Below the pieces are notes generated by a model that saw only the letters and a program-made list of their open reading frames with translations, was not told where the DNA came from and did no database searches. A DNA stretch of 64,000 bases, taken from Patellaria atrata CBS 101060 (taxonomy: Eukaryota). Positions 1-64,000 of this stretch are shown piece by piece. Where the stretch lies: the NCBI GenBank assembly GCA_010093705.1, contig MU006090.1, forward strand, positions 2,100,022 through 2,164,021. The letters run 5' to 3'. A program made the position numbers and the translations under genes. Each line of letters opens with the position of its first letter. Within the stretch, counting starts at the first letter, position 1.

Positions 1-2
1 AG

Positions 3-110
3 GTAAGGAATGCGGAGGTTCACCCGAAGGCGAGGCGCTGGGAGAAACTAGGCAAGTTGCTGGATGGCGAACATCTGCAGACTTATTTCGTGTGCAAGGA
101 TCGAAGATGA
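3..110 (+). CDS. Possible 3' end of a gene entering from the left edge
   Basis: Open frame VRNAEVHPKARRWEKLGKLLDGEHLQTYFVCKDRR ending in TGA at 108-110; too short to identify. Confidence 0.3.
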   Translation, partial: VRNAEVHPKARRWEKLGKLLDGEHLQTYFVCKDRR

Positions 111-599
111 AGGAGCCGCTTCTACATAGGGAAGTAACCCTCGTATTACGGTCTCGAGAGTGAATATCGGTGCTTGACCTTGGTGAGAAGATAGAAGAAG
201 TTCTTGGATAGTCGCCCATGTGATACAATAATATCCTGTTACTAGACCTGTCACAGTTACCTGCGCATTACCACCACTGTTTCCACTCACTCCGCAGCAT
301 TGGTCCCGTGACATTACATGTTTCTTATAGCGCACTACAAACCGCTCCTGATCTCCAACTCTTTATAAACGCTCAAGGAATCCACGACCAACCCAAGGAC
401 ACTACCTCGCTCTTTTCCACCACTACTTACCTTACCTGAGAACATTTAGTACAAACAAGCAAATGTATTCAAACCAGTTGCTACGACCCTTCAGGTTTGG
501 GCAATCCGCGCCTGAGCAATCGGTCATTATAAAAAGTGAATATCCAAAGTATGGATCCAATGCTCTCTTCCGCCAATCTTGAACCAGTACTAACCAACC

Positions 600-1238
600 A
601 TGAGTTATCCATACAAGAGCCAAGTAATACACCTTCGAATCGGCCCCAACGCCATCCCCTTTCAAGTCCAACTCGGCACCCTCCGAGCCCAAAGCGGCTA
701 CTTCAACGAACTTATCAGAATCAAACCAGAAGACTTCAACAACATCCTACACCTTGACTTCCTCGACCCCGAAGAGTTCTCTCAATTCGCGACATGGTTG
801 TCCACTCATACATGCCCCGGCATCTCATTCTACGCCTCTTTCATCGAGATCGGCCGTGTCTGGCTGATCGGCGAGCGTATGGAAGCCCCGTCACTCCAAA
901 ACCAGGCCATGGAGAGCTGGGTGCGAAAGTATATGCGCGATTGGCCTCCAGCTTGTATCGCGCAGGAGACTACGCTGTATCTGTATAGCCTGACAGAGCC
1001 GGGTTCGCCTTTGAGGAGTTTGATCGCGGATTGTCAGGCGCATAGTCTGTTACGTCAGGCGCCGGAGAGGGGATATTTGGAGCGGTATACTCCCGAGGAA
1101 GTGTTGGATATCTGTTTGGCGATGAGTAGAATTGCGACCTTTGGGAATTTCATGCATGAGTATGGGAGTCGCCATTTGCAGTTGGAGTTTGAGAATAATA
1201 TGCACAGGTATAGGGTCGGGTTTGGAAACGGGTCCTAG
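600..1238 (+). CDS. Fungal BTB/POZ-domain protein
   Basis: 212-aa single-exon ORF; 'VIHLRIGP..PFQVQLGTLRAQSGYF...HLDFLDPEEFSQFATWL' plus 'VWLIGERMEAPSLQNQAME' and 'EPGSPLR' match the fungal BTB pattern. Confidence 0.8.
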   Translation: MSYPYKSQVIHLRIGPNAIPFQVQLGTLRAQSGYFNELIRIKPEDFNNILHLDFLDPEEFSQFATWLSTHTCPGISFYASFIEIGRVWLIGERMEAPSLQNQAMESWVRKYMRDWPPACIAQETTLYLYSLTEPGSPLRSLIADCQAHSLLRQAPERGYLERYTPEEVLDICLAMSRIATFGNFMHEYGSRHLQLEFENNMHRYRVGFGNGS

Positions 1239-1570
1239 GTAGATCGGTTGGAGACGGTGGCTGATGGTTACACGCTGGAGTGCGGGATTCCGGTACCGTT
1301 TATATTACTGTACGATACGTTACTCGGGATGGTTTTCAGTTCGGAACTCTAGCAATGTGCTAGATTCTTGCGGAATTGGCTTTACTTTACCATGGCTAAG
1401 GGATTCGCAATAGAAAATCGTACTCACCATAAGCATACTTCCCTGCGATGATACTTCAACATAATACAAACTGTACAATGAGGACAGCAAGTCGCGTAGA
1501 ATTCTGTGGAATTGCCCTCGCTGATTGGAATTCTCATATAATTTGACTTTGAATTATAGGAAGAATTATG

Positions 1571-2471
1571 CTACTTCTGCCGAGCTTTCTTTCGCTTTTT
1601 GAACACAATCCCTTCTGATGGAGCACCCTTCGCTTCTGTGGCATCAACCATATCATCAGTGGGCATTAATCTCGGGGCCTTAATACCTATATCCTCTTCT
1701 ACCGGTTCAGTTTTTAATATGGATGAGGATTCCGCTAGTTCAAGCTCGGGTACGGGCTTCGTGTTTTTCTCCGTACTCGAAGGTGTGCGTCCAATGTCCA
1801 GTAAAGCATCCAGATCGTCCTCTTCGCCCTTAGAATGTGGATATGACTTGAATGATCTACCCCACATCTTCCTCTTCTCGGTGATCGCAACATCCTCTTC
1901 CTCCTCATCGCCGCCTAACTTTCGTTTGTGTACTCCAATGTTTTGTAAGGCAGGCTTGACGTCTTCATCCTCCTGCTTCTTAACCCCCTGGGAACCTATT
2001 GGGGTCTCCGACACTACTTCCCAATCCCCTACCATTGCCATCTCCCGTCTATACTCCTCCGGTATTGCAATGCCCATAGCTGCTAACTGTCCCAATTGAC
2101 GCTTACGCTCCTCGGGAGTCGCTTGTACCGGTTGGGGGTTCGCCACCGCATTAGACTTCGACGAAGAGCCGGATGTGGCTTTGGATGATGTACTGCTGCT
2201 CACGATACCATTTAGACGCGCAACTTCGTCTTTAGCCCTTTGCTTCTCGCGCTGTTCCTTCTCATGTTCCTTATGTAGGTCGCGGAGATTTCGCTGGATA
2301 CTACCCTGATGCTTCCCGGTAGCTTCATGTTGTTGGCGGTCGAATTTGGTATCTCGCACGAATATCTTGCAGAATTTACACCAGTATTTTGGCTATGGAC
2401 ATGTTTAGCTTGAGCTCATTCGTAGAACATCTAATAAGATTGCTTACCGTGGACTTCCAGTATTCGGCCAT
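1571..2471 (-). CDS. U1-type (matrin) zinc-finger protein, WBP4/FBP21-like
   Basis: Exon 1 2471-2448 (MAEYWKST), intron 2447-2393, exon 2 PKYWCKFCKIFVRDTKFDRQQHEATGKH; C-terminal FKKRK. Confidence 0.85.
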
Positions 2472-2697
2472 GTTCACCTACAGTTACTCAAGATATTCAG
2501 AATCTAACGGTCATTACTGTGAAATTGATATATTTGGTTTCAGGACCGATTAGCAATATTAGCACAGTAGTAGGACGTCACGGACCCTGGATATTTCAAC
2601 GGCCGCTAGAACTTCGGTACTTCTGGAGCTCTACAAGAACTATTCCGTCGGAGGTGCGAACCTGCACAAAACATCGCCGCCGAACAGCTTTTCAAGT

Positions 2698-4029
2698 ATG
2701 GCGTCCAGCGCCTCTCTCGTCCGACATGTCGCTGGAAGGGTCTTATCGCGGCCCTCTACATTCCAGATTGCATCATGTAGACCCGTTGCTGCATATTTCC
2801 TTCAATCCGCGCTCCCTTCATCTGGACATCCCCGACCCTTTTCTATGAACTCACCTAACTCCGCAACCCCGTCCAACAGCATATTCACCAACCTACAAGG
2901 GATCGGTGGCCCAGGAAACAATCCTATATTTGGCTCCAGACAATCTCTACCTGCAAATACGATTATTCGATTCGTTCCGCAACAGACAGCATGGATTGTG
3001 GAACGAATGGGAAAATTCAACCGGATATTAGAGCCTGGCCTGGCTATCTTGATACCCTTTATTGATCGGATAGCTTATGTGAAGAGTTTAAAGGAAGCTG
3101 CGATCGAGATTCCAAGCCAGAGTGCGATTACCGCAGACAATGTCACCTTAGAGCTGGATGGTGTTCTGTACACCAGGGTCTTTGACGCGTACAAGGCAAG
3201 GTAAGTTTAAGGTAATCATACGAGGATGAGCACGACTGATAATTGTTATAGCTATGGGGTTGAAGACGCCGAATATGCCATCTCCCAGCTTGCCCAAACG
3301 ACCATGCGTTCGGAGATTGGTCAACTTACTCTTGACCACGTCCTGAAAGAACGTGCGAACTTAAACGCAAATATCACAGCCGCAATCAATGAAGCAGCAC
3401 AGGACTGGGGCGTTACCTGCTTACGTTACGAGATCAGGGACATCCATGCACCAGAACCAGTGGTAGAAGCTATGCATCGACAAGTGACGGCAGAACGGAG
3501 CAAACGTGCTGAGATCCTAGACTCCGAGGGTCAAAGACAAAGCGCTATAAACATAGCAGAAGGAAGAAAACAGAGTGTCATCCTAGCTTCAGAGGCACTG
3601 AAAGCGGAACAGATCAACTCCGCTAGTGGTGAGGCGGAAGCGATTTTGTTGAAAGCTAATGCTACGGCTGCCGGTATCGACGCTGTCGCTAAAGCGATAG
3701 CGGAAGGTAAAGAGAATGCCACAGGAGCTGTGAGCCTCAGGGTTGCAGAACAGTACGTCGAGGCATTCGGTAGACTTGCAAAGGAGGGCACGTCGGTCGT
3801 CGTACCTGGAAACGTTGGTGATATAAGCGGACTCATTGCGAGCGCAATGGCTGTCTACGGAAAAGTCAGTGAAGGCCAGGCGAAGGCTGTCGCCGCGAAG
3901 GCGCTAAATGCACCCTCTCAGAGCAAAGAAGCGTCGTCAGAAAAGAAGCTGGAAAAGAACGTTAAGCACGCGGACGAAGTAGCACAGAGCGTGCTTAGTG
4001 GATTTGAAGAGACCAGAAGGAAGAGATGA
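2698..4029 (+). CDS. Stomatin-like protein 2 (SPFH/Band 7), probably mitochondrial
   Basis: FVPQQTAWIVERMGKF..., intron 3201-3251, Arg/Ser-rich N-terminal presequence. Confidence 0.93.
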
Positions 4030-4220
4030 TCTCGATATCAGGAGTATTGGATCAAAAGTTTAGGTCACTGTATTTATATTGCTAGGGAGCATTCTCTCCA
4101 GCTCATACTAACTTCGGACCTGTAGTAGGGTTTCTGTAAACTAATATACCGCCTCTTGAATCATAACTCGTTGTAATTGCTTTCACATACCTTTATTTCC
4201 AAACATACTTAGCAAGACAT

Positions 4221-5347
4221 ATGGCCTCCGATCCCCACAATTCCATATCTTACCCTTACCATGCCCGCAACATCCCGTACACATCCCCCTCATCCCCGCT
4301 CCAGACCCTCGATATCTGTCTTCCCCGGCCCCTCAGTTCCTCCGACCCAACGTCCACAATCTGGATAATGTAAGTCTCAAACCCAAACCCTCCTCCCGTT
4401 CCAACGTAATTCCAGTATGCCCTATACATGAGACTAATGCAAGCAGTTACATCCACGGCGGCGCCTGGCGAGACCCCCTCCTCACCTCCCACCAATTCGA
4501 TCCCGCTCTCCGCATCCTCCTCTCCCCCCTCTCGCAACCCACACCCACATCAGGACTCGGCCGCGCAAAAGCTCTAACCCACATCGCCGGCTTCGCAACC
4601 CTCAATTACCGCCTCAGCTCCTACCCGTCGCATCCTACTCACCCCTCCGACCCGACGGACGAGTCGCGCAACGTCAGACATCCCGCTCACGTGGAAGACG
4701 TGCGAGCGGCGCTCGAGTGGTTGGCGGGGGAGTATAAAGTCGGTGCGTTGGGAGGGTGGGGATGGGTTGTGGTTGGGCATTCGTGTGGGGCGATGATGGG
4801 GTTGCAACTTCTTCACCAGCTACGCGACATAGACTTAGGTATAGAGAGAGATATGGATGGGGTGGCGGGGGGTTTGAGCATGCCTCTGGGTGTGGTGGGG
4901 TTGGAGGGCATATATGATTTGGAGGCTTTCGTCCGCAATCATGAGGAGAAGGTATATAGGGAGATTGTGACGAATGCGTTTGGTGACGAGGAGGGGTGGA
5001 GAGAGGCGAGTCCGGCGGTGATGGGTGGATTTGGAAGGGAAATTTGGAGGGAGGGGAGGGTGGTGGTGTTGGGGCATAGTGGGGAGGATGAGTTGGTGGA
5101 GCGGGAGCAGGTGGAGAGGATGGTGGGAAGGTTGGTGGGAGAGGAATGGGTGGGGAGGGATCGAGTGGGGATTGATAGGTTTGGACTGGAGGAGGGGAAG
5201 GAAGAAGAGAGGGGAGAAAGGAGATTGCTGGTGGTCAAGCTATGGGGGAAGCACGATGAGATTTGGGAAGAGGGAACACAGGTTGCGGATGCCATAGGTG
5301 CGGCGGTGTTGGATCTGGCCGACCAGAATATCCCCTTTAAACAATAA
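4221..5347 (+). CDS. BNA7: Kynurenine formamidase-like alpha/beta hydrolase
   Basis: ATG 4221, intron 4370-4446, HGGAWRDP oxyanion motif, GHSCG nucleophile elbow, C-terminal GKHDEIW. Confidence 0.8.
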
Positions 5348-6712
5348 CATCACAGGGTACAAGTGTTGAGAAGGATATGAAAAGTTCATGAATGTTACTC
5401 AAGGAAATATACGCTCTTCTAGTGGGTAAGTCTCTGAATTCATAATCTCCGATGGTAGTATCTAGATAATCATGTACAAGCCTGCTTATGAGAGGAAATA
5501 TCAGCCTCAGAACGATGTACCTGCGTAACTTACACTGTATATAGATACTCATAGTCAAGCGACTAAGCGAGGCCATATTCGGTACTGTAGTAAATGTATG
5601 AATTAGAGTGGTAATCCCTAATCTCTTTTCGACCCCAAAACCCCAAGACCGGGTAATGTTGTTGGCTTTGTTGGTACAATTTATTATGGGCTGACAGATT
5701 CGCGAGTTTGGACGCGCCTCGCTTATCAATGAATACCTCAGTCAACCTGGAAGGTAGCTATTCCGTCCTAACCGACTCGATATCTATAAGGTAGGCCAGA
5801 AGGTTAGCTATACGCTGTCGTGAGGTGGTGAGGTGAACGTTGAGTGTGGTGATGCGGAAAGGAAGTCGAAATTCTACAGCATCACAGTCAATCCGGCCTT
5901 ACAGCCTAGGGCACCATCCTTTTAGCTACCAGCCATGCCAAGCTCGCCAGCTGCCAGCAAGCCCTACTAAGATCTACCCTTTCTCATCCAAACTTGGCAC
6001 GGTTGGGTTTCCTTCTCCGCGTTTCAGAATTTGAAAATACCTGGCTGATGGATTCTACGTAGTACAAGTGTTCCAACTGAAAATGGAAAGCACCATGGTG
6101 ACAATTGAAGTAAGAACATCTCAGATCTCGATAGGAGGTTAGATGGAAAGAGCAAGGGAGTCTCTTTCCTAGATCTGTATTACCTCGTTCCAAAGAGCTT
6201 AGGAAGTTAAACGCTCTCCTTAGACCCGTTCTCAAGTCTTATTTCATCGATTTTACTGTAACGGTATGGTTTATGGAACACGCTTACCCCTGAGAATTAA
6301 TTATAAGAACATGGCGTAACAAGTGATGATTGGCTAAAATCTTACATCTAGCCCATCTGCAAGCCATCCGAAATGCACCATTCGTCAATTCGCCAAGCCA
6401 CTCACATCGAAATGATCGAATTCAGCTCTTCAAGCCATGGAGGATGATGAGGCAGGCATGAGCTAAGAACGGAAGCTGCGGCCTTCACCACGCCAGTGCA
6501 CGTCTACTATGGGGCGCGATCGTCCCTTGAGGTGGCCAGTCGCCCCCCGATTTGGAGTATAAGAACCAAACACGTCCTTCCCCAGCTTTCCACCCTCTCT
6601 GTTGCCTCACTTAACCTCCACCAAATCACCTGTATATCGGAAACCTCATCCAACTTCATCTACTATCCTTGACTTCTTCCAAGACTCTCAACCCTCAAAC
6701 ACAATCGCCATC

Positions 6713-7303
6713 ATGCAATCCAAGATCTTCGCTGTTTTGGCTTTCGCTGCCGTTGCCCACGCCCAATTCCCACCGGCTTGCAGCGACATCCCTAAGTGAG
6801 CTTATACTTATCTCTGATTCATCAATCGAAAAACATACTAACCATAACTTAGCGCTTCCCTCATCTCTGCTGTCCTCCCCGTCATTCCAGCGAGCGCAAT
6901 CACCAACCCTACCGGCTTTGCTCAAGATGTTGCCTCTTCCTTCCAGGCTGGAGAGACCCCAACCTGGTTCTCGATGCTCCCATCTGACATTCAGTCATGC
7001 TTTGCCGCCGGCGCCATCGCTACCGAGATCCCTTCAAGCATCATGACCGTCACTGGCGATGCTACCATTCAAACTTCCACCGTCGTATCCACCGATGTAA
7101 TGACTTCAACTGGCGAGTCCACCACCGCGACCATCACCGAGGAACACACCTCTACAATGACTGATGTTGTCTCCAGCGAGACTGAGACCGACTCCGCTGC
7201 CGAAGAGACCTCCACCTCCACTGGCGGCGCAGCTCTCCCTACCGCTGTCATTGGCGCCGGTGTCGCTGGTGCATTGGGCTTCCTTGGCATGATTGCCTTG
7301 TAA
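6713..7303 (+). CDS. Small secreted Ser/Thr-rich GPI-anchored protein
   Basis: Signal peptide MQSKIFAVLAFAAVAHA, intron 6796-6852, S/T-rich stalk, hydrophobic GPI signal ...GAGVAGALGFLGMIAL. Confidence 0.85.
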
Positions 7304-7766
7304 ATAACTCTCACATGTGTTTTCATGTTGACGGGGTTCTAGCTGGTGACACTGGTTCGGTGAATTTGTCAAAGTCGATACAGGAGTATTGGCTTGGGGA
7401 ACGCTGTACAAATATGATTTGCCAAAATACTGGCCGAAAATTACTTCGAGACCCTTGAGGGTCTATGTCGTTAAATAATAAATTCTGGTGTTTGCCCCTG
7501 GTTTATAATCCCCCCGTATATTGCTGTTTCTTATTGCGTGAATATTGCCCATACCTAAGCTTACCTAAAATATGCTTGCTCAATTCTTTCCAACATGGCT
7601 CATAACAAAGCTGATATTTAAATTTGTAACCAATGTACCGTATTGTAGGTAGGGTTATCAATAAGGTATCTTCTTGACATCAAACGGTTGGTTACGGTAT
7701 GTTATTAGCTTGATGTTGCGTGATTAGCTCTTGTAGTCGGCCGTTTTCGCTTCGCGCCGCTAGTAG

Positions 7767-7772
7767 TATAAA
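7767..7772 (+). promoter_or_regulatory. TATA box of the snoRNA host transcript
   Basis: TATAAA about 135 nt upstream of the first donor site (7906). Confidence 0.5.
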
Positions 7773-7940
7773 GTCTTCACCTAGCTGCACCTCACTACAA
7801 CTCTGCAAGCTTCCTTTGCAACTTTACTGTTTCATCATGTTCGCTTCAATGTGCTATTCTATATGCTCTCTAGAAAGCTTTCAACATGCGCTGGCATGTA
7901 TAAAGGTATGAACCCCTCTTATCTACCTCTAAGTCTTTAC

Positions 7941-8018
7941 ATGATGAGCTTTCCCACGAACAATCCAAATCCTACAACGATCATGAAGGATTACCCACTT
8001 ACTCTAGAATTACTCTGA
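7941..8018 (+). ncRNA. Box C/D snoRNA 1 (D guide to 18S site equivalent to human Am159, SNORD45-like)
   Basis: C box ATGATGA 7941, D box CTGA 8015; CTCTAGAATTAC (8002-8013) is complementary to conserved 18S GTAATTCTAGAG; GAACAATCCAA (7958-7968) is complementary to LSU TTGGATTGTTC. Confidence 0.85.
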
Positions 8019-8175
8019 TATTCATACCTTCATTCGTAGACGCAAACTATCGGTCATAATCAATTGCTAACTACTATTTTGTGGATCAGATAACAGCCCG
8101 AGCTTAACAAGCCCACTCACCAGATTTTTTTTCTAAAGGTACGTCACCTCGTTCAATTATCTCATACATCTTTGG

Positions 8176-8260
8176 GTGATGATATTATGACTTTGGAAAG
8201 GCATTCCTCGACCTGAACCACACATGTCGAACCTGTCAATTAAGTTTCAGCCTTGTCTGA
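8176..8260 (+). ncRNA. snR41: Box C/D snoRNA 2, snR41-like (18S Gm1126 guide)
   Basis: C box GTGATGA 8176, D' CTGA 8213, C' ATGTCGA, D CTGA 8257; 16-nt guide TTAAGTTTCAGCCTTG complementary to 18S CAAGGCTGAAACTTAA. Confidence 0.88.
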
Positions 8261-8368
8261 CGCACATATTCCTCGTTCTCGCATCCTGAATACTTGTGGA
8301 TATCCCGCAACTAATTCTTTCCTAAACAGGTACATACCCACTTCAGATAACCTCGATCTCTTCCGTAC

Positions 8369-8494
8369 ATGACGAACACTTGAACGACAGGCGGACAGAA
8401 ATCTACTCTACGACGGAACGTCCGCTGAAAGCAAGGCGTACAAACCTTGTGGACGTTTTATTGCTGAGCTAGTTGCTGAGAACTCGTTACCTGA
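8369..8494 (+). ncRNA. snR70: Box C/D snoRNA 3, snR70-like (18S Cm1639 guide)
   Basis: C box ATGACGA 8369, guide CGACAGGCGG (one mismatch to 18S CCGCCCGTCG) before D' CAGA 8396, extra pairing GTACAAA 8438-8444 to adjacent 18S TTTGTAC, D box CTGA 8491; N+5 falls on the C1639 equivalent. Confidence 0.75.
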
Positions 8495-8613
8495 TCTACA
8501 CTGCACTCTGTTCAACACGATTTCTGTAGTATTCGTCGCGGGACACAAGGCTAATGCTCTCTTTGTCATAGGTATATATTATTTGTTTTTCTATTTTCAG
8601 TAGAACCATCCAC

Positions 8614-8698
8614 ATGATGATCACTATTCACACTGTTTGATCCGGATGCCTTGTAACGAGGGCATTCAGAGATGAACGTATAACACTGAAAATTCTGA
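8614..8698 (+). ncRNA. snR51: Box C/D snoRNA 4, snR51-like (25S Um2729 plus Um2724 guides)
   Basis: C box ATGATGA 8614; TATTCACACTG plus D' TTGA; ACACTGAAAAT plus D CTGA 8695; both complementary to 25S ATTTTCAGTGTGAATA. Confidence 0.85.
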
Positions 8699-8926
8699 TT
8701 TAATGAGGTATGTGCTAGTCACTCTATTCCAGGTTTCTCAGTTAACATGGACCTAGCCTGATTATACATGGTTCTTTGGCCAGCTTTTCTCTTTTTTCAT
8801 AGAGACTCTATCCGATATCATGCTGATTCATCCCAATCGTCGAATAGGTGATGCATACTTGCTCAAGTAATACTTAATCCATCATTCTGGTAAGTAAATA
8901 TTTCGTGTGATTATGTTCAGGCGTAC

Positions 8927-9006
8927 ATGATGATCTTAACTGTTCTATCTATGCTCTTTCCGAGATAAATCATTGACGAGCAAATCAAATCACCTTGGAG
9001 AACTGA
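8927..9006 (+). ncRNA. Box C/D snoRNA 5 (SNORD55/U55-like LSU Cm guide)
   Basis: C box ATGATGA 8927, D' CCGA 8960, C' TTGACGA, D CTGA 9003; TCACCTTGGAGA complementary to LSU TCTCCAAGGTGA. Confidence 0.85.
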
Positions 9007-9397
9007 ATGCTTTATCCTCCAATATTCTTTTCGTTTAGAGAAGTAGTCCGAAACTAATGTTCTGGATAGGCCCGACATCTGACAGATCGATAGCACGAGA
9101 TTTCGAATCATGTAAACTCATCTCTTAATTCCTGTTAGATTCAGTAAAATCAAAGAGAATATCAGTATCATAACATCATATATACCATTCAATGAACTCT
9201 ATGTGTCCTGCAGCTCAAATCCAAACCTTCAAAGTTCCACTTAATCTTTTTTATAGCCCAAATGATTCACATTTTTGTTACTCCAGTGACTCTATCCGCT
9301 CCATCGAATATATCTGCCACACTGTTAATTGTTCTTCCTTGAGATATATACCAATTCAGGATTTGTCATTAGCACCCAAGGCTTTCCCATCATTATC

Positions 9398-10417
9398 TCA
9401 TGCGTCTCCGGCGTTTAGTAAATCTGCCAAAGAGTCTAAGCACCTTCCTTGGCCATCATGTTGATGCGCAATCTCCAACAATGCCTTCCTAGTCCCTCCA
9501 ACTCGAAGCCCATAACCCTTCGGGCATGCCGTACCAATGTCGAATGACTTACATACGCTTCCCCGGTCTGAGAGGGACCGGAGTTCTTTCAACGCATTGC
9601 CCCAACGAGCTGGGCAAGAGAATTGCTCGGATCTCGAAGCAGCCACAGCGAACTGCAGGAGATCTCTCCCATCCAGTCTCGAATCTACACGGAGCTGTGA
9701 CCACAATTCCGCGCGTGCTTCGGCATCCACTCCAGGCGCAGACCTTTTCAGGCTAACTTTGTTCGCCTGCCCGATTGCATGCAGCGGATCCCAGTCACAA
9801 AGCACCGGCTGGCCAGTCTTCATCTTAACACTCATCCTGTCCTTGGAGAGAGTGAGATGAAGCTGTGTGATCTTCCCGTCCTGCAGTAGATCATGCCTGT
9901 GCAACATCATATCCTGGCGTTTTCTGGCAATCCATTCCCTCCTCTCTTCTTCCGGCACAGCATGTATACCGCAGAGGAAGCAGCAGCGTCCTAGCCGCAA
10001 TGACACCGTTAGTTTAGTCAGATACGCCGCCCTTGGAGACTTGAGGAAGGTGTCTACGGCCAGCTTGTGCGAGTATTCGTAGGGTGGGAGCGTGAAAGTG
10101 TTGTGGGCGTAATAGAACCCGAGAGTCTCCTTCCGCAGTTGGCGAGATGTTTGTAACATGGGAGGGACGCGTGAGAGGAGTGGGATCGGGTCGGGTGATT
10201 GGAGTGCTTGAGCGTAGACCTCATTGCGAAGTTCGCCGCGGAGGTCGAAGAGGCGGAAGATTGGGCCCGTGGGGTTGGTGGTCTCGTCCGCGACGACTTC
10301 GGAGGGATGAGCTGTCTTGATGCGCTTGGAGGGACGAACTCCTTCAGTATCGCCTGTCGATCTGGGCGGAAGACATTTGAGCTTGAGCTTAGTGCGATAG
10401 TCGCGAGGTTGAGACAT
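9398..10417 (-). CDS. F-box-like/2EXR-type fungal protein, paralog A
   Basis: FRLFDLRGELRNEVYAQAL...PPMLQTSRQLRKETLGFYYAHNTF signature. Confidence 0.75.
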   Translation of the reverse strand: MSQPRDYRTKLKLKCLPPRSTGDTEGVRPSKRIKTAHPSEVVADETTNPTGPIFRLFDLRGELRNEVYAQALQSPDPIPLLSRVPPMLQTSRQLRKETLGFYYAHNTFTLPPYEYSHKLAVDTFLKSPRAAYLTKLTVSLRLGRCCFLCGIHAVPEEERREWIARKRQDMMLHRHDLLQDGKITQLHLTLSKDRMSVKMKTGQPVLCDWDPLHAIGQANKVSLKRSAPGVDAEARAELWSQLRVDSRLDGRDLLQFAVAASRSEQFSCPARWGNALKELRSLSDRGSVCKSFDIGTACPKGYGLRVGGTRKALLEIAHQHDGQGRCLDSLADLLNAGDA

Positions 10418-10985
10418 ATTTGTAGGTTCACGACATGGGTAAATTTTCCCTTTGCGATGCAGAAGGTTGTGGTTGTGTAGCGTTCGGTCGATTGGTGCGC
10501 GTCATGTAGAGTTGGCAGGTGCAGATGTTTTCTGCAAAGCTCCGAAGAAAGAAAATTTATCGAGGACTTTATAGTAGGACGATTTTCTCCTATGCATGCA
10601 CATAATCCCTGCTCTCTTTACCTTGTGGATTCGCAGCTCGCATTCACTGTCTTCACTGAGGTATATTCACCTCGAATCTTCACGTGCCCGATCAGCCACA
10701 TGAGAATTTCACAACCGCTGTTTGCTGCGGTCCACGGTGTGTTTCTCGCCTTTTAACTTGCCGATTTTGCGTGGTAGATTTTCGGTATAATAGAGAATCG
10801 ATGACAGCAGTGGGCAAAGCGAAGTTACAGTGGCTGGCCATATACCACATGACCTGGTAGTATCTGACGATAAGAGCGGGTGAGTTAAGTCATTTGATGT
10901 ACGGAGATAATTGAACGTATGGAGATCATTCTACATATGACCGATTCGATGTTACTGTATGGCAAGAAAACCGAATATCTTCCAA

Positions 10986-12002
10986 TCAAATCCGACGCGG
11001 GAAAGAAAGGGGAAACCCCATGAAATCGCGATAACCACGCTCACGTCCTTCAAAATTCCCCCTTTCGTCATCGTAGTCCAAACCGTGCGTCAGGAAAAAC
11101 TCATCCCCAGCGTTCTCGAAATCCCCTTGCACCTTCACCAAAGCTGCGTCCGAGGTTGCCCAATTGCCAACCATGCATCTACCACCTTCGTCGTGCCGAT
11201 GTACTGTATTCCTCCGCTCTGCCATCCCGCTCATCTCCAACGGGAGCGTGTAGCCGTTCGGACACGCGGTATCGACGTTCCACCAGGCGCACTGCTTGGA
11301 GTTCGGGTCGAGGTAGCCTTGGGTGTTTAGATGTATATCCACTGCTGCGCACTGAAAGACCGTTGATCTCCAGACCTCGATGGCGGCCACGAGGAGATCC
11401 CTTGCGTTTGTTCGGTTCCCGGAATTGCGCAGCTGCTTCTTACAGCGGTTGATGTTGAAAGGGAGGACGGGACGGTCCGTTCGAAGGTCGGAATAGAGTT
11501 TGTATTGGACGTATACCTGCAGGTCACCTGCACCACATCGCAGCGGCGCGTTAGAGCCGTACCATGGACTTTTAGGATCCAAACGGTCCAGTATATCGGA
11601 AGTTTTGACTTGGAGTACGAGTGTGCAGTCCTTCTTACACCTTGAAATGCGCACCGGGACTATAAGGCGGGTTATATGCTCTAAACCGCACCAATTCTTC
11701 ATAGTTAGGAAGCGGTTAAAATTGCGCTCAGTCTCTGCCATCGTTTCTATGTGTTGGACCTGGTTTGGGAGCTGGAAATTGTTCTCGCAGCAATAGATAA
11801 GGAAGCCTTCTTTGCGAATTTGGCGGCTGACTTGGAGAAGCGCCGGTGGGCGGGCTAGAAGGTTTCTCGCCCGACCTCGTTGTTGGTGTTCTCGAGGAGT
11901 AATGAGTGCGTGCGAGTATATCAAGTTGCGCAATTCCCCGGCAAGCTTGAGAAAGGGGAAAGAATTACGAGAGGTTTCCGAGAAGTCGACTGGAGTTCCC
12001 AT
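10986..12002 (-). CDS. F-box-like/2EXR-type fungal protein, paralog B
   Basis: FPFLKLAGELRNLIYSHAL...PPALLQVSRQIRKEGFLIYCCENNF signature. Confidence 0.75.
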   Translation of the reverse strand: MGTPVDFSETSRNSFPFLKLAGELRNLIYSHALITPREHQQRGRARNLLARPPALLQVSRQIRKEGFLIYCCENNFQLPNQVQHIETMAETERNFNRFLTMKNWCGLEHITRLIVPVRISRCKKDCTLVLQVKTSDILDRLDPKSPWYGSNAPLRCGAGDLQVYVQYKLYSDLRTDRPVLPFNINRCKKQLRNSGNRTNARDLLVAAIEVWRSTVFQCAAVDIHLNTQGYLDPNSKQCAWWNVDTACPNGYTLPLEMSGMAERRNTVHRHDEGGRCMVGNWATSDAALVKVQGDFENAGDEFFLTHGLDYDDERGNFEGRERGYRDFMGFPLSFPRRI

Positions 12003-13181
12003 ATTGACTGAGGTGGTGAGACATGAAATTTTCTCGCAACTGTTCCAGAATTGTAACCTGCGGTGGTACTGTTTGCTTGCTAAATCCTTTGATATAGAAG
12101 AAACAGCAAACGGAGGTGTACAGAGGATGTTCCTGCAGCTCCGAAAACATGAACTTTTTGAGCTTTTAGTGTATGTTCAAGGTAATAAAACCGCGTGGCT
12201 AGTATGTAGACTGACACGGAATAGATTGGACGGAAGTAGAGGGAGGTTATAAGAGATTCTGGGAGCTGGAGAAGGTAGGGACTCCTAAGATTGACTCACC
12301 GGTGTACTTCAGTACCCCAAAGATTACTACTTTAACTTAGGTGCTGCATTTTGGTCAAACGTCACTTCATTGTGAAGTTATATAAAATTCATAAGTAAAG
12401 GTAGGGAATTTGACAGATGAAGTGTTGTTCAGCAGCGCAGCATACAATGTCGGGAGGCTAAGGATAAGCTTACCATATTATTCTTCCCAGCACTTCTACA
12501 AGCTTGAGAAGTCTACATCTCTCCGTAACTTTACTTTGAAATCGTTCTGTGTTTAAAGATTTGGTTGGAATGGATGATGGATATTCAGCTTACGGATATC
12601 AATACAGTGTAGGATCCATACTTAACAATTTGGTGAACCGTACCAAAGGTAATGAGTCCTAAACGTGTATGATCCCGCCACAGGATCGTGATGGGTTACG
12701 GGTTCACTCTTCCTTTGCAGTTTCATTCCCTGTGGTTTCGGGATGAGGGGATTCATTGAGCGTCCGACGTTGATATTTACTTGAAGTTAGTAAGCAAACT
12801 TAGGTACCTTAAGGTAGACTCCCGCCCGACTTTAGCTCGTGGTGGCCAGTACGCATTGGTTCCCGTGTTTGTAAAGCCATGAATATTTCTGTACATTCCA
12901 TTCATTCTGGACAGTCTAGCTATTCGTGATGAGATAGCGCCCTTTTTGATCAAAGCCTGCAGCATAAGGTGGCGATGAGAAGGGAAAACGGGTCTGGGAT
13001 TAGAGGGATGTCTTAGAAATAAAAGAAAGAGTCGGGTTTCATTTCTACATTGCATATAATCAAAAGCTCTTCTGAATTCGTATGCCTACGGATGGAAGCC
13101 TACACGACGCCGAGTATATCTAATCGAAAGACATCCAATCTGTTACCGGTGGGAATGGTAAAAAGGATAGCGCCCCAGCTA

Positions 13182-14646
13182 TCATCTCCTTTTTGCAGAG
13201 TCACACTGTTCAATGAAGCGATATATCCCCTCAAACTCCTGATACTCCAATGGACTATCGTATTCCGGCCTTTCCCTCATAACACTCGCGTCCTCTAATT
13301 CACTGCTGTGGAAACTCTCGTACCCAGATGGCGACGAGGTGTAAGGTTCATGAACTTCACCACCCTCGAAACAGTCAAAGTCCAGGCCTGTGTCTGATCT
13401 GGTGGAATACTGCTCACAACTCAAGTCGTCGTTGGGGGTTAACATATATCGCCAATCGATGGGATCCTGATACATGATACGATCGACGACAGGCCTTTCA
13501 AGAAAATCACACTCGGAGGCCGTCTTGCTAGGCGCGAAGGGGAACAAGAGGGCAATTTCAGTTCCCGCGAAGGCGTCGAAGTCCTCATCTTGAATGACGA
13601 GACCTCGCTGAACACCAAGTTCAAGACAAATTCTTTCCACGGTCTCGGCATCGCAGCCAGGGAAGTGAACCCGGAGCGAAGACGTACGATATGTTATAGG
13701 AAGATCTCCAAAACTAGAAAGGCGTTTCAAATCTGCAAGAACGATCGCTAAGTCCTTGAGGGCACGGGAAAAATCTACTGAGAGTATGTCGAGGAGACCA
13801 TCTGTGTTCAGTGTGTCATGAATCTGAGCATGCATGGAGTATCCCGCGACGATACTGAGGGGAGTAAGAGCAGTGATGGTAGGGTTGACGTTGAACTCGA
13901 TGTAGGAACCTGGAGTTGCTTTGGGTAACGAGTTCATCTTGCGTCCAACCTCTCCCTGCAGTTTTGTGACTGCTTTGAATCGCTTCTCACCATTGCGTGG
14001 GTTGACCCCATCGAACTGCGCTTTTTGACCCGCAATCAAGAAAGCTCGCACGGCTTGGGAGACGTTGTGTACGACTTGAGCTGGTGCAGCAGGAGTATGG
14101 GAGAAATACCTGGCACCTCGGGCAGCGCCAGAGCCTAGAGAATAGCCACCGGCTGTTCGTCCTAGTGTCCCACCCGTGAGATTTGGTCGGAGGGTGGACG
14201 CGAATGGAGCACGGCCTGAGAGGCCATTGACGGCACTGGCCACGCGGGATTTGGGGAACGATGACCGATCATACTTCAATCCTCCTGTGGTAGATCCAGA
14301 TTGGGAAGTAAACTTCCTAATATTCGCGTTCATAAAGCTGTGTGTTGTATACCAGCGACCCTTGCTTTGACGCAAAGCCGCAACCGGGTGGACCGGATGA
14401 CGTGCATTTCTTGCGAATGCTGGTTGAAGTTGGGGCTGTGTCTGACGAGCAGATATAGGGAGATTTTTCTGTGCAATGCGGGAGGCTTTCTGCCAGGCAT
14501 GTCTGAAATACAGTTAAAGGATGATTCACGAACGGATCACCGTCCGGCGACGCGTGCCGATTACGTATTTGTCCTGAGGGAACTTACTTCAGTAGTTTGA
14601 AATTTTTGGCCACCAACTTATGTAGGTGGCCCGCTGAAGGAGCCAT
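13182..14646 (-). CDS. Conserved Pezizomycotina protein of unknown function
   Basis: Exon 1 14646-14588 (MAPSAGHLHKLVAKNFKLL), intron 14587-14503, long exon 2 with ARYFSHTPAAPAQVVHNVSQAVRAF and LRVHFPGCD. Confidence 0.75.
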
Positions 14647-15533
14647 GATGGATGATTTTGCTGTCCCCAGCAAGAGAAGGGAGTTGAAGCAATGTGTGAT
14701 GAACAAGAGAAGGAGGGGAAGTGAAGTTAGGGTAGTGGACCATCATAACCTGAGAATCCAGATCTTGCCAAGGGTGTGGCAAATGATCGACGCAAACCTT
14801 AGCCACATCCACGCGTGAACTCTCGGGACCCGGCTACCCTACAGAAAAGCCCAATAATGATGACTTATGTCTAAGGTAAGGTAAGGTACGGTTCAAGGTA
14901 AAACGAGGTACCTATTATTGTAGTATAGTACGTCGATTTCGAACGATAGCTCTTCGTCTATATAGTGGGACCGAACTCATCTGAGATATTACGTTGCGCA
15001 CTGTACTGCACGAAATACAGACAACGTGATGACGGAGTAGAGATGACGAAATGGGTCTCAGAGTATCTTCAATTACTGTACAACTATATCAGAGCATCCT
15101 ACAGCCCAAAGTGGATGATCTCCTATTTTCCATAGTAAGAATACCTAATAAGGAGCCCATGAGATGCGATATCCACATCGTACTACCAAAAGGAACCGTA
15201 GTCGTATATCATGCAAACCCAATAAAAACAGAATATCCCAGACGATCTATCATATCATATGTGAGCCAAAAAGGATGGGGATAGGTCTATGGGACCCTTC
15301 TACCATGAATGCCGAAGAAAAGACGTAGACGCGTTATTGACACATACAGAGGGGAAAATATAAACGAGTAGATTAGAATATACAAGGATAAAGAAAACGA
15401 AGTACGGAATTCGGAGGTAGTCCTTGAGGCTCATCTACCGGAAAGGGTATATTATGAAGGGAACTTGAGATATGGGAATAATTGTTAGAAAGGTGACATA
15501 ATATATGAACGAGTAGGAAAGCTGCAAGGTGGG

Positions 15534-18463
15534 TTATTGCACTCTCCTTCCCATCGTATCGTAAATTTGGGTCTGTCCCATGGACTCCCAGCTGTTCATA
15601 TCAAGTATCGTGCCCCATGCCGTATCGCCGATCGGCGTCATACTAGGGCCTTCCCAGACTCCAGATTGCATGATGAACTCATTGCTATGAGCTTCACCCT
15701 GTTGTGGTGTGGATGGGAAGAACTGTGCTGCTATGCTTGAGAAGTCCTCGTCGGGGTTGGAAAAGAATGTATTATTGTTGGTAGTGGTGTCAACGGGATG
15801 ACTTGAAGAAGCTTGACTTAGGCCGGTTGTGAAATGTTGATGCTGTTGTTGAGAATCTTCGTTGTTCGGAGGGGTGAAGGAGGAGTGGGAAGAGGGACCG
15901 CGGTGACCATCGGTTGAAGGCGTAGCTTGATCACCACCGCTGGCATCGGGTGATGTGTCCATCTCCGAATCTGTATGTATGAACGAAGGCTGAGATTGTA
16001 GGTTTTGAGGGTGCATGCTACTCTGAGAGGTCGAACTAGGACCTCTTTGCCGATTTGGTAGGTCCATGTGTGGAGATCCAGCTGCAAAGCCATATTGTGT
16101 CGAATCTACATCTACGTTGATAGCATTGATATCTGTTACATGGAAAGGTGGTCCCATTGATGATGACCCTTGCTGATGAAGGTTGGCGTTAAGTATGCCC
16201 TGGCCACCAAATGTGCGGACTTCTTGTGGAGAAGATTGTGATTCTCGAATCTCCATCAAAGGAATACAAGCAACAGAATCAGTGTTGACTGGAATTTCTC
16301 CCTAAGGGACAATGTTAGTGAAGATGTATATTGGGAGACAGAGGTTTCCATTCAGTAGCCTACCATTGGTTTTTTTGTCCAAAATGGTGTTTTTGGGATA
16401 GACGCTGGCAAGCCGGCACCCTCTAAATCTACGTCAAGTTGCACGAGGAATGATTCTGTAAGTGGATTTTTACGTTTTAACGTTCGCATAGCATTTAGTA
16501 AGAACTGAAGCGATGCACTGATTTGTTGGTCACCTGGCCGAGATTTCAGGTATTGCACGAAAACTCGGGCTGCGACGTAGAGACAGAAAGATATGAATGG
16601 ATTCATCTGTATATCACGCGCTATTAGTCGTTTGGGTAGATGATGCAAGTTTGTGATTGCTTACCGACGAGAGATCGAGATGGCTGATCATCTTCATAAT
16701 ACTGGCAATTTCGGCAGCTGCAGTGACACATCTGATCTTGCTTTCTTGGGAGACATTGAGGGGTAGTCGATGCTTATCCGCTTTGTAAATGGCAGCTTGA
16801 TGAAGGCAAATAGCTGAGGTATGGATATTCATATTCAGAAAAACAGTATTAGCATCAGGAAGACCTGCAGGTAGCCTCAGATTGTCCGGTAATGCCAGAG
16901 AGGTATTAAGGAGAATACTATCCATACGTCGGTGGCGTTTCCAGAATTCACCATTTAGATCATGGTCTTGATCATCTGGTGTAGGCCGATGGAGATGAAG
17001 CAGGTTTCGGCCGAAAAGACAGGCCATAAGGACCACACCAGCAAAAGCAGAGATGCTTGGGATCCCAGACGAGTTAAGAGCATCCTCTAATGTTCCTGTC
17101 TGCACAGGTTTGCTTCTTAGGAATGCATCGTCAGACGCCGGAAGATTGGTTAGTATCTAGCCCATATTAGCAGCGGCTTTTACTAGGATAGAGGTAAATG
17201 TACATCTCTCTCCTCAATCGCCATAGGCCATCCAGTACCTATACTTGCATATCGATCCTCGCAAAAGGTCATCCAGAACGTCCTCCTTCTTTCTTCTTTC
17301 TCGATCCAGTCTTTGGGTGGTGGAAGACATTGCTTAACATCCAGTCCTTGACCGTCTAACCGATGTAGCTGCATCATCTGAGCTAATCTTACCGCTCGCC
17401 CTGCACTCATCCACGCTCTTGGAAAGTACATCAGCTTGAATTCGTACGTGGTAATGAGCACCCAAGCTTGGCAATGGGCAACGGTGATGGTCGATTCTCC
17501 ATGTCCCTTCATTTCATCCATCTGAGCATATTTTCGCGCGCGGTGGTAAAAGTGTTCTTGGAGACCATCATATTTATCGGAAAGAGATGCTGCTAAACAC
17601 CACATGATATATCGAAGACATACAGGGGGTCGCATGTGTGGTGCTAAATTCATCGCAGCTAGATATCGAGGCCTGTGGATCATTGGAACTGAGGTGTGAA
17701 CTTTCTCGAAATAGATCTGATGTCTTCACGGACTAGTTAGCGGTGAATCCACCACATATTGAAGTGGATATACATAATAAGGTATCCCAGGAGGGAATCT
17801 CTGTTTCGAAATATAACGATAGTGCTGAGCCCACTTACAGTTCGTTCTGAACTTCCTGCATCGGCAATGGTTCGTCTAGTCCAAGGCCAATCATCTCCCA
17901 AGGAAATGGCGTTTCGCCGCCGTTTTCCATCGGATTAAATCCTTGGACTGTCTCCTGCGACGGTACTGTGTGATTTTGTAGATTTTGAGCTGAGTCTAGA
18001 TTTAGGCCTGCACTCGACCGTTGGGGCATTGTGAAGGCGGTACTGGGATCCTGACGATGCTGTTCAGGTTCTTGTGTCTTAAGAAGGGTTTCGACTTGGT
18101 CTATCCGCCAAAGTGTCAGTTGCTTTGACCGTATAGAATTCTTACAATGCGGTATGGTCACCTACGTAGCCTAGCCTCCAGTGCTTTAACATATCCTCTT
18201 TTAGGGCCGCTCTTCTTTCTAACTTCATCGTATGTACACTCATGGGATAGTCGATTGCAAGTCCCGCATGTTGGACGACAACCATCGCATTTCAGTTTTC
18301 GCCTGCGACAAAGTACACAAGCGATCCTCTTTTGCTTTGTTCGACTTTCGACATCTCCATTGGCCTCATTGTTCGTTTGGGACTTTTGGGTCTCTGATGG
18401 GGGTTGCTGAGAGAGATCATTGAAAAAGGCCTCATCGGGCGAGTTTGAGCTTTGCGATAGCAT
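15534..18463 (-). CDS. Zn(II)2Cys6 transcription factor with fungal-specific TF domain
   Basis: ACVLCRRRKLKCDGCRPTCGTCNRLSHEC; EERRRTFWMTFCEDRYASIGTGWP; about 5 introns join the listed ORFs. Confidence 0.93.
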
Positions 18464-19959
18464 TTCGACAGTGATTACTTCAGGGTATGTTACAGTACGA
18501 TGTAGCCTCGAGGCGGGGGAAAAATTGCGCCGTGGAATATTCGGGTCTCATAAGCCTTTTCAGACTCCAGGACAGATGACTACGGTTGGTTTGGTTAGGC
18601 AACAGATACGGGATAATCGAACCAAAGATGATGATCCTGGTGATCGCAATGATTCCTTAGTAGTGTTAAGTCGAAAATGACTACAAGAACCTCGAGCCCA
18701 ATTGAGGGTAGTAGTATCTGAACCTTTGAAAATTTAAGGGTAGGATATATCGACTATTAGACTTTTAAGGAGCTGAAAGGACATAGCACACTCCACCGAT
18801 CGCTGTAATTGCTCAATCAAGCCGAATATGGTCTGGGGAGGTAGAACTGGCGAGAGAGAAAAGAGGTTCACACCGTGGCGCTGATCACGCAGCAGAGGAG
18901 CGGTGGTTGAATTTCCACTTTTGGAAAATAGTAGCAAGGAAAATTTGAGGGCTTGGAGTAAGATGTTTGAGATATTGGAGAGGTAGCGGACGTGGATGGT
19001 GGGTTGGAAGTCCAGACGGCAGGAATCTGACGGCTTTAGACGACCGGACTGTGCTTCAATACTGTCATATTCTAGGGCTAAAACTGGATGAGCTGAGGTT
19101 CTGCATTATAAGTTGATAGATTCGCTGTTTTGGTTCTTTGGGGTATCTCCTAGACTGGTAGCTAGATGTGCAATCAATCCATCCCCAAAATCTCCAACAA
19201 AGTTGCTTGGTCGTCCTTCAGGCTCCCATTTTCGCGTCATCTCTTTACCCTTGAGATGTTGTTCGAAAATATTCTAGCGGCTTTAGTCATCGGCGCGCCC
19301 GTTAGGTTAGCACGGTTAGATTGTATGAGAAAAGAGAATGGAAGGATGGTATTGGTTACTTAGGAGACATCCTTCAAGTCCAATCTAAGGATGCACATCG
19401 AGTGCGTGTACATTTGTTGCACCACCAATAAAAGTTGCAGTTCTGGACTATTTGCAGGCAATGTACTTGCAGTTACAGGGTTTTTATTCGAACTTTTGAC
19501 GGGATAGCCGGTATGGCGTTCTTGTGCTTCCGTCCGTAAGGCAAGCAAGCTCGTTTCATCGAGGTCTTGACAGACAGTACTCTACGGAGTCTACTAATAA
19601 GGTACTTTAGTGTTGCGATGAGTTATAATCACACGGTGATTCTCGCTAAACTTTGGTCTCTTTTATTAAACATATTTGACATTCAGGTAGTAGCTAATAT
19701 AAATCCGAAGATATCAAACGAGCCAGATCTTGTTAGGGTAGGTCGCGACTATCAGACTATGCCGCTGAAGTCATGTACGGCTGATGATTAGGAGCTGATA
19801 TTCATTTAGTCACTCAGATCAAAAGCTAAATGAAATATATGCGAAATGCTTGTTTGATCTATATACAAATTAGAGGTCATTCACACTCCAGGGTCCTATG
19901 GCCAGAGTTCTTCAGTAAGAGTTTCTGTAGCAGTAGCTATACATTTTATAGAATCCCAC

Positions 19960-21192
19960 TTATGCATTCTTACTACGTCGTTTGCCTTGATTCCTCTCAC
20001 GGTCTTGGACAAGATATTTGTTAGGGTTATTCTTGTGCCTTGTCTTGTATCCGCCCTTGGCCTATAATCGAGCGTCAGTCCCTGTTCAGCAATGTGTTGG
20101 TTAAAAAAGGGCCACCTACTGGAGTTCCCCATGGGCTCACAGGGTGAACGTTACCCTTCGACTTACCTCTTCCACCACCGTGAGGATGATCGGCTGGAGA
20201 ATAGGTTAGACTGTGACATAGATGTACATGCAGCAGATATAAAACATACCAGCGTTCATGGCTACACCCCTTACCGTCGGCCTGATACCCAACCACCTGG
20301 AGCGTCCTGCTTTCCCAAGTTGTCGAAAGTGATGGTGGGGATTGCTGGCTACGCCAATTGTTGCGCAAGCATCCTTACTCACTTTTCGTATCTCTCCACT
20401 TTGCAACCGAACACTAACATCCTTCATCCTTTTGATATTTTCGTCTTTGGCGACCACGGTTGCAAAGGTTCCAGCGCTTCGGCAGAAAACCGCTCCCTTA
20501 CCAGCTGTCGAGCCAACATTATATATCTGAGTCCCAATCGGGACCATATGGATAGGTAAGCAGTTTCCTCGAAACGCCGTCTTTGCAGCCAGCATACCCG
20601 GATCCATAACTCCACCCATACTTTGTATCAGATCATTCGGAATACCTGATCTGTAGCTTTGAATAGTATCTCCTGCACGCATACCTTCTGCTGCAATAAT
20701 ATAGCTTTTAACTTGTGTTTTCGGATTCGTAATGAGTGCGAGATGTGCGCTCCTATTCGGGTCATACTCAATCCGGTCAACGGTATGAGGTCCTGGAAGC
20801 ATACGTTCAAAATCCACGGTCCTGATTCTTCTCTTGTGTCCTCCGCCGCGATGCCTTACTGTAACCCGACCAGTGTTGTTTCTCCCGCCCTTTCCTTGAC
20901 CCTTCTTCGCAAAAGTGAGCTTGTCATATGGCCTCCCTTTCCATAGATGATCGTTTACGGGTCGACGTAGATGGCGGAGACCAGGTGTGCGTGGTTTATA
21001 TGTTTTAAGCTGGAAGACTTCCTTTCCTCGTCTTGAGGGACCGACCGAATGTAAAGGTTGAACAACAATATCAGGGGGTGGGCTAATGTTGGATGGGACA
21101 TTTTCCACAACTGTCGCGTACTTCCTAGATAATTGTAGGAGACATCTGCAGCTCTGCGTCGACGAACGCAACACTGACCGTGGTTGTAGCAT
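19960..21192 (-). CDS. RML2: Mitochondrial ribosomal protein uL2
   Basis: [46 protein letters not shown]; introns 20249-20194 and 20119-20062; stop TAA at 19960. Confidence 0.95.
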
Positions 21193-22296
21193 GTCAGGTA
21201 GCTTTGTGCTTCGCACTGTTGCCGTTATGACAATTGCGCAGGCACAAAGCTTTATGAGATGAGATGTAATTGATGAACGAAAATTAAAAGAGATTTAACA
21301 TCGAGTGTGAGACTTCCGTTCGATGTGAATGTTCAATGGTATCAAGTTCACTTCGAATTTGGAACTTTTCTAGTAGCCAATCATATTAATGTTGAGGCTC
21401 TTGAGATGGGATGATTATGCTAGGCCTATTTTAGACTAGAGTCACGGCGCGTCTTCTCTGCGCAGCATTTCCCGTCCCTAGCTCCGCTAGAATTTCAGGC
21501 ATCCGTCGCCCCAAGCAACGACTGTTATTCTTCATCCTCGACGTGCCAATATCTCGACAGCTGAAGAATTTTGCTTTGACTTTCGAATAACGGTCTTACA
21601 ACTCTGTTCTACATCTTATTGCACGACCAAATATTCCAAATTCATCGGTTAAGGCGCCCTTTCTACATCCTAGGTTGCTTTGTTGGTGTTCCAAAAGATA
21701 GTCACGTGTTTGGCGCGATTTTGACGCTGCCAAACCGCGCTGCCCTGCTTGACGGCCCAAGCACCCGGCCCTGACTAAGCGACAACCAAAACATTGGCTT
21801 ACGAGCAACAACTTCCCTCACCTCACCTTTCGAGCCCTCACCTTACCTTCAATTGCCCCAGAATCCACGACGCATCATACACGGTCTTGAGCTGGATAGA
21901 TACTCTGTTCATACCTCCCTGTTCCGTCCTGCGCGTTTCGACAGATTTATTTCTGGTTTTACCGCGTCGACCATTGTCAATCGGCAGCATTATCAACTTC
22001 CAACCGTGTCAAGGTACTTGATGCTCTTAAAGTCCTCATCACATATCTCGGGCTGGTCCTTGTATCTTTACTGATACAAAGCATCTATCTACCATAGTAG
22101 ACGTGCGTTCTTCCGCTTCTTCATCTTTCATGTTATCAATTGGCGCTGGCAAAACTTGGACTGACACAACAATAAACAGGAACACTAATACCTACAAATA
22201 CCCGAACTACCTCAATTGAGTATCATCTAAGCTCGATTCCTCTTCATTCTACCTGGACTTGACGTGAGAGTATTCCTCTTACAGTACTTTACCACC

Positions 22297-23977
22297 ATGC
22301 CTGCCGTAAGTACTCATTCCCGCATGCTTGGTAACTCGATACCATAGCCTTTTACATAAAGCGCTTGGCCCTATTTCTGCATATGAATATCATCAATAAC
22401 TCGATATATTGTAGGGTCGTCCTCGACAACGTGTTCTCACGAATGAAAACGACGAGAATGTTGGTACTACGCGTGTGACGCGTGCTAAAGCCGCTGCTTT
22501 AACCACGACTAAGGATTCCAACGCTGGAGACCCTCCAAAGAAGGCTTTGCAGTCGAAGAAATCAACAAATGCACTCGGCACGAATGGGACACTGCAGACC
22601 CGGAAACGCCCTGCTCTTGGAGATGTTAGCAACGTACCCAAGAACGATGTTACCGAGTCTAAAGCTGGAAAGAAGCCCGTGCCGACCAAGAGTGGACTCG
22701 TATCGAAGGCTGCACAACCGACTGGGATCACTAAAGCTTCGCGGACTAATTCGACGCGTTCTGTATTGGGTGCTAAGGATAAGAACGTGGGCTCGTCCGA
22801 GCTGAAACGTCCAGCAAGTGGATCGGGTGTTTCTGGTCCTGTCACAAAGAAGCGCAACACATCTTCAACGTCAACGGCAAAGTCAGTTGTGCTGGAAGTG
22901 GATGATGAGGATTCCGAGAATATTGTACCGAACAAACAAACATCTAAGGCTACAGTCAGTGTGGAGATTGAGAAGACGGTTCACGTTGAAGAGTCGATTA
23001 AGATATCTGGTGCCAGATACTCTGATGAAACCGAGGAACTAAATGAGCCCGCCACTCTTCCTCCCGATGTCCCTGATCTCGATACGCAAGATCACGATGA
23101 TCCGTTGATGGTATCAGATTATGTTGTGGAGATCTTCGATTACCTACGAGAACTTGAGAGGACTACAATGGCCAACGCTGACTACATGGATGTTCAAACT
23201 GAGTTGGAATGGAAGATGCGTGGTATTCTCGTTGACTGGCTTTTGGAGGTCCACACTCGTTTCAGACTCCTTCCCGAAACACTTTTCCTCGCAGTCAATA
23301 TCATCGATCGCTTCCTTTCAAGCAAAATTGTCCAGTTGGATCGTCTACAGCTTGTCGGCGTCACCGCCATGTTTATTGCGTCAAAGTATGAGGAAGTCCT
23401 TTCGCCTCACGTCACAAACTTCCGCCACGTCGCCGATGATGGTTTCTCGGAAGAGGAGATCTTAAGCGCTGAACGATTCGTCCTTGCCGCTCTCAACTAC
23501 GATTTGAGCTACCCGAACCCCATGAACTTCCTACGTAGGATATCGAAAGCCGATAATTACGACATCCAGACTCGCACCCTTGGGAAATATCTCCTGGAGA
23601 TCAGCTGTCTCGATCATCGCTTTATCGCACATCCCCCCAGTGAAGTTGCCGCCGCAGCCATGTACCTTGCCCGTATCGTACTAGACCGTGGTGAGTGGGA
23701 TGCTACTCTCGCCCATTATGCTGGCTATACCGAGGAAGAGTTGACACCATGCTTCCACTTGATGGTCGACTACCTCCGCAGCCCCGTTGTGCACGAGGCT
23801 TTCTTCAAGAAATACGCGAGCAAAAAGTTTATGAAAGGTAAACATTACCCTACTCGCAACATTATGCATTAGTAGACATAATCTAACCAAAGTATAGCAT
23901 CCATTGTCCTCCGTCAATGGGCGAAGAAGTGGCACCACCTCTACCTTAACGAGGACCGCGCCTCGAACGGATCCTAG
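22297..23977 (+). CDS. nimE: G2/M B-type cyclin (NimE/Cdc13-like)
   Basis: Exon ATGCCTGCC, intron 22306-22414, destruction box RPALGDVSN, cyclin box MRGILVDWL, last intron 23838-23897. Confidence 0.93.
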
Positions 23978-25460
23978 TATCTCAATGTCTTGCTAACGTG
24001 ACGAGTTTTCCTCATCATATTGATAATGATCCGCAACGACTCTCTTGCTCAATAGCATCTCCAAATTTCCACACATCTCTCATCCATTCGGCCGCGTCGG
24101 CGTACACGAAACCGACGCGTCTCTCTTAATCTCATCATCGGCGTCGACGGGGCATTGGATCTCTTTCTTTGCTTTTCATTTCAATCTTCCTTTCGCTGCT
24201 GGACGGGCGTCATATTATTTCTATGGTGGTGGAGGGTCCGGTGACAGTTCTCAGACTCAGCTACCACGATGGTGGGAGTAGTTGTCGACCGGTCGGGCGT
24301 GAACGTGGCAGGCAGGCAGGCATCGACGCTTGTGGATACGATGAATAGCTAATGGATGTCTATTTTGCCTTCTTCGTGCTCCTCCCTTATTGCCGGTCTA
24401 ATTACTCTCCATCTTGTGCTTTGCACCCTTTTATGTTACTAAGCTGTACGAGTTTGCGGTTTTTCCTGCTACTACGTGTCTGTGAGGCGTTAATGGCTCT
24501 TGATTCTCGGGTTTGCTGTTTGTCTGCTTTTCTTCTGCGGTTGTATTGGAAAGACGGGATGTGCGATGTACGCCGACGAGTGGTATGTCTATAGCATAGG
24601 TTGGTAGGGAACAATAAAAGGGGTGTGCTGCTCTTATTCTTCGAACGTTTCTGCGTGACGTGGATGAGTGCGAGAATGCATGATAAGTGAGACTTGCTCA
24701 TTAGGACTGATATCTAAAGTTCGGCTTTATAGATGTTCGATGTCACCCTATCTCCCTACCTTCTCCCCCTTGAGTTCCCCTTTACCATTCCTCTAGACGA
24801 CCACAATCGTGGAGCGTACATAGTACGTATCTATCTTTCAAATGTAGGACCCATGAGTACACCAGACATGCACACCCATTTGAAGTGTATAAAAGAAGTA
24901 GTCGACTTATCAGCAAAACGTCAATTACATTATATCAGTATGCAGATTCATCCACCGCTATAATTTCTGTCATATCACCCTTACCCGGTACAGTACACTT
25001 TGCCGTAAGAGGCGCACACCCGCGTACCGGTACGATCCGACTGTAAGGATGGATAACTCACGGCTCCGTATGGCTCGGGTCAGGAGTCAGCTTGATGTAC
25101 GCGTACTGGACAGTCGGCCGCGTATGCTCATGGCAAGGTGGGATTTCTACTTGGAACTGATCGTTTCCTTATCCTTGTTTAGGATTATGGGTGGGTTGGA
25201 GCTTGAGATTCGGCGTCGTATCTTGTACAGTACGGTACGTACCATAGTAAAGCTCGAGATGACCTTAACCTCTTGCGTCTACAAAGCCTAACCTCTGAGC
25301 ATAGAGAATCCGGCTCCTGTTGTACTGTACAGGACAGTACCGAACACAGGACCGACGTGCACCCGACTTCTCACCAGCCGCAACCCAAAGCTTACTGTAC
25401 GTCCGCCACTACCATATCAGTCGAGGGCTTCTACGAAAGGGCTGCCCTCTACGGTAAGCT

Positions 25461-25552
25461 AAAAAAAAAAAATTAAAAAATAAAAAAATAAAAAATAAAA
25501 AAAAAAGAATTAAAAAATAAAAAAATAAAAAATATAAAAATATAAAAAAATA
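25461..25552. repeat. A-rich low-complexity tract (A5-10T)n
   Basis: About 90 nt almost entirely A with interspersed T. Confidence 0.9.
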
Positions 25553-27075
25553 ATCCATCATCGGCGATCACCGCGTCTTTCCGGCTGAGTGCGCAGGGAG
25601 TTTTCGTATCTGGTCCCAATATCAGAGAAGCAGAAAACTCGTATACAACATCTCTTCCAAGTCTTACGGTAGAAACGCGCGAGGTGATGAGATTCCATGA
25701 CTCGTCTTCCACTGTGGTGGATGTCCTTAAGCGAAGAAGACGTGCTGTAACTTAGGCTTATCGATAAAGGCAGTTTTCCAACTTTCCCCCTCCACCTCAC
25801 CAACTCTCGATAATAGCCTGACATGACATATATCCATCTTGTCCAAATCTCGAGCATAAAACCTCCCACCTACACTTCCAACTTACTAAACTATGCGCCG
25901 CGTACCATTAATTCCCCTCCAAACACTACCGTAGCAGGCTAGATCTAACAATCGACAATGCACGTGGGAAAGTGGCGTTCGTCAATGGTTCAATACGAAC
26001 GGGGGATTAGCAACGGGTCTAGCATCTTGCATACCTTACGGGCTACCACAGTAAGGTAATGAGGTTGCATATTGCGGGGAAAGGGTGTGGGAAAAGGGTG
26101 AGGTGTGCAGCACTTCCCTACTTTCCAACCGTCGCCCGCGGGGATGACAAAGTTGGTGCCGGGGTAGTTCCGGAGCTAAACTACCTGAGCTTAAGGTTTA
26201 TCTGAAAGTCTGAACGAGCTTAAGGTATGGTGGCAAGACCAAAGGGTCCAGTGGTGATCGACGGGTTGATGGACCCTGAGGTGGGCTTCGACTGCGTTAC
26301 GATTATCTGGTACTACTATTGGTTTATCGTGGGTTACTGTAGGTGGGAAAGGGAAACGGTTCTGGTCTATACGGATGGTTAGGTTGTACAGTACAGTACA
26401 GCACGGAAGAGGTGGTGTAAGGTCTTGTTCATAAGGTAGCCGATAAGGCGCTTGCCAGTCGTGCCGGTATAGTACTCTACCTCGTGCTCTCCATGATTTC
26501 ATTGCACCTAATTCGAAGATCGTGGCTTTCCTTCAGTCCATTCTCGAGTCGAAGCTTGAGAGATTCAGTGACTAAGCACGGAGTAATCTGCTGAGCTACT
26601 GTATAGTTAGTTCCCCTTCTCCATTTGTGTAGTTCTGATTAGGGCCAAACGTTGAAAGGGGATCTCGCATCAAAGCTCCATGCAACCCTTCGGCACAGTA
26701 TTCCGAACGTTTTTGTCTTGTCCAAGCTATCATGTCGTCATTGTTACCAGGAATGCTTCAAAGCCTCAGATTTGTTTGCAGAGTACGAGCATAGCTTCAT
26801 TGGATGTCTGACAACCACAGGACGTGACCACCACCTCGAACCGGCTGACAACCCTAAACCTGGGCCGAGTTTGTCTACAGATCCTCTATATAGCTGAGAT
26901 GATATAGCTGATGTGATATATGTTTCTTCCGCTTTGCGCGCTACGCGTTGAACCCTTTTCGCCTCAGACAAACAAAAAGCCCGTCCTTGTGGAATACTGA
27001 TAATATCGTACAGGATTCACGACATCCACTAACCGAGAAATATACAGTGCAAGGGGAAGCACAAGAAAAGCCGTT

Positions 27076-28441
27076 TCAATCGTTCATCCAAGCTGCAACC
27101 CTATTGCCACCGAACCTTGCCGCGAAACGGAGTCCAGTCGTGCCCATAGGAAAGTAGCTGACAAGATACCACACCAGGCAAACGAGCTGAATAAGGGTTG
27201 AGATGAGGGTGAGAAAAGGTTTGTGCAGCTACAACAATCACGCGCACAGACAGTTAGCATGTGTTCGAGCAATCAAATATCGCGCTAACGGGCGTGGGGT
27301 GGGTGGGATGGTAACTTCGACCGGGGTATAGAAGGAAGGAGCATCTCTGGCTTTACAATCTTACATGGAACAACCGCACTTACCCCAAGTGAAAAGTATA
27401 ACGTGAGAGCAATGGAGCCAAAGTATGCCGCCGTAAACGGCAAACGGGGTCCAGAAACGAGATGTTGCACTGTTGTACGCGTTAGATATTGTACAGTACG
27501 TACCGCTTAAGGGATTTGAGGGGAGACGAGACGATAACTTACCATATGTTGCGGGTCCTAGCATAGCTGCCCATGAGCACAAGAATAACGCCGAACCGAG
27601 AGTCCACCTGAGATTTTGAATCAAAGTTAGCCTTGTAGAACCTAAAATGCCTAAGTGTATACGGATAGTAAACCACCGAAAGACTGATAGTGGTTGAGAT
27701 TAGGTAGAGACTTCTGCAGCACGTTAATGCTAGAACCCGCATGATCTTCACTGGTCTAACCTGAACCCTGATCTAGACGAGTTAAGTCATGATCACAGCA
27801 TCGACGTTTTACATTCCGCGATGTGTGGCCCCATATGCGGCCAATGCCTGTAGAGTTGATAGACTAGAAAACCAAGACTTACAAGACGGCAAACTTGGAC
27901 GGTCTCGCAATGAAAAGGGGTGTAAACATCAATCCAAAGCAAGTGACAAACATTGCCAAGGCAGCCAGATTGAAAGCGGCAAAGACGAGTAGACGATCCC
28001 ATCGACTAACTGTGTCATGCAATGAAAATGTTAGCAACTTCAACCTATCTTGCTTCAAAATATTTGTAGTCGGTTACGGGAACGTATGCAAGCCTCATGC
28101 ACGATAAAGGCTACGCAGGAACTGCAGTTTTATCACAGTCGTTCAAAGATCTGCCCGGTACGTACTCCGTTTCGCAAGACGGGTATTAGGACCAGACTGC
28201 TGGATATTGGGGACTTACGTGCGAACCAACCCTCCTCTTCCTCTCGCCGAGTTGGAGCAGGTAGAGGCGCCCCAGGATTCTCTTGTGTCGGAAGCCTAAC
28301 ATAGCCTCCGCTACCGAATGGGTTTATGGACTGTAATCTGCTGAGAATTGGAGTGGACGATGACGTATTGACAGGTATGTCCGGGTCTCTGCGACTCCAT
28401 CCTAGATTATTCATAGAATCTCTAAACGAAGTGGATGCCAT
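27076..28441 (-). CDS. SFT2: Got1/Sft2-family vesicle transport protein
   Basis: MASTSFRDSMNNLGWSRR...EEEEGWFA|LSRWDR...RPSKFAVL|WTLGS...HLVSGPRLPFT...YLVSYFPMGTTGLR; introns include 28218-28010, 27882-27608 and 27383-27229. Confidence 0.9.
27653..27795 (-). ncRNA. Candidate intronic H/ACA-like snoRNA in SFT2 intron 2
   Basis: Hairpin, H box AGATCA (27747-27742), hairpin closed by TGCGG/CCGTA, ACA+3 nt (27658-27653), about 25 nt before the branch point. Confidence 0.45.
28062..28201 (-). ncRNA. Candidate intronic H/ACA snoRNA in SFT2 intron 1
   Basis: Hairpin CAGTC...GACTG, H box ATAAAA (28133-28128), hairpin with AGCCT/AGGCT, ACA+3 nt (28067-28062). Confidence 0.55.
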
Positions 28442-31400
28442 GACTGGGAGTCAGGAGGATAGGTGTGTGTAGCTGGAATAGAAGGTGCGCGAGGAACTGA
28501 TCCACCAGCCTCCTAGCAAACACAACTCTCGCGGTGTCGGACTTTACAGCGTTCAAAGAGTGTGGCTGAACAGTATCTTAATGTAGATGGCAAACAGACG
28601 GATTTGTAAAATGGGGCGCCCGGGGAGCGAGGTTACGGTGCAGACGGAGGATTTCGTGCAGATGATCTTCCTGTAGGATAGCTGCAATAGAGATGGGTAT
28701 GGATATGGAGTGCCCAATGACAGATGTCTTGACAAGGTCTAAGACACTAAGGGACAGTCGAGAGAGGCTTGTGACAGCGTTCTGAGTGTAGGAGGTTCGA
28801 TCGTCGTGAAGCGGTAGTGTGTCTTTCCCTGTACGGAACGGCGCGGAAACGAATATAGGTGAAGGCTCGATTAGGTGGATTACGTGCGCAGGTAGAAAGG
28901 TGGTGTGGTGAGAGAGGGTTCGAAGAATGCCGTATCAGGGTCAACAAAGAACAGTATAGAAGGGTCAGAGGTGATGGTGATGGGTGGTGGTGAGAGCTGG
29001 GGTGCATGAATCCAAATTGGGATTAGGAAGGGTGTCTGTCAAGGGTTTGGAGGCCGAGTGCCACCGCAGGGAGCATTTGAACTCCTTGAAGCTTTGTGGA
29101 AGTGTGGCTGCGAATCTGATTACCTGAACTTTCCCCATCTTCCTTTCATTCTACCATCCCGAGATATCCAGCTACCAAGACCTAGTGGGTACATCGGATA
29201 TCTCTCGTACCCGCTATTCAGATTACTTGATTTATCCTCAAACCTACCTTCGCGGATGTTCTTTGTCCTGTAATTGTACGGTAGTTCTGTTCCCTAAGCT
29301 TGGTAACTACTCTCACATACTGTGAGGATGAATAACAGTTCTGCCTTGAGAGACGGCGTGGAAGGCAGCAATTTATCTGGTATAAAAAAACATTAAGACC
29401 GCCCTCGACAAAGGGCAGACTCATCATGTCCCGTTGAAGGTCTAAAAGTCGAAGGCGCAGAGAAGGGCGAAGAAGGCAGAGTTGAAGAAATGTCGCGGAA
29501 AGTGGCAAAGAGATGAGTCAGGGAGGTCCCAAGTAGAGTTGAGTTCATGGAAGACTAATATTGTATGAATCTGTTTAGTAGATGCTTAACAGTTTATGCA
29601 GTATCCACAATACTGTATTTCCGGTTTGTTGCGCGTTTCCCATCTTGAAAGTGAGACTCAAGGGTCGCAAGTGATCACTGCCCACCATCCCCCGTGGCCC
29701 CCCTCCTCCCCTCTCCCCCTCCCTTTGAGAGGATTGTAAATTGGGAGTGGGTGTGCAAGATGAGAATAGGCGACAAGAAAGCTGAAGACAGGAGGCCTCT
29801 TTTCAATACTCTCACTGTTCCCCGGTGTATTGGTGATGTAAAGTATATGAATAGGACTAGACTCTCGATCAATATATATATCGCTGCACCTACCCTCCTG
29901 TCTGGCCAACCATTTGCCTCAAATCTGTATCGCTTCTGCCCTCGCTCTTCTAATAATCTTTGGAACTCTGTCAGAAACTGACTGCATTTCTGCAAGTACT
30001 TCCCATTTTAGACTACGCCGCTCTGTAATTGCTATTAACCAAGCGTTGCAAGCACTCTAAAGCTCGCTCTTGACCGAAAGAAAGCCTAAAGCAAAAGGTC
30101 CTCCTTTGGGTGCACCTCATCGTCAAACCAGGAGCCTCGAAGCCGCTCTCGACCGCCTATTCGTTGAAGGAAACGAACCTCAGCCTCTCAGAGACTCCGT
30201 CCAGATCCTCTTCCACCTCTTCACCTCTTCATCTTCATTCCTTTTTCACCTTTCTCTCCTCTCCTCCTCCCTTTAATTCTTCTCCGTCGCCCTGCTTCAA
30301 AGCTCAAGGCGGAGGATACTCTTCAATTCATAATAGCGCGGCGCAAAAAGGCCTTCGGTCAAGGTTACCGCGCTACGCTCACACCTCTCTCCCTTCCTTA
30401 CCCCCCCAAGGACTCCCCGCCATCGTCACTGATATTTCTGGACGTCGCACAGAACTCGACAAGAACCCCTCCATCCCTCCAACAACACCAACAACGAGCG
30501 CCTATTCACGGCCTTGTTGCTCTCCCTTACCATCCATCAGAAATTGGAAACTTATCGAAACGCAGCTGGAAACTGTCGTTCATATATTGTCCTAAGAGAG
30601 TCGACAAACCGATCCCCGTATTACAACAAAATTCCCCGTTCCCGGGATCCCGTTTGCTGCCTCCCATCGTCACTCCGACGACAGCAAAGCAGCTACCCGA
30701 CCATTGCATCTAATTTCGCCAATCGCTGGAATCCTCTTCATCCTACTATCGCATCTCGCGAGCATTGTTCGCTTGTATCTTTTGACTTGGTAAGTTCGCG
30801 CACAATTTCTTTTCGTCTCCCCAATGTCAACCCTAAAAAGTGCACGTCTCGCGACCTCGCAAGGCCTCCGCTCTACACCGTCTTTCTGACAATACGCTCG
30901 AATGTGTCTATTATTGAGAATACTATTGTTCTACACCGTCAATAAACATACACACTCAATGGCTATTGTTTGGAGCTGTCACTAATCAAGCGCTTCTATT
31001 GTTCAGAACTGCCACTTGTAGCAAACGCGGTCGAATACCTTTGCTTCTTCCGCACTTCACCTCAACGCAACAACCTCAACCCACCATTGCAGCTCTTGGT
31101 CGAGTCTCACCCTCACTCGAAAATTGTATGCATCTGCAGTAAGACGCACACAGAAGGCGCACATGCACCTAAAGTTCGCCACAAACTCTTCGACAACCTC
31201 CCAAGGCGAAGAATTTTCAATTTGCTTGTCTGCAACAATTGTCGCAAACCTCTACAGAGGTCCATATTTACGCAGGTACTGAATCAACCCCGTGCCATTA
31301 GAAAGTCACCCTTCCGACCCCGCCGCTCATCCAACTAAGAGGCGATCTCGGACCCTTGCATCAGTTACCGCTCAAGAGCTCGAGTCTCCAAATAACTGAC

Positions 31401-31654
31401 ATCGCCCGTGTGTTCAACAAGTAATGCCTGTTTCGTGTAAGTTTACATGCCCTCGATAGTTTGTTCATTCATGCAAGAGAGTCTATTGTGTCGCATTCAC
31501 TGATCATCTACCTCAACTGACTTTTGCTGCAGCTGACTATTTTACCACACCAATATCATTACCTGACTACAATTATAAAATATCTGCTAAGCCGGATCCT
31601 CAGCTGGACACATCTTTGAACGACGATTTTGATATTTTCAGTCCAACTGGTGAC

Positions 31655-33268
31655 ATGGCGGGCACCGGTTCTCCTTACATAAAGGACGAAGAAGACGAGT
31701 TGCAATACAATCCCAACCGATTCATGGCCCACAATGGATACGACATGCAGCACTTTAATAACGATCAGACGTTCGGCAACTCTCACGCCGAAACTGGCGG
31801 TGTGAATCCATCTGACCTTACCATGGGCACCAACATCATGAACAACCAATATGGATCACATGTTATGTCCAGCGATTATGGCGTGGGCCATTCTCGTTTC
31901 GGAGACGACGAACTGGCGGACCTCATCAGCATTGATACCTCACGTCAAGGAAACTTTATGCCAGAACAGGTCAACATGCAGAATCACAATCAAGGTTACT
32001 TTCCTAGTAACTCTACTAATGGTGCTCCGGTCTCAATGGCTCAGCGAAACCAACAGATGAACGCGATGTACTCGAATACACCCGATGGTGCACCCATTCA
32101 GAGCCCCTTTGTGAACAGTTTCAACTACAACCAATATCCCGGTATCGCACACAGCATTCAGACCACTGGTATGGCAAACGGAGCCTTTGGGTCACGCAAG
32201 CAGATGCCTATAATCGAGCGCCAGGTGTCTGATTCACGCAGTCCCATGACGCCGCAGACGCCAGCTCTGGGTGGCCTTCATTTAGGAACTCCAGACTCAA
32301 GCAGTTATTCTTCTCAACCGATCGCAGCCAACAAGATAGGTCATCGTCAACAACACAGCGTATCTACCCAGTGGGATAACACACCTGGAAGCAACTCCTG
32401 GATCGATTCTCCATTGTCTTCACCCCAAAACAACTCGTCAATGCACCCCCAGATTTCGGAAATGCTAGGCAGGGGTGCTTCTCTCCCAAACAAGGTTTCC
32501 GGGGGCCAGAGTGCATCTGTACCCGCCTATCAGTCCCAAGATGCTAAGAAGCGCCGTCGACGCGAGTCGCATAACGCCGTGGAACGACGTCGCCGCGATA
32601 ATATCAATGAGCGGATTCAGGATCTATCACGCCTGGTGCCTTCTCACCGCCTTGAGGATGAAAAAATCAAGAAACATATCCACAACAATGGACCTCTCTC
32701 TCCGAGCCTCGGACCGACCGGAATGTCTCCACCACAAGCAACGTCATTGTTGGCAGGTGGCACTGGTAGGCGGGCTGCAGGAAATATCACCACCGGGCTT
32801 CCGATTGAGGAGAAAGACAAGGGCCCTAACAAAGGGGATATTCTGAATGGTGCCGTGAGCTGGACTCGCGATCTCATGTGGATGCTCCATAGGAAGTTCC
32901 AAGATCAAGAAAGGATGCAGGAATACATCATCTCACTGGGCGGTACATTTGAGATGGATGAATCTGAGGAAGAGAAGCGTATGCGCACGGAACTCGTGGA
33001 TGCCGTTGATAAGAATGGCCCGGACAAGTTCTTTTACTCCCGCGGCCCAGGTAGTGGCCTTCGCGTACCAAAGCACACTACCCTCTCAGGCGACCCAATC
33101 AATAACCCCCGTTCTCCACAGAGCTTAAGTCCTGCTATGCAAGCTGGTGGCAGCGGAAACAATTCTGGAAATGCTCAACATTACTGGAGCGGTCATCATA
33201 GCGGTAGCAGTGGACGTGGCTCGTTCAGCCTCAAGGAGGAAGACGAATACAACATGGACATGAGCTAA
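31655..33268 (+). CDS. bHLH transcription factor (Rtg3/MiT-TFE-like)
   Basis: KKRRRRESHNAVERRRRDNINERIQDLSRLVP...PNKGDILNGAVSW; first in-frame ATG at 31655 (the listed ORF start at 31616 is TTG). Confidence 0.9.
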   Translation: MAGTGSPYIKDEEDELQYNPNRFMAHNGYDMQHFNNDQTFGNSHAETGGVNPSDLTMGTNIMNNQYGSHVMSSDYGVGHSRFGDDELADLISIDTSRQGNFMPEQVNMQNHNQGYFPSNSTNGAPVSMAQRNQQMNAMYSNTPDGAPIQSPFVNSFNYNQYPGIAHSIQTTGMANGAFGSRKQMPIIERQVSDSRSPMTPQTPALGGLHLGTPDSSSYSSQPIAANKIGHRQQHSVSTQWDNTPGSNSWIDSPLSSPQNNSSMHPQISEMLGRGASLPNKVSGGQSASVPAYQSQDAKKRRRRESHNAVERRRRDNINERIQDLSRLVPSHRLEDEKIKKHIHNNGPLSPSLGPTGMSPPQATSLLAGGTGRRAAGNITTGLPIEEKDKGPNKGDILNGAVSWTRDLMWMLHRKFQDQERMQEYIISLGGTFEMDESEEEKRMRTELVDAVDKNGPDKFFYSRGPGSGLRVPKHTTLSGDPINNPRSPQSLSPAMQAGGSGNNSGNAQHYWSGHHSGSSGRGSFSLKEEDEYNMDMS

Positions 33269-34920
33269 TGACTCTCCATGGCCTTCTTGGACTTTACATT
33301 TTCCATTTCTTCCATTGATTTCATAACTGAGATACCCCTCGAGCAGTTGCTCTTTTAGAGGTTCGGATACATCTCCGCATCACCTAGACTGCGGACCAAT
33401 GGCCCATTGCATTGTATTCCTTGCTCTCGTCCACTACTCTTCTATATACTTACTTCTACTCCACGAATCCTTGGAATAGGGAAGAGAAAACGAGTTGGGA
33501 CCGATGGCGATCTATGCGGGGCTTCATGGCCTACCTCATTCCTACTTTTCAATCTATTTCCTTTGTTCGGCTTATTGCTGTCTGTCGTGGTTCTGGGTTC
33601 TGGGTTATACACTTCATGGAGCTTCTGGTGTTACACTGGCGACTGAAGGGGCATTAGTGATCTGAATTTCTTTCTTCTCTTTTCATACACGGCGTTTCAC
33701 TACCCCACATAGTTCTGGTGTTCAGGATCTGGTGTTGTAATCGGCAAGGGACGAAACGATTCTCTGTTACTGGGTCTCCTATTGCATACTCCTACAGTCG
33801 GCATTCTATTACTCATGCACAATCTCCACTTCACCATCTTACTTTACTTGCACATTGAGGTGACGAACCATCAGTGTAGGGGGGTCTTGTATGCGTCGCG
33901 CTGAGGACTAGATAGGTATCTTTCTCAGCGCCGATGTTCTCAAGTACTGGGCTCAAAGGGTTCGGTGATGGATTATGGGTACACGATTTCTTGGCTCTTT
34001 CACATCCCCCCATTTCATACTTTGGCTTTTTCACATTTCACATCTTGGGTTTTCTTTCTCAGGCGGTTGGGACGGTACTATACTGCAATATTTCTCACTT
34101 TACTTCAAATTTCATGTATGAATTGGCTTATACCTCTATCCTGAATCTATACATCGGTTTGGGATACCACAGTGCTGTTGTCTGCAAGTGATGATTTTTT
34201 GTATTGGTGATATCAGATTATCGGACCCTAGCTATTTTCCTTCGCAAGCGGAAATGTTCAGCAACGGCCACTAGCCACCATTTTCCCTGGATATAGTTCA
34301 AGGACGATCTCACCCTCCCGCAAGCACTTAAGAGGAAATGATGTGGGCACGAATCCTATCCCCAACCTCTACGCCACTCAACTCATAACGAGCAAAAAAT
34401 CAAACCCAGAAAGATCGACTTCAGCCACACGCATGAACCCGCTCTAGTAGCAGGGAAGCGGAAGAAGCGGCATCGAACATACTAACCTGCTAAGGTTGCG
34501 AAACACATGGACCGGTGAATCCCCTCTGATTGAACTCCCATAAAAGAATAGCTATTTGGTTTTTCTTAGCGTGTATTCCTTCTTGTTTAAAAGTAGTGAA
34601 AGGATCCCTTGCACCCCTGGTCAATCCTCGACACCACCATCCACCCCCACCCCCGAGATCCATGTCCCTGTCCGCAACCCATCCCGTTTTCGAACGCGCC
34701 CCACCCCCGACCATCCCCGCGAGGGGGGTGTAGGTCACGAGGTGTGGCTAGCAGAGCAATCATGTGGGTCTTGTCTCGTACTGTCTGCCTTTTCTGTTTT
34801 TCCACCTTCTACACTTTCGTGTGGTGGGGATGGGTGGGGACTATAGAAGTGTTCGTGGTGGTGATGGTGGGTTCATGATAGCGTTTCAGGATGGCAGAAA
34901 GACCGGAAAGTGGGAATGTA

Positions 34921-34923
<3 letters not shown>

Positions 34924-34996
<73 letters not shown>
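34924..34996. repeat. Compound microsatellite (GA)n(GT)n
   Basis: Direct reading. Confidence 0.98.
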
Positions 34997-34998
<2 letters not shown>

Positions 34999-35133
34999 GA
35001 AACCTTTTCTCTTATCATTCCACAAAGTTCCCGGTTGTTGGTATGGAAAGGGCGGATACGCAGGCTCCCGTGATGTTTGCTCTACGACGCATGTTCTCGA
35101 CGGCTATGGCTACGGTGCTGACGCGGCTGGTGA

Positions 35134-35860
35134 TCACCGTGATTGCGAGGCGCTGGAGCTGCCTCCGCTGGTGTGACGCGTTGCCTGTGAGAGTTCCTGT
35201 AGTGAGAGAGAAGAGGGGGCCGTGGTGTCTTTTGCGCTGCTATCGTCGTCTGTGTAGCCAAGGTTTTTCATCTCGTCGGGGGCCATAAGGTTCCTATCTC
35301 CCCTCAAAGAAGTTAGTCTCGTATTCTCGAAGCGTTCTGGAGCATCAAGATGGTGGAGGGGGTTCCCTCGTCCCCGTGACTGTGGGCAGTCTCGGTGTAT
35401 TTGATCTCACGCAAGGAAGACATAATGTCCTATTCCCGGTACAGGAAAACGGTGTTTGCATAGACGAGGAGCGAAAAGTGGGTACGGACCGGTCCATACG
35501 ACATTGTAGATACTGTTTCGAAAGGAGCCTGCATTCGGGGTCATTTGTGCCACGATGTTGGCGCAGGCACTTGAGGTACAAGGTCATGATGGATTTGCAT
35601 TCGCCTGGGAAGAGGGGGTTAGTTGAAGCATGCAACATCAGGCGAGGGGTTTGGATCTACCATCGTGATCGAGCGGGAAGGAACCGCGTTCAGGCCTTGG
35701 GATAGATGGTTAGTCGCTAGGTTTGACTGTGTGTTTAGAGTACATTTGGGGAGGATGTGTTATTGCGGTGATATTATATGGTAAGGGGAAGAGGGGGGAA
35801 CGCGTACGGAACTGGTTTTGAGATAATCTGTCTACCTCCTGGGCCGCCGAAGGTACTCAT
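35134..35860 (-). CDS. COX19: Cytochrome c oxidase assembly twin-CX9C protein
   Basis: MSTFGGPGGRQ..P|PERGSFPLDHD|GECKSIMTLYLKC...ECRLLSKQYLQCRMDR|NLMAPDEMKNLG. Confidence 0.92.
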
Positions 35861-36642
35861 GCCTTTATGGAAGAGATATCGCGACGATCAATTTGGATAT
35901 GGTTTGACTTAAAATTCTGTTGAACGGAGATTTGCACATCCTAGACTTTTGATACTTGAAGGTTGGATATGTAGTTCGCACAGGGGCGCAATGTGGCGCG
36001 AGCTTCAAGCTATGAAGCATGCGATTTTCAATTCCCTTCGCAGCTTCGGCGTACCGATCTACACTAAAATTTCGTGATATGCCATTCTGTAATGTTCTGT
36101 TATTGTTGGAGGTCGTGGCCGCCCTTAGTTTTTCTTTTTTTTTTATTATTCCATTGTATTGTATTATCTACAATACTGCGTATGCAGCCTTCAAGCTATG
36201 GCGCAACTCCCTATATACATAAATCCCTTTTCAGGGCCCTTATATGCTTAGTGAAGTCTTCAGTAGCTTAACCCACTGATATTTATATGCAAAGGAAAGT
36301 CAGTACGTTTGTTTACACTCCATACAAAGGAAATTGTTGGAGAACCATCTTTCTTCCTCTTTACCATCTCTTTTCTATTTCCAGTTCTATGCCATACATC
36401 TTGTTATCTTCTGTAGACCTGCCTTTAGTTATGTTGTACTGTACAGTATGCTATTGTCCAGGATTGGACCCATTCCCTTCTTAGTTCCCTCTCAGCAACG
36501 CCTCTCTCCATTATGCAACCTGATTCCCGAACCCTTTTTCCCAACGCCTGAAATTCCAAACTCTTCAAGTCCCGAGAACCAAACCCCTATTTATATTAGC
36601 AAAAGGAACATATAAGCGACTCTAACTTAATCGAACCTTCTT

Positions 36643-39125
36643 TCACCAATGCCTCGCTACCACAAGCCAATTTCCCTCCCTCAGCAGACCAACTAGCCTC
36701 GCTATCCTCTTCCTCTTGACCCCTTCTCTGAGGGCTATTTCCTCAAGAGCATGTTTACCGTCAAGATACTGTAGCAAATGTGGCCACATCTCCCTAAGCT
36801 CTGAGTCCGTGAACGAACCACAGATATGTTCGATCCAGGCAGACTCCTCAGCATTGGCTTTTGTTGGCGAAAATATGAGTGAATCTCTGACGAAAGATTT
36901 GTATCTCAGATATTCGAAATTGTTATTTCTATTCCAGTCACTACTGGATACATCTGACTCTGATGGTGGATACTTCTGCTCCGTTAGAGGAGGGATGGTG
37001 GTTACATTGCTAGCTTCGCTCCCGGTATCTGAACCGGGACGGTTTGGTGAGCGGTATGCCCTCAATAATGGAGAGGTGATAGTCAACCGAGGCTGAAAGT
37101 CCGTATTTTCGCTGTTCTCCGCCAGGGTCAGTCGCGTCAAAAGACTGCTGGGTGATTTTTCGTCTCCCGCATGTCCTGCGTGGTCAGATCCGGCATTTGT
37201 TTCTTGAACCGTAGCTAGTTTGGCACGGTGTCGCTCTTCCCGCTCTATGTTGTCGGCAACTTGTTTCTTCACCTTCGCAGGAATTCTCAACCATGCGAAA
37301 GTTCGAAGTTGGGTTACCCAGCCTCCACGCATTAACCATGCTAGAATCTCCATATAGGCGATTCGGTGATCCTTACTCGGCATCAATTGGCCGAATGGTC
37401 TGGTTTGACCTGAGAGCATGTTGAGCATCTTAGGTAGTGGTGGTAAAGAAGGAAATCGTATTGAAAAAGCACGAGTCGCATTATGTAGGGCGCGCATGTC
37501 CGCGTTAGGTGATACTATATAAGTGTCGCGAGGATTTAATGGAGGAATTGCTCTTGCTCGTCGCCAGTATATGAGATGATTGGAGAGAACTTGAACATCC
37601 TGCATGGTGATAGAACACGTTACCGAAAGCTTTTGTAACGACTTAGTCGGCGTTAGGTTGCGAATGAAGAATGCCAGCGGCGCAGAACGTTCCCGTGTCT
37701 CACTCTCAATCTCCTTCAAAAGTATTTCAGAATCTTCTAACAACAAAAGAGCAGAGTGCGGACTCATAATAGATATAGAGTCCTCATCGTCCACAATGTT
37801 GGCAGTTGTAAGCCATAGCCCAGGTTGCTGAGGGTGAATTGGTGTTGGCGCATATGGTGTGAAAATAGCCTGCGGTATCTGAAATGATGTATCAACAGAG
37901 GAGTTCAAGTTTACATGTGCAATCTTGGAATCTGATATCGCGTCATATATGATTGCTATTGATCTTGCAAGGGATGATTTGAACATTATAGTCGGCCAAA
38001 GGATTGACATAGGGGTTTCTGTACAAGATGTGTCAGTCGTGGCTATTATTCGCTATATCCTCCTACCATACTATTGTTCCACTTACTGTTTTCCTTTGCT
38101 TTAGCTTTGAGAGCGAGAATCTTTCGACACTCCTCCCAGACATAATTTGAGCGAGCCTGTTCGTGTTTCAACGCTTTACTAAACTTTTTGGCCACATTGT
38201 CATACAATTCTTTGATACGCAGAATATGCTGGTTGACGGGAGGATCAAGAACAAAAAGGACGTTAAATAAGGTCATCTCATCCTCCATACTGCCTGTCGA
38301 ATCACTTTTAGGCTCTGAGCCAGCTTCTGAAGCGACCTCAGAGAGCATGCCATGACCGTATCCCGGCTCAAAGCCTTCAGGATGGACGAAAGTAGGATCC
38401 TGCTCGTTCATTGAGGAGATGCGAGAGTTTCTAGTTTGGTTATCTGCTGCTTCGTAGTCCAAGTTTTCACTATGGTTCACGTTAGCTAATTCATTATTAC
38501 CGTTTCCTCCACTCCATCTACGCCGTCTTCTCTTCTTCCATGTGCCATCATCTCTTACAAACCTAGGACTTCCCAAAAATATCAATATATCCAAAGCCAC
38601 TTCAAATCTCCTCTTGTTGAGCCCAGGTTGCGGACATAGTAAATTCTCGAGTCCGCCAGTTGCATACCCTAGCACCTCTTCCCAGTCATTCTCAGGAGGC
38701 CGCCTCGAAGCACCATTGAGTGGTCTTGAGCCGTCCTCCTGGAAATCCTCCTCCTCACGGTCGACCTCATCGATATCCTCGTACTCCCTTAATCCTGTGC
38801 CTCTCAAGCCTGGTTCGTGCTTTCCGCTTGTGCCGCGACTTGTAACCCTACTCCCAGCTCTGCTGCTCCTATCGCCAGATTCCTCGTCGTCGGAACTGCC
38901 TGAGCTACCAGAGCTAGATTCGGAAGAAGTATCGCCTTTTGTAGAAGTAGTACCGTACCAGCTTGGGTTAGAGGGTGGAAGGCTTCCGCTCTTAGGATAT
39001 GGAGGATAGTGGAATACGAAATGAGGGCCGGCACGAGATTTGGCTACAAGAATTATGGCGACAAGTGAGGGATTTGGTGGATGATTGAAAGTAGTAGGAG
39101 ATATCGACCATGATAATGAAGCCAT
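36643..39125 (-). CDS. NPR3: Nitrogen permease regulator 3 (SEACIT/GATOR1 subunit)
   Basis: PNPSLVAIILVAKSRAGPHFVFHYP; ALKHEQARSNYV; LIYWRRARAIPPL; one intron near 38020-38085. Confidence 0.9.
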
Positions 39126-39329
39126 TGTTAGGCAGTTACACCTTTCGGAGGTGGAAACTGTGGGTGTTGCTCTGTAAGGTACTTTTTGGAGCTCAGTACC
39201 TTAAAAGGCAGCTCGATATACATTAGCTCGAAGCTAAGCTTTCTTATCGATAAGCTAATACAGTAGCTTAATTTTTCCATAACTTCAAGATTTTTAATGA
39301 TGTACGATGTCTAGTGATCAACTTTCTAA

Positions 39330-40238
39330 ATGGCGTCAAGTACAACACAGGGGAATCCCTTCATCAAGCAGCTAGCTTCAAGCGGTGAGGATCTAATGCT
39401 GTTCAATTTAAATCGAAACTCATGGTCGATATAGATAAAAAGCTACGAGACAAAGCGGTGGAGAGCTTGCAGTTATATATCAGCAACCGTAAGCAATTCG
39501 AGGAGTTGGAGCTTCTTAAATTATGGAAGGGGCTCTTTTACTGTTAGTGACTTCATGATTCACCAGGTTTAAGGTTTGAATTTACATAAGATTAGGCGTT
39601 TGGATGAGCGATCGCCCACGTGCGCAGCAACAACTAGCCAGAGACCTTGCTGACTTAATGGAAATACTACCGCCGGAGACTATAGTACCATTTCTGAGTG
39701 CATTCTGGAAGACCATAGCGAGAGAATGGAACGGTATAGATGTACTCAGGTTGGTAATATATGGCCTAGACAAAGCCCTTCTTTGAACTAACATACAACC
39801 AATAGAATGGATAAATTTATGTTCCTCGTACGGCAGTACCTTGCCACTACGTTCCAACAACTATCAAAGCAGAACTGGTTGAACTCTGGCATGATCGAAA
39901 GCTGTATGACCATGCTGGAGGAGATACCGCTAAACGCAAAGGACCATAGGTTACCTAATGGTCTACGTTACCATGTGCTGGATATTTACGTAGATGAGCT
40001 GGACAAGGTCGATGCTGAGAGGGATTCGGATATTCCACTAGAATTGCTTTTGAAGCCCCTGAGAAACCTAGAGAAGAGTAGTCCGACGAAGTCAGTTCGC
40101 TTGAAGGCGAAAGAAGCGTTGGACGATGCTCGTTTGGCGGATTGGAAGGGAGAGCAGGGTACGAATGAAGCAGTCGTAGAAGGGAAGCGACAAAGCGAAG
40201 ATAGTGAGGAGGAAGAATGGGGCGGGATCGAGAATTGA
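39330..40238 (+). CDS. RRP1: rRNA processing protein Rrp1/Nop52
   Basis: [11 protein letters not shown]...[22 protein letters not shown]...[19 protein letters not shown]; 3 introns. Confidence 0.92.
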
Positions 40239-40355
40239 ATTACCTGCCGTGCACATCTGTCTTCTTGGAATCCCGATGCATCGTATGAAACGATATAGTC
40301 TCCATCGAATCCTTGACTCATGATACTGCCGCTACATGCGAATAGGGTGCGCAAT

Positions 40356-41323
<968 letters not shown>

Positions 41324-41707
41324 ATTGTATACGTACTGTTAAGGGTGGTGTAGAGAAAAGATCTGATATAGGAGCGGAAAGCGAAAGTTATAGAAATTTC
41401 AGGGCTAGAAGTTGATTGGTCAGAGGGTGTAGTTCTAGCGTGGCATGTGGGGGTGGGGAAATCTTGAAAGTACCTCAAGTCCTCAACCAGATACCTGCAG
41501 TAACACCATCATGACGGGAAGCATATGATAACATAGAGACCCAAGAAGATAGAATTCATTTACAAGTGCATCAAAGCTAATAGTTCCTTTCGAGGAATGC
41601 CATATAAAATCCAGACCTGCCGCTTCAGCGCGCGCCGTTCAAATCCCAAATAGAGCCTCCTCCGCGCCCCGGCCATTGCATATGTTTGCTTGTCATCAGT
41701 CATCACT

Positions 41708-42860
41708 TCATCGAAATTCAATTGCGGCTACACAGCCGTGATCAGGTACGTGTCTAAGTTCAAGTTGTTGGTATCTACAAAGTTGTTAGCATACTCAAAT
41801 CTTGCTTAATGATTTAGCACTCGACTCACTTTTCGCTCTTTGCGTGGAAGTATATTCCGTTCACATTTCCATTTACCTGGTTGAAGCAAATGTAATAGAA
41901 TCCTTCAAAGCTGGCCCCGGAGATCGTCCTTACGCGATGATCTGGAACGAGGAAGTATTCTTTCCACCTCATGAATATATGCTCATGCTGAGAAAAGTTC
42001 TTGTAACTGAAATTTGGACTCTTTGCTTGTTTCGCAAGAGGGCGCCATGCGGGAAATCGTCCCCAGTGTTGGTTATCAACCTTTTCGTTCGAGCCCCACT
42101 CTGGATGTCTAGTCTGGAAATTATACTTTGTCCCAATTATCTCGCCCTCAAAATATGTGGTGAGTGTTGGATGGTCGTCGGTTAGACCTAAAGATTTGCT
42201 GCGTCAGTATGCGATGTGTAGTACCGGTTAAGCATGTAAGCATACCTTGGATACGCAAGTAGCCACAGAGAAAAGACTCGTTCATATCCACATGTTTGAT
42301 CTCCACCTGTACGTCATATCTCTGCCGATCTGATTGTTGGGTACCGTGAAATTTACTACCAGGACGAAGAAGAGATGAGGAAGAGTTGGGGAGAAACTAG
42401 ATGCAGCAATTAGTACTTTGGCGATAACGACTGTAGCGTGATGTCTTACTCTAGTACTAGGGAATGGCGAGCCTAAGAAGGTAGATGGCAAAGTAGGCAC
42501 GTTGGTACGCTCTGTGGTAGAATGAGGTCGCACTTCGCTTTCGACAGACTCTTCAGATGCGCTTAAGGGACTGGGGGTATCGCGTATCAAAGGATATTCT
42601 TCCTCTCTATCGATCTGCTTAACCATTCTTTCTGTTGCATCAGGACAGTCTGGTGTTACTATACTCTCTGGAGGTGGGGTGGGTTGTTGTGGAGATACGG
42701 TATCAGGTTCAGAGGAGGGATCAGGTGATTCAGTAACAGTGTTTATGGAGGAGTTGCGAGCCATGTCTGGGGGACAGGTATGGCGAGATTGAAATGGAGA
42801 GATGTGATCCAAGCTAAGTGGTGGTGAGGGCATGCGCGCATCGTCACTCGGAGTTGGCAT
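41708..42860 (-). CDS. VID24: GID complex substrate receptor Gid4/Vid24
   Basis: FHGTQQSDRQRYDVQVEIKHVDMNESFLCGYLRIQ|GLTDDHPTLTTYFEGEII...FMRWKEYFLVPDHRVRTISGASFEGFYYICF; ends ...AAIEFR*. Confidence 0.92.
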
Positions 42861-44001
42861 GATGACAAAACGGATGGTATGAAGCCCGATAAGGTGGGAA
42901 CGAGAGTTCAAGAAGACATAAAGTTGAAGTACAAGAATTGTATATTACAACAGAGTCGCGATGAGTTTTGCAGGATGCGCAAAAGGTCAGGACATACAAA
43001 ACATGATAGTGAGAAACACAATTGGATTCGAGACTAAGGTTAGAAGGACCTTAACCTCGAGAGAAAGAGGAGTCTGGCTGGCTCTGGCGATGGAGTGGTG
43101 AGCAAAGCACTCACTGGCTGTACTTCTTCTTGTGGCGTGTGCGTTAGTTAGTTCTAAAGGTTTGCGTAAGGGTCACTTGGGCCTTATATCGGCCTGTGTG
43201 TTAAGACTAATAACCATCTGTACGTATGAAGACTGGGCTACGGCTATCAACCCGCTATTGCGCTCTTACGCTCCTACAACATTTTCAAATCTTTCTATAC
43301 CACCTTTTCGTTGGTTCTTGCTTCGATTTTAATGTTCTGACCCCCAAACTCCCCAAATTCCACCAAGGCGCCATCATCAGCCTTCCGACTCCTACTGTGG
43401 GGAAACCAGCCGGAAGCGCGGCAATCACGTGGTTTACGATCCTTTTCAACTCCTCCCTCTCCGCCGCTATTAGTCCTACTACAAATTATTATAATGACTC
43501 TCGTAGTGGTCTGTTCATCATGACATGACAAAATTATTTGCGCAAGTGGATCTTGAATAACCAGGGCAAGTACGTCAAAAGGTACTATATGGAAGCTGGA
43601 AGCGTGACGTCGGCTTAGGGATAAGATGTTGACAAAGAGCTGAAGGATTCTGACAGTGGAAGGTGAGCAAAGTCTTGGAAATGTCGTGTCACATCAGCAA
43701 CGCAAGGACAAGACAAGGAAAATGCCGCCCGATACTACAATCCGTTCTGGATTTTGAAATAGTAGCTTTTATCGTTCTGACACTCAGCATCTGCTCCATG
43801 CGGTGTGCGACCTCATCAAAAGGTGGGGTCTATCGAATCTAAGTAAGCTCGCAACAGAGCCGCTTAAGGTATGCCAACGATCATATCAAGATCAAAGTGC
43901 GGCGCACTCAAATAGCCTTCCTCTATGTCGCACCCAAAATGCTTGACTGAACGACACTCCTCTCTCGGTCTATGCTGATCTGATTCCGGCCAAGAATTTC
44001 C

Positions 44002-44809
44002 TCAGATCGGCTTGATCTATAAACAAGATGAGTGATGTGTTCCGTCTGATGGGAATAGTTCCAGCAGAGAATTGACGAACCTTGAAGTGTAGAGATATTA
44101 ATGAAAACACTAGAGCTTTGAGATCTTGTACCAGATAATAGAAGACCCGAAGGCCTTCCGGGTCTTGAGACTCGGTCACGTCGACCAGTGATCCTATCTT
44201 CGCAGTCTATGCTACGGTTAATAAGCAATTCCTACTGAAACTACATAAAACTCACCTCGAAAGAGATGTGCTCTTGTCCAACACGGATCTCGAGCTCCTG
44301 GCGGCCGTCCTTGTTCTTTTGCGGCCATTTGGTATCATCTTCTCTGTTGAAGTTAGCATCCCGGATTAGTATTTAACATGAGGGACGTGGCTACGTACTT
44401 CATTATCTCGCTATCTTTAATGATACGCTTAATCTCCGATACCATCAGGGAGCTCACGCACACTGTTGATGTAGATATTTAGAACCATACAACCATACAA
44501 ATATATGATACAGGGAAACGAACTTTCTTTTCGAATTAGGGAGTCATTACGATAGTTAGAGTTGTTTGCGTATCGAAATGAGGCGCTACGTCCGTCGCCT
44601 TGGACCCGAAAATCGAATTCTGAAAATAATAAGCCTACAATCTTCAATTCGATAAGATTTTGCATGTATACCAAGAAATTCATGACCGAATCTTCCCGAG
44701 TGACCAGAACTGTAAAGGTACTATGTCAGACTGTGTTTTGCATTGTCAACATATGAAGCTTGGCAACATACTAGTAACGCAAGTAGAAAGGCTCGTCTGC
44801 TGGAGCCAT
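44002..44809 (-). CDS. Exon junction complex protein mago nashi
   Basis: [29 protein letters not shown]...[17 protein letters not shown]...[34 protein letters not shown]. Confidence 0.95.
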
Positions 44810-45285
44810 GATGGCGACGGGAGTGATATACTTTGTATTGTCTACAGCTAATTGTAGAACTTAAAAAGAAGAAGATATCCCTATCTCAAGATCTAATAAT
44901 GGTGGTTGTAGTGGCGATCTTAAAGCTGCGGGAAGAAACATTGGGAGGGCTGCAGGGCGGTGTATAGCCGAGCGCTGGCTTCACCCCAATCCTAACCTCG
45001 AAGTGTGAACACTTGGATGTTTACCAGCGAAGTCGAAGGGGGTAATAACCCGCGATCAAGAGTTACCTTACCTTACTTTGGATTCTCTACGCCGCGTATA
45101 CGTCAAATTCATCACCGGACCCTTGAGGCTTACCTTCCATCTCTACCGCGATTCCATTTTTGCAGTCGTAAACGAACAATTCTCCTACGGATCAGCATAG
45201 AGCTTGAAATCTAGTTACCACCACCTGAGCCTCAGGGCAGGGGGGAAGCGTCAATTCAGATAGTGTTTCGCGTAAAACATTAAAC

Positions 45286-48200
45286 ATGGCGACTTTCCTC
45301 GAAAACTCGTACAGTCTGGTCCATCAGGATAATGCGGCAGACCAGCCAACCTTACAGGAGCTCAAAACCCAGCTAGAAAAGGGGACAGATGAGACCAAGG
45401 TCGAAACAATGAAAAGGGTCTTGACAGTCATGTTGAATGGGGATCCTCTACCGGGTCTACTGATGCACATCATTCGATTTGTTATGCCTTCTAAAAGCAA
45501 GCCCTTGAAAAAGCTCCTGTATCTATACTACGAGATATGTCCGAAACACGAGAGTAATGGTAAACTCAAGCAAGAGATGATCCTTGTTTGGTGAGCTATC
45601 ATTCTTCCATATTATGAAGTGGTACTTATAAGGTTACTTAGTAATGGCATCCGGCTGGATCTTATGCACCCCAACGAATACATCCGCGGGAATACTCTAC
45701 GTTTTTTGTGTAAAATGAGAGACGCAGAATTAGTTGAACCTCTACTCGCACCGGCGCGTCAATGCCTCGAACATCGTCATGCATATGTGCGGAAAAACGC
45801 GGTTTGGGCCATAGCTTCGATATACCAACATCTAGAATCTATGATTCCTGATGCTCCAGATCTTATTATGAACTTCTTGGAGGAGGAGAACGATAATACT
45901 TGCAAAAGGAATGCTTTCGCAGCGTTGTCTTCCATTTCCCATGATAAAGCTTTAGAATATCTGGGCGGCGTTTTCGACGGTATTCCCAATGCAGACGAGT
46001 TACTTCAACTCACGGAGTTAGAGTTTATTCGCAAAGATGCTGTCACTAATTCCCAGAATAAGGTCTGCTATCTAATATAAGCCGAATTATAAAGCAGTAG
46101 TTGACTTTCTGTACAGGCGAGATACCTACGACTAATATTCGATCTTCTGGAGGCTAATACCGCTACTGTGGTTTACGAGGCCGCATCCTCTCTTACCGCT
46201 TTAACAAGCAATCCTGTTGCAGTGAAGGCAGCCGCTTCCAAGTTCATTGAACTGAGCATTAAGGAAGCAGACAATAACGTCAAGCTTATCGTATTGGAGA
46301 AAGTAGATCAGTTACGGCAAAACAATGAGGGTGTCCTTGACGACCTTACCATGGAAGTTCTCCGTGTTCTCTCCAGTCCAGATATCGACGTACGAAAGAA
46401 AGCGCTGAGCATCGCATTAGACATGGTGTCCAGCAAGAATGTGGAGGAGGTTGTTTCTCTACTCAAAAAGGAGCTATCTAAGACCGTTGATGAGCAATAT
46501 GAGAAGGTGAGTGAATGTGGCCGCGTGTTCTTGCACGACTAACTATGGTTAGAACACTGAATACCGCTCTCTACTGATCAATGCAATACACCAATGTGCT
46601 ATCAAGTTCTCAGAAGTAGCCTCTAGCGTTGTCGGATCATTGATGGATTTCATTGCCGATTTCAACAACGCTTCTGCTGTCGACGTAATCTCGTTTGTGA
46701 AAGAAGTTGTCGAAAAATTCCCGAAACTAAGACCAACAATTGTCGAGCGACTTGTTTCGACTTTGAGTGAAGTCAGGGCCGGAAAAGTCTACCGCGGTGC
46801 ATTGTGGATCGTTGGAGAATACTCTCTTGAAGCAAACGATATCCGTGAAGCCTGGAAGCGTATCAGGGCGAGTTTAGGCGAGATACCCATTCTAGCATCT
46901 GAAGAACGTCTTCTAGCAGAAGTTCCAGACGGAGAGTCGGACCCGAAGGATCAGATCAATGGACACGCCAAATCCAGTGAACCAACTGGGTCTCGGAAAG
47001 TCCTTGCAGATGGTACTTATGCCACTGAAAGTGCATTAACAAGTTCAGCGGCGGTAAAAGCTAAACTAGAAGCCGTCAAAGCTGCTCAAAAGCCACCTCT
47101 TCGACAGCTCATATTAGACGGTGATTATTATCTGGCAACAGTACTCTCATCCACCCTCACGAAGCTTGTCATGCGCCACTCCGAGATATCGAATGACACA
47201 GCCCGGACAAATGCTTTACGCGCAGAGGCCATGCTTATCATGATTTCCATTGTCCGCGTGGGACAGTCTCAGTTCGTCAAAGCACCTATAGATGAGGATT
47301 CGGTAGATAGAATCATGTCCTGCGTCCGATCCCTCGCTGAATTTGCTGAACATAAAGAGTTGGAATCAGTCTTCCTTGATGATACCCGTAACGCATTCAG
47401 AGCTATTGTACAAGTCGAAGAGAAGAAGCGAGCCGCTAAAGAAGCGTCAGAGAAGGCTAAGAGCGCCATCCAGATCGATGATGTTGTCTCGATTCGACAA
47501 TTAGCAAAGAAGACAACGACCGACGGCGCGGATGAGGTCCAATTGGATCTCGACAAAGCTACCGGAGGTGACACTACTGCGGACGATCTATCTTCAAAAT
47601 TGAGTAGAGTAGTCCAATTGACCGGTTTCTCGGATCCAGTATATGCTGAAGCATATGTCAAGGTTCATCAATTCGACATTGTTCTAGATGTTCTTTTAGT
47701 CAATCAGACGACAGAGACGCTACAGAATCTGTCGGTTGAGTTTGCAACGTTAGGAGACTTGAAAGTCATTGAGAAACCGACAACTCAAAATCTTGGCCCG
47801 CATGATTTCCATAATGTTCAAGCTACCATTAAAGTCTCCTCAACTGATACTGGAGTTATTTTCGGCAATGTTGTCTATGATGGCGCCAGCTCAACCGAAA
47901 GCAATGTTGTCATCCTGAATGATGTTCACGTCGATATTATGGATTACATCCAACCTGCATACTGTTCGGAGACGCAGTTCAGAACAATGTGGACCGAATT
48001 TGAATGGGAAAATAAGGTCAACATCAATTCTAAGGCGAAAAATCTAAGAGATTTCTTGAAACAACTCATGGCATGTACAAATATGAGCTGTCTGACACCG
48101 GAGGCATCTATGAAGGGTGATTGTCAATTCCTGAGCGCTAATCTCTATGCCCGGAGCGTGTTTGGTATGTCTCACCTACTTGGATAAAATTACAAGAATA

Positions 48201-48369
48201 GCCAACTAACTTTTGCATAGGAGAGGATGCTCTAGCAAATCTTAGCATTGAGAAGGAGGGTGAGAATGGGCCTATAACCGGCTTTGTGCGAATAAGGAGC
48301 CGATCACAGGGACTTGCCCTCAGCTTAGGATCATTAAAGGGGCTGAGCAAGGTAGGAGAGACTTCTTGA
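45286..48369 (+). CDS. SEC26: Coatomer subunit beta
   Basis: [16 protein letters not shown]...[19 protein letters not shown]...[15 protein letters not shown]...[14 protein letters not shown]; 4 introns. Confidence 0.97.
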
Positions 48370-48906
48370 GCTCGTCGCTACCTCCTCAAAAACTACCTCA
48401 ATTTCAAGGCCGACTCTTGGTGATTCAGGAGGATTGGTGTTCGTCCACATAATATGGCGCTGTTCAAGGCGCTCTAATGTAGACACGGTTGTTTATGATA
48501 GCATGATTCAGCATTTTGCAAAAGGATGGGAGAAGTGCGTGTAAGGCAGGGGCTCTGCTCGAGGCCTGCAAGTAAGATATTACTATTGGATTGTTGTGGA
48601 GATATGAAGCTGCAGATAGCTCTAAAAGATATCGAGATGTATTGAATGTGTGAACCTCTTGTTCCCCTGAGAATTTATTATGAATGACGTTGAAATTTAT
48701 AAACACAAAAGCTGGGATTACCTCGGTTCAGCCCTAAAATGAACAGGCGCGGCGTGGAGCTTGGGAGGATGACAATGTCAGACGGGCATGAGCCTCAAAT
48801 CTGCAACCACCCATCCCGGCCGTACCTGGGGCCTAAGGAACCGTCTGATTTTCTATAATTCTTCTCCAAACATGCCTCCTTCAGCTCTATCATCACAAGC
48901 GCAATT

Positions 48907-50548
48907 ATGACCTCGGGGCATGTTGACAACGTCAACCCGTTCGCAGACCCGGCTCCATCGCCAGAACCATTCAACGCCAGTCTACACGTTGGCAGGAATG
49001 CCTCTCTTACGCTGCGTGAAGATTCCCTTATGGTGATAGGTGAGTGGCTCTGTTGCTTTGAATATGTGGGGAATCAATTATCAATGCGAGAGAAACTAAC
49101 CGAGCAACCTTAGATGAAGACTTCCCATTCGACGACAGTGTCCCGAAATGCTGCGGTCTTGGACCGGATCGTCCGTCTCTCTATTCGAATCCCAATAATT
49201 CACAGTGGAGTTCATACTAACTTGAGTACTAGCGGCCAAGGTTGCGCGCTCCATACCCTTCTTTAACGTCCTCTGGGCCGAACTGTCTGGGCTTGATGTC
49301 ACTATACACCATGCTCTGCCCAACAAATCGAAGAAGAGCGTCCGAGTAGCATACATAAATTACACCCTTGAGGAGAGGCACCGACCACATGCAGATATTT
49401 GGGTGGACAATCTGCTCAGCATGGCATACGGTAAATCTCAGCGCAAGAAACGTATAAAGGTCCTTGTCAACCCCTTTGGCGGGCAGGGTAAAGCTCAAAC
49501 ATTGTACACAAGAGACATCGAGCCGATATTCGCCGCGGCACGTTGCGTGCTCGATGTTGAGAGTACGAAGTACTCTGGACATGCCGTAGAAATTGCGCGG
49601 AACTTAGATACCCAAGCTTGGGATGTAATAGCATGCTGTTCCGGTGACGGCGTACCTCACGAGGTGTTCAATGGCTTGGGCAAAAAGGAGGAGGGTGCTC
49701 GCGCTCTCTCTCAGGTTGCTGTCGTGCAGCTACCGTGTGGCAGTGGTAACGCTTTGTCTCTGAATCTTAATGGAACCAACAGCCCCAGTCTTGCGGCGCT
49801 TGCGGTGATCAAGGGTATCAAAACTCCCATGGATCTGGTCTCGGTCACTCAGGGAGACCGCCGAATACTATCATTCCTCTCTCAAGCCGTTGGTATCGTA
49901 GCAGAGACAGATCTGGCCACAGAACATCTCCGCTGGATGGGCGACACACGCTTCACATGGGGTTTCCTATCCCGCCTTCTCACCAAAACCATTTACCCCG
50001 CCGATATCGCCATCGAAGTCGAGATTCCCGATAAAGCTTCTATAAAACAGGCGTATGACCGAGAACTCTCCAACAACTTCCCCCCTGAGAGCCGTCGAGG
50101 CAACCATGAAGGCCCGGGCCTCCCACACCTCCGTTTCGGCACCGTCCAAGATCCTCTCCCGCCGTCCTGGGCCCTCCTCCCCTACGATAACCTCGGTAGC
50201 TTCTATGCCGGCAACATGTCCTACATGACGGCCGACGCAAATTTCTTCCCCGCCGCTTTGCCCTCGGACGGCTGCTTGGACCTCGTTACCATCGCCGGCG
50301 ACATCTCGCGCATTGCCGCGGTACAGTCGCTGCTCGCCGTCGAGAAGAATACATTTTTTGGCATGCCGCATGTAAACTATAGAAAGATTAGAGCGTACAG
50401 GATCATTCCGAAGCATCAGAAGGATGGTTACGTGAGTATCGATGGGGAGAGGGTTGCTTTTGAGCCATTTCAGGCGGAATGTCATAGGGGGTTGGGGACT
50501 GTGTTGAGCAAGAGTGGGCATGTGTATGAGGCTCAAGGGCCTAATTAA
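48907..50548 (+). CDS. LCB4: Sphingoid long-chain base kinase
   Basis: VLVNPFGGQG, SGDGVPHEVFNGL, LPCGSGNA, SIDGE; short 5' exons. Confidence 0.9.
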
Positions 50549-51117
50549 CTCGCTTATCACTTTCATGCTTTGTTGATTCAACGAAAGGGGAGTAATTATA
50601 CGCGGTAGTAAGCGTTGTAGTAAAGCAGCGCTGTATATGGGTGTATATTATCCGGCTTTGCTTCAAGAATTGCGTTTAGAGAATAGATTTGTCTCTTATA
50701 CACCAGCACCCGTTCCTACACTGTAGTTCGCGAACCCGCAATCTCTAGGGATACTCAGTAAATTTCAAGAAGGCTCCGTCACAGAGCTCGTTCTTCGGTC
50801 GCGACAATACCCATCCGTCCATCTATCCCATCCCAATAAACTCCATACCACCGGCCTGCTAAATCTACCCATTCCTATGTTAAAAGGAAAGTAAGAAGCC
50901 GTTAGCGCCGTTTCTTTGATGTCAGAACGGAGCCCATGTTAACGTGGCTGAGTTGGATGATCGCACATCCGGGCCAAAAGTTAAAAGGACAACGATGCGA
51001 GTCTATCTTGTCGTAGAACTGGACATGGCTTAAGTTTTAACAGTGACGATTGGGTATCTGGTAAGGCTTATCAGCTGTTGTAGACCATCGTATCAGCGTT
51101 GCACTCTAAAGGAAGGG

Positions 51118-51217
51118 NNNNNNNNNNNNNNNNNNNNNNNNNNNNNNNNNNNNNNNNNNNNNNNNNNNNNNNNNNNNNNNNNNNNNNNNNNNNNNNNNNN
51201 NNNNNNNNNNNNNNNNN
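51118..51217. other. Assembly gap (100 N) flanked by G runs
   Basis: Direct reading. Confidence 1.
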
Positions 51218-52104
51218 GGGGGGGGGGAGGCAGAAGGAAACCCCCCGAGGCATTTACCTTCATCTTCTGTGGGCTTGTTTGTTGTTGGGGCGAAAGGAAA
51301 TACGAAATTTGACTGAAGAGAAAATGGAATGAGAAGTTGCCCCAACTAAGCCATCGAGCCAGAATTAGAAATCAATTCGCCAGTTATCGTAAATAAGGCG
51401 AAGGTTCCTCGTGTGAAAGTTTGGTAAAGACTGATTTCTTGTCTGGGAAGAAACGCGTGATAGACGAGCTAGATTGTTCTTTTATCTCGACGTACAGCAC
51501 AGATCACAAAGGAACAACCACAGCAGAGGAAAGCAATGTTAAGTATTAAACAACAAATAGTCATTAGCTATGTACGCAAGGTCCCAGAGTGCTCCACGTG
51601 AGACCAGGAAAAGCCGCGCCCGCCAGAGAGTGACGTTATTAACATGGATTCGGTCCCAAGAACCGATAGCTTCGACGCCTGACAACAGACAAACAGACAA
51701 GGAAAGCAGTAAATTTTTTTTTGCACAGGGGATCTATCGCTGAAAATTGGCATACGTCGCAAGCCAGCAAAAGGAAGGGTTCGAATTCGAGTGTTGGGTA
51801 TCAGAGGATAGCCGTGAGCTGAGTACAAGACTCATGCATCTCCAGTAAAGATGAAAAGAAAGAAAATGAAAAGATGACACATGAAAATCAATGTGAAGCA
51901 CAAGATGCACGCCCGGCGCTATGAGAACACATGCATAGAGAAAGAGAGGAACAAAATGGGAAGAGGGACAAAAATTCCTTGACCTTCGTCACTCTGCCTG
52001 CCATTGACATATTAAGCGCATGAACCAAAACTGTACACTATCCGATAACGATAGACAAAGAACTCCATGCTTCGTGCATGGGACAGAAGAGCTGATTTCA
52101 GCTC

Positions 52105-54417
52105 TCACCTTGATTCCTGTAGATTTAGCCAACTCATATCCTGAGGACCAATATCTCTACCTTTGCCCGGAGGGCCTTGGAGAAAGGTGGGCTGAGGTGG
52201 TCTTGGGAACATTGTCGCAGTGCTATCCCTTGTATCTGAGGGCATAGGCGGTGCGAAAAGTGACGTTGCAGTACTCTTCGAGGGATCCACGGAACTCGAG
52301 GTATCGGTAAGGTAGAAGGATGAGGTCGTGTCTCTGTGCATATGACTGCCTCTGTTGCTGTCGGTGTAGACACTGCTGACCGGTCGGCGAGATTCCCAGG
52401 CTGCTTCCTGACCCACAGGAGACCAAACCGATTCACCCTTGTGGCCGGCAGAATATTCTTTTGAGTGTCTGCTAATGCTGGAAACACTGCTCGCATTGCT
52501 GCTAGCTCGCCCAAGCTCCGCTGTCATTCCTTCGTGGACATTTACCCCTGTGCTCCTCAAGTCTTCTCGTGAGTGGCCAATTGTCGGGCTACCAGTCGCA
52601 ACCCGACTTAGTCTATTGCCATCAAACTTGGCAAAGTTAAGATCTAGAGGTGGAATTACTGCTGTAGGGGGGTGGCTATATTGAGATTGACTCGCATTAG
52701 ACGTGCGGTCAGACGCATAAGTCGATCGGCCGGATGGCATCGAGGCTAGGTTTGTGGCTTCATTATTTGTAAAGTACCGACTCCAGCCTGAGCTTCGACT
52801 ACGTGTTGGTGCCGCTGCAGTAGGCGGAGCCACCATGGAAGAATATACAGGTAATGCTGTGGTGTTCGTAGGTGGCGCCAACATGTCTTTGTTCTTGACT
52901 GCAAGGCCACCTTGATCCCTTATCTGCGCCATCTCAAGAGGATCATTGATACCAAGCGGGCTCTTTTTCTTGGGAACAAGGTTAGTCGTACTTGCATCAC
53001 TCCCAAGAGGCCCTACTCCACGTTTATGACCATTGGTAACGCGGCCTGATATGATAGCAAGGGAGCTATGTGAATTATTATTCGAAGGGGCAGGTCCACG
53101 AGCATCTGACTTCATGTCTGTCCCTATGTCAGCAAAGCTGAGTCGATTATTCTCTTTTTCGTTAATATATCCATTTTGTCGTTTTCTTCGTTCTCGTTTA
53201 CATCGAATAAGAAGTAATAGTATGATAAGTATGGCAGCGATGCCAAAGATAGCCCCGAGAGTAGCCCCAAGAACAGTGAGCATTCGAGATCTGTTTTGTC
53301 CGGCTGCCGGTGCTGCGGGTGTTACGGTTGATGATGCTGGTGTAGACGTGGGTGAGGGAGTAGTATTAGATGATCCGATGGAAGATGTCGGTTCCGATTG
53401 GACTATAACCCGTTCACCAGCGAAGAATTGAGTGGCGTTTAGCCACGCGTTGTTTCGCTCATCAAACATACACAATGGATCGCTTCTGCTGCCACCAGTT
53501 ATGACCGCACGTCCAGTTTCATCCTGTGCTACCGAAAAACCAGAACGTCTTGTGAGGGGAGCTAATGTGTCGTTGTATGACGGCCAGTTGGAAATCTCCA
53601 GTTGTCTCTTCCGTTTCCTAGATTGAGAATCTCCAACTGTCTGACCGGGAGTAGCGGGTGCACCGCCAGCCGTTAATAAAGCAATGCGTCTGACAACATT
53701 CGGTGAGACACCCATGTTATAAGACTCCAGTACTTTACTACCGTCATCGCCACGGATGAGGGTACATTGAACGGTATTCTGGTCCTGTATTCCCTCAGCA
53801 AGCGTGACACCAGTATTTCTCCATCCTTCGGTAGGGTTGAAGGTATAGACGAAATTGTTACCGGCGTCACCACCGATCATGACAGCACTGTCTCTATCCC
53901 ATGGTAGCAGCATAGGGTTGACGGTCGGTGGTGCGGAAGAGCTGTACGCTTCTACACCGTATGGTTCTAAAGTGGAGATAACGAATGTCTGCGACGAAGG
54001 TCCAGTCTCACCTGTGGTCTGAGATCCAGCGTATACAAAGATAGATGCGGAACCATTTAAATATGCTGCAGCGTGGTTTTGGCGGTTTTGCGTGACGGGT
54101 ACCACAGGTGTGATGGTTTCCCATTTTTCCGTCGCAAACACGTATCTCTGAAGGCCTGGGTAATCGGTCACGGATGAGTTTGTTGCTCCACCGACAATAT
54201 ATAGTGCAGCTGGCGATCTCCTATCTTGCGGTGTTGCTTTTACGCATGCTCCTCCAGTTACAGATACGCCCATCGGCTTCTGTGTCCACTCCCCTCCCTC
54301 TTCCAGTGGTAACGCTTGGAAAGCATCGGGTGAATAAGCGTATAGAACTCCATTATAGATAATAGTACAATGACCGTTCAGCTCGACCTCAGGTCGAGGC
54401 GGTGACGATGACGACAT
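52105..54417 (-). CDS. Single-pass membrane protein with N-terminal kelch/galactose-oxidase-like beta-propeller and disordered cytoplasmic tail
   Basis: YIVGG, FVYAG, MIGG and ITGG kelch-like repeats; S/T stalk; TM VLGATLGAIFGIAAILIILLLLI followed by basic RCKRERRKR. Confidence 0.8.
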   Translation of the reverse strand: MSSSSPPRPEVELNGHCTIIYNGVLYAYSPDAFQALPLEEGGEWTQKPMGVSVTGGACVKATPQDRRSPAALYIVGGATNSSVTDYPGLQRYVFATEKWETITPVVPVTQNRQNHAAAYLNGSASIFVYAGSQTTGETGPSSQTFVISTLEPYGVEAYSSSAPPTVNPMLLPWDRDSAVMIGGDAGNNFVYTFNPTEGWRNTGVTLAEGIQDQNTVQCTLIRGDDGSKVLESYNMGVSPNVVRRIALLTAGGAPATPGQTVGDSQSRKRKRQLEISNWPSYNDTLAPLTRRSGFSVAQDETGRAVITGGSRSDPLCMFDERNNAWLNATQFFAGERVIVQSEPTSSIGSSNTTPSPTSTPASSTVTPAAPAAGQNRSRMLTVLGATLGAIFGIAAILIILLLLIRCKRERRKRQNGYINEKENNRLSFADIGTDMKSDARGPAPSNNNSHSSLAIISGRVTNGHKRGVGPLGSDASTTNLVPKKKSPLGINDPLEMAQIRDQGGLAVKNKDMLAPPTNTTALPVYSSMVAPPTAAAPTRSRSSGWSRYFTNNEATNLASMPSGRSTYASDRTSNASQSQYSHPPTAVIPPLDLNFAKFDGNRLSRVATGSPTIGHSREDLRSTGVNVHEGMTAELGRASSNASSVSSISRHSKEYSAGHKGESVWSPVGQEAAWESRRPVSSVYTDSNRGSHMHRDTTSSFYLTDTSSSVDPSKSTATSLFAPPMPSDTRDSTATMFPRPPQPTFLQGPPGKGRDIGPQDMSWLNLQESR

Positions 54418-57400
54418 GGTGTGTATAGTATGAATAATAGCGGATGGTATCCGGTATGGGGTATAAGATCAACGACTACCAATAAGTCGCAGTAACGATA
54501 TCAGCGGATGAAGTTATGCGGTTGTCAATATCCAGGACCCAGTAAATTCATGTCGAGATGGAGTCGTAATGGAGTCGTGTGGTGGTACCTTCCTAATGGT
54601 GCGTTGGCGACGGTATAGGTGCCTTCCTTTCTTCTTACAAACTCCAAGAATAGATGTTTCCTCAAAGACTTTTCTGCCTCCTCTTTACCAGATCTACTTT
54701 TTTGTTCGAATACGTAGTACCCTCAATGCATGTCCACAGCATGAATTGTTCCGTTTTGTTTCTTATGCGCTACGCCTCTTGGCCGTTCGTGTCCACGATG
54801 TCGAACCAAACAACCAGATTGCGATTTCCAGAGCGAGACGGGAGTTCATCAAATGTGTTGTTATGGGTTAGGGTGCGATTGTCGAGGTCGAATTACGTCG
54901 TAACGATGGTGTAAAGAGCGATTGATTGCGCTGGATGGAAGTGGTGTAGAGAATGTCGAAGGGTGAGGGTTTTGGTCGTCTAAGAGATGGGAAGGGGGGT
55001 GTTAGAGATTGAAACACCAGACCACACCCACGGCGGAAAGATCCCTACTCTGTCAAAGAGCACGCTTGGGTGGTTAAGAGAGTGAAGAATTGGACTGGAA
55101 AAAAGAACGAGTTGACGGTACGAATGGTAACGGTAAATGTGGTGGACCGTAAGGAGGGAGTATCGTTGACCTGGACGCAGCTGCAGAGGCAAAAGACGAA
55201 AAGGAAGAGAGAGCTGTACGAACTACGAGTCTACCGATGGGTGCACAGGTGCATCGAAGAGACAGAGCGAGCCCACAGCCCAGGCGAAACTCTCAACTCT
55301 CAACTCTCACGAAAAGTTGCAGCGAGTCGCAGCGAGTCACAGCGACTGCAGGCCAGGTCTTGGGGGGTGATGAGAAAGTTCAGGGGGGGTGTCTGTCCCA
55401 GGGAAGGCCCAGGGGAGACCTGTGTTCCTGTAAGCTCTTTCGTCAAACTGTCGGCCTGTTGGTCGATTGTTGGGCCACACAGGCCATTTTCCCCCTCGAC
55501 TAGGCAAAATTCGGATCTTTAGGCGTCTTAGGCGTTTTCGAGCTGCATCCAGCTGCTTCACCACTATTCAGAATTCGCTACTAACCCTGCCTAATCCTCT
55601 CTAAAAGTAAGGTATGAAAGAACACGAGATTTCTCCATTCCACGATTCACGGGACGATTTCGTGACCAGTCCGGAACGAACACAACTCGAAATGCTACTT
55701 GGTTGCTTCACAGATGAACATCAAAGAGTACAAGACCTCGGAGTTGGAATATTGGTTTACCGCATTTACGAAAGATGCGGTACGCTGTCAAACCAGAAAT
55801 TCTCATTCAGCATCTGAGCATCTGCAACATCGTACAGTATTCAGTGTAAGCGGTACTTTATCAGTAAAAACGCTCTCAAGCTCTGAACATTATTGTCACT
55901 CTACAGAAGTATCAAACCCCCTTTTTGGAGTATCTCGTTAGTATCACTCAACCCACTTGAATGCTTCAGCAATACTTTAGAGGCATATACTCTCTTCAAG
56001 TGATATAGATGTATCCGTCAAGTACCGTAGTGATCATCCCAATTGACAATTTTCCTAGCTCTTTCTCATTCTGATTTCACAACAGCAAATCGAAGATGCT
56101 CCGAGAGTGCCAGGACAAAGGAAATAACTACATCATGCGTCATGACATGTAGATTCAAATCAAAAAAAAATAAAATACAGCAGCTCAAGGGTGTTTTTGT
56201 ACTTATCGGCGTGTTTCCTCAATGCACATTTATCAAACAATAGTGGAACGTTTTTTCTTCGACCTTGGCGACTCGCTAGACCGTTTCGAGCATATAATTC
56301 GGGGGTAGCACAGCAGGACATGCGCAGGATTACAGGAACAAGGAAAGCTCACGGCACATAGTGCGCCTTAACCGACTTCTCCGACCAGGAAGTTGAAAGA
56401 AACGATGTCTGCGAGCCGGCTCCACTCAGTTCAAGTCTTCAACTTTTGTTAAACAGTTTGCTCGAGTCTCCTAAATTTCAAAACGCAGTAGTTGACGATG
56501 AAAACTACGCGCGGGAACTCTCCAAGGAGATAGTTCCACTTCTTCGCCTCATGAACTTCTCATGACTTATCATGTTTCGTACAGTGCTCTACACGCAACG
56601 CATAAACCGTAGAATCACGGTTTCCACCAAATATAGGCGTTTCCCTTCGTTTCCAAATGCCGTACGACTATAAAGTTTGTAATAATCCATTCGACAGTCA
56701 GAATAAAGTCAGTATTAAAGAGAGCTATCGCGCGGGATCACATCACATCAGCACCTTATCTATTCGAGGATATCGTCCCGTTGAGACTTTCCTCTGCTTA
56801 CCGCGCGCCATCCCCGAGCGCCGTCACTTTTCCCATCACCAAATTCACCATCACCACTCTATCACCGCAGAACTAATCCCTCTACCTTTTAATCTTTTTT
56901 CTTCTTTGCAAAAATGTTCTTTTGTCGGTGTGGATGAGTTCTTTTCTTCCATTCTCGTTGGCTAGAATCAAAAATATTAACCTTTACCGACAGTTCGTAA
57001 AATCTGGGGAAGTCGTATAATTCAATATCGAGGCAATTTTGCCAGAAGCGAAGCAACTGCACAGATTAACTTGCATGGCACACACACGGTGCACCAGAAG
57101 CTCGTCCCCAAGCAGTTTCCCAACACCAACTCAAGACCACGTTGCTCTCACACATCATCAATCTATGTGAAGCAGCGCGGGATTCTTACTCTGCTCCTTC
57201 TCCTCTCTCGTCAGATCCCACCCCGCCAAAAGTATCGTGAGTTTCCTTTTTGGTAACATTTGAATACAAATAAAAGTACAAGTACAACCGAGGCGTTGGC
57301 TGCGCGATGATGCGGGGCAATATCATCCTCTAGCTGCCCTGCTGTAGGGATGCATATTAAGTCATAAGCGTAACTATCCTCGTTTACATTCTCTAGATCG

Positions 57401-59573
57401 ATACGGCAAAGGAGATAGATTATTCTCGCGTGGTAGACATCTAACTTTGCTTACAATATCACCTCTCTTTTGACTGTTCCAGCCCACTCACCACCTTATT
57501 TGTACGATACAGTCATACATACGTAAGAATCGTTTAGGGCTTCATCAGTTTGCTGCCGAGTTTCAGACAATACCCGATGTTCTATGTTCCAGTTGTACAT
57601 CAGAACAGCCAGTTGTATCAACGAAACAAAAGCGACGGAACTATTCTCGAACTCGGAGGATTACTGTCAATATCCAAACTAAATAAATTACTGCTGTACA
57701 GTAGTTGAAGTTTTACATCTGGAACGACTGGTTATATCAAACGAAACAAGAGACGGAATTACTCTTCTCACCTAGGGAAACTACGTTTGGGCCAACAGCT
57801 GGTATTTCTATTACCTCTACCGTATCACCACATAGTCAGTTATAGTTCAATGGAACTTTTTTTTTTTCAGTGGTCCAAACAAACAAATATCGTTCCATAC
57901 CATCTGATTCACACAATGCCTCGGCTACCATCTCACTACCATCCACCAATGCAAACCCCCAGGTTCCAAGCTCCCAATAAGCATGCCTTCCCCCAGAACA
58001 ACCGCATGTCTTCATCAAAAGCCTCCAACAACAATAATATGCATAAACGGTAACAGCAAGAAACAAAAACGTCGGTATCATGATGCCATGATAAAGAGGC
58101 TAGTATCTCGGGAGCGGGAGAGCGCCGAAGACCAAAAAAGAATTCCCCGTACGGTACAAGGTAGGATCCGCAGATCAGCGATCCTTTTAGTCCTCTTCTA
58201 ATTTCCGAACCCTTTTTGTTTTTCTTCTTGCTCGCAGGGGGGAAATAATGATCACGAACGCACGCGCGCGTTTGGCTCGTCGCTCGTGAAGTGTGTGCGC
58301 GTGAATTCCATCCCCGGTTCTAATTGGTGGAATATGTGTTGTATGTAAGGGGGAAATGTTCAATGTTTGCTACAGCACTGTACCGTAGTGATGACGGTTT
58401 GCATTCCGGAGGGCTGGTTCGGCCTAGGGGGTGAGACGTCATTCGGACTGTCGAAAGTGCCATACTCGAACGTCTCACGACATACGTAGAGTGGATTTTG
58501 GGAAGTTTGCCTCTATCTTCAACTCGGTTCTTGGGACTACGGAATCATACCAAGGTAAGGTAGAGTACAGCATTGCCATGCGGAAAGAGCACCTGGATAA
58601 CACGTGGTAGACACATGGGCTCCTCCTTTGGGAATCAGGAATGAGACATGAGGGATTTTAGACGAAGTTGCAATCCCGTGGAAATGGTAAGTAGAAAGCG
58701 AAGGACGACTTGTCAGTCCATGTCGTGCTTTTGTTATCTTTCTAGAGCTTTTCAGCGTTACATCTCAACTTCAGTCATGCGTTTCGTTTGTTCGCTCCAA
58801 ATCGTTACTAAACTATTAAAATTCTTCAGTCTTGAAATGTTTGCTATTCTTTAGTTTCTATACAATGGATGAGGGGACGATCACCTAAGAAGTGACGCGC
58901 TTGCAGAGCGCATTCTAACAATCATGAGCCGATCATTTGATCAAAGTGTACTACTACTGCTATCCATTGTCGAAAGTAGACATTCCTTCCATAGCGTCTG
59001 AAGCCCCTCATCTAGGAATACAACATAGTCTCATGACTCATTTCTTCCCCATCGTCCCCCATCACGGTTTGCATTGGTCTTTCTCTGGACGCTTTGCTGA
59101 ACTAATACTAACATGCTATTCAGTGGAAGTGACAAAAGACTCTACCTTCTCTTTTGGTAGCTTTCCGTAACTTCCTGACTCTCCTATAAGGCAGAGTCAG
59201 AAATTCCTTGGAGAGTTGCTGTACAGCACCCAGACTGACCTTTGATACATCACTTGTACGAGTGAGGATTCCCTATCCATCGTTACCTTTGATACAGTAA
59301 AGTCGGAAATAACTTAAGGAGGTCACATAACTAGGCGAAGAACGTTGAAATGGAAAGGCATGATTTCGGCTCTCTGTTGAGATGTTTGGTGCCCGTGGAT
59401 ATTGTAAGATAGTGTATCTCAACTTCTGACGTATCTCGACTCGACAAAATTCAGGATTTCATTCTATATGAAAAGAATGAGAGCCAAGAAAATGCTGAAT
59501 TCTTCAATCATATAAATCTGAGTTCAGTCTGATATACTCTTCACCTTGCTGCCGCTTGTCATGAAGAATGTCC

Positions 59574-62500
59574 CTACGACGTCGAATCCGTTGTCGTATT
59601 CGAGACCGTCAAAATGTCACTTAGTAGACTGCGAGGATCTCCACTAAAATCAGCCGCGAGGAAATCGCGTGCTACCTGTTCCTAATTCACAAATCATTAG
59701 TCTGCTCATTTCAATCCCAGTACGTTGTGGATAGCTTACGGCATCTTGGAGTTCCGCTGTTTCCGCATCTGGCATGACTGCACATGCGGCAACAAGGTCG
59801 GCACCTCGAGCAGCCAGCAGGATGAGTTCCTCTGCTCGTTGAACAATCTCTGGTCCTACTCCATTCATTGCAGCGCAGCTACAGAACTCTAGTTAGCGGA
59901 GAAGGCCCCTTAGTGCTGAAAAGAGTATGTGTAACGTACCTTGTGCCAAAGCTGGCAATGCTACGTCCCTCACGGAAGCTGTTACAAGCTTAGCATGTAA
60001 TATTATAAGAGGATATAGTTATGCTCATTACTTATAGAGGTAGGTTATCTGGTCTTCAACTTCTTCCGCTAGAGTATCCACCCGAACTTCCATATGACCA
60101 TATTTCAAAGATGGACGGGGCTGAAGATATCCATTCTCGAAAATTTCTTTTTAAATTTCAGCAAGATATTCTCCAACCCCTAATAAACTATTAAAGTTAT
60201 GAAGCTTACCATGGAAATGGGTCGCACCGAGCACTTTGGGGCGCTCCTCACCTAGCCCTAACAAATACTCGAATACGCCACAAGCTAGGCCAGCACCATC
60301 TACTTCTCCGTGAGTAATAGAAGAGTAACAGTCAAGCATACCCTTACCGTTCGAGTCAGTACCTTTGCCGAACTCATCGATGATGAGTAGACTACGGCGA
60401 GTGGAGAGGCTCAAAGCTAGAGATATCTGCTGTAAATCAATCATGAATGCACTTTGAATCTTCTATTGTTAACTCCGGGTTTTTTGTTCTAGGCGACTAG
60501 AGTTACCCTTGAAACTGATTCCCGTGTTGCAATTCTAGTCAGGATCTTGTCGGTCAATCCGATCTTTGCGGACTCAGCGGGTATGAAGCTACTAGTGTTA
60601 GCTCTAATATCCCTTGATACTCAACGAGAGCGCATTATACCTTCCTACGTGCGCCATGTATACTATTAGAGCAACCTGCTTTAAGTATATGCTCTTGCCG
60701 GAAAAGTTCGGGCCGGTCATAATGAGCACGCTGGGTCCGTGAGGTCTTGCTTTGCTGTTTCTCTTCGAGGTTTTTGGAACGGTAGTACCAGGGCTTACCT
60801 CCGTATTATCTTGACCCAGGTCATCATTGTCACCCGGTCCTCCAACCAAGAACGTGTCGTTGGCGACGAATGAGGGAACGGTAAGTTCTTGTAGAAGGTG
60901 ACTATGCGGTGAGTATTACAGTTCCTCGAACTAGAAAGAGATCTACTCACCGACCACCTTTGATCCAGATGATGTTGCCTTCAATTATGCGTGGTCTACT
61001 CAATTTATGTATCTTCGCGCCCTGGGCGAGGGCTAACAAGCTATGGGAAGCATCGTGAGACTTGACGTTTAGTATTTTGACTCATACGTACCTATCTAGC
61101 TCACCGCAAATGTCTGATGCTGATGTTAGAAGTTCTTCGAACTGAACCACATGTTGCGCCAGCTCGTGCACGATTTCGATCTCCCTGTCTAAGAGAAGAG
61201 TAGGCGTCAAGCATTGTACGTTATGAACATGCGTACTAAGCTTACCGCATATGAGACTGTGCATGTCACCGAAGTGATCATCCATCTCTAGCATTTCCGG
61301 GCTCTTGTAATACACGGCATTTCTAGTCGATATTGTTAACTTACTCTCCCGAAACCATATAAAACATCTCGGTACTAACTCCGTGGTAAACATGCGTACC
61401 CATGGTTCGTCAACACTACCTTCATACATACCGTGACCTGTATTGTCCACTGGTGGTTGGGTGATGAGGAACCCGATCTGAGGGAAGAATATGACATTGA
61501 AATCTTGGCCCAATCCAGCAGGGACTTGATCAGCAATGCTCTTAGCTGCTTGTGAGAGTATACTCTCGAGGCCGTCGTAGACATGCTTCATGTTGTCCAA
61601 TTCTTCGTCCACTCCCGGTAGGACAACCGTTCGATGGTGGATAGCAGACTCTTCAAAATCGACCTAATCTTTTAGAGTAGTCTTGGGGAAGGATAATAGG
61701 ACATACTATTTCACTGATTTTGCGACCTATTTGGGCAAGGTGATATTCTTCGAACTTTTCATAGATCTAGAGCACTGTCAGGTCCATCAGAATATCGAAC
61801 ACTTAGCATGGTTACTTTATTCCGGATCCCAAGTTGTTCAGCACCATCGAGCTCCTTGAAGATATCCTTGATCTTCAGTGCATGGAAAACGAACTAAAGC
61901 CCGTCTAGTCAGCAGCACGAAGTGAACAAGACGTGTGACTGAGCAATAAAACACGAACCAGGGGTAGAACTTACTGCGCGTATTTGACTCCATAATCCGC
62001 GTGATATCGACTTACCTTTTCCAGTATTATTACTAACCCCTTTTCGAAGATTGATCATGACTACCCTTAAATTGTTAACATTTTTTAGGTTCTTTACTAG
62101 ACCATCGAGATGTTCTGTGTTGTCGGGTCGGACGAAGAAGGAGATAGTATTCAATCGCTCTTTGATGACTTGAACATTCATACTGGGACGCAGAAAGTAT
62201 TGGCGGAGTAAATATTTCCCCTGTGGCGTTCGTGCTAGATGATGAAATAAACCATAGATCGAAAGACCTTCCTTCGATCCTGATGTTGCTTTCGTAGGGC
62301 CTTGATTGTGCGAGTGTGGATGACTCTCGGATTGCATTATCTGTAACGAAAGTAGAGTGTCCGCATTAATGAACCTGTACGGAAATCTTATTACTTCCCC
62401 TGATAGCTCTTATAACAGCCTCGTGACTTACATAGAGTCTTTAAGAGTGTACATTTCGATCGTCGAGATCCTGAACATGGCACTAGCAGCTCTGTCGCCG

Positions 62501-63427
62501 GGTAGATATGCTGTTGCTCTTCTTCTTTGCAGGTAGGAGATGACAGCACCTGCACACCCGACAGTAAGACGACTCTCTACGTCAACCCAACCCGAGAGTC
62601 GTAATAAAAGGCCCTGTTGCCCAGTTCCTTTGCCATCACCACCTCCGTCCTCTCCTGTAACGTCACCAGGGACGACAAATGTGACATGTGGACCCGCAGC
62701 TGAACCAATGTTTAAATTGGCAAGCTTGTTCTTTGCTGCTTCATAATTGAACTCAGGTGACGGACGGACTTCAAGAAGATACGGTAGTCGAAATTGATCA
62801 TCTGTGGGTACGGTAAGCACTGTAAAAGTGTTTAGCATGCATCATCCGACCTACGGTTACGATTTACGGACCCTCTTTCCCATAGTTCAGGATCCAGTCT
62901 GTCGACAATCTCTTCGTCTATCCTCGTAGACACAAGTATGACCGTCGGGTCTATGTAGGTCTTGACTAGCGAAAGTAAATATAAAAGCTCAAGTCAATAC
63001 TGACTGGCAACTTACGGGAATCAACGACATCCACGCCGCCGAACTTGGCGTCTTCCATGAAGTAAAGTTTCTCCTCATGAGCCACATAGTAGCAACAGCC
63101 AACCGTCCCCAGTTCTCTAAGGTCGACGGCCATGACAACCTCGTTCAATGTGTCGTCATCTTCATTGTCATGGATAGATGCTGGTGACCTCGATGTACCG
63201 TCATTAATAGTACGTTGGTCAACAGTAGATGGAGCATTAGATTCATTTCGCTCAGGAGGGAAGATCTGGACTATTCGACGCGCTGCTTGCGGTCTCGGTG
63301 TCGCTGACGGTTGGGAGGATCGTGGCACTGAGGACCGTGAAGCGGGATTCTGACGGCTGTGACTTGCTATGCTTGAGGAAGTCACAGATTTGCTTTGATT
63401 TCGTTTACGGAAAAAACTGGGAGGCAT
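59574..63427 (-). CDS. MSH5: Meiotic MutS homolog 5
   Basis: [60 protein letters not shown]; many introns; stop TAG at 59574. Confidence 0.93.
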
Positions 63428-63826
63428 TTTGACGGTACGGTCTGGAAAGTGATGAAGAGCTTGAGAGTAAGGTTGATGGGAGATGAAGGGAAGAGGAGAT
63501 GGAGTTCCAAAATAGGAAACAGCAGGACGAGAACCTAAGGTACCTTAGGATCATCAACTAATTCATGGATTGCTTCATAAGGACAGATAACTTCGAAAGA
63601 GATGAGATTTGACCCAAGTAAACTACAGATCTGAACTGGATATATTACGACCTTGATAAACTTACACTTACAATGCCTCTTCCAGGTTAACCTACTCAGA
63701 TACAGAAAAATACCCATACTATACAAAAGCATCGCATACCTACAGGGATACCTGTACTTTAAAACAGATTAAAGAGTAGGAACTCCTTTATGTATTATCA
63801 TCGTGAATATTAAACTCCGCCTCTGG

Positions 63827-64000
63827 CTATGAGTTTGGGTTAATCACATCTAACCCGTCAGCGCCGTCCTTGATAACAACCTTGGCTACATCACCGCTCT
63901 TGATTACGCCACGAATAATCTTATCTGCAAGACTATTGCCGACCTGCTTCGAAATCAAACGATTAAGAGGCCTCGCTCCGTAACGTGGATCGTAGCCCCT
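63827..64000 (-). CDS. HSP78: 3' end of a ClpB/Hsp100 chaperone, probably mitochondrial Hsp78
   Basis: RGYDPRYGARPLNRLISKQVGNSLADKIIRGVIKSGD...NPNS*. Confidence 0.85.
   Translation of the reverse strand, partial: RGYDPRYGARPLNRLISKQVGNSLADKIIRGVIKSGDVAKVVIKDGADGLDVINPNS

Follow-up and report, generated by a model that had tools for sequence, protein, structure and literature searches.

In Euascomycetes, the genes for the box C/D snoRNAs snR41, snR70 and snR51 are intronic; the cluster has a U45 intron at one end and a U55 intron at the other and lacks two of the expected exons in between, and snR51 is itself split by an intron (intron B) that separates its antisense element from its box D (Luo et al. 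2013, PMC3596301). In the same work, 42 ESTs show that the introns are removed 5'-to-3', with 18, 14 and 10 ESTs at the successive steps. From the equivalent locus of Aspergillus fumigatus, cDNAs were obtained for Afu-455 (92 nt) and Afu-277 (100 nt; predicted targets Am97 and Um2706), northern blots showed Afu-294 at 80 nt and Afu-336 at 130 nt, and Afu-455 together with Afu-277 and Afu-294 was described as an intergenic cluster with three members (Joechl et al. 2008, PMC2377427). Three members were also cloned in Neurospora crassa, namely CD17, which is listed as a U45A/C homologue, CD9 and CD6 (Liu et al. 2009, PMC2780460). Canzler et al. (2018, PMC5824354) assign the snR51 family CD_6 a D target at 25S-2724 in Onygenales and in some Dothideomycetes, and the extra-pairing loop of yeast snR70 was shown to be functional (van Nues et al. 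2011, PMC3116282). Outside the ascomycetes, Cryptococcus carries intronic snR41/snR70 in a non-coding host and has intron-split snoRNAs (bioRxiv 10.1101/2024.10.08.617225).

We analyzed a 64,000-nt stretch of contig MU006090.1 of Patellaria atrata CBS 101060, hereafter the window, to which all coordinates refer. The locus at 7906-9069 is snoRNA cluster III of filamentous ascomycetes, which was published in 2013 and is therefore not new. The initial annotation of this DNA had proposed an intronic snR41-snR70-snR51 order extended by one snoRNA on each side within a non-coding host, and this is the Euascomycete arrangement of Luo et al. (PMC3596301); however, it had offered as new a layout that those authors had already described, and it lacked two zero-length exons and an intron nested in snR51. 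The region 7800-9180 has 35-47% GC, is richer in A+T than its flanks and contains no ORF of 80 codons or more. SnoRNAs 1-5 have their C boxes at 7941, 8176, 8369, 8614 and 8927, followed by the D-box sequence CTGA at 8015, 8257, 8491, 8695/8758 and 9003, and each of the five main introns has a GT donor, a CTRAY-type branch site and a YAG acceptor, with the C box 35-42 nt from the donor, confirming the claim of five introns with one C/D snoRNA each. There are six introns in total, three of which lie back to back. The features are as follows.

7767 to 7772, plus strand: possible TATA-like element upstream of the probable first exon, proposed from sequence only
7790 to 7905, plus strand: probable exon 1 of the non-coding host, preceding the first donor; 5' end guessed
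7906 to 8089, plus strand: intron 1 (intron A of Luo et al.); donor 7906, branch site 8066-8071, CAG 8089, alternative acceptor 8096
7941 to 8018, plus strand: snoRNA 1, U45-like (N. crassa CD17 family), from its boxes and guides to the genome's own rRNA
8090 to 8138, plus strand: exon 2, 49 nt, from splice signals
8139 to 8329, plus strand: intron 2; acceptor abuts the intron 3 donor (8329/8330), leaving a zero-length exon
8176 to 8260, plus strand: snoRNA 2, snR41 (Afu_455, N. crassa CD9), from Rfam RF01860 at 59.8 bits and its guides
8330 to 8571, plus strand: intron 3; abuts intron 4 (8571/8572), leaving the second zero-length exon
8369 to 8494, plus strand: snoRNA 3, snR70 (SNORD43-like), from its guide and relatives; SNORD43 match below the Rfam cut-off
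8572 to 8847, plus strand: intron 4, outer intron holding snR51; branch site 8822-8827
8614 to 8707 and 8757 to 8761, plus strand: snoRNA 4, snR51, in two pieces; 99 nt spliced
8683 to 8698, plus strand: third guide of snR51; 11 bp to 25S-part 2369-2379, +5 target U2372, snR67-like
8708 to 8756, plus strand: nested intron B, 49 nt, separating the A100 guide from the distal D box, as in Luo et al. 2013
8848 to 8889, plus strand: exon 3, 42 nt, from splice signals
8890 to 9069, plus strand: intron 5 (intron C of Luo et al.); donor 8890, branch site 9053-9058, TAG 9069
8927 to 9006, plus strand: snoRNA 5, U55-like (Afu_294), from Rfam RF01506 at 49.3 bits and a weak snoZ101 match
9070 to 9200, plus strand: probable last exon, following the last acceptor; 3' end guessed

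The spliced host would be ~335 nt long, given guessed transcript ends, and its longest ATG ORF has 29 or 46 aa depending on the acceptor chosen. The cluster is single-copy in the genome. A sigma-70 promoter scan was disregarded as inapplicable to a eukaryote. The yeast names snR70 and U55 are ones we take to apply, partly from position. Upstream, at 6713-7305 (plus strand), lies a small one-intron gene with a Ser/Thr-rich product that has hydrophobic ends and thereby resembles a secreted GPI-anchored protein. Downstream, two adjacent minus-strand ORFs of 367 and 396 aa (9398-10501 and 10986-12176) have N-terminal 'L..ELRN..Y' and C-terminal 'TACP.GY' motifs in common and are probable tandem paralogues.

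Rfam matches over the cut-off were limited, in the whole window, to RF01860 (Afu_455; cut-off 48) and RF01506 (Afu_294; cut-off 43), both in the cluster. A laxer search added snR51, snR67, snR41, snoZ101 and SNORD43, all below cut-off, and snoRNA 1 had no Rfam match. For a chance control, we counted C boxes followed 45-140 nt later by CTGA with a perfect 10-mer antisense to the genome's own rRNA ending 1-2 nt before the D box. Four of the five cluster C boxes passed, whereas the rest of the window, 125,638 nt over both strands, gave no pass; among 2000 dinucleotide shuffles, one pass occurred in 5 and two in none. The exception, snoRNA 3, did not pass because its guide lies at the D' box and contains a mismatch.

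Guide targets were assigned on contig C51, which carries a full 18S, 5.8S and most of the 25S rRNA; positions follow this genome's numbering, with the 25S counted from the start of the partial sequence (25S-part), and all genome-wide checks were pattern searches of the 28.7-Mb assembly. The ITS1 of C51 gives the impression of a style unlike that of its ITS2, and C114 carries a second, fragmented 18S; a chimera, a contaminant or a degenerate copy is possible. The target contig may thus include sequence of another origin, although the targets themselves are sites in the conserved core. Against this rRNA, nine guides pair in the +5 register; the guide of snR70 has one mismatch. The guide lengths of 10-16 nt claimed initially hold for snoRNAs 1, 2, 4 and 5 (10-16 bp) and not for snoRNA 3, which has 9 pairs around one mismatch. 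Elsewhere in the assembly, near 486170-486230 of contig C9 (L130), a perfect C box is followed by a possible guide, perhaps of another box C/D snoRNA.

SnoRNA 1 pairs through its D guide with 18S A155 (12 bp) and through its D' guide (D' box 7971-7974) with 25S-part G2565 (11 bp). The D guide of snR41 is directed to 18S G1125 (16 bp) and its D' guide (8199-8216, with the D' box at 8213-8216) to 18S A1572 (12 bp). The middle bases of the latter guide vary among the listed relatives described below, perhaps together with lineage-specific 18S, and in 8 of the 52 listed loci the D' slot holds a 25S-A455-type guide instead. N. crassa CD9 has the A1572-type D' guide as well, and Table 1 of Liu et al. 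gives no such target (PMC2780460).

To compare the cluster with its relatives, metagenome contigs were scanned with the snR41 guide, which gave at least 114 stretches, and the 80 listed were analyzed. The snR51 D' guide lies downstream in 58 of these 80, and 52 of the 58 are distinct; our counts cover these 52, the 22 stretches with no downstream snR51 D' guide being left out, and because the loci are related to one another the counts are not independent events. In the 38 distinct listed clusters with full flanks, near-exact motifs detect a U45-like member in at least 33, a U55-like member in at least 31 and both in at least 26.

The boxes, the splice signals, the pairing with the genome's own rRNA and the conservation are observed directly, and we are highly confident in the reading that a disposable, non-coding, spliced transcript carries five box C/D guide RNAs, that the abutting introns are removed stepwise and that an extra splicing event assembles snR51. 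A polymerase II transcript with no coding role would act as the carrier, introns 1 (U45-like) and 5 (U55-like) would be ordinary snoRNA introns, and the end-to-end introns 2-4 would leave in 5'-to-3' order, with a donor restored or a later acceptor used at every step. As is general for snoRNA introns, the excised introns would be debranched and trimmed as far as the C/D core that Snu13/Nop56/Nop58/Nop1 occupy. The five RNAs would guide 2'-O-methylation of 18S and 25S rRNA. Expression, splicing and rRNA methylation are predictions for P. atrata itself; it is in other species that the order of splicing was shown (PMC3596301), and stable RNAs come from A. fumigatus (PMC2377427) and N. crassa (PMC2780460).

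The abutting introns bear on whether the transcript is spliced at all. The first junction (introns 2/3) is kept in all 49 of the 49 distinct listed relatives, and the second (introns 3/4) in 35 of 49 by a strict pattern; among the 14 loci that it missed are some with variant donors or with what look like short exons. In S. cerevisiae, the polycistron is cut by an RNase III enzyme. A transcript processed in that manner, unspliced and with its splice signals as mere relics, would agree with the identical core order of the yeast cluster and with the unusual zero-length exons. We consider this explanation extremely improbable, given the intact donor, branch site and acceptor around every snoRNA, the universal first junction among those 49 relatives and the spliced ESTs of Euascomycetes (PMC3596301). 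Within the spliced reading, the gaps of 47, 49, 55 and 46 nt from D-box end to branch hexamer reported initially for snoRNAs 1, 2, 3 and 5 came out the same when recomputed. SnoRNA 4 lay outside this spacing rule because the nested intron had been missed: the branch site is 123 nt from the inner CTGA, compared with 60 nt from the distal D box in the spliced form. Likewise, the C-to-D sizes of 78, 85, 126 and 80 nt stand for snoRNAs 1, 2, 3 and 5, while the 85 nt given for snoRNA 4 is to be replaced, most likely by 99 nt without the nested intron.

In two members, snR70 and snoRNA 5, a guide departs from those of the relatives. The identity of snR70, like that of snR51, rests on guides and relatives, both being below the Rfam cut-off in the window. 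Its C box is a variant one, as in its relatives, and its D' guide (D' box 8396-8399) pairs with 18S C1638 through 9 pairs around a single A-C mismatch that is private to the window (found in 0 of 51 listed relatives). A loop at 8438-8444 is complementary to 18S 1625-1631, and this extra-pairing element is present in all 52 distinct listed loci, the window included. SnoRNA 5 pairs through its D guide with 25S-part C1523 (12 bp), and its D' guide (8949-8963, D' box 8960-8963) forms 10 bp with 25S-part 452-461 (A455) and has three or more mismatches to 5.8S. The D' guides of 29 listed relatives, all scored against the rRNA of this genome, pair over at least 10 nt with both 5.8S and 25S in 21 cases; 1 pairs in this way with 5.8S alone and 7 pair with neither. 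We rejected the D' guide as a conserved 25S guide, as the relatives pair better with 5.8S.

These deviations could mean that the gene is as described but partly decayed, with an snR70 that performs poorly at 18S C1638 and a U55-like D' guide deprived of its 5.8S target. The private mismatch speaks for such decay, as does the loss of a 5.8S pairing of at least 10 nt that 22 of the 29 listed relatives have; moreover, a search of the genome for a second snR70-like gene gave 7 pattern matches, none with an upstream C box. A search for a second 5.8S-A43 guide gave 7 matches versus 8 in the reversed control, and the two with a C-like box within 45 nt have a mismatch in the guide core. Nevertheless, partial decay seems unlikely to us, since the snR70 guide retains 9 pairs and the extra-pairing loop, and the changes in snoRNA 5 pair perfectly with the 25S site in a way that resembles retargeting. 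From the sequences compared, the D' guide of snoRNA 5 looks to have gone from dual pairing with 5.8S A43 and 25S to a perfect 25S match by retargeting rather than decay, and it would then exemplify guide evolution via a dual-pairing intermediate.

The remaining member, snR51, has three guides. Its D' guide (D' box 8637-8640) pairs with 25S-part U2377 over 11 bp. The 13-bp guide for 18S A100 (8695-8707) is followed directly by the donor of intron B, and the distal D box (8758-8761) lies one base past that intron. Until intron B has been spliced out, the guide and this D box are not in the +5 register for A100; splicing of the inner intron would thus place the A100 guide beside its D box. The branch-like TTAAC of intron B near 8742-8746 is non-consensus. 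The third guide ends in the inner CTGA (8695-8698), which also forms the first four bases of the A100 guide. In 36 of the 52 listed relatives, an intron of 46-68 nt follows the A100 guide and the D box comes a single base past it, and in 9 the guide runs into the D box directly; in the others, the donor is seen and the locus is then cut off (2), the intron is shifted by 3 nt (2), the gene is duplicated (2) or the locus is cut off (1). At L034 and L035, intron B lies 3 nt upstream of the usual place, inside the A100 guide, which splicing restores. In three of the nine listed intron-less loci (L023, L053 and L065), the A100 guide belongs to a second copy further downstream; snR51 there has its 25S D' guide and its A100 guide on two C/D units ~300 nt apart. 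The nested intron also affects detection. The Rfam snR51 model RF01214 (cut-off 44) scores 29.5 bits on the unspliced DNA of the window, and among five loci scanned, all three intron-less ones reached 54-59 bits and the two intron-bearing ones gave 32.7 bits or no listed match; the nested intron probably lowers the score below the cut-off, which would explain why Rfam misses snR51 in these fungi.

On a rival reading, which is that of the initial annotation, snoRNA 4 exists solely as an unspliced RNA of 85 nt that stops at the inner CTGA, and intron B has no bearing on it. Such a form would have a perfect C box, a CTGA at the 85-nt distance and an 11-bp guide in the +5 register to U2372; this D target is listed for CD_6 by Canzler et al. 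(PMC5824354), and one copy each in L047 and L060 has this form. We nevertheless find it very unlikely. In 36 of the 52 listed relatives, the A100 guide has been retained along with intron B and the distal D box while the interior of the intron diverges, and the 13-nt A100 guide occurs exactly twice in the 28.7-Mb assembly, in snR51 and in the rDNA, leaving no other exact A100 guide in the genome. Furthermore, the A. fumigatus cDNA is 100 nt long (PMC2377427), the N. crassa clone does not stop at the inner CUGA but continues up to the donor of intron B (PMC2780460), and the gap to the branch point would be 123 nt.

Assembly of snR51 by splicing leaves room for a second use of the inner CTGA. 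In many filamentous ascomycetes, snR51 may serve three targets through two D boxes, of which only one can be used at a time, and may yield two forms from one gene, a proposal drawn from sequence comparison that we hold tentatively and rate as somewhat short of probable. Box C with the inner CTGA would direct methylation of 25S U2372 (yeast Um2724); box C with the splice-created distal D box would direct methylation of 18S A100, the inner CTGA then serving as guide sequence, and which D box is chosen, or whether splicing occurs, would determine how methylation is weighted between the small and the large subunit. Four observations suggest two forms by alternative D-box use. First, 33 of the 52 listed relatives have the third guide in register, and none of the nine intron-less ones listed does. 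Second, L047 and L060 carry a duplicated snR51 in two abutting introns. In the first copy, both 25S guides and the inner CTGA are retained and the A100 guide has decayed; in the other, the A100 guide, the distal D box and intron B (shifted by 3 nt in L047 and 2 nt in L060) are retained and the 25S guides are missing. Third, in L067, where snR51 has two nested introns, intron B and a longer one right after the third guide, the latter interrupts the junction between the third guide and the inner CTGA. Fourth, in the genome of P. atrata, the third guide at the inner CTGA was the only such combination of guide and box found by pattern searches, and a search for D'-type U2372 guides, which is blind to divergent boxes and intron-split guides, gave 1 match versus 2 in the control. 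We had considered L047 and L060 as loci without an A100 guide and rejected this, as the guide is present in the second copy. On the other hand, a pure splice switch is opposed by the first copy in L060, which seems to keep a spliceable remnant of intron B, by the cloned A. fumigatus (PMC2377427) and N. crassa (PMC2780460) RNAs, which fit the long form, and by the inner CTGA being nearer to the branch site after splicing of intron B (74 nt) than before (123 nt). If true, one snoRNA gene would supply two guide forms that act on different ribosomal subunits, and this would be a simple way for rRNA methylation to become uneven. We did not find this two-D-box reading in the literature searched; the supplements of Luo et al. 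2013 and Canzler et al. 2018 may hold it.

Among the described systems, the CD_6 family of Canzler et al. has the same third guide before the inner CTGA and treats it as a D guide; the main text draws no link that we found to intron B or the A100 guide, and the supplements may list secondary guides (PMC5824354). The main text of Luo et al. similarly contains no mention that we found of the third guide at the inner CTGA or of the snR41 and U55 D' guides, which its supplements may list (PMC3596301). In A. fumigatus, Afu-277 has the size (100 nt) and the predicted targets of spliced snR51, Afu-294 is predicted for 5.8S Am43, with which the D' guide of snoRNA 5 in the window no longer pairs (PMC2377427), and Afu-336 is, by our inference from place and size, snR70. 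In N. crassa, both guide sequences of CD17 (targets 18S-Am154 and 26S-Gm2875) are identical to those of snoRNA 1, CD9 corresponds to snR41 and CD6 to snR51; CD6 is called exonic with one guide, and its listed sequence passes the inner CUGA and ends at the intron B donor, and the Um2682 guide is on CD49, not CD6 (PMC2780460). The snR41-snR70-snR51 cluster of S. cerevisiae has its core order and guides in common with the window, but it is unspliced, its snR51 has no intron and it has no U45 or U55 members. Cluster III of Luo et al. is the closest match, with the same five snoRNAs in the same order, a non-coding host, two missing inner exons and intron B (PMC3596301); we found no structural difference from it, and the P. 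atrata locus is one more genome with the cluster published in 2013, its value being that of annotation.

Follow-up and report, generated by a model that had tools for sequence, protein, structure and literature searches.

Conserved zero-nucleotide exons between abutting snoRNA introns in a probable cluster III host gene of Patellaria atrata

The host gene and its snoRNA introns

The window, namely the whole stretch of 64,000 nucleotides of Patellaria atrata DNA analysed here, most likely carries on its + strand, between 7.8 and 9.1 kb, the non-coding host gene of the fungal snoRNA "cluster III". A reading of the sequence from 7000 to 10000, combined with motif positions obtained by script, places five box C/D snoRNAs in this gene, one per intron. 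In the ORF list of the window, no + strand ORF of at least 60 aa was found to span the host-gene exons, and a + strand ORF at 7720-7911 overlies the putative first exon. The features are given below in their order along the strand, with a slash marking the splice cut within a motif.

7767..7772, + strand: TATAAA, candidate promoter element of the host gene, placed by motif position, with a putative role
7906..8089, + strand: intron A, 184 nt; donor GTATGA, branch TGCTAAC (A at 8070), acceptor CAG
box C 7941-7947 and box D 8015-8018, + strand: box C/D snoRNA of intron A, from motif positions
8090..8138, + strand: exon 2, 49 nt, with the 3' end AAAG (script coordinates)
8139..8329, + strand: intron I, 191 nt; donor GTACGT, branch AACTAAT (A at 8314), acceptor CAG
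8172-8262, + strand: snR41-like snoRNA Afu_455 in intron I; Rfam 59.8 bits, gathering score 48
8328..8331, + strand: first zero-nucleotide exon AG/GT, cut between 8329 and 8330 (sequence and script)
8330..8571, + strand: intron II, 242 nt; weak donor GTACAT, branch GGCTAAT (A at 8554), acceptor TAG
about 8365-8497, + strand: box C/D snoRNA of intron II; box C ATGACGA 8369-8375, box D 8491-8494, from motif positions
8570..8573, + strand: second zero-nucleotide exon AG/GT, cut between 8571 and 8572 (sequence and script)
8572..8847, + strand: intron III, 276 nt; weak donor GTATAT, branch CTGAT 8823-8827 (A at 8826), acceptor TAG
from about 8610, + strand: snR51/snR67-like snoRNA in intron III; box C 8614-8620, Rfam below gathering scores
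8708..8756, + strand: nested intron B, 49 nt, GTATGT...TTAAC...CCTAG, inside the snR51-like snoRNA
8848..8889, + strand: short exon, 42 nt, beginning with GT; AG/GTGATG with the cut between 8847 and 8848, strong donor GTAAGT at 8890
8890..9069, + strand: intron C, 180 nt; donor GTAAGT, branch AACTAAT (A at 9057), acceptor TAG
8923-9009, + strand: snoRNA Afu_294 in intron C; Rfam 49.3 bits, gathering score 43

By position, the first and the last of these introns are the "U45-associated intron A" and the "U55-associated intron C" in the text of Luo et al. 2013 (PMC3596301). The snR41 model itself, under a permissive Rfam threshold, gives 22.4 bits on the Afu_455 unit, which is below its gathering score. 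For the unit of intron III (8610-8710), the snR51 model gives 29.5 bits with a gathering score of 44 and the snR67 model 22.6 bits, also below gathering; the snR51 alignment, at its sub-gathering score, covers the full length of the model, and both guide stretches align. No Rfam family was found at the permissive threshold for the units at 7941-8018 and 8369-8494, and the C and D boxes are present in both; the former, the snoRNA of intron A, occurs with 75-86% identity in many related loci (blastn, among the matches listed). Since the search for an Rfam snR70 match to the intron II snoRNA gave none at E up to 10, the snR70 label of this snoRNA is by its position in cluster III only. The same snoRNA (8369-8494) contains the conserved stretches ACAGGCGGAC and, about 40 nt further on, GCGTACAAAC, which look like the two halves of one rRNA-complementary guide parted by an insert. 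In the neighbourhood of the host gene, a 339-aa ORF on the - strand (9398-10417) resembles, by language-model features only, Ascomycota hypothetical proteins of the F-box / 2EXR / DUF7730 type, and its Atlas model is poor (pLDDT 0.50).

The 3' part of the cluster merits a careful description, as the third intron ends elsewhere than would seem at first sight: by homology this intron runs to 8847 and holds the nested 49-nt intron at 8708-8756. More specifically, intron B sits between the guide TTTAATGAG (8699-8707) and the box D CTGA (8758-8761, in CCTGA), and since the guide is followed by GTATGT...CCTAG and then by CCTGA, box D is restored only on removal of intron B. The homologue in A. fumigatus, Afu-277, has been reported as a 100-nt cDNA with the 18S target Am97, a target that depends on the downstream box D, and the cDNA length and the target suggest that the mature snR51-like snoRNA is the spliced product. 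When loci were anchored on the guide, 34 of 39 showed the interruption at this position and the other 5 an unbroken guide, and 33 of the 34 interruptions start with GT (among the matches listed). In the five uninterrupted loci (L007, L028, L041, L063 and L071) the guide directly abuts box D and intron B is absent; as all five keep AG/GT at junction 1, the zero-nucleotide exon there seems to be older than intron B. Another acceptor for intron III, CATAG at 8798-8802, was considered and set aside, having no upstream branch motif; the acceptor at 8847 is preferred because a branch motif is present and because its spacing matches that in other loci.

Conservation of the zero-nucleotide exons

The sequence-only reading had proposed that three snoRNA-bearing introns abut with no exon between them, and the junction strings and coordinates on which it relied are exact. 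Intron I ends with ...AACTAATTCTTTCCTAAACAG (also written ...CTAAACAG) at 8329, and GTACAT runs from 8330; intron II ends with ...GGCTAATGCTCTCTTTGTCATAG (also written ...TTGTCATAG) at 8571, and GTATAT runs from 8572. Because AG directly meets GT at both places, introns I, II and III (8139-8329, 8330-8571 and 8572-8847) follow one another without any exon. The branch-like adenosines at 8314 and 8554 are likewise where they had been noted, 14 nt before the AG at the first junction and 16 nt before it at the second. Over the full 64 kb, the + strand has five copies of a composite motif that joins branch, acceptor and donor, CTRAY-N4-25-YAG/GTA, the two junctions included, and the - strand has two.

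To compare the junctions across fungi, metagenome contigs were scanned with an exact 19-nt stretch consisting of the snR41-type guide and box D, which yielded at least 113 loci, at least 80 of them with 1.5-kb flanks. Compared by blastn with positions 7700-9300 of the window, many loci show the same order of five snoRNAs (among the matches listed); the aligned pieces are 70-100% identical and the longer snoRNA matches mostly 71-88% (blastn, among the matches listed), and between the window and the 113 loci blastn gave no alignment of the spacers between snoRNAs (among the matches listed). Within the 113 loci and the window, the core motif of the middle snoRNA lies at most 330 nt downstream in 88 of 114 sequences (among the matches listed). 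No spliced form was found among the 26 sequences without this motif, which are all non-fungal, truncated or variant (among the matches listed). Loci sharing more than half of the 8-mers of spacer 1 were collapsed, leaving a non-redundant set of 62 sequences, the window and 61 others (among the matches listed). For the second junction the denominator is 42, the number of loci, among the matches listed, where both snoRNA borders could be set. A junction was scored as conserved when YTRAY lies 5-40 nt upstream of AG/GT, with 200 dinucleotide shuffles as the control. Since an exact 19-nt match served to select the loci, and since they lack phylogenetic independence, their counts do not stand for independent events.

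In this sample the branch motif and the AG/GT are kept at both junctions, in spacers that are otherwise unalignable (62 loci, among the matches listed). At junction 1, in spacer 1, the two elements occur together in 61 of 62 loci (shuffles: mean 2.9, max 8), and an AGGT of any kind in all 62; at junction 2, in spacer 2, the corresponding numbers are 35 of 42 (shuffles: mean 2.4, max 7) and 41 of 42, in both cases among the matches listed. The bases around the cut are also constrained, for position -3 of junction 1 is a pyrimidine (C or T) in 61/61 and its position +3 an A in 60/61, and when both junctions are pooled +3 is an A in 91/96 (among the matches listed). Moreover, the AG and the GT can be separated in a test that is blind to AGGT, in which a strict CTRAY is located, the nearest AG lying 6 nt or more downstream is taken as the acceptor and only then the next two bases are checked: of the predicted acceptors, 58 of 64 in spacer 1 and 27 of 48 in spacer 2 have GT as these two bases (among the matches listed). 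The distances point in the same direction. From box D to the AG/GT the median is 71 nt at both junctions, and from the AG/GT to the next box C it is 44 nt at junction 1 and 46 nt at junction 2, as compared with 33-64 nt between the ordinary intron I donor and its box C (all among the matches listed); such spacing fits real splice sites flanking intronic snoRNAs.

The exceptions are mostly failures of the branch rule itself. At junction 2, 7 of 42 loci miss the rule and 6 of these 7 keep AGGT (among the matches listed): in L028, L040 and L063 a CTAAY stands immediately 5' of the AG/GT, in L041 and L077 the branch motifs are variant, and in L048 the AG/GT lies about 60 nt past its sole CTAAC. 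Similarly in spacer 1 of L069 the AG/GT is present and the canonical branch motif absent. The sole group without AGGT at junction 2, among the matches listed, is the L012 group of four near-identical loci, where TAG precedes GCACAA, which may be a GC donor at an exon of zero length.

In view of the rarity of the motif in the window, the shuffles and the AGGT-blind acceptor test, a chance origin of the junctions is excluded. Both zero-exon junctions are real and conserved, and they are ordinary for this fungal group.

Donor strength and the order of splicing

The internal donors are weak in a particular manner. A G at position +5 is found in 14/61 donors at junction 1 and 11/35 at junction 2, or 25/96 pooled, in contrast with 49/54 for the intron I donor and 32/33 for the intron B donor of the same genes (all among the matches listed). 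The position of the intron B donor is fixed by the guide, and it is thus picked regardless of its own sequence; Fisher's test of intron B against both sets of zero-exon donors gives p ~1e-13 for +5G, a value that is only indicative as the loci are not independent. Another regularity is seen in the exon that precedes intron I, which ends in AG in 54/54 loci, has an A at -3 in 51/54 and ends in AAAG in 43/54 (among the matches listed), as compared with a mean of 0.8 and a maximum of 4 for AAAG in shuffles. The exon bearing this end (8133-8138 in the window) is otherwise unconserved, and in a control the exon before the last-intron donor ends in AG in only 2/23 loci (among the matches listed).

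For 5' splice sites a trade-off between exonic and intronic positions is known. Since the acceptor forces an AG in front of each zero-exon donor, this trade-off suggests that selection on +5 and +6 is relaxed there. The A-rich exon end, when carried along, would better each rebuilt donor and would therefore favour a 5'-to-3' order, as in published ESTs. The internal donors may be usable only once splicing has brought the conserved A-rich exon end up to them. Taken together, the GT that nearly always follows the acceptor, the weak +5 and the AAAG end favour real internal donors, and the same three patterns suggest how a 5'-to-3' order could be imposed.

The mechanism best supported by the conservation found here and by published intermediates in relatives is a stepwise recursive removal from 5' to 3' with one snoRNA per intron, and we hold it to be very probable. 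Two exons that once lay between the snR41-, snR70- and snR51-type introns would have shrunk to nothing, so that the acceptor AG now directly meets the next donor GT. Exon 2 would act as the 5' exon handed from ratchet point to ratchet point: in a first step its AAAG end would be joined to 8330 and rebuild the donor AAAG/GTACAT; this donor would remove intron II and rebuild AAAG/GTATAT at 8572; and the latter would in turn remove intron III. Every step would free a separate lariat with one snoRNA, and after debranching exonucleases would presumably trim the lariat to the core protected by the snoRNP. The processing of intronic snoRNAs is established, and the trimming step is based on it. For Patellaria atrata we infer from the sequence, in which the layout and its strong conservation are directly seen, that splicing follows this order and that the internal donors are used. 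Two sequencing runs near-identical to the window consist of DNA-like contigs, and they cross the locus with no splice joint.

The sequence-only reading had allowed for recursive splicing or a nested order, either of them releasing each snoRNA. The stepwise, recursive release gains from the conservation described above and from the EST and RT-PCR results published for related fungi. The nested order does not match the published ESTs, since according to the text of Luo et al. (PMC3596301), intron I alone is removed in 18 of their 42 ESTs, introns I and II in 14 and all three in 10, and none has intron II or III gone with intron I retained. The authors conclude on stepwise 5'-to-3' splicing and note an alternative with one donor and three acceptors, and it is on this question, stepwise internal donors versus one donor with three acceptors, that our comparative counts bear.

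This alternative is the strongest of the rivals, though we consider it improbable. It holds that a single working donor, the exon-flanked one at 8139, serves any one of the acceptors 8329, 8571 and 8847, that the internal GTs are unused and that lariats with several snoRNAs are cut by other nucleases. As Luo et al. (PMC3596301) state in their text, their 42 ESTs and RT-PCRs fit it equally, and the internal donors indeed have no +5G in 71/96 (among the matches listed). However, an unused GT is not expected to stand directly after 58/64 and 27/48 independently predicted acceptors or to keep an A at +3 in 91/96 (both among the matches listed), nor to lie at a distance from the next box C that matches the real intron I donor; the kept GT, the +3 A and the spacing are therefore evidence against unused GTs. 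The conserved AAAG exon end, moreover, also fits a rebuilt donor.

A second rival, which we regard as very unlikely, assumes hidden short exons, with the true donors slightly downstream of the junctions. In the window a second GTACAT at 8365-8370, overlapping box C, could play such a part, and would define a 35-nt exon at 8330-8364. Against this, an extra GT near box C exists in only 3/52 loci, and in 1/52 a GTRNGY resembling the consensus lies in the stretch from the junction to box C (both among the matches listed), and a donor at box C would leave the snoRNA without its 5' flank. An equally slight chance is given to the rival in which exonucleases and an endonuclease process an unspliced polycistron, in the manner of S. 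cerevisiae, and the motifs that resemble splice sites are relics in decay: the internal donors are weak, and Saccharomyces handles the same cluster without splicing according to the texts of Luo et al. (PMC3596301) and Donovan et al. (PMC5033589), but branch, -3 pyrimidine, AG, GT and +3 A are kept in nearly all loci with the surroundings diverged beyond alignment (among the matches listed), and related Euascomycetes have spliced ESTs in the text of Luo et al. 2013.

Besides the two zero-nucleotide exons on which the stepwise mechanism is built, the end of intron III possibly forms a third, facultative ratchet point at the cut between 8847 and 8848. An AG/GT with a branch motif is present here in 22 of 36 loci, about 60% (shuffles: mean 3.7, max 8), and 16 of these 22 have a consensus donor 36-48 nt downstream (both among the matches listed). 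Taken jointly, the idea that a weak-donor ratchet may enforce the order and that there may be a third, facultative ratchet with a recursive exon of 36-48 nt in about 60% of loci is put forward tentatively, with the odds in our estimation somewhat against the whole.

Comparison with known systems

The layout itself already has a history. Luo et al. 2013 (PLoS One, PMC3596301) analysed three conserved fungal snoRNA clusters, and as their text describes, cluster III (snR41-snR70-snR51) misses its two interior exons in an "intron-intron-intron" arrangement in all Euascomycetes examined, has the U45- and U55-associated introns added, one at each end, and has snR51 split between its antisense element and box D by intron B, which holds no snoRNA. 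The window is alike in its probable gene order, in the two lost interior exons, in having a snoRNA intron at either end and in intron B within the snR51-like snoRNA; in comparison with that text there is no essential difference, and it is a further member. Both the layout and the stepwise splicing have thus already been described for the same gene cluster in filamentous ascomycetes. The novelty that the sequence-only reading had seen in "a clean double ratchet point in this lineage" is accordingly not borne out, because the double zero-exon layout is published, ancient and near-universal in filamentous ascomycetes for this gene, and is found in nearly all of the 62 loci (among the matches listed). 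In the running text of Luo et al. 2013 and Donovan et al. 2016, figures and supplements aside, we found no mention of the weak-donor pattern, the AAAG end or the third ratchet. The weak-donor and exon-end pattern and the possible third ratchet would then be small additions and a modest refinement.

Outside the filamentous ascomycetes, related arrangements are reported by Donovan et al. 2016 (PMC5033589), whose text names the zero-exon case recursive splicing and gives recursive or nested splicing for the Candida clade and D. hansenii. In D. hansenii the exon between snR41 and snR70 has size zero (PMC5033589, citing Luo), and with this zero exon, a non-coding host and one snoRNA per intron it is like the window. 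In the Candida parapsilosis group, on the other hand, a 1-nt exon remains at this place, whereas in the window the exon is exactly zero at both junctions; and in cluster II of the same text the introns overlap by one base, whereas those of the window do not overlap. For Neurospora crassa, the text of Liu et al. 2009 (PMC2780460) deals with snoRNA clusters and RT-PCR of their hosts.

Zero-length exons are also reported from other fungal genes. By spliceosome profiling, one was described in S. pombe SPNCRNA.445, the host of snoRNA61 (Chen et al., in the text of bioRxiv 10.1101/226894), and another in the protein-coding BOT1 of C. neoformans (in the text of bioRxiv 10.1101/224170). Like the window, these two are fungal cases in which the 3' splice site adjoins a 5' splice site and is conserved among relatives, and SPNCRNA.445 is a snoRNA host as well. 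However, they are different genes, and in the accounts given there their 5'-P and 3'-OH ends and their branches were measured, whereas the window is known from sequence alone. It can be said for the present case that a non-coding snoRNA host can do without internal exons, and that a back-to-back acceptor and donor suffice for one snoRNA per lariat.

Another known class of complex intervening sequence is the stwintron of filamentous fungi, an intron that interrupts a splice signal of another intron, as the text from the Flipphi and Fekete group (PMC8469720) defines it. Stwintrons are similar to the window in being complex Pezizomycotina intervening sequences that need consecutive splicing reactions. 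A stwintron reading of the window nevertheless fails, as every donor, branch and acceptor element is unbroken in the genomic sequence: introns I to III are joined end to end, and the nested intron B splits none of the signals.

Recursive splicing in metazoans splits up very long introns at sites with strong GTAAGT donors, and its ratchet points and RS-exons are known from Drosophila and vertebrates (Duff 2015, Sibley 2015). The likeness lies in the AG/GT, which regenerates a donor once the upstream part is gone. The differences are that the introns of the window are 190-280 nt long, that the purpose would be one snoRNA per lariat, and that the donors are mostly without +5G. At junctions 1 and 2 a competing donor of the RS-exon type is absent, with GTRNGY before the next box C in 1/52 loci (among the matches listed); at junction 3 such a donor, GTAAGT, is present in the sequence 42 nt downstream. 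To sum up, the window is another member of a known arrangement and not a new principle. Its third junction (8847/8848), with the 42-nt exon and the strong downstream donor, resembles a metazoan RS-exon, and a third ratchet of this kind, if true, would be a compact fungal counterpart of the metazoan RS-exons.
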